Positions 1 to 64,000 of a stretch of 64,000 bases of DNA are shown here, in pieces (position 1 is the stretch's first letter; every line of letters starts with the position of its first letter). The DNA lies in contig NC_043024.1 of assembly GCF_006345805.1 (NCBI RefSeq), positions 17,174,001-17,238,000 on the forward strand, given 5' to 3'. The translations under genes were made by a program, and so were the position numbers. This DNA comes from Octopus sinensis. Taxonomy: Eukaryota. The notes beneath the pieces are model-generated. The model saw only the letters and a list, made by a program, of their open reading frames with translations, was not told the origin of the DNA and searched no databases.

Positions 1-317
1 GCAATTGGATAAACCTCCAGAGTATCATGAAATATCTTACCGTGCTGAAAATACAAATTATCTTCTTTCTTTATTGCGATTATTAGCGTTATCATCACCA
101 TGATTATTTTCAATTTTTTTTACTTATTATTATCATTATTACCTTTATTATTAATTTTATTATTATTATTGTTATTATTATTATTGTTATTACAATCACT
201 AACGTCATAATTATTATCATCATAATCATCATTATCATCATGATCGTCATTATTGTTCTTATCAGCATCATCATCATCATCCTCATTCACATCATCATCA
301 TCGTCATTATTATTATT

Positions 318-736
318 AAGGTGGTGAGCTGGCAGAAACATTAGCGTGCCGGGTGAAATGCTTAGCAGTATTTCGTCTGCCACTACGTTCTGAGTTTAAA
401 TTTGGCGAGGTTGACTTTGCCTTTCATCCTTTCGGGGTTGATTAAATATGTACCAGTTATGCACTGGAGTCGATGTAATCCACTTAATCCATTTGTCTGT
501 CCTTGTTTGTCCTCTCTGTGTGTAGCCCCTTGTGGGCAGTAAAGAAATAAGAATCGTTAGCATGCTAGCTGAAATGCTTAGCGGTATTTTATCTTTCTTC
601 ATGTTCTGAGTTCAAATGCCACTGGGTCCGACTTTGCCTTTCATCAATAAATTAAGTACCAGTTACACACTGGGGTCAATGTAATCGATTTAATCCCTTC
701 CCCCAAGTTTCAGGCCTTGTGCTTTCAGTAGAAACA
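318..736 (+). mobile_element. SINE-A dimer (tail-1 copy 318-549 followed by tail-2 copy 550-736)
   Basis: Head ggtgagctggcagaaac-ttagc, B-box-like gagttcaaat, core gcctttcatcctttcggggtcgataaattaagtaccag; this family recurs >20 times in the window. Confidence 0.85.
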
Positions 737-785
737 ATTATTATTATTATCATCATTATCATTATTATCATCATTATCATTATTA

Positions 786-831
<46 letters not shown>

Positions 832-832
832 T

Positions 833-1030
833 GTGGTGAGCTGGCAGAATTGTTAGCACATTGGATGAAATGCTTAGTGGTGTTTCACCAATCACTACAT
901 TCTAAGTTCAAATTCCACTAAGGTCAACTTTGCCTTTCATCCCTTTGGGGTCGATAAATTAAGTACCAGCGAAAACACTGGGGTTGATGTAATCGACTAG
1001 TCCCCCTCCCCTTGTACCTATAGTAGAAGG
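833..1030 (+). mobile_element. SINE-A (tail-2)
   Basis: Same head and core as 318-736, flanked by (ATT)n. Confidence 0.8.
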
Positions 1031-1632
1031 GATTATTATTATTATTTTTATTATTTTTATTATTATTATCATTATCATCATCATCATCATCATTATTATT
1101 TGTTGTTGTATCACTACTGTAGTCATTGCAGTTCTTTGTTTTTGCAACTGTTGTTGTTGTTGTTGTATGCCTCAGCTTCTGTCAAATATTGTTGTTGCTA
1201 GTATTGTTATTAATATTGCTGCCGTCATTGTTGCTGTCGCTGTTATCAGTGTTACAATTGCTGGTGTTAACTTTACTGATGTCGTCACTTCAACTTTTTG
1301 CTTTTCAATTTAATCTTTGCCTCCTTGTTGTCGTCATCATCACCATCATCATCACCATCATCACCTCTGTTATCATTGACATCCCCATCCCCACCACCAT
1401 CAACGCCCCCATATGGCTGTTGATGTTACTTTTGCTGTTTCTGTATTCAAATTATTTTTTTCTCCTTTGTTAATTTGTATTTCCATATCTCTATTTTTTT
1501 TTTTATCTGATTAGAATTTAGAATTTTCAATAAATTTTGAGAATTACGTTTCCTTTTCAAGTATGGAATAAGAAAATAATAATAATAATAATAACAATAA
1601 CAATAATAATAATAATAATAATAATAATAAAC

Positions 1633-2181
1633 TGCCCTGATGCAGTACCAGTCAGTGGCTCTCATGGCTTCTGATCTTAACTGATTGGAAGTGTTATCAT
1701 GTACATTGTTTTGTCTTGGTATAAAAGATGGGCTACAGCAAATATTCTGCTCAATACCACAGATTTGCTTGTCAGTTGTTTGACCTTAACCTGTTGAGCA
1801 TGTCCTTATGTGGCTGACGATATGTGCATCTCTGATGAGCAGAAGTAGTCGGAGAGCATCATAGCCGTGTGTTGAGAGGGATTCTTTGGAGTTTGAATAA
1901 TTCACCTCTGGAAGCATTGGTGTTTCGTTCAACATCCTTAAGCAACCCTTATTCAGGGACCTTTTGAGCGGGATGCGCTACTAGACCAGAAGAAAATTCT
2001 AACTGGGCCCCACCTGTAAGGTCATGTGCTGTTTATCTTGATATGAGATCACCATGTTGCGCACATATAGTTGTGATGCATGTGCCTAGTGTAACCTTAT
2101 CAGACGGGTAGTCATGATGGGGTAAACTGGGCTTCGTATATTTTACCCCAGTGTCACTTTGATGACCTGCACTGCTCTCTC
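1633..2181 (+). mobile_element. ~550-bp non-autonomous element flanked by (TAA)n (TAA-element), full length
   Basis: Near-identical to the reverse complement of 42673-43227; (AAT)n on both sides. Confidence 0.85.
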
Positions 2182-2199
2182 AATTAATAATAATAATAA

Positions 2200-2688
2200 T
2201 GTACAATGTTTAGTATTGGTGTAAAAAAAATGGCTACAGTAAATATTCTGCTCAATAGCACAGATTTACTTGTCAGTTGCTTGACTTTAACCAGTTGAGC
2301 ATGTCCCTTAGTGGCTGATGATATGTGCATCTCTGATCATGAGGAGAAGTAGTGGGGGAGCATCATAGCCATGTGTTGAGAGGGATTCTTTGGGGTTTGG
2401 ATAATTCACCTTTAGAAACATGGGTGTTTCATTCAACATCTTTAAACAATCCTTATTCAGGGACCTTTTGAGTAAGATGGGCTACTCAGCCTGAAGAAAA
2501 TTCTAACTGGGTCCCACCTGCAAGGTCATGTGCTGTTTATCTTGATATGAGATCAACCTGTCGTGCACATATGGTTGTGATGCATGTGCTTGGTGTACCT
2601 TTATCAGGTGGGTAGTCATGATGGGTATGTTGGTCTTTGTATATTTTATCTCAGTGTCACTTTGATGGCATGTGCTGCTCTCTCACTC
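2200..2688 (+). mobile_element. TAA-element, 5'-truncated tandem copy
   Basis: Aligns by eye to 1700-2181; keeps the 3' end gtgtcactttgatggcatg..ctctctcactc followed by (AAT/GAT)n. Confidence 0.85.
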
Positions 2689-3327
2689 AATGATGATGAT
2701 GATGATGATAATAATAATAATAATCATGATGGAGATGATGATGATGGTCCCTTCTTTATTGGCCTCATGGTTTCAAAGAGATACATGCAAGAAAAAAGGA
2801 GCATTTCACTAGAGTTTCAAGAAAAGATCTGGAATGTAAATGGGTGGTGGTGATTGGGGGGGGGCATTGAGTGAGATGCTATGCAACATATGGAAAAATG
2901 GTTTAAGAACTTTGAAGGCTGACAGCAGGCAGCACACACACATATGCACACACCTGAAGACAGAGCTTAAATTTTGCATTTTTTAAAAGTATTTTTTGCA
3001 TTAATGCAGGCATGTAAGTAATTTATTTGTTATTGAATATAATAATATAAATTATTTACATGCTTTTAAGTTATGAAAGAATTTGTCATGATATCAGAAT
3101 TTTCTTATTGTTAAATAAAATTTCATCACACCATATCTCTGTCATTTATGACTCTATACACCCCCTTATCGCTTTCTCTCATAACCTACTATATACTCTA
3201 TGCTTTGTAGAATGATACATTAAGGAGCTTTTTTTATGAGTACTACTGGATTACTAGAATTCATATATTGTGACACACACACACACATATATTCACATAA
3301 TTGTACACAATATATACAGGTATATAT

Positions 3328-3476
3328 AGGCGTAGGAGTGGCTTGCTTACCAGCCACATGGTTCCGGGTTCAGTCCCACTGCATAGCACCTTAGGCAAAT
3401 GTCTTCTACTATAGCTTCGGGCTGACCAAAGACTTGTGAGTGGATTTGGTAGACGGAAACTGAAAGAAGCTCGTCT

Positions 3477-3515
<39 letters not shown>

Positions 3516-3736
3516 ATATGTTCGTGTGTCTATGTTTGTCTCCCCCCCCCCAACATCGCTTGACAACCGATGCTGGTGTGTTTATATCCCCATAACTTAG
3601 CAGTTCGGCAAAAGAGACCAATCGAATAAGTACTAGGCTTACAAAGAATAAGACCTGTGGTTGATTTGCTCGACTAAAGGCGGTACTCCAGCATAGCCAC
3701 AGTCAAATGACTGAAACAAGTAAAAGAGTAAAAGAG
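3328..3736 (+). mobile_element. SINE-B (tRNA head, CORE-like ccttgggcaagtgtctt motif, internal microsatellite)
   Basis: ggttcagtcccactgc...gtggatttggtagacggaaactgaaagaagc...(TA/TG)n...gtcaaatgactgaaacaagtaaaagag; about 14 copies in the window. Confidence 0.85.
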
Positions 3737-4106
3737 GCATACACACACACACACACAGATATTTGCAAGGAAATATAATTCAATAAAACAGTAATTAAAA
3801 AATTATATAATTAAAGGGAATAAAAGATGGAAGATTATTGGTGAGGGTGAGTCAATGCATTTCTTTCCTGGGGAAAAATTGCTCTGTAGAAATTATTGCT
3901 TTTTACTTCATTTAGTTGTGTTATGTTGAGTTTTCTTTCTTTTCTGTTTTTTTATCCGTTTATATTTTCCTCTGTAATTATTATTCCTTCTTCAACACAC
4001 AATGGAAGTCTGCTACTACAGGTTGGTACTCTTTGAGAATAAGGTATTTACTCATCTGTTTGCGATAAAGGGCCTTAAAATATTTCTTTCACTCTTTCCT
4101 CCCCAG

Positions 4107-4201
4107 AGTTTTGGCAGATGTTGCCCTGGAAACTGGTGCTTGTTGTTCTTTTTGCTGTTTTTGTTTTTGTTGTCCTCTTCTTCAGGACATTCACCTCTCA
4201 G
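4107..4201 (+). CDS. Candidate exon encoding a signal-anchor-like peptide MLPWKLVLVVLFAVFVFVVLFFRTFTSQ
   Basis: Strong acceptor tatttctttcactctttcctccccag (4081-4106), ATG at 4118, donor CAG|GTGTGT; no homolog recognised and the hydrophobicity could come from T-rich low complexity. Confidence 0.25.
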
Positions 4202-4515
4202 GTGTGTTTTTCTCCAACAAATATAACAACAAAACTCTCAACCCTGCATCATCAAACCTAACCCCTTTGTCTCCTCACTTCTACTGGACGCATTTCTGGT
4301 ATCGCTCCATGACCTTTGGGGGTCATTAGGATTTGCAATTCCATTTTGATGTCCCCTGACCATATGTTACTTTTCCTTGCAACACAGAACTCACCACTAA
4401 CCATTGGTCCACATCATGTCTAAAATCTCTTCATGTGTTCCTTTCATCCATGTAGTGGGGTACAATTTCATGCTATCTTTAGGTTCCATCTCCAGTTTTA
4501 CATTTACAATACATA

Positions 4516-5058
4516 ATCCTTACTATTGTAGGCACAAGGCCTGGAATTTGGAGGAGAGGGATAGTCGATTGTATTGACCCCAGTACACAACTGGTACTTA
4601 ATTTATCAACACTGTGAGGCTGAAAGGCAATGTTGACCTCAGCAGAATTTGAACTCTGAATGTAAAAGCGGACAAAATACTGCTAACAATTCTTTTCTAC
4701 TCTAAATACAAGGCCTGAAATTTTGGGGGAGGCAGCCACTCAATTAGATCGACCATGGTATGCAACTGGTACTCAATTTATTGTCCCTGAAAGGATGAAA
4801 AGCAATGATGACTTCAGTGGAATTTGAACTCAGAATGTTAAGACAAATAAAATACTGCTAACAATTCTTTTCTACTCTAAGCACAAGGCCTGAAATTTTG
4901 GGGGAGGGGCCAGTCGATTAAGTCAACCCCAGTACACAACTGGTACTTAATTTATCGTCCCTGAAAGGATGAAAAGCAAAGTCAACCGCAGTGGAATTTG
5001 AACTCTGAACGTAGAGACAGACAAAATGCCGCTAACAATTCTGCCAGGTCACCACCTT
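4516..5058 (-). mobile_element. Three head-to-tail SINE-A copies
   Basis: Three repeats of tail-2 plus core; junctions at 4688/4689 and 4863/4864. Confidence 0.85.
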
Positions 5059-5537
5059 CAAAAAAAGCTATGATACATGATGTCATAGCTGTTGGCATTT
5101 CGTAATTTCTTCTGATATATCCTGGAAAACTTGTATTACTTGACCTGAGGAAAAGTTTAATCTGCTTTCATCTTTTCATAAGCAGGGAGATATAGTTTTT
5201 CTCTTCATCTTTTTCTGGAATATTTCTTGTGGCAAAGAAATATTGGATTTTACCATTTTACAAAACTCTCCTACCGACATTTTTATTCATATGACTGTGA
5301 TAGATTTAAAAATTCTTTGGTTAGATCCAAAGATTCTGTCAAATATAGATCTAAAAATTCTGTCTATTCATTTAGTGCTGCAGGAAGATTCATCTTCACA
5401 TGGCAGTTATACCAACAGACCACAATATTAGGAATCATGTTGTTGTTGCTGTTATTACTGGTTCTGTCTTCCAAACTACTTGGACATACCCTTCTCTTAA
5501 CTCTTCCTTAAATTGTTTCTCTTCTTACACATTTAGT

Positions 5538-5945
5538 TTTCTCTCTTTCTCTTTCTCTTGTTTCAGTCATTTGACTGCGGCCATGCTGGAGCACTGCCTT
5601 TAGTCAAGCAAATCGACCCTTGAATTTATTCTTTGGAAGCCCAGTACTTGTTCTATCGGTCTTTTTTATCGACCCGCTAAGTTACGGGGATGTAAACACA
5701 CCAGCATCAGTTGTCAAGCGATGTTGGGGGGAAAAACACAGACACACAAACATATACACACACATACATATATACATATATGTGACGGGCTTCTTTCAGT
5801 TTCCATCTACCAAATACGCTCACAAGGCTTTGGTCGGCTCGAGGCTATAGTAGAAGACACTTGCCAAGGTGCCATGCAGTGGGATTGAACCTGGAACCAT
5901 GTGGTTGGTAAGCAAGCTACTTACCACACAACCACTCCTGTGCCT
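5538..5945 (-). mobile_element. SINE-B
   Basis: Reverse complement matches 3328-3736. Confidence 0.85.
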
Positions 5946-6529
5946 ATATTGCATATTTTGATTTCATGTTGGGTATTATTGGGTGGCATGGTTTGCAAAC
6001 AACTTGCACATGCAAGCGCTACCAGTCGAAAGCTCCATATATCAGAAACCTGCAAGTGTATGGAGTCATCAGGAGAGAATGCATGCCGTTTTGGCACCTA
6101 TCTCTCAACGGCATCATTGCGCACCAGCCCCCCGCTCACTGATATGAGACCCCACTTGCTTGATCAACTGGTTATCAAACGAAGCTCAGTATTCTTCTAG
6201 CTATCACTCACCACCTCTTTTTAACCAAATCCAGTGGCTTGCCTTTTCTACTGTAGTTTGGATATCATTCATGGTGGTATTTACTTTACGATGAGTTAGG
6301 CCTACCAATGACAGTTGCCTTACACTGTGTCCAACGGATCCTCTACATCCAACTTCGATTGGGGAATAATTATGAGTGGCAGCTTGTTGGAATGTGGAAG
6401 TGTGACGTGTATAATTAAAAGTTCAGAAGTTTGGGGAACTAATCCCCTTTTATCTGTTGACTACCTCCATCTTTGGTATCAAAGACAAGCCCTCCCCCAC
6501 TCCTTAGACAATTATCGCCTATCTTTAAT

Positions 6530-6930
6530 CTTTTACTTATTTCACTCATTTGACTGTGGTCATGCTGGGGCATTACCATGAAGAATTTTTAGTCAAATGA
6601 AGCGACCCAAGGACTCACGTTTGTTTTAAAGTCTGGTACTTATTGCATGAGTCCCTTTGCCGAACCATTAGATTATGGGGATATAAACAAACCAACACTG
6701 GTTGTCAGTCAGTGGTAGGGAACAAATGCAGACACAAACACACACACACACACACATAAATATATATATGATGGGCTTCTTTGAGTTTCCATCTACCAAA
6801 TCCACTCACAAGGCTTTAGTTGGTCCGAGGCTACAGTAAAAGATATTTTCCCAAGGTGCCATGCAGTGGGACTGAACCGAGAACCAAGTAGTTAGGAAGT
6901 AATCTTCTTACTAGACAACCACACCTGTGC
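6530..6930 (-). mobile_element. SINE-B (diverged)
   Basis: Reverse complement matches the SINE-B head, body and tail. Confidence 0.8.
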
Positions 6931-6989
6931 TTATGTAACCATAGTAACGTTTATAAGTAACTTTTACAATTACCTTCTTGAAAAAGGGG

Positions 6990-7232
6990 TCATCTTTTGA
7001 AAGCAGAAACAGATATTTTAACACTAGAGATATGATGTTGGTGATAATGATGAAGATGACGACAATGGTGATGATGACTTCTATGATGATAATGACGACG
7101 ATGATGATGAAGACTACGATGATGATGACGATGATGATGATGATGATAATGGTAGTGATGACTGATGATGATGACGACAACGATAACAACAATGATGATG
7201 ACGATAATGGTGGTGAGGACAGTGATGATGAT
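6990..7232. repeat. Compound (GAT/GAC/AAT)n trinucleotide tract
   Basis: Seen directly. Confidence 0.9.
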
Positions 7233-8500
7233 GGTTTCAAATTTTTGGTTGGAAAAGCCAGCAATTTAATGCATTGGAGGATTAGTCAATTACATCAGCC
7301 CCAGTGCTCAACTGGTTCTTTATTGAGGTGACCCCATAAAAAGGATGCAAAGCCAAATCAACCGTGTCAAGAATTCAACTAAGAAGAATCTGAAGACATC
7401 ACTCAAAGCATTTATTCTGGCCCTCAACAGATTTTACCCGCTTGTTGGTCTTTTTGATAAATGGTTTTGGATTTTGGCAGAAATGCCAGCAGGTTTAACG
7501 AAGCAGGTAGCAGTACTTGACTGGCATTCCATTTTATTGACCCCTAGATGGACAGAAAGTAACATTGACCTCAGTGTGATGGGAAATCAGAATGTAAAGA
7601 GCTGGTAAAAATATTGGTTTCAAATTTTGACACTAGGCCAGCAGTTTTGGAGCAGGAGGCCAAGTCGATTAAATTGACCTCAGTGCTCAACTGGTACTTA
7701 TTTTATTGACCCCAAAAGGATGAAAGGCAAAGACGACTTTGGTGGAATTTGAACTCAGAATATAAAGATGGATGAAATGCTGCTAAGCATTTCACCCAGC
7801 ATGCTAACGATTCTTTTCTACTCTAGGCACAAGGCCTGAAATTTTGGGGGATGGGGCCAGTCAAGTAGATTGACTCCAGTACACATCTGGTACTAAATTT
7901 ATTGACCCTGAAAGGATGAATGGCAAAGTCGAGCTTGGTGGAATTTGAACTCAGAACGTAACGGCAGACGAAATACCGCTAAGCATTTCACCTGGCGTGC
8001 TAGCATTTCTGCCAGCTCACCACCTTTGAGCTGATAAAATTTTTGGTTTCAAATTTCACTACAAGGCCAGCAATTTTGCGGGAGGGCAGGGAGGTGGGGT
8101 AAGTCGATTGCTTCATCCCCAGTGTTAAACTGGTACTTGTTTTACTTACCTTAAAAAGGATGAATAGCAAAGTCCACCTTGGTAGAATTTCAACTCAGAA
8201 CGTAAAGAGGGATGAAATGCTGTTAAGCATTTTGCTGAACACACTAACAATTCTGCCAGCTTGCTGCCTTAATTATAGGAAATACTGGTTTCTGATTTTG
8301 GCACAAGGCCAGCAATTTCGAGGGAGGGAGGTAAGTCAATTACATCAACCTCCCCAGTGCTCAACTGGTACTTATTTAAAATTGACCCCGAGAGGACAAA
8401 AGGCAAAGTCAACCTGGGTGGAATTTGAACTCAGAATGTAGACATAGACGAAATACTTTTAAGCATTTTGCTCATCATGCTGTTCTTCCAGCTTGTTACC
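7232..8500 (-). mobile_element. Cluster of about 6-7 SINE-A copies of different ages
   Basis: Repeated ctggtacttaatttat..gaaaggatgaaaggcaaagtc..ggaatttgaactcagaa motifs. Confidence 0.8.
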
Positions 8501-9109
8501 TTAGAGCAGGTGTAAACATCACAAGGTATTTTGTCTGACACACAAAGGATTCTGCCAGTCCACTGCCATAAGGATGATGATGATGACAACGATGAGGATG
8601 ATGACGATTGTGGTGGTGGCAGAAGGCAAAGGTGGTAACGGCAGCAGTGGTGGCAGTAGCAGCAACAGTGGTCATAACAGCAGTGGTGGCAGCAATGGCT
8701 GACTTTGCTATTGTTGTTGTTGTTTATTCATGACCAGGTGGACATAGACAGTGATTTCTGAATCAGACACAAAACACCCGTCCACTTTACCCCCACTCCA
8801 AGGGAAGTGCTGTAATTCATTAACTTTAACCCCAGTACGTGCTTAGTACCTTTGGCAGGGTTTGAACTCAGGCCGTAAAATTTGGCAATTAAACTCCCAA
8901 AAGATATTTAATCAGACTCTTCACTGTTATATCCCCTTCATATATCCATTTTAATCTACTTAACTAATGGATTATTAAAACTCACATTCCTTGCCTTTCA
9001 GCCAGATTTTCCGTAAAATCTCACAATTTTACTTTTCTTTTGGACGTTTTTTTATTTTATTGTTTTAATCAATCAGTTTTTCTCTTGTGTATAAAGTGTA
9101 TGCCCAAGT

Positions 9110-9203
9110 ACGTACATGTGTGTGTGTGTGTATGATGTATGCACACACACACACATATATATACATATATTTATATATATATGTATAAATGTATGTATAT
9201 ATG

Positions 9204-9241
<38 letters not shown>

Positions 9242-9620
9242 CATACATATATACATATATGTATTTATATATATATATGCATATATATAAATATATTTAT
9301 ATATATATATGATATACATATATTTATATGTGTATATGTATGTATATAAATATATATGTATGTATATATATGTGTGTGTATATATATATATATACACACA
9401 CAAATACAAATGTACACACACGCATATATGTATATTTTATATATATATATATATATGAATTTGTGTTTGTGTGCATATGTATCTAGATGTATTTGTATGC
9501 ATATATGTATGTATATATTTATGTATGTATGTGTATGTATAAATGTGTTTATCTACATATTTGTACACTTGGTGGTAGATTGGTTTTTGTGTGTATGTGT
9601 GTATATATGTGTGTATATTT
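9110..9620. repeat. Compound (TA)/(TG)/(TATG) microsatellite
   Basis: Seen directly. Confidence 0.9.
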
Positions 9621-10599
9621 AAATAACCAAGTACATAAGATTATGAGAGGGGCTTAACATATCTATATTTTTATTCTTTTTTCATTATTCTCAATTTTAA
9701 AGAATTCATTGAACATTTTCGAGACAACATTTGTTGTTGTTGCTTTTTCGCTTCTGTGTCCCTCCTCCCCTGTTGAACAAATTCAATCCATCCACCTGCA
9801 AGAAGATTCTTTAATTCCATCCAACCAAACTCTCTTAATTATTACAAACAAGCAACTCAGACTCTGGTCTTGTCATTCTAGCCATCAGACAGTCTTCCTG
9901 TCTGTCTGCTTATTCCCTCATCCCTCTCTTTCTCCTCCTTCTCTCTTTTTCTATCAGTCTCTTTCTTACACACTTTCTTCATCTCATTCACTGCCCAATC
10001 TCTTAATCTCACACTTAATCTGTCATCACTTTCTATTTTCCTTTCTCTCTCTCTCTCTCCCTCTCTCTCTCACTCACACACACAATTATAGACAAATGTA
10101 TATATACATACATACATATATGTACACACATACACACTCACACCTGTCTGTATATATGTCTTGCTTTTTCAGCACTTATTTCACCTTACTCAATCTCATT
10201 CTTTCACATTCCATATATCTTCTTTTCTATTTACCACATACATGCATACATGTGTGTGTATATATATATATATATATGTGTGTATATAGATATATGTTTG
10301 TATATGTGTGCATATATGTGTATGTATGTGTGTTTATATATATTTTGCATATTTGTGTACATACACATGCACACACATATATATGACTATGTAGGTATGT
10401 ATATATGTATGCATGTTTTATATGTATTATATATGTATATATAGATAGATAGATACATACATACATATAAATATGTACATATATATAAATGTATGTTTGA
10501 ACATGTTGCCTACCGTTTCCTCTCTCTCTCTCTCTCTCTCATAAAATGCTAAAACCCCGATCTCTATATTCAGATTAAAGATTTCGGACAAACTGCTCA

Positions 10600-10800
10600 A
10601 ACAACTATGCTTCATTGTCATCAACATCACCATCATCATCATCACCACCACAAGCATCATCAACTTCATTATGAACAGCAGTAGCACCACCACCACCATG
10701 TTGCTGTTGTTGTTGTTGTTCTTCGTTTTCTACTACTACTACAACTACTACGGCTGCTGCTGCTGCTACTTCTACTACTACTACTACTACCATATATATA
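10600..10800. repeat. Compound trinucleotide tract (CAT/CAC/TTG/CTA/CTG)
   Basis: Seen directly. Confidence 0.9.
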
Positions 10801-10814
10801 TATATAAATTTATA

Positions 10815-10968
10815 TACGATGGGCTTCTTTTAGTTTCCATCTACCAAATCCTCTTACAAGGCTTTGGTCAGCCCGAGGTGATAGTAGAAAACACTTGACC
10901 AAGGTGCCATACAGTGGGACTGAACCCAGAAACGTGGTTGGGAAGCAAGCTTCTTACCACACAGCCAT
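10815..10968 (-). mobile_element. SINE-B 5' half
   Basis: gggcttctt..tttccatctaccaaatcc..gggaagcaagcttcttaccacacagcc. Confidence 0.8.
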
Positions 10969-11395
10969 AACATTATGTAATATATATAACATTATGTAAT
11001 ATATATAATATGATACATATCATATATATATATATATATATATCCTGCTTCTTTTTGTTGTGATTTTATATATCCATATGCACATATAATATAAACACAC
11101 ACATATTGCACTGACTTCTCATCATATACATATTTCTTAGATACAAATTGTATATACATATATACACACCACATATACACATGTACTGATAAAGATACAC
11201 AAAAGATACATTGTGTGCGCGCGGCGTATGTGTGTGATGTTGTATATATATATAATTAAACATAGTATGTGCGTATGTATACATATGCATTTTATATAAC
11301 AACACTGAATACTTATCAGTATCCTATGTCTACATAACAATATCTTCTGAAATATTAAAATGAAGAACTCGGTGGAATCTCAGGCTGCCAATTAC

Positions 11396-11544
11396 CAATA
11401 TGATTCTGCAAAGATTATCTTCAATTGTTTGCTTGATTTGCACAAGAATCTCTTCAAGTCTCTGTTTAAACTTCAAAGTAGCTTTTGCCATTTTTTTGTT
11501 GAAATATTCATTAAATAGAATATATACTCTTTCCAAAGATAATA
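11396..11544 (-). CDS. Candidate minus-strand exon (LSLERVYILFNEYFNKKMAKATLKFKQRLEEILVQIKQTIEDNLCRIIL)
   Basis: Strong acceptor ttattttgtttatttctcttgttttctcttttccag, one open frame of 49 codons, donor TTG|GTAATT; no homolog recognised. Confidence 0.2.
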
Positions 11545-12314
11545 CTGGAAAAGAGAAAACAAGAGAAATAAACAAAATAATAATAAGACAATAACAATTG
11601 TCGGTTTTGTTTATCTTTGGTGGAATATTCAATATTTTATTTATTTGTGTGTTTTGTGTTTTGTCTTGGGAAAGTGTATATTTGAAGGTGTATATATATT
11701 CATGTGGGTGTGAGTGTATGTGAATGGGTGTCTAGCTGTGTGTATGATTGCGTATGTGATTCATCATCATCATCACCAATGCATACACAACACACACACA
11801 CATTTTTGCATATGTGTGTGCATGTGCATAAATAGGCTTCTTTCAGTTTCCATCTACCAAATCCACTCACAATTTTGATTCACCTAGGGCCATAGTAGAA
11901 ACCACTTGCCCAATGCATTATTGTAGCTAAAGTATGTGCCACGTAGTGCAGCCCTTCCATTTACCCCCCCCCCCCCCCCGGACCCCTCAAAGAACACATA
12001 CAGCAGACCCAAAAGTGGTGCCCCTTTAAAAGTGCCCTTACTGCTCTCCCCACACAGCTATGCTAGTAGTGCCTTGCTGTGAGATTGAACTTCAAACTGT
12101 GTATTTGGAAAGCAAAATTGTATTTTACACATTCACGCCTATTTCCTCAAGTGCAGTATGATTTCAATGATAATGTGACTCTCCACCCGACCACCACCAT
12201 TTATCTCCCCACATCTGTAGTTTATCTCCTCATCATTTGGTTTCACTCCATCTTAATGTGATTCACCAACTTTGATCCGGATGCTTTGTGTTGAATCTTT
12301 TGAATTATACATAG

Positions 12315-12750
12315 GCATAGACAGAGCTGCGTAGTAGAAGAAGCTTGCTTCCCAACCACATGGTTCCAGGTTCAGTCCCACTGCATGGTACCTTAGGCAA
12401 GTGTCTTCTACAATAGCCTTAGGCTGACCAAAGTCTTGTGAGTGGTTTTAGCTGATGGAAACTGAAAGAAGCCCTTTGTATATTTATATATGCATGTATG
12501 TCTGTGTCTTTGTGTCTGTTACTCTGTTTCTGTGACTTTGTGTCTGTGTTTGTCCTCCACCCACTTGACAACTGGTGTTTGTTTATTTAAATCCCTGAAA
12601 CTTAGCTTTTCAGTAAAAAGCGATTGATAGAATAAATACCAGGCTTTTAGAAAACAAAGTCCTGGGGTCAATCCATTCAACTAAAAATTCTTCAAGGCAG
12701 TGCCCCAGCATGACCACAGTCTAATGATTGAAAGAGATGAAAAATAAAAG
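12315..12750 (+). mobile_element. SINE-B
   Basis: Head, CORE-like motif and tail all present. Confidence 0.8.
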
Positions 12751-13119
12751 TGTGTGTGGGTGTGTGTATCTGTGTGTGGGAAAGCATCTAATGTGTCCAT
12801 ATCTAAACTTGTGTCTATATTTACCAGTTGTATTTCTTTATGTCAAAAGTGCGACTTAGCCATTTGGTTTGGAAAGATTGATAAAATAAATGCCTGACTA
12901 AAATAACTCCTGGACATTTGGTATGATAGGATATGGCTAAAACAGTAGAACTGTTAAATTTGTTTCCTCGGCATGGCCACTAGCCAATGACTAAAATCAA
13001 TAGAATAATGTAGCGTATGCTGGCGTATTACTGGTATTCATTTTACCACCCCCTCCTTCACACTCTCACTTGGTCTCTCAAAAGGATGACTAACTCAATG
13101 TAAGCACAATTAATTAGTC

Positions 13120-13340
13120 TGGTCTTCTTGTTCTTCTTGTTCTTGTTCTTCTCCTCCTTCCTCTTCTCCTTCCTCTTCTTCTCCTTCTTTTTCTTCTCCT
13201 TCCTCTCCTTCCTCTTCTTCTTCTCCTTCCTCTTCTTGCTCTTCTTCTCCTTCTTCTTCTCCACCTTCTTTTTCTTCTCCTTCCTCTTCTCCTTCCTCTT
13301 CTCCTCCTTCCCCTTCTTCTTCTTCTTCTTCTTCTCCTAT
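13120..13340. repeat. Pure polypyrimidine (TTC/TTCTCC/TTCCTC)n tract
   Basis: Seen directly. Confidence 0.9.
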
Positions 13341-13493
13341 TATTACTTACTTATAAATAATTTTGCTGTCTTTCATATGGATAATGTTGTTTAGCTTCTA
13401 TTTAATCTAGTTGGGCATGGTTGGCTGCCTTTGGTATAACCACAGAAGTTTAAAAGCGTGCTTAAATATCGTTTTCATGATGAAAGCTTTATT

Positions 13494-13532
<39 letters not shown>

Positions 13533-14809
13533 TGTGTGTGTGTGTGTGTATACACACATGCACATATATATATATACATATATGTATATGTGTGTATATA
13601 TATATATACACATATATATGTACACATACATATATATACACACACACACTTATATGTCTGTGTGTATGTATATATGTATGTATATGAAGTCATTCATGTT
13701 GGCCATGATTAAATGATTAAAGCCAAAGAATTTATGAGTACCGTTGATTTTGAAGAGCAGTTCGTTAAATTACAATGTACAGTTGTTATGTTTTTGTTAT
13801 TGTTTGTTGTTATGTAAGTGATGAATAATAAACAATAAATGCATCAAGAAAACTTCAACACTTGGAAAAAAATGTCTGGCTTATCGTAAAGTGGTGAGGG
13901 TTTGTTAAATTTTCGAATATTTATTAACATCCTTTGTGTATTGTATATTGTGTTCGCTGACGTCCATCCAGTTGTTATGTAAATACTGTCAGTAAAGAAG
14001 GAATTCTATGCTTTTGTTTAGTAAACTGTTTTGTGCAACCAACAGATGTGGTGATTAAATTTCTATACAAACGAAATGATTGGTTTTCAATGGCCCCTTT
14101 TCAACATGGTAGGTGTATATATTGCTATATTATCATCACAAAAACATTGTTCCTGTAGTGTGAACATAGAGTAATTGTGGTTTGTGTATGCAGTCAATGT
14201 GGATAAATGTGCAACAGGTCTAGTGTGGACGTGCAACAGGTCTGGTGCATAGGAGAATGGCTTTATGCAATGAGTGTACTGCAAATGTACAAGAAGTGCA
14301 GTTTGAATGGGAATATGTTGCATGGTGTTAAAGAAATTGGCTGTGATTAAGAATACACAGCATGTACAATAGATTTGGTACAAATGTACATAAATGTAAT
14401 TTAATAAACATCAAATTTAATTTGAGTAATATGAATGAGCAATATATGGTGTGGTTTTGTTTTCACTGTTAACTCCACATAGAAATTAGCAAACGTTGGT
14501 CCCAAACAGGAACCCGTAGTAAAACCTCATAGATTGAAGAGATAGTTCATTTTGTCATTTGACCCCCTCCACCTCCAGTTTTAATAATGACTTCGTTTTG
14601 GGGCTTTCTAATTACTGTTTTTACTCCTGTCAACTTTGCCACAGTTGTTTTGTTCTATTAAGGAACTACACCAGAAAATGGTGCAAACTTTTGAAGGTTT
14701 CTCTGTTGTCTCGTTCCAATGACTGAAAACAAGAAAATACTATGGACTTGATATACAAAGACCAGTATATAATGAATGTTGATGATTAATGGAATTAGTT
14801 TATTTCATC

Positions 14810-15195
14810 ATTATCATCATCATTTAGCATTTGTTATTCCATTCTGGCATGGGTAAGATGGTTTACCTGGAACAAATAAGCCAGAGAGCTACCCCAGGTT
14901 CCAGTTCTCTGTTTTGGTTTGGTTTCTATGGCTTGATGCCCTTCCTAATGCCAACCACTCCATAGAGTGTACTGGGTGTCTTTTGTGCATCACCAGCTCT
15001 GGTGCACTTCATGTAACATGAGCTCTAGTGCCTTTTACCTGTCACTTGAATGGGAGTCCCCTGTCATCAGCACTGGCCATGACTGCGAAGTCACTTAGGA
15101 CATGTTTTCTACAGCACAGCAAATTGCCAAAGTCTTGGTCACTCATCATTACCTCCATGAGACTCAGCACCCAAAGATCGTATTTCACCATCTTA
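14810..15195 (-). mobile_element. RTE-type LINE 3' end (ORF terminus plus 3' UTR and (GAT)n tail)
   Basis: Minus strand resembles the ORF end at 54290-54420 and carries the ggagtggttggcattaggaagggcatc tail motif. Confidence 0.7.
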
Positions 15196-15378
15196 TAATT
15201 AATATGTATATACACACACAAACACACACACATACATTTACATATATATATGTCTATATACATATGTATATGTATATACATATATATACATATAGATTCA
15301 GATGAATATGGTACTTAAGTTGAGGCACCAGAATTTAGCACGGTATTATCCATACAATTTCAAACTAAGGTGATTAAA

Positions 15379-15601
15379 ATCAAAATAAGCAACAAGGATA
15401 TCCAGAGGTAATGCAGTACAATCGTTTCATGCAACTCCATTTAATTGAACAATGCAATCATTACATCAATTTAAAATGTAGAGCAATCTTCAGCTGACCA
15501 TCTGTTCTAATTTAATTAAATTCTATGTCCTTGTGCAGCTGATGGAGTTGCATGAAATGATCGTACTGCATTACCTCTGGATATCCTTGTTGTTTATTTT
15601 G

Positions 15602-15603
<2 letters not shown>
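15379..15603. repeat. Inverted repeat with 62-bp arms (15379-15440 / 15542-15603), TA-flanked, probably Penelope-derived
   Basis: Arms are reverse complements with few mismatches. Confidence 0.85.
15534..15570 (+). ncRNA. Degenerate minimal type-I hammerhead ribozyme motif
   Basis: TGCAG-CTGATGG-AGTTGCAT-GAAAT-GATC-GTA-CTGCA: 5-bp stem I, palindromic GATC loop, GUA triplet; position 9 is G rather than A and stem II is poor. Confidence 0.5.
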
Positions 15604-15647
<44 letters not shown>

Positions 15648-16247
15648 ACACACACACACATATATATATATATACATACGTACATACATACATACATACA
15701 TATATATGTATATGTGTGTGTATATATATATTTAGAATAGTTGTACAACAATGCACCACTATTTACAGGAAATAGCAGTTGATAATATATGATGGTATTG
15801 TAAGCTTCACTGTATATAAATACTGGCAAAAATGTTTGTGGGCTGCAAACATAAACATTTTCATCTTACCTGTAGGAAGAACATTTAATAAATGTACGAC
15901 CCAGATGTGGATAATCTAGGGCCTAGGTTTCGAACTTTCCAAGAGCTTTCAGGAAGCAATGAAAATTTTAGAAAGACAAAATAATAAATGAGTGGAATTT
16001 GAACCAGTGAGTGTGTTAATTAATAAGGCATTAAAACAGAATAACTCTCCCCAGACATAACAGAATATGCTTCAACACATGAACTCACAAAAAAAATCTT
16101 GCCGAAATTGCGAAGATGATCCGGTTCTTGACTGAAGATTGAGGGCTTCGAATGTCCCGTCCGTGTTTTTTGTGTCGTCTTCTAAATGTTTCACATTCTT
16201 GTCCCAGTTTGTATATTTTTTTACTTTTACACATATATATATATGTA

Positions 16248-16527
16248 TTGTTTGCTCCTTCTCGAGCCATGCCTGGCTCATAAGGGCCGGATCCTTGGCG
16301 TATAGGTTCCCCACTTGGATGGGACGCTTGTCCATCGCAGTTGGGCTGCAAGATGCAGAAGGAAAGAGTGAGAGAAAGTTGTGGTGAAAGAGTCAACAGA
16401 AATTTGCCATTACCGTCTGCCGGAGCCATGTGGAGCTAAGATGTTTCATTCATAAACACACACATCGCCAGGTCTGAGATTCGAACCCGCGAGTCCACTG
16501 CTCTAACCAGTAGGCCATGTGCCTCCA
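16248..16527 (-). mobile_element. SINE-D (tRNA-like head ggaggcacatggcctagtggttagag...ggttcgaatctc)
   Basis: Reverse complement matches 43396-43697. Confidence 0.8.
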
Positions 16528-17489
16528 CATATATACATGTATATACATATATATATATCATCATTTAGCATCTGCTAGCCATGATGGCATGGGTTGGACA
16601 GTGTGACCAGAGCTGGCAAAGAAACACATTTATTTATATACGTATGTGTGTGTATGTTGTTTGTGTCAATACTTATGTGCATAAATGTGTGTGTGTGTTT
16701 GTGTATACAGGCCCATATATATGTATATGATTATAATAGCTGTGTTAGCCTTCAGCTATATTACACATGAAATCATGTAATGAATGAGATCCATTTCTTC
16801 ATATAAACACATACTGTGAAGAGAAGGCTGTCATTCATTTCTTGATAATCCAGAAATATTGATGCATAAATAGTTATCTTATAGAATAGAAAACAACACA
16901 GATATTTAATCTATGTTTTATATATATTTTATATAATTTCATTTTTATATTTTTTTATAATTGTTGGGAGTCGGGTATGTGGATTCAGTTTTGTTTTACC
17001 TTTTACTTGTTTCAGTCATTAGACTGTGGCCATGCTGGGGCACTGCCTTGAAGAACTTTTCATTGAATGAGTCAACCCCTGTATTTAGTCTTTTTTAAAC
17101 CCGGTACTTATCCTATTGGTCTTTATTGCATAAATACTTACCTCACACATACATCTTTGTCAATGTGTGTGTGTGTATTGGCAGAAACGTTAGCACGCCA
17201 AATGAAATGCACAGTGGTATTTCATCTGTCTTTACATTCTGAGTTCAAATTCTGCTGGGGTCGACTTTGCCTTTCATCCTTTTGGGGACGATAAATTAAG
17301 TACCAGGTTGGAAAAAGAAAAAAAAAAGCGAAGTTTGGTGACAGGAAGGGCATCCAGCCATAGAAAATTTACTTCAACAAATTCCTTCCGATCCATGCCG
17401 GCTGGGAAAAGAGGATGTTAAATGTTTCTCGATGTCGATACACACTTTGAGTTTAGAAAATATTTGCTTGAAATATTGAACATTTATGA

Positions 17490-18135
17490 ATAAAATACAT
17501 AATTATGTGTGTGTTGATGCATGTGTATTTATTTGTGCATATGCGTGGTTATGCAGATATCTGCATAAACGTACCTGTGTGCATATGTGTGTGTGCTTGT
17601 GCATGGTCTGTGCAATTATGGGTCTCTGCGTCATTGTGTAAGCTGAGATGTGTATGTCTGTGTGTGTGTGTGTGTGCTTGTACATGTGTCTATATAAACG
17701 TATGTATGTATGCATGTGTATATGCTATGTAAACGTAGCTGTGTGTGTGTGTGTGTCTGTGTGTGTGTAATTATGTTTTGGATTATAAATCCCCAAGCAA
17801 TAATTTTCTATTGATAAGGTGAAATAAATCACACAGAATCACAAGCCTAAATAAACACACATACACAGAATACATATTGATATTACATGCACACACACTA
17901 ACATATACACTAGCACACACACATATCTATATATATATATGTGTGTGTATATGTATGTGTGTATATATATGTTTGTATATATATATGTATGTGTGTGTAT
18001 ATATATATATACATATATATATATATGTATATATATGTATGTATATATGTATGTATATATGTATGTATATATATGTTTGTATATATATGTATGTATGTAT
18101 ATATATATGTATGTATATATATGTTTGTATATATA

Positions 18136-18180
<45 letters not shown>

Positions 18181-18420
18181 AGCTTTATACTTATGTGTGT
18201 GTTTGTGTATACACACACACAAATTCATAAATATATACATACATACAGATATTTAAGATGGTATATTTACATATATATGGATCTATATATATAGTACATA
18301 TGTATATATATAAATATATATATATGATCGTGTGTATACTTATATGTAGTTGGATCTATATAAATATATGTATGTGTGTGCGTGTCTGAATGCACATGTA
18401 TATACCAATGCATGTGTACG
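17490..18420. repeat. Long compound (TG)/(TA)/(TATG) microsatellite field
   Basis: Seen directly. Confidence 0.9.
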
Positions 18421-18544
18421 TGAGACTCGTTTTATGGCCAAAACCTTGGGAGACAAGAAATATAAATTTATGAATTTGAAATGAATTAATGCGTGGAGTT
18501 ATAGCAACACAAACAACAACACAAGAGGTGGAGATATTGAAAGT

Positions 18545-19050
18545 GATGGTGGTCTGATGGGGGCTTGGTGATGGTGGTCGACATGGTTGAGACTGTTGTT
18601 GTTGGTGGTGGTGGTGGTGGTAGTGGTGATGATGGTGGGTGTAATGATGGGGGTGTTGCTGTTGTTGGTAGTGGTTGAAGTGGTGATGGTGGTGATGATG
18701 ATGGCTGCGAGGATGGAGGTGTTGTTGTTGTTGGTGGTGGTTGAAGTGATGGTAGATATGATGCTGGCTGTAAGGATGGCGGTGTTGTTGTTGTTGGTGG
18801 TGGTGGTGGTGGTGGTAGTGGTGATGATGGTGGGTGTAATGATGGTGGTGTTGCTGTTGTTGTTGGTGGCGGTGGTGATGGTGGGTGTAATGATGGCGGT
18901 GTTGCTGTTGTTGTTGGTGGTTGAAGTGATGGTAGATATGATGCTGGCTGTAAGGATGGCGGTGTTGTTGTTGTTATTATTGTTGATGTTGCTGTTGGTG
19001 GTGATCGATATAACGATGGAGGTGAGATGTTGTTGTTGGTGTTATTTATA
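18545..19050. repeat. Higher-order GTG/TTG/ATG trinucleotide minisatellite
   Basis: Block gtggttgaagtgatggtagatatgatgctggctgtaaggatggcggtg occurs twice (~18738, ~18917); a second block recurs 3-4 times. Confidence 0.85.
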
Positions 19051-21044
19051 ATAATTTCTCAGATTGATAACAGTAAACAATGAAAATAATCAAAACAAAA
19101 ATTAGAGCAACAACAGACAGTGCAGTAACTGATGCACAAAAACAACAAAAGCAATACCAACTTCATCATCCAGTATCATAACAACAGCGATAGCTACAAT
19201 GGCAACAACCATAGTACACAACAACTGCAACAACAACAACAACAGCATAATCAAGCACTACAAAAACACTAACAACAACAACAACAATCACATTTTCTTT
19301 CAACTGTTTTCAGTATTTCTTCCAACATTGGAAATTTCCAGAGTTGAATTACAAGATAATCTGGGTGGGTGTTTGCGTGTGCGCTTGTTGCATGTGTATG
19401 CGTATATGTGTGTGTTTGTTTGTTTATTTATGTGTATATGTGTGTTTGAGCGTGTGTGTGTATATTTGCATGTGTATGTATATATATGTGTGTGTGTGTG
19501 TGTTGTGCATGTGTTTGTGTGTATATTTGTGTGTGTGTGTAGTTGAGTGTGTGTTAGTAAGTGTGCATATATGTGTGTTTATATATATATACATACATGT
19601 GCAGGTGTGTATGTATGTGTTTGTGTGTGTGTGTGTGTATATATATATATACACGTGTGTGTATGTATGTGTGTGTGTGCATGTTTGTCTGGTGGTATAA
19701 GTGTGTTTTTTTGTTTGTGGCATGATTAGTATTTGTGTATGGTTCTGTGTGTATATGTACATACATAAGTGTATGTGTGCTTTTGTGTGTGTGTGTGTGT
19801 CTGTATTTTGGATATATTTCATCTTTACATAGAGTTTATCTCCAGTTTGGTCATTGCCGCTACAGCAATGATGATGATGATGGGGGGTGGCAGTGGCAGC
19901 AGTGGCACTGGTGGTGGTGATGGTGGTGGCAGCAGTCGGGGCGGTGGTGGTGGTGGTGCACCTCCTCTGTGCAATTTATTACTTTGACGCCAACGTTGAT
20001 TCCAGTGTTTGATGCTGTTACGTTTAATTGAGAGATTCTAATGAGGAGAATGATTCTTGACTTTTCTTGGTTGTCTCAGTGGCTGCCTGTGGCTTTGGAA
20101 GATAGGATCCTGAGCAACAGAAATATTCAATAATATCATCACCCCCCCACCATCATCATCATCACCACCTACCTCATCTTCATTGTAATCATCATCATCA
20201 TCACCACCACCATAATTGTTATAAAGTGGTATTTTCCACAGTTATAATGTGTGGCCACTGTTGTGTCTGTAGCTGTCGTATCTACTCTAGTAGCCACGAT
20301 ATTTTCTTGGTATCGGATGGAGTGTATCTCTTTCTATACCGGAATGGTAATACACTGCTTCAGCTATTGTGCTGCCACTGATAGCTCTGCAAGACACTGA
20401 ATTTGAAACATCTACCTTGACTGTGACTCGAACTCGTCTATAACACGTAACTAGCACTTAACTCCAACTGAGAACTTGTATAAGAACTCTACAATGATTA
20501 ACACATGACTCCCCTACTGGTTGATGTCATATTACTTTATAGTGGCTGGGTCATACCACTTGTCCCTTGAGATGGATGTATAATTTCCACTACAACAATA
20601 ATCATTTTCATTATAATTATTGTCATCACCATCATCCCCATCACCACCTTCATTGTTATTATTGTCATCATCATCATTTTTTTCCACATGAACTTCCCCA
20701 TGCTTCACTGGTGAAACGAGTACATTCGCGGAGAGAGTTTCTTGTGGTCAGATATCCTTCTTCTTACTAACTGTCATTTTTTTCCAAACGAAATAAATGT
20801 TCTTCTTGACTATTGAACAACAAACAACCTGGACATGGTTTTACAGTGAACTGGAAACAAACAACACCGTGTGAACGAGCCTTTTGTTTACAACCAGTCA
20901 ACACACAGTAAGATAAATCAGATATACACTCACCCACATTCATAAAGGCATGCTCACACACACACATACATACATATGCTTGCATGTGTATGTGTGTGTA
21001 TGTATTTATATATGTGTGTTTGTATATATATCTTCCGTCTTCTA

Positions 21045-21475
21045 GCTTTTCTTGTTTCAGTTATTTGAGTGTGGTCATGCTGGGGCACTGCCTTGAAGGG
21101 TTTTAGTCTAACACATTGATCCTAGGATTTCTTTTAAAGTCTCATACTTATTCTTTTGGCCTCTTTTGTTAAAGCTCTAGTCTCATACTTATTCTTTTGG
21201 CCTCTTTTGTTAAAGCTCTAAGTTACCGGGACATAAACACACCAACACCGGTGTCAAGCAGTGGTACAGGACAAGCACAGACACAATGATACACGGACAC
21301 AGATATATACATATAGGCATATACGATAGGTTTCTTCCAGTTTCTGCCTACCCAATCCACTCACAAGGCTTTGGTTGGCCCATGGCTATAGCAGAAGACA
21401 CTTGTTCAAGGTAACATACAGTGGGACTGAACCTGGAACCATGTGGTTGGGAAGCAAGCTTCTTACCACATAGCA
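21045..21475 (-). mobile_element. SINE-B with an internal ~40-bp tandem duplication (21141-21220)
   Basis: ctcatacttattcttttggcctcttttgttaaagctcta present twice. Confidence 0.8.
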
Positions 21476-21540
21476 ATGCTTTCATACACACACACACACA
21501 CATTCAAATAGATAGATAGATAGATAGATAGATATAGATG

Positions 21541-21806
21541 TGTGGTGAGTAGCTTGTTTACCAACCACATGGTTCCAGGATCAGTCCCACTGCATGGCAC
21601 CTTGGGCAAGTGTCCTCTACTATAGCCTTGGGTCAGCAAAAGCCTTGTGAGTGGATTTGGTAGACGGAAACTGTAAGAAGCCAGTCGTGTGTGTATATAT
21701 ATATTTGTATGTATGTATTTGTGTGTCTTTGTTTGCCCCCTCCACCATCACATGTCACATGAGTTGCTGTGTTTACGTCCCTGTAACTTAGCATTTCAGC
21801 AAAAGA
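21541..21806 (+). mobile_element. SINE-B lacking the 3' tail
   Basis: Head, CORE-like motif and microsatellite present. Confidence 0.8.
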
Positions 21807-21817
21807 GTAAATGAATA

Positions 21818-21848
<31 letters not shown>

Positions 21849-21851
21849 ATA

Positions 21852-21882
<31 letters not shown>

Positions 21883-22185
21883 CTAGCTTGTAATAGGATA
21901 TTAGATGATGATGATGATGGAAATGTTTAAAACCTTTGGCAGAGGTCACAATAATTTTGGCAGCCCCACCATTGGTGCTGAGCAACTTTGATGCTGTCAA
22001 GGAATATATACAATCATTTCGTCCCAGAGAATAAAACCCTTTGTCCAGGGTCATCCATATAGCCACCACACCAAAACAAATTCCATATGTAACCAATCCA
22101 ACCATGCCATGACTATATACTTTGCCTGACATTTCCCTGAAGATTTATTCTTTCCTTTTAGTTTTTGATTATTTTTTCCTCACAG

Positions 22186-22480
22186 ACCTCTACCATATTC
22201 TGTGATGGAGTACTTTCTTCTTTTGGTATCATTCCACAAGCTATTGCCGTATTTGTCTTTCCCAAAATTAATCCCAGTCATGTAGGACATTGTGGATCCA
22301 TCTACAAACCCCTTATAATCCCCACCTCTACAGGAAACACCAGGCACTGCCATCCTGGGCCTCACATTCTGGGTCTTTTGAATTTTACTGATTTCCTTTC
22401 ATATAACCACCCTGTCTAGCTTCTCAACAGTAACTCAGCCACCAGGACTGTTTCTGTCACACCAGATTCTGCTGTGTGTG
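22186..22480 (-). pseudogene. Remnant of a restriction-like-endonuclease non-LTR retrotransposon C-terminus (HERO/NeSL-like)
   Basis: Hand translation YERKSVKF..GWQCLVFPVEVG then, after a frameshift, KGFVDGST; resembles the ERK..KY...GW...PVEVG.RGF motif of HERO-type elements. Confidence 0.55.
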
Positions 22481-22772
22481 CGTGTGTGTGTTTGTGTGTG
22501 TGTGTGTGTGTGTCTTAGTGTGCAATAAAATGTGTTGGTACATGTTAGATGGAATACGTAATTCATTTTAATATCTGTTGATTTAATTAAAATTTATTTA
22601 AGCAACTGGAAAATTTGTGGCATTTTGTGAAATCAATAAAAAAACACAAAACATATTTGTGGAAATCAAAGTTGATATTTTTCAATATATATAAATGAAT
22701 TTATGCGTGTGGGTGTGGGGTACATCTGTGTGTAGGTTGGTACACACACACACACACATACGTGTATGCTGT

Positions 22773-22815
<43 letters not shown>

Positions 22816-22959
22816 TGTGTGTGTGATATATATATAATTAATATTTTAGACATATTGAAACAAACGTTGTACAGAATAAAATTTAATACCAAATCCATCT
22901 TCTCATTACTCAATATATATATATGTGTGTGTGTGTGTGTGTACATATATATATATATA

Positions 22960-23340
22960 TCATCATCATCATCATCATCATCCTCATTTAACATCTGTTT
23001 TTCATGCTAGCATGGCTTGGATGGTTCAACCGGGGTCTGGGAAGCCAAGAGGCTGCACCAGGCTCCAGTCTGATCTGGCAGTGTTTCTACAGCTGGATGC
23101 CCTTCCTAACGCCAACCACTCTGTGAGTGTAGTGGGTGCTTTTTACGTGCCACTGGCACAGGTGCCAGGGGAGGCTGGCAAAGGCCACGGTCGGGTGGTG
23201 CTTTTTATGTGCCACCAGCATAGGTATCACAGCTACAATTTCCATTTGATTTTTATTTTGATGTTGATGTGCTTGACTCAGTAGGTCTCCTCAAGCACAG
23301 CACATTACCCGACGATCCAAGGTAAGCCCAGCAGACCGTC
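22960..23340 (-). mobile_element. RTE-type 3' UTR/tail
   Basis: (ATC)n then tttaac..catgctagcatgg..cagctggatgcccttcctaacgccaaccactc. Confidence 0.75.
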
Positions 23341-23652
23341 CTGCGAGCCATGAACTCATAGTTTTATACATGATGATAGTTTTGCAAGTAAATTTTAAAT
23401 AGTGTCCAGTGATTTAACACTTTAATTTTATATTCAAATTTCAAGGTGATTCCCCTAATTTTGTTAATTATCCTCTAAAATTTAGATTCTGTATTTTCTT
23501 TGAGTCATGTTGTTTTGTAATAAACCTGACACACCTTTAAACCTCAGGTAAACTGGAATATACAATTGCTTTTACTCGTTAATAGTGGTAACCTTTTGCA
23601 TCAATATACCTGATGTCCACATTCAAAGAGTTATACTTTTACTGTATATGTA

Positions 23653-24266
23653 CCTTTAAGCATTTAGCGCTTAAATTGGCCATATCCAGCCCAAATGTTC
23701 AACCTTTTTTATTTTCAAATTAGCCGGATGTAGCCTCTCACACCTACCTTACAATATCATTCTAAAGATAAACAATCATTGAAATCTTGAAGCTCTGAGA
23801 TGATACACAATTAATTCGAGACTGTGAATAAATAAGAATTATGTTTGACAGAATGATTTGAGCACCGAGGGATTAAAACAGCCATCATGTCTACCTGAAA
23901 TATTCTACTTGTTTTATGTTCAGACAAGCCAGGTCTAGCCTCTCACACTAACCCTATAATGCTGCTCTATAATTTAACAATTAGGTCATTGAAATCTTGA
24001 AGCTCCAAGATAATGCATGATTAATTCAAGACAATGGGAATAAATAAGCATTACATTTGACAGGGTAATCTGAATGCTAAAGAGTTAATCCAGAGCCATA
24101 TCTTGCCTGAATATTCTATCTGTATTATGTTCTGATAAGCCAGATCCAGTCTCTCACACCTACCCTGTTATTATATAAATTAACAATCACATCATTGAAA
24201 TCTCAAAGCTATGAGATGATGCATAATTAATTGATAGATTAATTAATCTGAAAGCTAATGGGTTAA
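23653..24266. mobile_element. Three tandem copies of a ~200-bp piggyBac-like MITE
   Basis: Units end in gagggattaa (23876), aatgctaaagagttaa (24088) and ctaatgggttaa (24266); left end cctttaagcatt; internal gaaatcttgaagct and ctctcacac motifs repeated three times. Confidence 0.65.
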
Positions 24267-24274
24267 ATCAGTGA

Positions 24275-24615
24275 GGACAGAAATGTTTCCTAACCATGAT
24301 ATATTTACATGCACCATGCTGTAAAAATACATCGCAGTTTACGTGATGTTGGCATCAGTAACTCATAAAATCTGTCTCTCCACAACAATAGCCAATGTCC
24401 TTCCTGAGGTCATAAGTACCAAAATGGCAGGTGTTTAAGCAGCATTAAATACTTGTTTTGTTCTTTTAAATTTTCATCAATGATCATTTTTGCAAATTCA
24501 TCCATAAATTTCTTGGCTACTTTGTAAATGTTTGATTTCTCATCACCAGAAATCTTTAAATATTTAATGCCCTTCCCTGTCTTCAATATTTGTAACCAAC
24601 CTAGTGAATAATCCT
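24275..24615 (-). pseudogene. Tigger/pogo-like transposase remnant
   Basis: Hand translation GIKYLKISGDEKSNIYKVAKKFMDEFAKMIIDENL..EQ, then (frameshift) QVFNAA, resembling the region preceding the YNADET motif of pogo DDD transposases. Confidence 0.6.
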
Positions 24616-24807
24616 AGTTACCTTCAATATTCAGTTTGTTTTGATCAATTTTATTTTAACGATGACCAATAATCCATTAAGTGGGAAATATTTTGTCAGA
24701 CTTAATGAAGAATCTACTCAATCAACATTTTTAATTATGTTTTTAATTATCTCCTGTCCCTCATGATCAGCATACAATTTCATCAAGATGACCTTCTCTC
24801 TCTCTCA

Positions 24808-25232
24808 AGGCAGTGAGCTGACAGAAACGTTAGCATGCCGGACGAAATGCTTAGTTGTATTTCGTCTGCCATTAGGTTCTGACTTCAAATTCTGCCAAGG
24901 TCGACTTTGCCTTTCATCCTTTCGGGGTTGATAAATTAAGTACCAGTTATGCACTGGGGTCAATGTAATCAACTTAATCCCTTTCTCTGTCCTTGTTTGT
25001 CCCCTCTGTGTTTAGCCCCTGTGGGCGATAAAGAAATAAGAAACATTAGCATGCTGGGCGAAATGCATATTTCATCTGTCTTTACATTCTGAGTTCAAAT
25101 TCCACCAGGTTGACTTTGTCTTTCATCCTTTTGGGAGTTGATAAATTAAGTACCAGTTCCATACTGGGGTTGATCTAATCAACTGTACCCCTTCCCCAAA
25201 ATTTCGTGCCTTGTGCCTAGAGTAGAAAAGAA
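24808..25232 (+). mobile_element. SINE-A dimer (tail-1 then tail-2)
   Basis: Same architecture as 318-736. Confidence 0.85.
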
Positions 25233-25276
25233 TATTTATAATGATTAAAGTAGTTGGTTAACAATTGGTGGAACAT

Positions 25277-25379
25277 TGGATAGACTGTTTTGGATGGACT
25301 GTTTTGGATAGACTGTTTTGGATGGACTGTTTTGGATGGACTGTTTTGGATGGACTGTTTTGGATGGACTGTTTTGGAT
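25277..25379 (+). repeat. 14-bp minisatellite TGGAT(G/A)GACTGTTT, 7 copies plus a partial
   Basis: Counted directly; sits just before a SINE-A-like cagagttcaaattct B-box. Confidence 0.95.
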
Positions 25380-25770
25380 CCCTGTGCTCAGAGTTCAAAT
25401 TCTACCAAAGTTAACTTGGCTTTTAATTCTTTTAAAGTCAATCAGTGTTGTACTGGGGTCAGGCCTTCTCTTTCTCTCCCTCTTTGTCTGTGTGTCTCTC
25501 TTCTTGTCAGAAATAATCTTTGGTCAGAGGTGCAGCAGGATGAGTTGAATCAAGACTAAAAATGCCCAAAACACACCGTGTGTGAAGTGTTGCTATGACA
25601 ACTACTGACAATAAAATTATGCTAACTTAATTGCACAAGAGAAGCACAACCCAGGACGAGTGAAGTCTTTCCCAAAAGCTGACCATTCAACACATGGTCC
25701 ACAACAGCTGGACATTGTCCAGGAACTTTCCAAGTACTTCCTGCATTTCTCTGTTTGTAAATTAGGTAAA

Positions 25771-26160
25771 GTGTGTGGCTGTGTGATAAGTAGCTTGCTT
25801 ACCAACTACATGGTTCTGGGTTCAGTCTCACTGCATGGCATTTTGGGCATGTATTATCTACTATAGCCTCAGGCCAACCAAAGCGTTGTGAGTGGATTTG
25901 ATAGACGGAAACTGAAAGAAGCCCGTTATATGTATATATATGTATGTATGTATGTTTGTGTGCCTGTGTTTGTTCCCCTAACATCACTTGACAACCGATG
26001 CTGGTGTGTTTACGTATCCATAACTTAGTGATTTGGCAAAAGAGATCAATAAATTAAGTACTTGGTTTACAAAGAATAAGACCTAGAATTGATTTGCTGG
26101 ACTAAAAGGTGGTGCTCTAGCATGGCCACAGTCAAAATGACTGAAAGAAGTAAAAGAATA
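25771..26160 (+). mobile_element. SINE-B
   Basis: Full head to tail. Confidence 0.85.
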
Positions 26161-26852
26161 TATATATGTATGTGTGTGGTGTGTGTGTGTGTAACATATA
26201 TATTATTTATGTGCATGTGTATGTTTGTGTGTGGGTGTGTATTGTGATTTCTCAGCTAGCTCACATGCTGGATTAATAAGACATGCTCATATCCATATTG
26301 CTTTTGGTAGCCCAAGGACTCGCAAGCAGAGTCACCAGGTAAAGTGAATGAATAGTAAATATTGATGTATGGTAATAACAGTTGTAGGAACATGTAGTTG
26401 ATTACCTATTTGGTTGGATTTTGGTTTTTTTTTTCTTGTTTTCTCACTGAATAATCATGCATCATCTTCGATAGGAGAGTCCATCATATATATATTTATA
26501 TTATATAGAGGGCATTATTACACATAAATGCCACATGCTAGGAGGGACTCTTAAAGTCAAAACTACTAAAATAAATAAACATCGTACCGAAGCCAAGTCT
26601 CGAAGCAAGTCATTTAAAAACAGAATTCAGCTGCATATCACACTGTGATTTTGTAATCAGTGCAGTTTTTGCACTTTTCACTCCTCAGTGCAAGCATAAT
26701 TCAAGATATATAATGAATGAACAAAAACAACATACTAGGCGAACAACTATCGTATCCAATGCAGCATGGAGAAATATTTACCCCTTATATATCTATGTAA
26801 ATGGTGGACTTTTTCGAATTTGGATACGATAGTTGTTCGCCTGGTATGTTGT

Positions 26853-27122
26853 CAGTGGATTTGGTAGACAGAAACTGAAAGAAGCCCGTCGTATATATGT
26901 ATATATAGTATGTGTGTGTATATGTTTGTGTGTCTGTGTTTGTCCCTGCAATATCGATTGACAACCGATGCTGCTGTGTTTATGTCCCCGTAACTTAGCG
27001 GTTCAGCAAAAGAGACCGATAGAATAAGTACTAGGCTTACAAAGAATAAGTCCTGTGGTTGATTTGCTCGACTAAAGGCAGTGCTCCAGCATGGTCACAG
27101 TCAAATGACTGAGACAAGTAAA
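26853..27122 (+). mobile_element. SINE-B, 5'-truncated
   Basis: Starts at gtggatttggtagac and runs to the tail. Confidence 0.85.
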
Positions 27123-27650
27123 AATATATATATATATATATCACCAGCAGCAGCATTTAGCATCCATTTTCCATGCTGGTATGGGTAAGACGGTTTGACT
27201 GCAACTGATAAGCCAGAGAATTGTACCAGGTTCCAGTCTGTTTCCGCTTGGTTTCTACAGCTGGATGCCCTTCCTAATGCCAACCACTCCAAGAGTGTAG
27301 TGGGTGACTTTTACATTTGTCTGTCACTGGTATATACTATGGGGATCAAGGGAAGTGGGGAGACACCATAGAAATGGTAAATGGACTATGGCACAAAATA
27401 AATCACTTTATATTTGCTAAAATAATATTCCAAATTATTTATATGATCAGAAATATAATAATGAGATGTGCTACCTGTGATTAATTTTGAGGATCTGATC
27501 AAAGACTTTGCAACTACAAAAAGTAGAAAAAAACTTATTAAATGTAAATAAAGTGGAAGTATACAAAAATAAACATTATTTTCCCTCTTTCTGTTAGTTT
27601 TGTTTTATTTTGAAAAATAATTTATTTTATTGTTTATTATTGTTTTTATA

Positions 27651-27969
27651 GTGAATGCACATGGCTCAGTGGTTAAATCGTCGAGCTTACGATCGTGAGT
27701 TCGAATCCTGGACCAGGCTAAGTGTTGTATTCTTGAACAAGACACTTTATTTCATGTTGCTCCAGTTCACTCAGCTGTAGAAATGACTTGTGACCTCACA
27801 GGTGCCAAGCTGTATCGGCCTTTGCCTTTCCCGTAGATAACACTGGTGGCATGGAGAGGGGAGGCCGGTATGCATGGGCGACTGCCGGTCTTCCATAAAC
27901 AACCTTGCCCAGACTTGTGTCAACTTTCTAGGTGCAATCCCATGGTCTGTCATAACTGAAGGGGGTCTC
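27651..27969 (+). mobile_element. SINE-C (tRNA head; ttcttgagcaagacactttatttc..cagttcactcagctgtagaaatg body)
   Basis: A-box tggctcagtggtta and B-box gttcgaatcc; matches 47776-48106. Confidence 0.85.
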
Positions 27970-28084
27970 AGCAATTGTTTTTGTATTTTGAATTACGTAT
28001 AGAGGGGGGCACCAAAATCTTTTAAGTGCTTAGGGCCTCTGTGGGTGTTAATCTGGTCCTGCTTTTACATGTTACCAGAACTGT

Positions 28085-28790
28085 CTATGACTATGGTTCC
28101 ACTTGGCTTGACAAGTCTTCTCAAACACAGCAAACTGCCAAAGATCTCAGTCATTTGTTATTGCCTCGTGAGACCCAATATCCAAAGATCATGCTTCACC
28201 ACCTCATCCTATGTCTTCCTGGGTCTACCTCTTCCACAGGTTCCCTCCGCAACTTGAGATCAGCACTTCTTTATGCAGCTGTTCTCATCCATATGCATCT
28301 CATGACCATACCAGTGCAGTCTTCTCTTTTGCATACCACATCTGATGCCTCTTATGCCTAACTTTTCCTTCAAGATACTTACACTTTGTCATACATGCAC
28401 ACTGACAGAGGCCCTTAGTTACAAACAAAGGTAGAAACTCTGAACTTTGCCCAGCGTATTCTTATTCTCGCAGCCAAACTCTCAAAGCGTCCACCTCCAC
28501 TGCTGACTTGGTCACCGAGATAATAAAAACTATCAACTACTTCTAGGCATCACCACTGGCATTCAACAGAGTCTATTTTCTGTACATTACTTGTGTGTAT
28601 TGTATCTGTATATTTGTCACACACAAAGACTGTTTTCCCTGTTAACCTTCCTCTGATATTGTTGCACCTCTTATGTATCCATAGCTTGCACTGGGTACAC
28701 CTTATTGAGTTTCTACCTACGTCTTTTCTACATATCAAGCACGGCCATCTTCCTGAAGGGATTTGTGATTCACCTGCTTTCCTACTTGCT
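28085..28790 (-). pseudogene. RTE-clade LINE ORF 3' fragment with a Cys/His-rich insertion
   Basis: ICRKDVGRNSIRCTQCKLWIHKRC followed by LEVVDSFYYLGDQVSSGGG..RIRIRWAKFR; stops and frameshifts downstream. Confidence 0.8.
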
Positions 28791-30679
28791 AAGACTACAG
28801 TCTTTATCCATTTATCTATCTATTTATCTATCTATCTATGAACTCGGAAAAAATTTAAAACAGAGAGTTACTTACTTGCAAATAAATGTGTTAACATGTG
28901 ACATTATTGACCGAGGTTACCATGGTCTTTTCCGTAGACTTTTCTTTCCATAGATAAACCTTTTCTGTTTCCTCCTTTACACTTTACATCATGACATTTC
29001 TGTGATACACGATCCCTATTGATGGTTTTTTTTTTTACGATCCCTTTTGATCGAAAACCTACCCCCCCTTTTTTCTTCCCCAAACGAAAAGCTCTACTTT
29101 GTAATTTGTACCCTCTGTGTTCAGCTCTGTATGGCTAATAAAGAAGCATATCTATCTATCTCTATGTATGTATGTATGTATGTATGTATGCATGTATGCA
29201 TATATGCATGTATGTATGTATGTAAGTATGTATGTATGTATGTATATAATACATCTACAAGTGTGGTGTAAGACAAACAAAAGACAGATACTACATTAGG
29301 ATTTGAACCATGCATCTATAAGTTGCCAAGCGTATGGTTCACTAGTTGCACCAAATAACATTTCAACAGCTTTAGCTGTCGACATAGCTGTTGTAAAGTG
29401 GTTTTTCATTGGATAATAATGGTAATGTCTAATCTCCTTTCATTTCCCCTGACAACTGCAGACAATTTAGCAGCTGTACTTGGAGTCTTCTATGTATATG
29501 CATGCATGCATGCATGCATGTATGTATATATGTATTAATGTATATGCACACAAGCACATATATTTAATAACAGCTACATGTATACATAGAAACCCATGAA
29601 CTCGCGCACACACACACACACACATATGCATTTATAATTCATAATTAAAAATAACTATTTATGTTATGAGTAATTACAGTTCATATTCTGAAGTTGCTCT
29701 TAGTCATAAACCTAGGAAACTTCCAGTGTAACACTGGAATCTGATGTAGTTAATTAAGGCAGCCTGTCTTTGTCTGGTGGCGAAGTGGTTATCAAGTTGT
29801 CTGTGATTCTCATGGGATGTGTGAAAAGACTTGGTAACAAAGACTTATTAAGTAAAAACCAAAATGTTTATATTTGTTGTGTTGATAGTGAAATTTCTTC
29901 TGAGGCTACTTGGTATAATTAGATACATAGTCACCTGACAATTATTGTATTAATAGTCATCCAACTTCTTCAGTTGGTGACACTATGAGGTTCCAGAACT
30001 CTCATAGTGCTTTCAAGTGGCTAAAATGAGTTGATGAATTACCAGCTCTATCAGCTAGCAGTAATCTGCTAATAGGATTTGTTGACCCTTAGACTGACCA
30101 TTGGCTGAAGAAGCTCTTCTACCCAGACTGTGTCATCTAGTTTTGCCAAATGAAGGTCAGTCCACCAAACTTCACATCTACCATGCTGCTCCTCGTGACT
30201 TCACTGTGGCCCTCACTCAAAGATTTTTCATCGCTAAGGCTATCTCCTCTAAATACCCACTATTGGATGGCTGTTGACTCATACAAGTTCCTCCACACTT
30301 TGATGGGTTTTGTTTTTCATCTTGCAGGGTGTCCAAATCACTCTCCTCGTCAAGTAAGTTTGGTGAGGCTGTTGGTTTACTCGCCAACAACCCAACCATG
30401 TGACAGGGTCGTACTGGGTTACATGTCATCAGTAGCACTTGTTGAGAGTGACCTGACAAGGGATAGATTTATTGTTGATTATCATGGCTGGATTTCATTT
30501 TTTTTTCTATTTTATGCCACACTTAGACCTGAACAATGACAACTACTATTGTAAGTGTAAAAACAACAACAAGAACAACTACAACAACAACAAGATTAAT
30601 AAATAACTGAGATGCCTGGCACCTTGCTGTACTCAAGAAACTCATGTTTCGTAGCAGAAGTGTTAAGGCTGCTCCGCTT

Positions 30680-31352
30680 AGTGAAGAGAATTGTCCTGCA
30701 AGAGTGGTGTACCAGTGCCATGTAAAAAGCACTTGTGCCGGTGCCACGTAAAAGGGCTCATGTGGTACCATGTTAATGCACCCAGCACACAACTTTAGTA
30801 AGGGCAGCCAGTTGTAGAAACCCAGCCAAATCAGACTGGAACCTGGTGCAGTTCTCCAGCCTACCAGCTCTGGCCTCAAAATCAAAATCACTGATGTGGC
30901 CAATGAAAGTACCACCTGTCTGGCACTCATGCCAGTGGGATGTTAAAAGCACATCCGAGTGTGATTGTTGCCAGGACTGCTGATTGGCTCCCGTGCTGGT
31001 GGCATGTAAAAAGCACCATTTGAGCATGATCAGTGTTGCCTTACTCGCACATGTGCCAGTGGCACATGAAATACTTTTGAATGTGGTCATTGCCAGTGCT
31101 GCCGGACTGGCTCCCATGCAGGTAGCATGTAAAAAACACCTTGTGAGCATGGTCGTTACCAGAACCACCTCACTGGCCCTTGTGGTGGTAGCATGTAAAA
31201 GCACCCACTACACTCTTGGAGTGGTTGGCGTTAGGAAGGGCATCCAGCTGTAAAAACTTTGCCAGATCAGATTGGAGCTTGGTGCAGCCTTCTGGCTGCA
31301 AACCGTCCAACCCATGCCAGCATGGAAAGTGGATGTTAAATGACGATGATGA
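30680..31352 (+). mobile_element. Two adjacent RTE-type 3' UTRs with a tandemly repeated gtg(g/c)catgtaaaaagcacc motif
   Basis: Motif recurs about 6 times; ends ggatgttaaatgacgatgatgatg. Confidence 0.75.
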
Positions 31353-31493
31353 TGATGTATATACATATCTATCTATCTCTATATATATATGCATGTATGC
31401 ATATATATATATATATATATATGCATACATATATATCATATGTATATGTATCTCACTCTCTCTCTGTATATATATGTGTGTGTGTGTGTGTGT

Positions 31494-31655
31494 GGAGGCA
31501 GATGGCCTAGTGGTTAGAGTAGCAAACTCGCGGCCAAGGGATCACGAGTTCAAATCTCAGACCCAGCGATGTGTGTGTTTATGAGTGAAACACCTAAGCT
31601 CCATGTGGCTCCGGCAGAAGGTAATGGCAAACTCCTGCTGACTCTTTTGCTACAA
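31494..31655 (+). mobile_element. SINE-D 5' half
   Basis: ggaggcagatggcctagtggttagag..gagttcaaatctc..ctccggcagaaggtaatggc. Confidence 0.8.
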
Positions 31656-31849
31656 TAAATGGCATCTTACCTCAAAATTTCTCCCTCCCTTAAATGATGG
31701 ACTCACAGAGGAGATGGGGACTCCTGGAGATTCCTGGTGGTTTGCTGTCTTTGAAAAGCTACATCAAATTAAGAAACAGCATGGTTGTTCTTTCATACAG
31801 GCTCATTCCTTGCAACCCTCTCCAGCTGAGTATCCTTAATATCATGGAC

Positions 31850-32075
31850 TCATAAGTGCTGGTGTCATGTAAGAAGCAGCCATGCTGGTGGTATGTAAGA
31901 GTAGCCAGTACACTCTGTAAAGTGGTTGGCATTGGGAAGGGCATCCAGCCATAGAAAGCATGCCAGAACAGACAGGGACCCTGAACAGCTCTTTACCTTT
32001 TCCACTCCTGTCAAATCATCCAACCCATGCCAACATGGGAAGCGGACATTAAGTGATGATGATGAGGATGATGGT
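31850..32075 (+). mobile_element. RTE-type 3' tail
   Basis: gtggttggcattgggaagggcatccagc..ccaacccatgccaacatgg..(GAT)n. Confidence 0.75.
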
Positions 32076-33279
32076 GGTGATGGTGATGGTGATGATGAAC
32101 ATCTACAACTACACTTGCAACAACCAAACTATCCTGAAATAGTAACCACAACAACAACAGCATGAACACTGCCATATACCATCAGACATCTATATTAAAT
32201 GTATAAGACATCTTTGATAAGGAGCGACCAATAAAATCAATGATGCTGTGGGTGTCATTCATTAACAGAATGCATTGAAACATGAAGGATCAGTTTTGAC
32301 ATGAAGTGACCCCTTAATTTTCTGGAATTGACAACTGAAAGAGTTTCTGCTCAATTAAATAACCCCAGTCATTAATAAATTAGACTTAAAGTGGTGATTT
32401 CCTGTACAGCGGGGGTGGGATTAGTTGGTGTTTGGGGGATACAATTATAAATTAGATTCAAAAAGATTCTAAATTATTAGCGGGAGGGAGCAAGGGAGAA
32501 ATGCTACCTTTTTGAGGTAAGATTCCATTTATTGTCATAGCAACAAAGAAACTCTTTAGTGTTATTTTTATAAATTAATTTGATCTTTACATAAAAATTA
32601 TTCTTAGGCAGAAATTAAGATTAATTTCCCCATATTGTTAATTAATATAAATACCATACGTGTGTGTGTGTGTGTGTGTGTGTGTATACATGTGTGTGTG
32701 TTTGTGTATAAATTACACTGATGAACCTGCAGATATTTACATGCGTAAATATTAACAAGCGAAACCATTGGTAATCATTTTTTTTTTATTTCATATATTT
32801 TCATTTGTCTTGCTCATTTAAAATTTTTTTTCTTGAGAACACACTCTTCATGGTTAGGTGATTTGAGATCTATATCTAGCATTAATTGGAGTCCACTTTG
32901 GTGGTCATTCCTCTTAATTTTGTGTATGTATATATATATATAATATATATATATACATATATATATGTACATATATATATTTGTACACTTATGCACATTT
33001 GTTTTTCCATGAATTATACGTGATATCTATGCAGATGTGTATATATATATATATGTATATGTATGTTATATACATATCAGGATATATATATATATATATA
33101 TATATTAATATATATATATGCATGTGTGTGTGTGTGTATGTATGAGTTGTCAATATCATCAACTGCAATGCCCATCATGAAACCAATGGTATCAGGTCGC
33201 TAAGAATGAAATGTCTGACTTTGAACTGAAAATTTTATTTTATTTTATCTCAACAAAAAGCAATGCAGTTAATCAAAGT

Positions 33280-33453
33280 ATGAATGGTTGAATGTCCAAA
33301 TCCAAGCTTCTCTGCTAGTTTCTCAACAGATACAATGGGATTTTGTTCCACCAGGGTTTGCAGGACATCCTCATCAAACTCTACAGATCTTCCAGGACAA
33401 GGCTCGTCTTCTAGGCTATAGTTTCCAGCTTGGATTTTCTGGAACCATCATTG
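33280..33453 (-). pseudogene. Mariner transposase N-terminal (HTH) fragment
   Basis: WFQKIQAGNYSLEDEPCPGRSVEFDEDVLQTLVEQNPIVSVEKLAEKLGFGHSTIH matches the mariner WF.RF..G..SLED.PR.GRP...LA..L...STI pattern. Confidence 0.8.
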
Positions 33454-33751
33454 ATACTGGCTTATGTTTATTGTCCAATCCCCATATATATTAATATTCC
33501 AAGCACTTTCCGTTGCATTGTTACCTTTATTGAACCATTAAGAAAAATATGCTGAATATGCTCCTTTGTCACTTTCATTATAGCTGTAAAAAAATAACTG
33601 TTAAAATCAAACTGCACCTTTCAAAACTTGCACTAAGAATAAGTACAAGGTAAAATTACTACCTGCTTTTATAGCAAGTTGATGCAGGTAATTTATCCTG
33701 CCTCCTCTGGCTTTTAGTTCGTGCAATTGAAAAACAGTATATATAGATATT

Positions 33752-34000
33752 GGCATGTAAAAAGCACCTTTCATAATCGTGACAGATCCTGGTGTCACAC
33801 AACTGGCACCTGTGCTGGTGGTGCATAAAAGCACCCATTACAGTCTCAGAGTGGTTGGTGTCAGGAAGGGCACCCAACTGTAGAAACGATGCCAAATCAG
33901 ACTGGAGTCTGGTACAGCCCCTCAGCTTACCAGCCCTGGTCAAAGAAAAGAAACCTATGCCAGCATGGAGAATGGACATTAAATGATGATGGTGATGATG
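33752..34000 (+). mobile_element. RTE-type 3' tail
   Basis: Same tail motifs and (GAT)n end. Confidence 0.75.
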
Positions 34001-34003
34001 ATG

Positions 34004-34045
<42 letters not shown>

Positions 34046-34200
34046 CATACATACATACATACACACACACACATATATATACATACTTACATACATATAT
34101 TTGCACACACATTAACCGAAATATAAGTATACTGACACATTTTATATATATATATATATATTTTATATATATATTTTATATATATATATATTATATATTT

Positions 34201-34232
<32 letters not shown>

Positions 34233-34444
34233 ATTTATATATATATATATATAATGTAGATATGTATGTATGTATGTATATGAATATTCAATTCCTTGGT
34301 TTGGCTCAAACTGATTCCTATTTTAAGCTTCATCTGCATTTCTTTTTATAATTCCAATTGTGATTGGCCATGAAATGGAACTCTCACTTAACACTGTGTA
34401 ATTGTACAGGCATACATTTTATACATACATACATACATATTTGC

Positions 34445-34476
<32 letters not shown>

Positions 34477-35680
34477 GCATATATGTATGTATATATGCAT
34501 ATATATATATATATATATATATATGCATATATGTATATATGAATAATGCACATCTCCAGCTCATATATTTGTCAGTCCATCCATCTTTCTTCATCCCTGC
34601 TCTCTCTCTCTTTCTCTCTCTCTGAAACCAAATTCCTCAACTACACAATCATGCTTCTACAGACTTACCATAATATATGCCATGTTTTTCCAATAAAATG
34701 CATAACATCTGTAAATTCACAAAATTTCACAAAGAATTCAGAAAAAAAAAAACAAAGGAAAAAAAGATCTTAGTCATGTTTTTATCACCAAATACATTTA
34801 AGAACTACTGCTCTTCAGTTACACACACACATACACACTCATGGATACACATGTACATTCATATACTCACATGTGTACCAACCTATACACACTTACACAC
34901 ACACTCATATACACATTCGTGGATACACATATACACTCATATACTAACATGTATACCAACACACACACGCACACGCATGCAATACACACACATGCTCATT
35001 CACATCCACACACACACATGCATACACACACATACTCATATATACGCATGTATATACATAAACACACTACAAATCTGTAATTATTGCATTTATCGTACAA
35101 TCGCAATATTCAACACACCATTTATGTATGTTTAAAAAATACATTTTACAAAGAGATTTTTATCATCTTTCTGTTTTAAAAATTAATACTTATTTGTCTA
35201 CAAAGCTGAAAAGTGATTTTATTATCATAACGACCAAACCACACCATTGTTAATGACAGTAAATATATTTATCTTTCTTAAATGTGTGGAAGAAACTAAT
35301 AATAGCAATAATAATAATAATAATGATATTAATAATAATAATAATAATAATAATCATAATGGTAGTAATAATAATAATAGCAATAATAATGATGGTGAAG
35401 TTAATATACAAAAAACTAAATTTGTTTTTTACTCACAGGTATTTGTCAAGCACACAGACATACACACACATGCATGTATAACTGTGTGAGCATGTGCAAG
35501 TGTGTGTGTCTGTGTGTGTGTATATGTAAATATATGTATACAAATATATATCTATGCATGTATATATGTATATATATACATATATATCATCATCGTTTAT
35601 ATGTATGTACATATACAAGTGTATATATGTATACATATGTATATATGTGTATGTGTATATACATGTGTGTGTGTACATAA

Positions 35681-36030
35681 ATGGAGAATGCATACATGGG
35701 ATAATATACTTATTATGATAGTCAATTCATGTTGCCTGTGCACGTTTCGGTTCATTACTTAAATCCATATTTATGCAATTAAATTGCATTATGAATTTGG
35801 AAAAGCAAAACCTTCATCAGGACAAAAATTGACTGCTAACAAGGTAAAAACTGACTGTTATTTTTACCTTGATAAGAGTCAAGGTAAACCCTGATGAGGG
35901 TTTTTGCTTTTACAAATTCATAATGCAATTGCATAAATATGGATTTAAGTAATGAACCCAAATCCGCGTAGGCAACATTAATTGTCTATCATAATAAGTA
36001 TATTCATTATTTCATGTATGCGTTCTCCAT
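35681..36030. repeat. Inverted repeat with ~140-bp arms (35681-35821 / 35890-36030), each arm carrying a hammerhead-like motif
   Basis: Arms are reverse complements; CTGATGA..AACC-GAAAC on the minus strand of the left arm. Confidence 0.9.
35732..35825 (-). ncRNA. Degenerate minimal type-I hammerhead ribozyme with extended stem II
   Basis: TTGTC-CTGATGA-A-GGTT...AACC-GAAAC-GTGC-ACA-GGCAA; the cleavage triplet is mutated here but is GTA in the right arm. Confidence 0.55.
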
Positions 36031-36256
36031 ATTCTTTGTAATGTTAAAATTTTTCTCCTATATTGAAACGATGGAAACATCTATAGCAACAACTGGAATT
36101 TCAAAAGTGTAAGGTACTAAAATTGAAGGAGAACCAATGATAAGCACTAGTACTTATGCACATCTGGAATTTCCTGTATTGTTAATTGATATAGAGCTAA
36201 ACAGGTGTATGCTTGGATAAATATCCCTAGGAAAGAACAACCTCTTTTCACACGGA

Positions 36257-36345
<89 letters not shown>

Positions 36346-36348
36346 AGG

Positions 36349-36600
36349 ATATAATTATAGTTAAGGGGTACTGGAAATGACCAAGACTAGAAATAGGTGT
36401 CAAACACCTACTATCTACTCTACAATTTGTTCTCTATATTCAACCACAGGTATGAACGCGAGGGAATAAGCAAGAAAATACAAAAAATATTGGATAATAT
36501 TTTATCCAATATTGAATAATATTTATCCAATATATATATCCAATATTTCTAGTGTTGGCACTGGTCTTTTCCAGTAGCCGTTAACTATAATTATATCGTT
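36349..36600. repeat. Inverted repeat, ~45-bp arms (36349-36395 / 36544-36600)
   Basis: gatataattatagttaaggggtactggaaa versus tttccagtagccgttaactataattatatc. Confidence 0.7.
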
Positions 36601-36784
36601 ATAATTTTATACATAAAAAAAAAATTAATGTCACCTATACTCTCATTTTTAAGTGCTAGGCAACGGATATAATCATTTCATGATTATATCCTTATCTTAT
36701 AAATAAGTAAATAAATAAATATATAGTACGTTTAAATATTTGTTGTGCAAGATTTTTTATGTGAAGTCGTGTGTTGAAACAGAT

Positions 36785-37231
36785 ATTGTTATATTTCGGA
36801 ATGGTCATATTGCCAGTTTAGCCAATAAAAACACACGCACTATATATTTGGTGTTACTTTGCTTCAGTGTTATTTATTTTTTACATTAATCTTAATCTTA
36901 TTTTGGCCAGAGTTTTTTTGTCACACTCCTGTGACCGCATCAGTGGTCCTTTGCTTTCTTCTTACTTAATTGTGTCTCTCTCCTTACTAACCGTTGGCCA
37001 TTTTGTATTTCTCAAAATGGCAAACGGTTAGTAAGGAGAGACACAAATAAGAAAGAAGAAAACAAAGGACCACTGATGTGGTCACAGGAGTGTGACGAAA
37101 AAACTCTGGCCAAAATAAGATTAAGATTAATGTAAAAAACAAATAACACTGAAGCAAAATAACACCAAATATATAGTGCGTGTGTTTTTATTGGCTAAAC
37201 TGGCAATATGACCATTCCGAAATATAACAAT
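36785..37231. repeat. Long hairpin, ~220-bp arms and a 7-nt loop (37006-37012)
   Basis: Arms are reverse complements with scattered mismatches. Confidence 0.95.
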
Positions 37232-37382
37232 GATAAATATATATATATATATATATTATCCATAATAATAAAAGGTAAAATTAATTAATTAAATGATAAT
37301 TAATTATTTTACCAAGTAGTTCGGTATGTTAAAAGAACCATTATCAGTAAACTTACACACAAAATTCTATAAATATGAGTAT

Positions 37383-37702
37383 ATTATAATTAGGGTTCAG
37401 CAAAAATTTGCTTCACCACATACCGAAATTTAAAAATAGCAGTTAAAGCTAACTATTTCACTACCATAAGAAAATCTCATAGATAGCAATACTCAACAAC
37501 CCACGCAGGTAAAGAGAGAAAAAAAAAAAACTAATGAATCAAAGCCGGGTGGATTCTTTTTTTTTCTCTCTCTTTACCTGCGTGGGTTGTTGAGTATTGC
37601 TATCTGGGAGATTTTCTTATGGTAGTGAAATAGTTAGTTTTAACTGCTATTTTAAATTTCGGTATGTGGTGAAGCAAATTTTTGCTGAACCCTGATTATA
37701 AT
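37383..37702. repeat. Inverted repeat, ~145-bp arms and a 26-nt spacer (37531-37556)
   Basis: Arms are reverse complements with few mismatches. Confidence 0.95.
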
Positions 37703-37752
37703 TATATATATATACCGGAGTTTTGTTGAATTTTCTGTTGCTTTAAATAAAG

Positions 37753-37788
<36 letters not shown>

Positions 37789-37841
37789 TACACACACATA
37801 TATATATGTGTGTGTGTGTGTATGCATTTAAATATGAGAGA

Positions 37842-38193
37842 AGGTGCATGGCTGAGTAGTTAGAGCATCAAGCTTATGATCATAAGGTTGTGAGTTCAAT
37901 TCCTGGACCGGACCAAGTGTTGTGTTCTTGAGCAAGACTTTTTATTTCATGTTCCTCCAGTTCACTCAGCTGTAGAAATGAGTTGCGATGTCACTGGTGC
38001 CAAGCTGTATTGGCCTTTGCCTTTCCCTTGGATAACATCGGTGGCATGGAGAAGGGAGACCGGTATGCATGGGCGACTGCTGGTCTTCCATAAAAACAAC
38101 CCTTGGTTGTGCATTATTCGTCAGTGAAGCAACTTTCTGCCCAGACTTGTACCTCAGAGGGGAACCTCTTGGGTGCATCCATGGTCATTCGTG
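37842..38193 (+). mobile_element. SINE-C
   Basis: Matches 47776-48106, with a small internal insertion. Confidence 0.8.
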
Positions 38194-38194
38194 A

Positions 38195-38400
38195 CCAATG
38201 GAGTGGAGGCACCTGTGCAGGTGGCATGTAAAAAGCACCCACTACACTCATGGAGTGGTTGGCATCCAGCTGTAGAAACACTGCCAGGTCAGACTGGGCC
38301 TAGCACAGCCTTCTGGCTTCCCAGACCCCAGTTGAACTGTCCAACCCATGCTAGTATGGAAAACGGACGTTAAACGATGATGATGATGATGATGATGATA
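38195..38400 (+). mobile_element. RTE-type 3' tail
   Basis: ccaacccatgctagtatggaaaacggacgttaaacgatgatgatg. Confidence 0.75.
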
Positions 38401-40391
38401 GGTGTAACATCTCGTTTAACGTCCATCTTCCACGCTGACATGGGTGGGATGGCTTGACAGGAACTGGTCAGATATATGTATATGTATATATATGTATATA
38501 TTTTCAAATTCCACCGAGATCGACTTTGACTTTCATCCTTTTGGGGTTGATAAATTTAGTACCAGTGAAACTCTGGGGGTCGATGTAATCGACGAGCCCC
38601 CCACCCCAAATTTGAGGCCTTGTGCCTCCAGTAGAAAGGATGTATTTATATGTGTGTGTGCATACGTATATGTGTGAATCTGTATATGTATGTGCTTTTT
38701 ATGAGCACATATATGTATATGTATGTGCTTTTTTTGAGGGGTGAGTGTTAGCTTTATGTACAACTGTGTATGCATGTCTAGGCATATCTGTATATACATG
38801 TATGTGTAAATATATTCATATACATGTGTGTGTGTGTTTGAATATGTCCATATTGTCTGTCTGAACCAATAACCTCCATGCATTTTATTGGAGTTTTTTT
38901 TTATGCCCATATACTTGTGGCTACATGTGTGTGTATATATATGGTTTTATGTGTGACTAAAAAACATGTGTCAAATTCTAAATGTGCCTATGCATGTATA
39001 TGTTGTGAGTGTGTCTCTATGTTTGAAGTATGCGTCTTTGTATATGTATGTGTATGTGTCTGTCTGCATGTCACTATCTGCGTGTGTACTTATGTCTGTG
39101 TGTGTGTGTGTGTGTACCTTTCTATGTTGTGTGTGTGTGTGTGTGTGTACCTTTCTATGTTGTGTGTGTGTGTGCCAGCCAATAATATCAGTTTTCTAAA
39201 GCAATCTTGTTAGTTTATGGAAATAACCAACAGCTGGTCAGTCTGCAAAGAATAAAAACAATTAAATTATGCATTATTTGGTACATTCGCTTTGGAATCT
39301 TAATCACTTTGATGTGTAATATGTTGTGATGACTACAAAACATTTTCTAAAATATTATGCAAAAATATTAAATTGTGTGAGGTTTAGGATGCCATGCTGT
39401 AGGATTGAACCTGGGACCCTCACATAGGGAAGCAAACATCCTACCACATTTCTTCCTTCAAATCCTTTTAATCCGTTTCTTTCCATTGTGTGTTTGTGTG
39501 TGTATGTGTGTGTGTGTGTGCAAGTGTTTCTGTATATATGTGTGTTTATATATATATATATCTGTGCGCGCGCATGTATGTGTGTCTATGTATATATGTA
39601 TGTGCGTTTATCTATATATGTGTGTGCATGTGTGTGTCTATGTATGTTTATATATATGTGTGTGTGTGTCTCCTTGTCTTGATATCACATGATAGTTGTA
39701 AATGAGTGTCACTGTCTTACATGTGGTGTCATTCATTTCCAATCTTCTACAAAAACATGTCTGGCCTTGAAGAAATATTCCCTTGCTTGGAAACAGCTTC
39801 TTCAAGCCAGAAACGTAATGTGAATGCTTGCAACAGAATGAACACTGCCAGAAAGGGTGCCAAAAGTGTCAAGTGGCGATGTTTGGGTGGACGATGGGTA
39901 AAAATCTATCACCGAAGTAATCCCTAATGGGATTTGAACTCGAAATGTAGTGAGATGGAACAAATACTGGAAGATATCTGGTTTGTTGTCTTTACACTTC
40001 CATCTATTTACTGCCTTGAATTGGTAGATTTCTTCTTTTTTATATTGGCCCTAAAATGCAAAGATGACCTCAGCAGGATTTGAACTCAGAGAGTCAGATG
40101 TCAAAACAAATACCATGAGGTATTCTACAGATCACCATTTCACACTCGTAGTTTATTTATCAACCTCCAGAAGGATGAGAGGCAATGTTTGACTTGGCAG
40201 GATTTGAACTCCAGACACAGGAATACAACTCAGCACTCAAACATTCCAACAGTTCAGTGAATCAATAAGCATCACATTTGGAAGAATAGTATGAATGCTT
40301 TAGGGTTAAAGACTTAAAAAAAAAAAAAATATTAAAGGATGAGTGGACCTTAGCAGGATTTGAACCCTAAATGAAGAGAGCCAAAACAAAT

Positions 40392-40618
40392 AATTTAATA
40401 TATTCTTTTCTACTCTAGGCACAATACCTGTAATTTTTGGGGAGTGGGGTCAGTCAATTAGATCGACTCCAGTACACAACTGGTATTTAATTTATCAGCC
40501 TCGAAAGGATGAAAAGCAAAGTTGACCTTGGCAGAATTTGAACTCAGAATGTAAAGACAGACGAAATACTGCTAAGCATTTCACCCGGCGTGATAACGTT
40601 TCTGCCAGCTCGCAGCCT
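40392..40618 (-). mobile_element. SINE-A (tail-2)
   Basis: Full head, core and tail. Confidence 0.85.
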
Positions 40619-40721
40619 TATATGATTTAATATATTCTATTTCAGCCCTTCTCTTCACACAACACCATCTGTGTGTTACTTTCTTAATCATAAGTAGTCA
40701 TTAAAATCTTACAAAAGTTGG

Positions 40722-40945
40722 CAAACTGGCAGAATCATCAGCATGCTGGGCAAAATGCTTAGCAGCCTAACATCTGTCTTCATGTTCTGGATTCAAATTC
40801 CATCGAGGTTGACTTGGTTTTTCATTCTTTCAGGATCAATAAAACAAGTACCAGTTGAATCTTGGATGGCAGGTGGTGGGGTCAATGTAATCGACTTAGC
40901 CCCTCTCCTGAAATCGCTGGCCTTATGCCTAAATTTGACATTATT
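40722..40945 (+). mobile_element. SINE-A (diverged)
   Basis: Head and core recognisable. Confidence 0.75.
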
Positions 40946-40961
40946 ACCAAAATCTAATGAG

Positions 40962-41102
40962 TTTTATGTTTTAATTCTTTGTTGTTGATTTTGTTCTTGT
41001 TTCTATTTCATTTCAAATAATGTATTTTATTTTTGCCTTTGTTTCTTTTTCCAGGTAAGTGACTTTTACAAAGAATTGTTGCCATTCGAACACACAGTAA
41101 GG
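40962..41102 (+). other. Candidate recursive splice site (AG|GT at 41054/41055) with a 42-nt cryptic or micro-exon 41055-41096
   Basis: 91-nt AG-free pyrimidine-rich zone ending tttgtttctttttccag, immediately followed by GTAAGT; second donor GTAAGG at 41097. Confidence 0.55.
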
Positions 41103-41914
41103 AAACCTCTTGCCCAGTTGTTGTTTAGGCCATCAGGCCATTCTTGATTAAAGCAGCAGACTTTTTGGTAACAGCCATTCCAGCCATGACCAACCTGTCA
41201 TTGTTTAAGGTATGATGTATCTAAGACTACAATCTCCTAGAATCATATTTCTCTCCATATTTAAGGTGGGGATGTGGTGAAGAGGATGAGTTACTTTTAG
41301 GTCATAGATTTGACCCAAACATTTGCAACAGAATGAGCTCTGCAAATGTTACCCAAGGAGGGTCAGTTTTGGAGGGCTTCAGATAAGTGATGGCTTTAGT
41401 ACACCACCCAAGAACATTCAAGGATGGTACCCACCAACAGTCTTCCACACTATTTCTGTCTATAAAATTCCACTCATAAAGTTTAGCTTTAGCCAAAGCT
41501 ATGGCAGAAAACATTTTCCCCAAAGTGACATGCAATGAGATTGAACCTGGTCCGCATGGGTGTAACACAAACTCCTTAACTGCACAACCTTGCCTGTTGC
41601 TCCATCTACAGTCTTTACTCATGTATCATACATCCATCCAGATCAGGTGATTTTCCCCGGCCAATGTAAATCTTCCATGCCATATGTCTGGTCTGGATTT
41701 TAATCACATTGGTCTTTCATTCACTGAAATATCTCATCTGCAGATGCTATGGATACAGATGAGGAGAACAGTTCACTAAGTGACCTGGTTGATCCTGACT
41801 GTTGACAGTTTGTTATCTTGCTCATCTTCTCAGCATCTTGTGATATTTGTTATTGGTCTCAATAAATTCATCGGCTGAAATAGTTTATGCTTCACAACTA
41901 GTGATGGTGTTTTT

Positions 41915-42300
41915 TTACTCTTTTACTTGTTTCAGTCATTGGACTGTGGCCATGTTTGAGCACCACCTTTAGTCAAACAAATCGATCCCCGAACTTATTC
42001 TTTGTAAGCTTAATACTTATTCTGTCTTGTTTGCCAAACTGCTAAGTTAATGGGATGTAAACGCACTAACATCAGTTGTCAAGCGATAGCGGGGGACTAA
42101 CAGACACACAAACATATACATACATATATATATATGTGTATATATGATGGGCTTCTTTCAGTTTCCGTCTACCAAATCCGCTCACAAGGCTATGGTTGGC
42201 CTGAGGCTATAGTAGAAGACACTTGCCCAAGGTACACAGAGTGGGACTGAACCTGAAACAATGTGGTTGAGAAGCAAACTTCTTACCACACTGCCACACC
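41915..42300 (-). mobile_element. SINE-B
   Basis: Full length on the minus strand. Confidence 0.85.
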
Positions 42301-42672
42301 TCTGCTTATGTGCCTGTCACTTAGCAGCTCAACAAAACAGACCAATAGAATAAGTACCGAGCTTTAAAAATAAAGTACTGGAGTTCATTCATTTGACTAA
42401 GACTCCTTTCAAGTGGTGCCCAAGCATGACCACAGTCTAATGACTGACACAAGTAAAATATCCTCCATGCTGCATCTGATGATTTCAATGTATCCAAGAC
42501 TTATATGCAAATAATGTGAAAACTATGTGCTGGTATGCCGGAACGATGCCTACTTAAGAGTAAAATTCAAATATTAAAAAGAAGCAGCGTTAGTGTAATA
42601 AACATTATCGACCACATATACTTAACATATATATGCTATTTAACCCATAATTACACTATCATTATTATTATT

Positions 42673-43227
42673 GAGTGAGAGAGCAGTTCATACCATCAAA
42701 GTGACACTGGGGTAAAATATACGAAGCCCAATATACCCATCATGACTAGCCGTCTGATAAGGGTACACCAGGCACATGCATCACAACCATATGTGCGCGA
42801 CATGGTGATCTCATATCAAGATAAACAGCACATGACCTTGCAGGTGGGGCCCAGTTAGAATTTTCTTCAGGTTGAGTAGCCCATCCCGCTCAAAAGGTCC
42901 CTGAATAAGGGTTGTTTAAGGATGTTGAAAGAACCACCCATGTTTCCAGAGGTGACTTATTAAAACCCCAAAGAATCCCTCTCAACACATGGCTATGATG
43001 CTCCCCCACTACTTCTGCTCATGATCAGAGATGCATATATCGTCAGCCACTAAGGGACATGCTCAACTGGTTAAGGACAAACAACTGACAAGCAAATCTG
43101 TGGTATTGAGCAGAATATTTGCTGTAGCCCATCTTTTATACCAAGACAAAACAATGTACATGATAACACTTCCAATCAGTTAAGATCAGAAGCCATGAGA
43201 GCCACTGCCTGGTACTGCATCAGGGCA
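42673..43227 (-). mobile_element. TAA-element, full length
   Basis: Reverse complement of 1633-2181; (ATT)n on both flanks. Confidence 0.85.
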
Positions 43228-43228
43228 T

Positions 43229-43850
43229 TTATTATTATTATTATTATTATTATATGTCTGACTTTTGCTTTGTATTATTGCAAGTTGACTCCAAGTCTCA
43301 CCCAGGTACCTCAAGAGATGACAAGTGAGAAGTTCATGTTGGTGTTATGCTTAGCGTGTCATATATTTGGTGTTCTACATAATATTGCTCAAGAGGTGGA
43401 GGCACATGGCTTAGTCGTTAGAGAAGTGGATTCACGGTCAAGGGATTGTGGGTTCGAATCTCTGACCAGGCGATGTGTGTGCTTATGAATGAAATGCCTA
43501 AGCTCCATGCGTCTCCGGCAGAAGGTAATAGCGAACTTCTGCTGCCTCTTTCGCCACAACTTTCTCTCACTCTGTCCTCCTGCATCTTGCCGCTCACCTG
43601 CAACAACACTGTGTCCCATCCAGGTGGGGAACATATACGCCAAGGAGACCGGGAAACCGGCCCTAATGAGCTAAGCATGGCTTGAGAAGGAAGAAGAATT
43701 GCTCCAGAGAATGTTTAAGAAAACATGAGAAAATTATGCGTTTGTTTCAAAATTTGAGATTAAATAGACAGTAGTTTACGTAGGATATGGGCAGTTCCCA
43801 TGAGCATTATCTTTTGAATTTTTGCCATTTTGGGGTTTCCTGGTACCTGA
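43229..43850 (-). mobile_element. R4/Dong LINE 3' end (C-terminus, 3' UTR and (AAT)n tail), split by a SINE-D
   Basis: QVPGNPKMAKIQKIMLMGTAHILRKLLSI-stop, homologous to LQKAMLLGTAGILRRVLGI-stop at the end of the 46290-49248 LINE. Confidence 0.7.
43396..43697 (+). mobile_element. SINE-D with a 12-bp target-site duplication
   Basis: attgctcaagag (43384-43395) and attgctccagag (43698-43709). Confidence 0.85.
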
Positions 43851-44584
43851 GAAAAATGAAATCATTATTATTATTATCGTCGTCATTATTATTATTATCA
43901 TCAGCATCATCATCATTATTATCATTATTATTATTGTTGTTGTTGTTCTTCTTCTTCATCTCCAGTAATCTTATTGCATACTTCCACTGCACTCTCGTAG
44001 TGCATTTCTGCACTATTATCATGTATATCATTTTATTGTTTTTTTCTCTGTATATCCTTTTGTCCTGGCTGTTCTCTCTATAAGTTGTTTCAGTATAGCA
44101 GTTAATGGTGCTGCCTCTTATGGGAAACCCTGATCTGTGGCTCACAAAATTTGTATTATTCTGTAAAAGTCATCTAGCATATGGTAAATACATGTAAGGT
44201 TATACCTATCTGAAGAAGTTTGATAGCGTTGGAACATGTCTGGACTCATCTCCCTTATATAGAATTATTCATTCATGCAAATGATTTATTTTTTTCTTTA
44301 TTACAGACATAATTAACTTTGTTAACTAAATATTTTTGATTTCCAGCTCACAGAATTTACCTAATTATGTAGATATGTATTGTGTAGCTGTATGTGTGTG
44401 TATGTGTACTGCTGAGTGGGAATGTGTATATGCTTGTGTGCATGTGTGTGTGTGTATGAATCTGTATGACTATGAGTGTATTTGAGTCTCTCTTCATGTG
44501 TTTGTGTGTGTGTATGAGTTTGTGTATTATGTTCCTCTGTGTGTATAGGTGCGTGTGAAAGAGAGTATATAAATATATATATAT

Positions 44585-44646
<62 letters not shown>

Positions 44647-44715
44647 GTGTGTGTGTGCATGTGTAATTTGTATTAGCAAATATATATATATATATGTATG
44701 TGTATCTCTCTCTCC

Positions 44716-44747
<32 letters not shown>

Positions 44748-45069
44748 ACTTATTCGTGAGAGATTATCAGTCCAGGCAAAATACTTTATAAGCTCTCTGT
44801 TAAAGCACTAGGCTAACAGTATTGGTTAGATTAGGATAGAACTCTGCATGTTCTTGTAGCAGGGTCCTATGTTATAGTTTATCACTATTCTATATTGTAA
44901 ATCCGTGGTTGGGTTCAGTTGTACCAGTTTTTACACAGAGTGATATGCAAGAGAAAGCATATATATAAGGGTTATTACATATTTTTCTACAATAAAGAAA
45001 AATGTATATAATGGCCATTATTAATGCCTTGTCTTGTATAATATTTATATATATATATCTATACATATA

Positions 45070-45445
45070 TGGCTGTGTGGTAAGTAGCTTGCTTACCAAC
45101 CACATGGTTCTGGGTTCAGTCCCACTGCATGACACCTTGGGCAAGTGTCTTCTACTATAGCGTCGGGCTGACCAAAGCCTTGTGAGTGGATTTGGTAGAT
45201 GGAAACTGAAAGAAGCCCATCGTATATATGTATATATATATGTATGTGTGTGTATATGTTTGTGTGTCTGTGTTTGTCCCCACAACATCACGTGACAACC
45301 GATGCTGGTGCCTTTACGTCCCTGTAACTTAGCGGTTCAGCAAAAGAGACAGGCTTACAAAGAATAAGTCCTGGGGTCGATTTGCTCGACTAAATGCGGT
45401 GCTCCAGCATGGCTGCAGTCAAATGACTGAAAGAAGTAAAAGAGT
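45070..45445 (+). mobile_element. SINE-B
   Basis: Full length. Confidence 0.85.
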
Positions 45446-45637
45446 ATATATATATGTACACAAATTCACATGCACGCACGCACACACACACACACACACA
45501 CATGCACACAAATTCACATGTGTGTCTGTGTATGTGTGTGTGTGTGTGTGTGTGTAAGATTACACATATACATATAATTAAGGAAGAGAAATAGGTATTC
45601 AATTCATGCTGCATATGTTTCAGTGTCATGGCAATTT

Positions 45638-45858
45638 AAAGGCGGCAAGCTGGCAGAAACATTAGTACACTGACCAAAATGCTTAGCGGTATTTCATCTG
45701 ACTTTATGTCCTGAATTCAAATTCTGCTGATGTCAACTTTGCCCTTCATCCTTTCAGGGTCGATAGATTAAGTACCAGTTGTGTACTAGGGCTGATCTAA
45801 TTGACTAGCCCTCTCCTCCCAAAACTTTTGGGCCTTGTGCCTAGAGTAGAAAAGAATA
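45638..45858 (+). mobile_element. SINE-A (tail-2)
   Basis: Full length. Confidence 0.85.
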
Positions 45859-46289
45859 TCATGGAAATTTATTTTCACTCATTGTATTACATCATTATTT
45901 TATGTGCTAAATTGTCTGCTATCTCATCAGGCATCTTTGACCCATTTGAAGACAAAAAAAAAGAAAGATCAATCTGTAAAGAGAATGCTGTCCCTAGAAA
46001 TATCAGGAGACTGCTATTGGTATCACTGTTTAGGTATTCTACAACTGAGTATCTTTTGAGTTAGTTGATAAGTAGCTGATATGCCTCCAGCCAAAGAAGT
46101 CCTTCTGCTGCCAAGTAATCATTAAATTAAATACAACACCATTAAAGCAGACATACAAGAAGAAAAAGGAAACAATAATATATATATATATGATATTATT
46201 AAGTAAGAAAATGGAGAGATTTAATGGTTATAAATTAATTTATTAACATTTTTAGTAAGTCCTACAATTGTATCAATTCACACTCAAAT

Positions 46290-49270
46290 AATCACAAGAT
46301 TTTAGAATAAAATAAGTTTGCATTTTGAAGATTTGGAGTAAATCTTCAAAGTGCAAAGATACTTAGTCAAAAAGAAAAGATTTGGGACAGTAATAGAAGA
46401 GTTGAAACAGTGTATCATAGCAGTTACAGGCAAGATCTCCAGATATCAGAAATGAATAGACCAATATCAACAGAATAGATTATTTGAGACAGCTCAGTGA
46501 AGATTTTGTAGCCAAATAAATAGTGGAGAACAAAGTACTGAAGATGAGAAACCTAATGCAGAAGAAGCTAGAAAGTTCTGAAGTAATATTTGGGATAAGC
46601 CAGTCAATCATAATGGAGATGCAGTATGGCTAACGAAAGTGAGGGAAGAAGAAGTGAGTGATAAGCAGCCAGATCTAAGACTAACTAGTGCATTAATGAG
46701 TAAAGTGTTAGGAAAAATGCCAAATTGGAAGGGCCCAGGACCACATTTAGTTCAAGAGTACAAGTTAAGAAATTTAGTAGTTTACATGGGGGCTGGGGGA
46801 ACAACTTCAGGATTGCCTTAATTAAGGAATAATACCATATTGGATTACTAGAGGGAGGACAATACTTATTATGCAAGATAAGACCCATGGTAATACAGCT
46901 AACAACTATTGACCAATCATTTGCTTACCATTAGTGTGGAAACTGTTAACAGGAATGCTTTCAGAAAGCATTTACAAGCACCTTGACAATCAGAATTTAC
47001 TGCCAGAAGAACAGAAAAGTTGCAAGAAGAAGGCTAGAGGAACACACAATCTATTATACACAGACAAAGCAGTTCTAAATAAAGTAAAAGCTAGAAGAAA
47101 AATCTAACAATTACATGGAAAGATTATAGGAAAGCCTACAGCATGATCTCACACTCATGGATAAGTGAATGTTTGAGTATATTCAGTATAGCAGACAACA
47201 TAAAAGAATTAATTAGCTTTAGCATGAAAAAATGGATAGTAGATCTCTACTGAGATGACACACTCCTAGAGAAAGTAAATATCAAAAGAGGAATTTTCCA
47301 GGGGGACACATTACCCTCTTCAATATTTGTCTTATGTTTGATCCCCCTCATTTGAATATTAAGGAAGGTAAAGGCAGGGTATCAATTTAGAAATAGTAAG
47401 GGGAAAATTCACCATTTGCTCTACATTGATGATCTGAAACTTTAGTAAGAATGAAAATGAGATAGATCCCTTATTACAAACTGTAAGACTCTTCAGCAAA
47501 GATGTAGGCATGGAATTTAGCATAGATAAGTGTGCAATATTAATCATGAGAAGGGGACAGGTAGTCAACAGTGAAGGCATCCAATTACCAGATGGCCAGA
47601 CAATAAAATCATTAAAAGGAGAAGAGAGTTATAAGTATCTAGGAGTATTAGAATCTGACAGAGTACTAGCTACAGAAATGAAAACAAATATTGAGAAGGA
47701 GTACATCAGAAGGGTGAGGAAGCTAAATGGTCTGAATCTAAGGAAGGCTGTAAATACTTGGGCAGTATCATTACTGGTTCAGTGGTTAGAGCGTCGAGCT
47801 TACGATCGTGAGATTGTGAGCTCGAATCCCAGACCGGGCTGCGTGTTGTGTTCTTGAGCAAAGCACTTTATTTCACGTTGCTCCAGTTCACTCAGCTGTA
47901 GAAATGAGTTGCAACGTCACTGGTGCCAAGCTGTATCGACCTTTGTCTTTCCCTTGGATAACACTGGTGGCGTGGAGAGGGGAGGCTGGTATGCATGGGC
48001 GACTGCTGGTCTTCCATAAACAACCTTGCCCGGACTTGTGTCTAGGAGGGTAACTTTCTAGGTGCAATCCCATGGTCATTCATGACCGAAGGGGGTCTTT
48101 ACCCTTTATCATTACTTAGATACTCAGCAGCTTTTGTAAGTTGGACAAAAACTGAATTAGCAAAGCTACACAGAAGAACTAGGAAGAAATTCAATATGAA
48201 TGAAGGACTCCTCCCAAGGGCAGGAGTAGCAAGATGATACCTACCAAGAAAGGAAGGGGAAAGAGGATTAATATCAGTAGAAGACTGTGTGGAGTTAGCT
48301 AGAGGAGATATAGACTCCTATGTAGGTAATTGGGAAGAAAGTTTATTAAGAGCTGCTAGAGTCATATCATGACATAGGGAAACTGGAAACCCAAACAAAA
48401 TTAAAAACCAGAAAAAAGAACAGAAATTATCTGACTGTTTGGAGAAGGTGTTGCATGGTAGATTCCCTAAGATAGTTGCAGCAAATAGTAGTAGTGAGGC
48501 ATGGCTATGGTTGCAGAAAGGAAAACTGAAAAGAGAGACAGAAAGTTTTTTAGCAGCAGCACAAGATCAAGCATTAAGAACTAATTGGATAAAAGCCAAG
48601 TTAGACAAAAACTAAGTAGATTCCCAATGATAGTTATGCAAATTAAAAGAGGAAAGTGTTATTCATATAGAAAGTGAATGTAGCTTGCTGGCACAGAAAG
48701 AATACAAGAAAAGACATGGCAACCTAGGGAGAATAATCCACTGGAAGTTATGTAGAGAGCTAGGATTTGAACATACTGATAAATGGTATGAACATGAACC
48801 TAGTAAAGCACTAGAAAGTAAGAAATACAAGATGTTGTGGGACGTTAACATTCAGACTGACAGAGTAATAGAAGCTAGAAGGTCTGGTTTAGTAGTAGTA
48901 GACAAAGAGAATAGAAATTGCCAAATAATTGACTTTACAGTCCTAAATGATGAAAAATATGAGAAGTATAGAAAAAATAGCCAAGTGCCAGGACCTATCC
49001 ATTGAATTACAGAGACACTGGAAAGTGTGGGTACAATGTATCCCAGTAGTTGTTGATGCATTGAGAACTATCCCTAAAGATTTGAACAGATGGATAGAGG
49101 AAATAGGCATAAAACCCAGTTTAGTAGCTCCAGAAAGCAATGTTACTAGGGACAGCTGGGATACTTAGGAGGGTTCTTGGCATCTAAGGTTACTTGTTGT
49201 TAGGAATTTTTCTTCTCCAACAGTTTAATCTCTTGTATGTGTATGAAAATAATAATAATAATAATAATCA
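46290..49270 (+). pseudogene. Decayed R4/Dong-clade LINE (RT, zinc knuckle and restriction-like endonuclease) with (TAA)n tail
   Basis: IEELKQ..QNRLFET; WKDYRKAY..HSWI; RGIFQGD; HLLYIDDLK; YKYLG; KRHGNLGRIIHWKLC; LWDVNIQTD; GTAGILRRVL; many stops and frameshifts. Confidence 0.9.
47776..48106 (+). mobile_element. Young SINE-C inserted into the R4 RT domain with a 10-bp TSD
   Basis: tatcattact at 47766-47775 and 48107-48116; removing the insert restores NTWAVSLLRYSA. Confidence 0.9.
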
Positions 49271-49472
49271 TGGACTATGGGAAATATTCTGATCAGTACC
49301 ACAGAGTTGCTTGTCAGTTGCTTGACCATAACCAGTTGGGCATGTCCCTTAGTGGCTGACGATATGTGCATCTCTAATCATAAGCAGAAGTTGTGGGGGA
49401 GCATGATGGGTATACTGGGCTTTGTGTATTTTACCCCAGTGTCACTTTGATGGCATGCGCTGCCCTCTCACT
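49270..49472 (+). mobile_element. TAA-element, 5'-truncated and internally deleted, lying in the R4 tail
   Basis: Keeps gaaatattctg..gcttgtcagttg and the 3' end cccagtgtcactttgatggcatg. Confidence 0.8.
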
Positions 49473-49474
49473 TG

Positions 49475-49520
<46 letters not shown>

Positions 49521-49692
49521 TGATAATGGCTTTAAATTTTGCCACAAGTGCAGCTATTTTATGAGAGGAAATAAGTCGATTACATCAACCCAAGTGTTTC
49601 ACTGGTACTTAATTTATTGACCCTTGACAGGATGAAAGACAAAATCAACCTCAGCAGAATTTGAACTCAGAATGTAGCAATGAGTAAAATAC

Positions 49693-50176
49693 CTATTTCT
49701 TTACTACCCACAAGGCGCTAAACACAGCGGGGACAAACAAGGACAGACAAATGAATTAAGTCGATTACATTGACCCCAGTGCGTAACTGGTACTCAATTT
49801 ATCGACCCTGAAATGATGAAAGGCAAAGTTGACCTCGGCGGAATTTGAACTTAGAACGTAAAGGCAGACAAAATATGGCTACGCATTTCGCCCGGCGTGT
49901 TAACGTTTCTGCCAGCTCGCCGCCTTTAGTATGAGTAAAATACCTATTTCTTTATTACCCACAAGGGGCTAAAGGCAGAGGGGACAAACAAGGACAGACA
50001 TAGGTATTAGGTCGATTACATCGACCCCAGTACGTAACTGGTACTTAATTTATCGACCCCGAAAGGATGAAAGGCAAAGTCGACCTCGGCGGAATTTGAA
50101 CTCAGAACGTTAACGACAGACGAAATACGGCTACGCATTTTGCCCGGCGTGCTAACGTTTCTGCCAGCTCGCCGCC
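49693..50176 (-). mobile_element. Two young CpG-rich SINE-A (tail-1) copies nested in an older SINE-A
   Basis: Copies at 49693-49926 and 49944-50176; target atgagtaaaatac repeated at 49680, 49931, 50178 and 50199. Confidence 0.9.
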
Positions 50177-50805
50177 TATGAGTAAAATACTCATTAGTAT
50201 GAGTAAAATACCATTAAGCATTTCATCCAGCACATGCACGATAATAATAATAATAATAATGATGATGATGATGATGATGATAATTCTTTTTTACATAGGA
50301 ACAGGGTCACATAGTTCATAAGAGAAGAACAATCAATTATATTATATTGACTCTAGATTTTCAGTAGTACTGCACTTTGTCAACCCTGAAAGGATGACAG
50401 ATAAAGATGACCTTGGTTGATTTTGAACTCAGGATGTAAAAAGCCAAATCCAATAATGCCTAACATTTCCCCCCAATAATAAGAAAATATATATAAAGCG
50501 GTAAATAAATATATTTCTTTTAAAGTTTATTGCTGTCAGCTGTTTTTTCTATCTCCCATTCCTTTCATTATACATATGTAAACATGTGTGTGTGTACATG
50601 TGTCTGCTTATGTAAGTATATGTATGCATAAATATATCTGTGTGAGTGTATTTGCACATGACCAACAACAGATATCTCTTCTGATATTTGTCTGGAGATA
50701 TATATATATAATAAACTTAGATAAACTCTCACACATACACACACACACACACACACGCATATACATACATATAGGCGAAAAAGGAAAAAATTACCATCTT
50801 GAAAT

Positions 50806-50839
<34 letters not shown>

Positions 50840-51124
50840 ATATATTAATATGCATATATATATACATAAATAAATACACCCACACACACATATATCGGTT
50901 TTTACTTCCTTTACAAATCAGGGTACACTAATGTCATCTACATCTGGTCTTTATATATGTATATTGTGAGAATCTAGAGTGAATCATTATCTTTTACTGT
51001 CCATTTCCCATCATGGTATGGGTTGCTCTCTCTCTCTCTCTCTCTTTATAAGCAAATTTGTTTTTGAAAATGCACCTAAATATGAAAAACTTGTAATTGT
51101 TTAAAATAAATTTATTTACTTATA

Positions 51125-52370
51125 TACCGAACTAGTTTCAACAATACTTTTTGTTTATCGATGGTAAAAATTTAGAATTATGAATTAGAAAAACATGTTT
51201 CAAATTTTCAATGTTGACAAATTTAAATGTTCATAAAAAGACAAATTTAGAATTATGAATTAGAAAAACATGTTAAAAAATTTCGGTGTTGTCAAGTTTA
51301 AATGTTCATAACAGTCAATAATATTAAAACTGTGCATCAATTTGTTTGAATGTACAAAGCTCATTAGTGTTAGTGGTGATTGACAAGAAATGAATATCCT
51401 CAAAGTTTCAGTCATACTGAGTTAAGAGGGAAAAAACAAGGGAAAAAGGAAGATAGTAAAAAAAAGGGATTTGGTTTACAATTTCTCTGATCCTCATTCC
51501 GTTGTATGTAGGAACTTTCGCTTGTAACTGTGTGTTTTGGAATCCGGTCTATTCATAATTTTTTCAACAAGTGGATCTGATTTTTGGTTTGTTAAAATAC
51601 TGGTGACGTCTTGTTTTTCCGGGCTTCCCTGTGGAGAATGGTTATCTGTCATTCCAGTTGGTTGATTTTCTTAAAGGGTCATTTTGTTGTATTTGCTGAA
51701 GTTCAGTTTTGATTGGTCTAGAGTTAGGTGATGTCAGCAACTGGTGTTTGTAAAATTTTATTGGGCTAGAAATAGGTGACATCGGCAACTGATGTTCATA
51801 TGGTGTTATTGTATGGCGATTTGGAGTTGTGGTTTCAAAACCTAGGTAGAAGACTGTTACTAAAGTTTTAAAATTGTTTGTTGTTCCTGGTTGTATTTTT
51901 GTGGAGAAATTGAGTCTTTTTTCCCTTTTTCTCTTTAGTATTTCTTTCTTCTTTCTAAAGGTTATTGAGCTGTGGTTTATATTTTTTAATGAGTATGCTT
52001 TCCCGATTTAAACAGAATTGGGTTGAAGTGTTTCCGGTGCATTAATAGAGAGGGAAGGTTTGATACTTCAGGTTTATGCTTTCAGGGCATTGGTCTAGGT
52101 ATTTGCTTACAGGAATTTTCATAGTCCTGGAATTGTTGCCTGTGCACTGTTAATCTGTCCCTCAAGGTTAAACTAGTTTGATCTATGTAGTTTCCACTAC
52201 ACCCTCCACATTTGAGAACGTAGATTAAGTTCCTCGAAGCACAGGTGAAATGATTTCTTATGGTAAAAGTTTGACCTGACTTAAATTTGTATGTTGGGCC
52301 AGATACATGTTTTTCTAATTCATAATTCTTAATTTTTACCATTGATAAACAAAAAGTATTGTTGAAACTT
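51125..52370 (-). mobile_element. Penelope-like element fragment: GIY-YIG endonuclease 3' part with inverted terminal segments
   Basis: FTCASRNLIYVLKCGGCSGNYIDQTSLTLRDRLTVHRQQ (52082-52342) and downstream RESILIKKYKPQLNNL-stop; 51133-51200 is the reverse complement of 52303-52370. Confidence 0.8.
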
Positions 52371-53130
52371 GCCTATATTTTTTCCTGCATGGAAATACAC
52401 CCCCTCTTTTGTTATATATATATATACATGGATGGGTGGATTAAACTGTTTTGATCCATATATGTAACTCACAATAAATTTGTTGAGTGCCCCTCTTTCA
52501 TTTGTCCACTCACTCGTATATATATATGTGTGTTTGTGTGTATGTGTGTATTATTTTGAATTATTTAATAACAGCTGGATTTGTTTCCATGCAAGTTTTC
52601 TAAGCTTGTTAGATGAACCTAACTCATCAGCCTTGCAGAACTGAATGAAGGGAAGTCCAAGATAGTTTCTGGGTACTGGACTACTGCTGGTGACTCGAGG
52701 TGACATGGTGTTGCCAGTTTGGCAGTAACATCATTACCATTCAGGATTAGTCAAATCATGAGCTGGGACAGGATTTTGGTGGTGACACTTTGTCTCAAGA
52801 AAAAGGGTTGGTTTGCTAGGGACAGCAGCACATTGACATGTATGTGTGTGCATGCATGTACGTGTATGCTTAGTGTGTAAGTACGTGTGTCTGTTATGTG
52901 TGTGTGCATGTATGTGAGAGTTTGTGCATGTGTATGCAAAACTTTGCATGTATTAGCAACATCAGTTTGTTGGTGTATGTTTACGTGTGTATACCTAATG
53001 AGCACAGTTATTAGTTAATCTGATTACTTAATATCTTGCATGAAACCGATTGGTAAATTCTGCTCTATAATACTGTATACTTTGATTAATATATAAACCA
53101 TGTAATTTGCACCATTGGTGACGTCCTCTA

Positions 53131-53182
<52 letters not shown>

Positions 53183-53226
53183 TATTTAATTGAACACGAC
53201 GCACTCATTTCCAAGTAAGTATGCAC

Positions 53227-53273
<47 letters not shown>

Positions 53274-53369
53274 GTATGTATGTATGTATTTGTTTTTTCA
53301 TATAATATTCATTTTCCCATGTCCTCTTAAGTTTGATTTCTTTGTGCAATATTCCATGGCCAAACACCC

Positions 53370-53645
53370 TTGATACTCTCCCTACTACCAAGTTACAGGG
53401 ATGTAAACACACCAGCACTGGTTGTCAAGTGGTAGTGGGGAACAAACACAAAAACAAACGCATACTCACACACACACACACATATATACATGGTGGGCTT
53501 CTTTCAGTTTCCATCAATCAAATCCACTCACAGTGCTTTAGTTGGTCAAAGGCTAGAGTAGAAGACACTTGCCCAACATGCCACGCAGTGGGAATGAACC
53601 TGAAACCATGTGAATGGGGAGCAAACTTCTTACCACATGACCATG
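53370..53645 (-). mobile_element. SINE-B (tail missing)
   Basis: Head and body recognisable. Confidence 0.75.
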
Positions 53646-53670
53646 CCTGAGCTTAGATATGGGATAAAGG

Positions 53671-53996
53671 ATAAAGACACCTTTCGGTCATGAATGATCA
53701 AGGGATTGCCCCTTGAATGTTCTCTTTGAAGGCACAAGTCCAGGCAAGATTGTTTTATGGAAGACCAGCAGTCATCCATGCATGCAATCCTCCCCTCTTC
53801 GTGTCACGAATGTTATCCAAGGGAAAGTCAAAGGCAAAGGCTGATACATCACAACTCATTTCTACAGATGAGTAAACTAGGGCAATGTGAAATAAAGTAT
53901 CTTGCTTGAGAACACAACACCCAGCCTGATCTGGGAATCAAACTCACTACCTCATGATTGTGAGCCCAACACTATAACCACTGACTCATGTACATT
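53671..53996 (-). mobile_element. SINE-C (diverged)
   Basis: Reverse complement matches 47776-48106. Confidence 0.75.
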
Positions 53997-54136
53997 CATG
54001 TGCCCCCCTCTCTCTCTCTCATATATATATATTGGTAAAAACAGTAAGATAACAAAAGAAAGAAAGAGACCTCAATATTATGTAAATAGAGGAAATTTAT
54101 CTATACAATAATATGTGACATTTATTCGGTAGCCAA

Positions 54137-54197
54137 GATAAAACTCTGAGTTTCACATGCCGAGGTGGAAATCCACAACACCATCTCTTCGGTTATC
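54137..54197 (-). ncRNA. Degenerate hammerhead-like motif in a TA-flanked fragment
   Basis: GATAA-CCGAAGA-...-GAAAC-TCAGA-GTT-TTATC: 5-bp stem I and near-palindromic stem III; U4 is C and stem II is imperfect. Confidence 0.4.
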
Positions 54198-54289
54198 TGG
54201 CCATCTGAAAAACGCTATGAAAAAAGACCGTTATACAAAGGGAAATTACTGTGTTATAGTCTGCTACTTATATACTTATATACCCTAAC

Positions 54290-54770
54290 TGTGGAAGATG
54301 TAGGCCCGGGAAGACATGGGATGAGGTGGTGAAGCATGACCTTTGAACATTGGGCTTCACAGAAGCAATGACAAGAGGCTGAGGCCTTTGGAGATATGCT
54401 GTGATTGGGAAGACCCAGCAACTAAAGTGAGATCACAGCCACACATGTCCAGCCCAGTTACGAATACCCCTGATATGTCGGGTGATATGATGAGTCAAGT
54501 AAAACCCTGACTGGGTCCCATGCCAGTGGCAAGTATAAAGCACAATCCAATCATGGTCGATGCTTGGTCTGCCTGACTAGTTTCTGTGCCAGTGGCACAT
54601 AAAAAGCACCATCTGACTGGTCCCCGTGCCAGTGGTACGTAAAAAGAACCCACTACATTCTTGGAGTCGTTGGCATTAGGAAAGGCACCCATCTGTAGAA
54701 ACATTGCCAGATCAGATAGGAGCCTGGTGCCAGCATGGAAAACAGACGTTAAACTATGATGATGATGATA
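54290..54770 (+). mobile_element. RTE LINE ORF end plus 3' UTR and (GAT)n tail
   Basis: KTWDEVVKHDL..TLGFTEAMT..LWRYAV then RTE tail motifs. Confidence 0.8.
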
Positions 54771-55369
54771 TATATATGTGCATATGTATATATATATATA
54801 TATATATATGCACACACACTTATACACATATGCATCAGCAAAATCTTCTTCAAATCACACCCTCTTAAGACAATGTGAGATGGTCATGGCTGGAAGTACT
54901 TCAATCAAGTTGGATTGACACAGGGTTAAACAGTTATAAGAACAACTACAACAACCTGCATGTATGCTATATGGTCACCTAGCCTGTTAGAAATAGCAGC
55001 TAAATCTCCTTCAAATCACAGCCTCCTTTCTAAAATACAAAACTGAGTATATCTTGTAGTCCAAGATATACTTAGATAAGCTGGTTCTGCTTAAACAGCA
55101 CTGACCTGGCTCCAAACAACACAACAACAATAATAATGACAACAATATTGCAGATGCACTATTACATAGAAGCACTCTTACACACCTCTTCTCACCCCAG
55201 CACCCACCTTTCCATACTGTCACCACCACCACCACCACATACTCCACCAAACACCAATCTTAAAAGGTTCTGCTGCCACCTTATCTCTACCCCGCTCTGC
55301 CACCATCTCCACACCATGTTGCTTCATTTCTTGCAATCCATAAACATTATCAACATCTCTCCTCCTCCT

Positions 55370-55800
55370 CGTTTCTCCTCCTCCTCGTTTCTCCTCCTCC
55401 TTGTTTCTCCTCTTCCTACCTCTAGCATCCTCTTTCTCTCTGTCTCTCACCTTATTACTCCATACACTTTCGTTTCCTCTTCTCTCTCTTCCTCCTCTTC
55501 TCTCTCTTCCTCTTCTCACTATCCCTTCCTCCTCTTCTCTCTGCTTCCTCTTCTCTTTCTTCCTCTTCTCACTATCCCTTCCACCTCTTCTCTTTCTTCC
55601 TCTTCTCTCTCTTCCTCTTCTCACTATCCCTTCCTCCTCTTCTCTTTCTCATCTCTTCTCTCTCTCTTCCTCCTCTTCTTTTCTTCCTCTTCTTTTCTTC
55701 TTCCTAATCTCTCTCTTCCTCTTCTCTTTCTTCCTCTTCCTCCTCTTCTCTCTCTCTCTCTCCCATTCTTTTTATCCTTCTATGTTTCTCTCCACCCCTC
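55370..55800. repeat. CT-rich polypyrimidine low-complexity tract
   Basis: Seen directly; explains the 305-aa S/L/P/F ORF. Confidence 0.9.
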
Positions 55801-56089
55801 TCCATCCTCTTCACTCTATCATTTTCTCATCCATTTCTCACATGCATTTATTTTCTCACTTTTTCTTTCTCCATCAACAAAACTAACACCATTAAAACCA
55901 CCTTTCTCACCATCACCACCACCACCACCACTACCACCATTGCGCTACCACCACCACCACCATCTTCACCATCGCTCCCACCACCAAACCACTTTTGCTG
56001 CATTGGGAACATGCGGCACTGACCCCCTATGTCCACCGGGATTCTCGGATTAACTCAAATGAAAAAAATATATATATAAAAAGAGAAAA

Positions 56090-56257
56090 TACATATGCAT
56101 TTGCTTATTTATACATACATACATACACACACACACACATGCACACACATACAGATATATGTTCAATACACGCATGCATATGCACACACACATACCCCTA
56201 TACATGCATTCATATATGTGTGTGTGTGTTTGTGTATACACAATATATATATGTATG

Positions 56258-56288
<31 letters not shown>

Positions 56289-56770
56289 ATACATATATAT
56301 ATATATGTATGTATATACATATATGTATATATGTATGTATATACATATATATATGTATGTATATACATATATGTATATATGTATGTATATACATATATTT
56401 ATATGTATATGTATGTATATGATATACATACACAAACACATCAGCGTTGATGATGATAATATATACATACATGCACAACCCACTATTTATTCTCTCGTCT
56501 TCTTCCCACATAGCATAAAAAATGAAAAATAAGGAGAAAAAAACTGTTGATAAAGTAATATTATCAAGCATGTATGTGTGTGATATATATACACACACAC
56601 ACCCACATATATATATATGTGTATATATATGTATACATATATATATACATGTTTATATCATCATCATCATCATTGTTTAACGTCCATTCTCCATGGTATA
56701 TATATATATATATATATCTTTATATACACATATATATCTATATATATTTATATGTGTGTCTATATATATA
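56090..56770. repeat. Compound (TA)/(CA)/(TATG) microsatellite field
   Basis: Seen directly. Confidence 0.9.
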
Positions 56771-59044
56771 AAAACCTATAAAACTTGTAACAAAATAAAA
56801 ATAGGAATTGTTTATAAATACAATAATGCAGATAAAAAGCAATAAAAATAATAGTATTAATAATAATAATAATAGTTATAATAATAAAACCTAAATCATA
56901 ATTTGAGTTATCTAGAAGCTGCCAACGACATTTTACACTCTTCTGAGATTTGATCCGTGTTTGTTTTGTATGTTTGTGCTTGTGTTGTTGCCAAGTTGAA
57001 TGGCCGAGAGGTGTGCTGTTTGTTTTAACAGATTCATTCTTGCAGTACGCGTGGGATGTTTCACCTCATGTTTGTGTGTGTGTGTATGTTTATTTGTGTT
57101 TGTGTGCGTGTTTGCATAGGGTGTGTGAGGGGTAAAGAGCTCTTCTTGTTTTACTGTAGCCAAGTGGTTTGCCCAAGAGCTGTTTTGTTCAGCAGATCCA
57201 ATCGTGAAAACTTTCGAAAACAAACAATACAAAGAGAACTATAAATAAATAAATAAATGAGTAAAAAAATATTTAAAAAATTAGAAGCCCCAATGAAGCA
57301 ACCATCATGCACTCGTATTCCATAACATCAACTCCGCCTGAGATCTGGGAATTTTCCATATGCCTCATGCCCTCCATGTGGTTTCCCTGTCCAGGTGCCA
57401 AAATCTGTGATGTGGATATGTTTTTGTTGTTGTTGTTGAGACATTTTAGTCCAAATTTGTTTCTATTAATTTGTTGTTGTTGTTTGTATTTGTGTAGGTG
57501 CCACAAGATCAATCATTACCTAGCAAATGTCTGATCAAAACACATTCCAGTTGTGACCATCTCTTCTGCCAAGGATTACAATATCACATGCTGTCTTTTT
57601 TTTTTAAGGAGAATAGAATGTGATTTAAGAGTAATTTGGCAGATGTTTCTAGCAGAGTGAGTCAGTGTTTGCATTAAAGAGACAGAGTGTGTCTTTAACA
57701 GTTGGCTATTGTTGTTGTTGTTGTTGTCCTGCTCAGTCCTGATCCAGCAGGTCTTTGGATGAAATCAGCACAAGCAGCCCCCCCCCCTCCTTTCCCCTTT
57801 TTCTCCACACAACCACACATACCACAAGAACCAATCTATTGGAAGAAACAACATGGTTCTTGGCCATTCAACTTGGCAACAACACAAACATAACCACAGT
57901 ACAAGCACTACTACAACACAAAACAAACAAACATTCTACATACAAAGAAACCCTGATTCCTCACCATCACCACCACCACCACCACCACCACCACCACCAT
58001 CAACTGCTAGATGTCTTGGCAGCTTCTAGAAAATTCAAATTATGATATAGATTTTTTTTATTCTGTGGCGTTTTTTTTTCTGTTCATAATGTCTTTTAAA
58101 TAATGTCTTTTATTTTCATTTTGTAGTCATATATTTTTATATAAGCTCCAGCCATAACACCTCATCTGTTTTCCATAATAAAATAATGTTTTCTGGTCTG
58201 TAAAGAAGAAGCAACCGTGTTTTGGGGATAGGGATTTCTCTATGTTATTCACATGAAAATTCCAGGAGACACAACCACAAATCATGAAGACTAGCAGTTC
58301 TTGGGACTTTGGTGGTTTAATTGTATGTAGTCTATAAATAAGCTGTACAATTTCCTAGATTCATACTATTTATATAAATGTGTAATATGCACTTTTTATT
58401 ATAACAAAACATGTGATTTCCACCATGTTGATTTTACAGCCAGTATAATTTTACATCCTACACTAGTAATGTTCAGAGGCCAGTTTAGAATTTGTTATTG
58501 GTTTGTTTTAGAAACTTGATATTTTTTCAGTATATTTTATACAGCAATTATAATAAATCAGGCCAGATATTTTCTTTCTACACATCATAACTCTAATGAT
58601 AAATCAGTATGTATTATACATGAAAGTCATGTCCCCTTTCATTTCCACTGACCAATGGTTACAGAAATCTTATGATGTTTCTTCCTTCTTGTGAATAAAA
58701 TAGATGCACACTGAAAATTAAATATGATAATTGATTAGTGCATTATTATTTTAAGTAATTAATCTTTTGTACACTCATTAATTTATTGTGCACATTAATT
58801 TCTTTTGTGCATTGACTGCAAAATATTGGATTCATGCATCCATGCACACAGCTTAGAGATAATGGGACACAAGAGAGTTTTGTCAAGGATTTCATGGTCC
58901 ATAATTATGGACACACTCTGCATGAATGTATTTGATATTGTGGATGTATATTATATGTGTGTATTATAAGGGTGTATATTATATAGGAACATGTATTTAC
59001 ACATGAATATATATTATAAGGAGACATTATGTATGTATTTAATA

Positions 59045-59346
59045 TGTGAATGTGCATGGCTTACAATTGTGAAGTTGCGAGTTCAATTCCCAGACCAGGT
59101 TGTCTGTTGTGTTCTTGAGCAAGACACTTCATTTCACATTGCTGTAGAAATTACTTGTGATGTCACAGGTGCCAAGCTGTATCAGCCTTTGCCTTTCCCT
59201 TGGACATAACATCAATGGTGTGGAGAGGGAGGCTGGTATGCATGGATAACTGCTGGCCTTCCACAAACAACCTTGCCCAAATTTGTACCTGAGAGGGGCA
59301 CTTTCTTGGTGCAATCTCATGGTCATTCATAACCAAAGGGGGTCTT
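59045..59346 (+). mobile_element. SINE-C (diverged)
   Basis: gagttcaattcccagacc..gttcttgagcaagacac..ggtgccaagctgtatc. Confidence 0.8.
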
Positions 59347-59486
59347 AGATTATATGTGAATGAGTGTATATAATTTATTTTCTTTACTCATGTATATGCA
59401 TACATATATATATATATGGCCACAGCTCGTGAGCTGAAACTAGATAAAATAAAATAAAATATATATATATATTAGATAAAAACCAA

Positions 59487-59721
59487 CTTTTATCAATTCA
59501 ATAATGAAAAATTAAATTATACCATTTAGAAAAATTACATATTATAGAAAGATTAAATATAAGATAAACTATATAACAATGATTACCAAATATATGTTTT
59601 ATTTACTATTTTGCACATTACTTAATCATTGTTATATGTTTTATCTTATATTTAATCTTTCTATAATATGTAATTTTTCTAAATGGTATAATTTAATTTT
59701 TCATTATTGAATTGATAAAAG
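59487..59721. repeat. AT-rich inverted repeat, ~99-bp arms and a 37-nt spacer
   Basis: 59487-59585 versus 59623-59721. Confidence 0.9.
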
Positions 59722-59840
59722 GTGTTATTTTTCTTCTAATTTACATATATATATATATATTATATTTTGTGAAATTTGATTTAGCATTTCTAAGTTGGAT
59801 TTTTCCCTGTAAGTTTGGAATAATATTCCCTCATTATTAT

Positions 59841-59907
<67 letters not shown>

Positions 59908-60372
59908 CAGAGACCATGAAGTAATTGTTGATAATAATCTAAGCTGGAGTTCCCACAAGATGTACTCCTGGATTATAAGAACTTTCTGGTCTAGACATGC
60001 TCATACCATCATCCTTCTCTACTCTACATTTGCCCGACTCCCACCTTAAATACTTCATTATTTATCTCGATCAAGCAATTTACTAATGCAAATCACTCAA
60101 CATGCAGACTGAATTATATATAAAGTTACAAGGTTTATTAAGTTCTTTCAGAGTTGCCTCTCTTAGGTACATCTCATTGACAAGGGTCAACAAACTTGAA
60201 ATGTTGATGAATGAGATTTTTAACAGATGGCAACACTGAATGAACTGGTGTTTTCACACCATTTTACCATAAGAGAGATTTTTTTCTCCATGGTAACTGC
60301 AGTTTATTTGCCTTTAGCAGCTGAAATATATGACAAATGTATTTCAACTAACCAAAATTGTGCTCAATATAC

Positions 60373-60435
<63 letters not shown>

Positions 60436-60596
60436 GTAGGTCCCGGGTTGAGTCGGGGTTAACCACAGTAAATAAGGTACTCAATACATAGCAGAGTAAA
60501 TTAATTTATTCTAGTCCTGTAGAAGCTCCTTCTATAAAATAAATATATATATATATATACATACACACACACACTAGCATACACATATATATTAGA

Positions 60597-61025
60597 TGGT
60601 GGGAGATAAACACAGACACACAAACATATATATGCGACAGGCTTCTTTCAGTTTCCACCTACCAAATCTATTCACAAGGCTTTGGTTGGTCTGAGGCTAT
60701 AATAGAAGACACTTTCCCAAGATGCCATGCAGTGGGATTCAACCTGGAACAAAAGTGGCTGGGAAGCATGCTCCTTATTTCTTTACTACCCACAAGGGGC
60801 TAAACATAGAGGGGAGAAACAAGGACAGACAAAGGGATTAAGTTGATTATATTGACCCCAGTGCATAACTGGTACTTAATTTATCGACCCTGAATGGATA
60901 AATGGCAAAGTCGACCTTGGTGGAATTTGAACTCAGAACGTAACAGCAGATGAAATACTGCTAAGCATTTCACCCAGCGTGCTAACATTTCTGCCAGCTT
61001 CTTACCACACAGCTATGCCTGCGCC
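60597..61025 (-). mobile_element. SINE-B interrupted by a SINE-A (tail-1) at about 60775-60998
   Basis: SINE-B head gggaagc..cttcttaccacacagc is split around the SINE-A. Confidence 0.8.
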
Positions 61026-61736
61026 TGTACATGAGCATGTATCCTATATTTGGGTGTTCATTATAGATGAGTGTGCACATTATTAAACACAAAAACAGAT
61101 TGGGACATTTGAAAGTTAAATGATTGATCAAGGGTGCTGTCCTTAACAGATGATAAATGAATTAAGAACAACTGAGATGTATGGGATCCTTCAACAGAGT
61201 GTGAACAAGTTTAGGCAGACTGGGATTTCTTTTATCCTTTTATTTGTTTCAGTCATTAGACCGTGCCCATGCTGGAGAGCTGTCCAAACTCCAGTTGCCT
61301 GTTTTCGCATGGTCCCTATGGCTGGGTGCCCTTCTTAACACCAACCACTTTACAGAGTGTACTGGATGCTTTTACACAGCCTGACAGGGGTGCATTTACA
61401 AGGTACTCACAGGAATGCGTTTTACATATGAAACTCTAAATACTGGCCATCACCTTTGGAAAATAAGCGATTGACCAGCAACTTTGGCTGATGTCCTTGA
61501 CAGATGTTTCTCTAGCTGATCGTTTTGACTTAATAATCTGTCAAGTCATCCACCCGTCCATCTGTTTGCTCGGCAGATTTGATAAGGAAGGTGAGTTAAA
61601 ATACCTGATGAGGAAATTTTGTTAACGTGACTGAGAATAAAATTCCATTACAGTAACAGTTCCACTAACACAATCAAGAAACAATGAAATATTTGTGAAG
61701 AATTTGCTGAAAGAGGAAGTAAAAGAATGTGTGTAT

Positions 61737-61772
<36 letters not shown>

Positions 61773-61800
61773 TGTGTGTGTGTGTGAGGGAGGGGAAGAG

Positions 61801-61837
<37 letters not shown>

Positions 61838-61859
61838 AGACAACAAATCAATTTCTGTA

Positions 61860-61884
61860 ATCATTGTTGTTGCTATTATTATTA

Positions 61885-61915
<31 letters not shown>

Positions 61916-61917
61916 CA

Positions 61918-61979
<62 letters not shown>

Positions 61980-62010
61980 ATCTTCATTATTATTATAATC
62001 TTTATTATTG
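61860..62010. repeat. (TAT/CAT)n tract
   Basis: Seen directly. Confidence 0.9.
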
Positions 62011-62356
62011 TTATTATTATTAGTAGCAATAAAATAAATTGCTTTTACTTATGTTTGTACCATCCTTTCAGCAAAATTGACATAAACACATATACATGCA
62101 CATATAAATATGCATATACACAAATTTGTCCTAAAAGACGCATCTGTATATATATGCTTATCTTAATGTGTTTATTTAATCATATATAATATATACATAC
62201 ACATATGCATATGAATGTATATTCATATAACATACATATATATCTATCTATATATATATATTCATAAATATATTCCCATATATATATACACACACACACA
62301 TATATATATATACATCTATTCATGTATATTTTCCTGTATGGGTGTGTGTGTGTACA

Positions 62357-62408
<52 letters not shown>

Positions 62409-62629
62409 ATATATGTATATATATACTCTCAATGCGATAATTGGTTCATTGGTAAATTTACTTCCCTCTAGAACCTTCGTCCCATCCTTTCCCTCTTCTC
62501 ATCTCGTTCCTTACTCTCTCCTTCTTCTTCAAATCTCAGAATGCTTGTGGCAAATTCTTCTGACAGAATTAACTTCTATTTCCTGCCTCCTTAGACTTTC
62601 CTCACCAACTTCTTCTGGCTTGTATTGTT

Positions 62630-63050
62630 ATTTCTCATAGTTGTTGTTGTTGTTACTACTATTATTATTATAATCATCATCATCATCATTATTATTGTTG
62701 TTGTTGGCTTTCCCAAGTTGTCTCCTCTCAATGTCCTCATCACTTTCTTCACTCACCAATCAGCTGCAGACTTCGCTAGTTTGTCATCAATACCAATAAT
62801 ACCATTTCCATCACCACAGCCACTGCAATCAACATCATCCTTATCATCATCATCATCATTATCATCGTCATCATTATCATCATCATTGCTTTTGTCATCA
62901 GTCATTATCATCTTCATCATCATTATCATTGTCAGTTGCCATCTTCAATAGGATCAGACATCATCATCATCATCATCACCACTACAACTATCCCCACAAT
63001 AATAATAACCATCATCATCATCACCATCATCGTCATCGTCCACTTCATGC
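62630..63050. repeat. Compound (CAT/TAT/TTG)n low-complexity region
   Basis: Seen directly. Confidence 0.85.
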
Positions 63051-64000
63051 TGTAGTATTTATGGCATCACTCAAAGAAACATCAGTGTTTCTTTTTTACT
63101 CTCATCCCCCCCCACTGCTATCTCTGCCTCCCCCCTAGCTCTCTCCCTTCATCTGTCTTTCCCCAACCCCTGTCTCTCTCAGACACAAAATGCACTCCTT
63201 AACATTCAAACATATGAAATATTTCACCTGTAGAACTTTACTTATTTTAGAATACTTTAGTAAAGAGACACATTCCATGTGTTGTGGAGTGTGTGTGTGC
63301 ATGCGTGCACATGCATGTAAGGTTGATACTTACGACCTGTCAGAGAGTGACCATTAGTTTCATACCTAAAAAGTGCTTAGCTGTATAGGCAACTCACTGA
63401 GGTTGACTTTGCCTTTCATCCTTTTGGGGTCGATAAATTAAGTACCAAATTGTTCCCTCCCAAAAAATTTTGGGCTTTGTGCCTAAAGTAGAAAACAATA
63501 TTTTATCACAATTATTTACAACAAAAGAATCTACCAGTAACTCTTATTAAGTTCTGGGTATTGACTTCTCAAAATAATATATATTCCTGCAAGAGATATC
63601 TACACTGTTGCAAATAGTCTTCACACAGTATGCTTGGCTGGAGGGATTAGTTTGTTTAGGCTGTGTATAGGTGGAGGATGTTTGCTCTGAGGGAAAGATT
63701 TTCATAATTCTATATCCCACTAAAAATAAAAGAAAGAAAATTGCATCCCTCGCCCCACAAATATTTTCCCAGGCTGCACCGGTGAGGCATATGCCCTACA
63801 TTGGGAATCACTGGTTTAAATAATGAATTTAAAACTGTGTTAGAGAACAGCCTAAAATATTTCATCGACCAAATCTATGTCTTCCACTCTGTCTACAATT
63901 CTGGAACATTGTTTTATATTTTGCAACAAACAATGTGACCAACATCATTTGCAGACATTAAGAATAAAGGTGTGCAGTGGAAGGGATAAGGGTTGGTTCC

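What the first reader, a model, noticed from the sequence alone, without database searches (positions are those of the whole stretch)
40962..41102. Textbook recursive-splicing (ratchet-point) signature with a 42-nt in-frame cryptic exon
Seen, outside any repeat: a 91-nt AG-free, T-rich zone ending ...tttgtttctttttcCAG, followed with zero spacing by the perfect donor GTAAGT (41055-41060). A second donor (ACA|GTAAGG) lies 42 nt downstream, and the enclosed segment is open only in phase 0 (VSDFYKELLPFEHT). Established: Drosophila ratchet points and vertebrate RS-exons have this AG|GT plus short cryptic exon layout in very long introns. Inference: the window lies in a giant + strand intron removed stepwise, with an optional micro-exon switch. 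I am not aware of recursive splicing being described in cephalopods. It is the strongest splice signal seen in the 64 kb.
Basis: partly seen in the sequence, partly recalled or inferred. Interest (0 to 1): 0.8.

Follow-up and report, generated by a model that had tools for sequence, protein, structure and literature searches.

The report
Strong recursive-splice-like motif, use unproven
A perfect back-to-back "end of intron / start of intron" signal really sits at 41055 in repeat-rich octopus non-coding DNA and is the best splice-like signal in the window. Nothing available here shows that the strand is transcribed or the site conserved, so it is a candidate recursive splice site, not a demonstrated one.

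Summary
The sequence is as described. There is a 91-nt AG-free, T-rich tract (40962-41052), then CAG|GTAAGT (GT at 41055), then a second donor ACA|GTAAGG 42 nt downstream, and only frame 0 of the 42 nt is open. With approximate splice-site matrices, 41055 ranks first of 128,000 positions both as acceptor and as donor. A site this strong is expected 0.001-0.018 times per 64-kb window, so the core motif is unusual. The extras are not. The window holds 141 AG-free runs of 91 nt or more, frame 0 is open in 51% of random 42-mers, and a comparable downstream donor occurs by chance in about 14-21% of cases. The site lies in about 490 nt of non-repeated DNA between two interspersed repeats. No host exon, RNA family or protein match was found. 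No transcript data or related genome could be reached. TE-derived ORFs match Octopus bimaculoides proteins, which supports a cephalopod origin. In a genome of about 2.7 Gb, roughly 50-750 equally strong sites are expected by chance. My estimates are about 0.5 for an unused chance motif, 0.3 for a used recursive site and 0.12 for an ordinary exon boundary. If real, it would be a new member of a known kind.

The parts
40707..40938 (+). Context: a diverged copy of the window's abundant SINE-like repeat. It ends 24 nt before the T-rich tract.
   Evidence: Self-BLAST finds 22 loci in the window (11 +, 11 -) at 66-77% identity to this copy.
40962..41052 (+). AG-free, T-rich zone: the polypyrimidine tract plus AG-exclusion zone of the candidate acceptor.
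   Evidence: 91 nt with no AG and 65% T. No tandem repeat by TRF and no period-3 signal. AG-free runs of this length are common in the window: 141.
41026..41030 (+). Branch-point-like TTTAT, with its A at 41029, 25 nt upstream of the AG.
   Evidence: Read directly. It fits YTNAY with U at -2, but such pentamers are frequent in A/T-rich DNA, so this is inference only.
41052..41060 (+). [quoted passage not shown]
   Evidence: Unique 9-mer in the window. Rank 1 as both acceptor and donor. Expected 0.001-0.018 per window.
41055..41096 (+). 42-nt candidate RS-exon, open only in frame 0.
   Evidence: It is part of a 52-codon stop-free stretch at 40989-41144. No Pfam hit. No credible protein match for the 30-aa extension.
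41094..41102 (+). Second, weaker donor ACA|GTAAGG (GT at 41097).
   Evidence: 5.9 bits, rank 331 of all GT sites. A donor this good or better within 30-120 nt is expected in about 21% of cases, derived. GTRAG is expected in 14%.
41428..41608 (+). Context: a second interspersed repeat that bounds the unique interval on the right.
   Evidence: 10 further copies in the window at 66-71% identity with a sensitive BLAST.

Best explanation
The motif is real and splice-competent on paper. The most likely single reading is that it arose by chance and has no selected role. On this reading, a T-rich low-complexity tract next to a SINE happens to abut the 9-mer CAGGTAAGT in repeat-rich octopus non-coding DNA. 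The site is then either not transcribed on the + strand or not used.

Shown: the sequence itself, its rank in the window, its rarity per window, and the absence of any coding, RNA-family or repeat identity.

Inferred: the genome-wide base rate. At 0.001-0.018 chance sites per 64 kb, a genome of about 2.7 Gb (size from memory) holds roughly 50-750 equally good sites. Most of these would lie outside sense-strand introns.
For: - Chance expectation is 0.001-0.018 per window, which scales to tens to hundreds genome-wide.
- All supporting 'extras' are at chance level.
- No exon or gene was found on the + strand in 64 kb.
- No protein carries the putative exon peptide.
- The + strand of this window carries 8-fold more strong pyrimidine tracts than the - strand, which raises the local chance rate.
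- In mouse brain only 19-20 of millions of sense AGGT sites are recursive (PMC8797253).
Against: - One site being the best acceptor and the best donor among 128,000 positions has a per-window probability of roughly 0.1-2%.
- It has TT at -5/-6, as do 99.5% of fly ratchet points (10.1101/006163).
- It has a weaker donor 42 nt downstream, as in fly RS-exons (PMC8605326).
- It lies in non-repeated DNA.
- The window is exon-free with a T>A skew on the + strand.
- 63% of fly introns over 40 kb carry such sites (PMC6110457).
Confidence: 0.5

Rival explanations
1. A genuine recursive splice site (ratchet point) in a very long + strand intron. The 3' splice site at 41054 would be recognised by exon definition together with the 41097 donor. 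The upstream exon would be ligated to 41055, which regenerates a perfect GTAAGT donor. That donor would outcompete the weaker ACA|GTAAGG donor, so the 42-nt RS-exon would be skipped and the rest of the intron removed in a second step.
For: - The core motif ranks first in the window and is rare by chance.
- TT at -5/-6 and a prominent pyrimidine tract (10.1101/006163).
- The ratchet-point donor (12.8 bits) is stronger than the RS-exon donor (5.9 bits). This is the arrangement that causes skipping in flies (PMC8605326).
- The 42-nt exon is close to the roughly 50-nt fly norm.
- No exon in 64 kb, and a T>A skew on the + strand.
- The site is in non-repeat DNA.
Against: - There is no evidence of a gene, of transcription or of conservation.
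- Equally strong chance sites are expected genome-wide in the tens to hundreds.
- Recursive splicing is rare in mouse despite many long introns (PMC8797253).
- No second recursive-like site exists on the + strand of the window.
- Recursive splicing is not documented in the taxon.
Confidence: 0.3
2. An ordinary splice acceptor of an unannotated exon whose first bases merely happen to read GTAAGT. The exon could be an alternative 42-nt micro-exon, a poison or terminal exon running to the stop at 41145-41147, or an exon of a non-coding RNA.
For: - The acceptor is the strongest in the window.
- Frame 0 stays open for 30 codons from 41055 before a stop.
- In mouse, 46 of 84 candidate recursive AGGT sites turned out to be unannotated exons (PMC8797253).
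Against: - No Pfam match.
- The only database hit to the 30-aa peptide is a translated tandem repeat. Its score is inflated by repeated 22-aa stretches of 24 bits or less, and there is no DNA similarity.
- A perfect donor at the first base of an exon would tend to cause re-splicing.
Confidence: 0.12
3. A repeat-derived signal. The pyrimidine tract would be either a decayed (NTT)n tail of the adjacent + strand SINE, or the antisense of an A-rich tail of a - strand retroposon occupying 41055-41427. Many copies in the genome would then carry the same motif.
For: - The tract starts 24 nt after the SINE body ends.
- Other SINE copies in the window carry (ATT)n or (ATC)n tails.
- A short TTG TTG TTG ... 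TTG TTC TTG run lies inside the tract.
Against: - No tandem repeat by TRF.
- No period-3 autocorrelation (lag-3 z = -0.35).
- 40941-41427 has no other copy in the window.
- No relative of the 106-aa - strand ORF among 5.8 billion clusters.
Confidence: 0.08

Closest known systems
Drosophila intronic ratchet points with cryptic RS-exons (Ubx, kuz, Bx and others; Duff et al. 10.1101/006163; Joseph & Lai PMC8605326; Pai et al. PMC6110457)
   Same: Juxtaposed (Y)nCAG|GTAAGT, TT at -5/-6, and a short downstream cryptic exon (42 nt against about 50 nt) closed by a donor weaker than the regenerated one.
   Different: Fly sites are defined by RNA intermediates, by location in long sense-strand introns and by ultraconservation of the core; none of these is shown here. 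Fly cryptic RS-exons are usually out of frame, whereas this one is a multiple of 3. The taxon is an octopod.
Vertebrate RS-exons in long neuronal genes (Sibley et al. 2015, as summarised in PMC8797253 and PMC8605326)
   Same: AGGTAAGT core, a strong pyrimidine tract and exon definition through a downstream donor.
   Different: Vertebrate sites lie in first or second introns over 51 kb of genes over 294 kb and are highly conserved. They number only about 20 in mouse brain. Host gene and conservation are unknown here.
Expressed recursive micro-exons (Ubx mI/mII, 51 nt each; PMC8605326)
   Different: Ubx micro-exons are ultraconserved, including at wobble positions, and are present in mRNA. Here there is no protein or transcript evidence, and the open frame is at chance level (51%).
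Cryptic or pseudo splice sites and TE-assisted exonisation (general knowledge; the Alu poly-U tract as acceptor)
   Same: A low-complexity T-rich tract beside an interspersed repeat supplies a strong acceptor-like signal in non-coding DNA.
   Different: The tract could not be shown to derive from the SINE. The abutting perfect donor is not a feature of exonisation.

Membership tests
Recursive splice site / ratchet point | [quoted passage not shown] | tested here: met
   CAG|GTAAGT with 14/16 pyrimidines upstream. Rank 1 as acceptor and as donor in the window.
Recursive splice site / ratchet point | TT at positions -5 and -6 (99.5% of fly ratchet points; 10.1101/006163) | tested here: met
   The sequence ...TTTTTCCAG| gives T at -5 and -6. 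This is weak evidence, because 44% of all fly introns have it too.
Recursive splice site / ratchet point | A short cryptic RS-exon closed by a downstream donor weaker than the regenerated donor (PMC8605326) | tested here: met
   The exon is 42 nt; the donors score 5.9 against 12.8 bits. A comparable donor is expected by chance in about 14-21% of cases.
Recursive splice site / ratchet point | Location inside a long intron, on the sense strand of a transcribed gene | tested here: inconclusive
   No host exon on either strand in 64 kb; only TE-like ORFs. T>A skew of 3.6% on the + strand, with C>G. No annotation or flanking sequence was reachable.
Recursive splice site / ratchet point | Splicing intermediates: exon-to-ratchet-point junction reads, sawtooth read density, recursive lariats | not testable with these tools
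   No transcriptome data are accessible.
Recursive splice site / ratchet point | Evolutionary conservation of the SA|SD core above that of its flanks | not testable with these tools
   No related genome could be reached. The 28-mer at the site has 0 matches in metagenome contigs. A neighbouring 106-aa ORF has no relative. The nearest LINE relatives are 66% identical or less.
Expressed recursive micro-exon (Ubx mI/mII type) | Frame-preserving length with an open frame | tested here: met
   42 nt with frame 0 open. The chance level is about 1/3 x 0.51.
Expressed recursive micro-exon (Ubx mI/mII type) | Presence of the encoded peptide in a known protein or mRNA | tested here: inconclusive
   The 30-aa frame-0 ORF from 41055 was searched against 1.84 billion representatives. 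The only hit is a translated tandem repeat with an inflated score. A 14-aa exon is below detection, and isoforms may be missing from the library.
SINE-tail or retroposon-tail derived pyrimidine tract | The tract is continuous with the repeat and shows a microsatellite or tail signature, or recurs with other copies | tested here: not met
   There is a 24-nt gap after the SINE. TRF finds nothing. There is no period-3 signal. Other copies carry (ATT)n tails rather than this tract.

The most novel reading that the evidence does not exclude
This is a functional recursive splice site in a giant intron of an octopus gene. That would be the first ratchet point described in a cephalopod, and in any lophotrochozoan in the literature held here. 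It would carry a frame-preserving 42-nt RS-exon that could be switched on when the regenerated donor is suppressed.
Probability: 0.25. Interest if true: 0.55.

Novelty: new member of a known kind. Interest (0 to 1): 0.3.

Why it matters
Recursive splicing is established in flies, where it is common in introns over 40 kb, and in vertebrates, where it is rare and mostly seen in long neuronal genes. Octopus genomes are large, repeat-rich and have long neuronal genes.

Showing that cephalopods use ratchet points would indicate which regime a third major bilaterian lineage follows. It would also bear on whether stepwise intron removal is an ancestral answer to long introns.

A single unverified motif cannot establish that. 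Its value is as a seed for a genome-wide test: counts of the motif by strand and intron length, combined with total RNA-seq.

Tried and rejected
1. **U1 snRNA gene or pseudogene on the - strand.** ACTTACCTGG is the reverse complement of the core, but there is no Rfam hit anywhere in the window.
2. **tRNA-like elements.** ARAGORN finds none.
3. **Tract as a decayed SINE-tail microsatellite.** TRF finds nothing and there is no period-3 signal.
4. **Fetching orthologous DNA through a neighbouring ORF.** The 106-aa ORF at 41302-41622(-) has no relative in 5.8 billion protein clusters.
5. **Exact 28-mer at the site in JGI metagenome contigs.** 0 matches. I did not use the permitted second scan, because no octopus DNA appeared to be in that collection.
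6. **Coding exon test.** The 30-aa ORF from 41055 gave one hit, P0121 (E 3e-11). P0121 is a 912-aa translation of a tandem repeat on an ENA metagenome contig. The score sums five or more stretches of 24 bits or less, and the DNA shows no significant similarity. I rejected it as spurious.
7. **Host exon hunt.** I took 162 non-repetitive stop-to-stop ORFs of 45 aa or more and scanned the 20 best against Pfam. Only a PHD finger at 28553-28819(-) passed its cut-off. Its relatives are multi-copy Octopus bimaculoides proteins, one of them named as a reverse-transcriptase-domain protein, so it is TE-derived and not a - strand host gene.
8. **SINE orientation bias as a strand indicator.** 11 + against 11 -, so it is uninformative.
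9. **Identifying the source assembly via a LINE relative.** This led to an anonymous ENA contig that is only 66% identical in the LINE.

Full report
**Observation**

- Positions 40962-41052 are 91 nt without a single AG (59 T, 13 A, 10 C, 9 G).
- The tract ends ...TTTGTTTCTTTTTCCAG at 41054 and is followed without spacing by GTAAGT (41055-41060).
- A second donor, ACA|GTAAGG, has its GT at 41097-41098, so the enclosed segment 41055-41096 is 42 nt.
- Only frame 0 of that segment is open (VSDFYKELLPFEHT).
- The 9-mer CAGGTAAGT, the full complement of the U1 5' end (established knowledge), occurs once on both strands of the 64 kb.

**Is it more than chance?**

I scored every GT and AG on both strands with approximate metazoan splice-site weight matrices. 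The matrices were written from memory, so they serve as a ranking device only.
- Position 41055 is the top acceptor (15.7 bits) and the top donor (12.8 bits) among 128,000 positions.
- The next-best juxtaposed sites total about 19 bits against 28.4.

Expected number of sites at least this strong, per window and both strands:
- 0.001 in 128 Mb simulated from an order-4 Markov model of the window.
- 0.005-0.018 when the window's real frequency of strong pyrimidine tracts is combined with the expected or observed counts of AGGTAAGT. That frequency is 0.8% of + strand positions, 0.1% of - strand positions, and 0.26% in unmasked + strand sequence.

So the core is a rare object at the scale of one window.

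The additional features that make it look 'textbook' carry almost no weight:
- The window contains 77 (+) and 64 (-) AG-free runs of 91 nt or more.
- Frame 0 is open in 51% of random 42-mers from this window, and divisibility by three has a 1/3 chance.
- GTAAG lies within 30-120 nt of a random point in 6.5% of cases, and GTRAG in 14%.
- The second donor scores 5.9 bits, rank 331. From that rank I derive that a donor this good follows a random point in about 21% of cases.
- A branch-point-like TTTAT sits at -25, but such pentamers are common in A/T-rich DNA.

**Surroundings**

The window is 36% G+C. About 20% is tandem repeat and about 41% matches other parts of the window at least twice.
- A diverged + strand copy of the dominant SINE-like family lies at 40707-40938. 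The family has 22 loci in the window, 11 + and 11 -, at 66-77% identity to this copy. The copy ends 24 nt before the T-rich tract.
- A second interspersed repeat begins at 41428.
- The motif therefore sits in about 490 nt (40941-41427) that has no other copy in the window. 'Outside any repeat' is true locally, but 64 kb cannot exclude a mid-copy family.
- I tested whether the tract is a decayed (NTT)n SINE tail, because other copies carry (ATT)n or (ATC)n tails. TRF finds no array and there is no period-3 autocorrelation, so this origin is not supported.
- No Rfam family and no tRNA occurs in the window. In particular, the - strand ACTTACCTGG is not part of a U1 gene.

**Gene context**

I found no host exon on either strand.
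- Of 670 stop-to-stop ORFs of 45 aa or more, 162 are non-repetitive and of normal composition.
- I scanned the 20 most protein-like against Pfam. Only a PHD finger at 28553-28819(-) passed its cut-off.
- Its closest relatives are several Octopus bimaculoides UniRef proteins at 67-89% identity, one of them named as a reverse-transcriptase-domain protein.
- It is therefore a multi-copy, TE-derived ORF and not a - strand host gene.
- A + strand LINE-like element lies at about 46.3-49.2 kb. Its relatives are 66% identical or less, in anonymous ENA assemblies, one of them next to an RVT_1 ORF.
- In unique sequence the + strand has 3.6% more T than A (z 5.4; 5.9% without the LINE), but also about 2-4% more C than G. 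This is a general pyrimidine excess. It is compatible with + strand transcription but not diagnostic of it.

An exon-free 64 kb fits a giant intron and intergenic DNA equally well.

**Is the 42-nt segment coding?**
- The frame-0 ORF continues for 30 codons from 41055 to a stop at 41145-41147. It belongs to a 52-codon open stretch that also covers the T-rich tract.
- It has no Pfam match.
- Against 1.84 billion representative proteins it gave one hit, P0121 (E 3e-11).
- P0121 is a 912-aa translation of a tandem repeat on a 9.4-kb ENA metagenome contig. The score is the sum of repeated 22-aa stretches of 24 bits or less each.
- The DNA shows no significant similarity: the best alignment is 68% over 66 nt, E 0.43.
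- I reject this hit. There is no evidence for a coding exon, although a 14-aa micro-exon is below the reach of such searches.

**Conservation and transcription**

Neither could be tested.
- The 106-aa ORF 250 nt downstream has no relative in 5.8 billion protein clusters.
- The site's 28-mer has no match in JGI metagenome contigs.
- No cephalopod genome or transcriptome is reachable with the tools.

**Comparison with what is known**

The architecture is that of published recursive splicing.
- *Flies:* ratchet points are juxtaposed SA|SD sites with a prominent pyrimidine tract. 99.5% have TT at -5/-6, as here (10.1101/006163).
- *Flies:* they need a cryptic RS-exon of about 50 nt closed by a downstream donor that normally loses to the stronger regenerated donor. 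These exons are poorly conserved and usually out of frame (PMC8605326).
- *Flies:* there are more than 500 such sites, and 63% of introns over 40 kb have at least one (PMC6110457).
- *Mouse brain:* only 19-20 sites were found among 28,382 transcribed long introns. They lie in introns over 51 kb of genes over 294 kb and are highly conserved. 46 of 84 candidates were simply unannotated exons (PMC8797253).
- *Cephalopods:* the held literature has no paper combining recursive splicing with octopus. The one paper that combines it with 'cephalopod' does so only through unrelated references.

**Weighing the readings**

These figures are inference.
- Genome-wide base rate: at 0.001-0.018 chance sites per window, a genome of about 2.7 Gb (size from memory) holds about 42,000 windows, so roughly 50-750 equally strong chance sites. 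Only about a sixth of them would lie in sense-strand introns.
- If octopus is fly-like, real sites of this strength could number in the hundreds, and the posterior for this one would exceed one half.
- If octopus is mouse-like, real sites would number in the tens, and the posterior would be about 10-20%.
- Weighting the fly-like case at about one third gives roughly 0.3 that the site is used recursively.
- I put an ordinary unannotated exon boundary at about 0.12.
- I put an unused chance motif at about 0.5.
- I put about 0.08 on a repeat-derived origin, which would be compatible with any of the other readings.

**Mechanism if the recursive reading is right (inferred)**
1. Exon definition pairs the 41054 acceptor with the 41097 donor.
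2. The upstream exon is ligated to 41055, which regenerates a perfect donor.
3. That donor (12.8 bits) outcompetes ACA|GTAAGG (5.9 bits), so the 42 nt are removed with the downstream intron segment.
4. Suppression of the regenerated donor would instead include 14 in-frame codons.

**Verdict**

The interpretation cannot be decided here. If true, it is a new member of a known kind in a new lineage, not a new mechanism. Locating the window in its annotated genome, stranded total RNA-seq and an octopod alignment would settle it quickly.

Noticed in passing
window 28553-28819 (-): An 89-aa ORF with a PHD finger (Pfam 27.1 bits, cut-off 24). Its best relatives are Octopus bimaculoides UniRef proteins at 67-89% identity, one named as a reverse-transcriptase-domain protein. 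It is a TE-derived multi-copy ORF, and it is the only tool-based evidence for the taxon.
   Followed up: yes
window about 46300-49200 (+): A fragmented LINE-like element made of several ORFs of 49-139 aa, with positive AT skew in this stretch. The 123-aa ORF has 128 relatives at 66% identity or less, all in anonymous ENA assemblies with long contigs. One of them lies next to an RVT_1 ORF (L001).
   Followed up: partly
window 52085-52372 (-) and 33253-33447 (-): From memory, these ORFs resemble a GIY-YIG endonuclease of Penelope-like elements and a mariner-type HTH. Pfam gives no hit for the first and only a sub-threshold HTH_32 match (17 bits) for the second.
   Followed up: partly
window 18001-20000 and 54001-56000: Strongly strand-asymmetric low-complexity blocks, with GC skew +0.49 and -0.40. 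The second block holds a 656-nt AG-free run starting at 55426 and 213 of the 523 strong pyrimidine-tract positions on the + strand.
   Followed up: partly
whole window: In unique (unmasked) sequence the + strand has T>A by 3.6% (z 5.4) and C>G by about 2%. Strong pyrimidine tracts are 8-fold more frequent on the + strand than on the - strand. This could reflect transcription, replication or repeat content; it is unexplained.
   Followed up: partly
window 41428-41608 and about 10 other places (e.g. 5800-5941, 21341-21465, 45071-45205): A second interspersed repeat of about 145 nt at 66-71% identity, in both orientations. Its identity is unknown.
   Followed up: no
L002 2001-4739 (ENA ERZ21939214 ctg3650l): A 912-aa 'protein', P0121, is the translation of a tandem DNA repeat with a period of about 52 aa. 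Summing its repeated weak stretches produced a misleading E-value of 3e-11 for a 30-aa query.
   Followed up: yes
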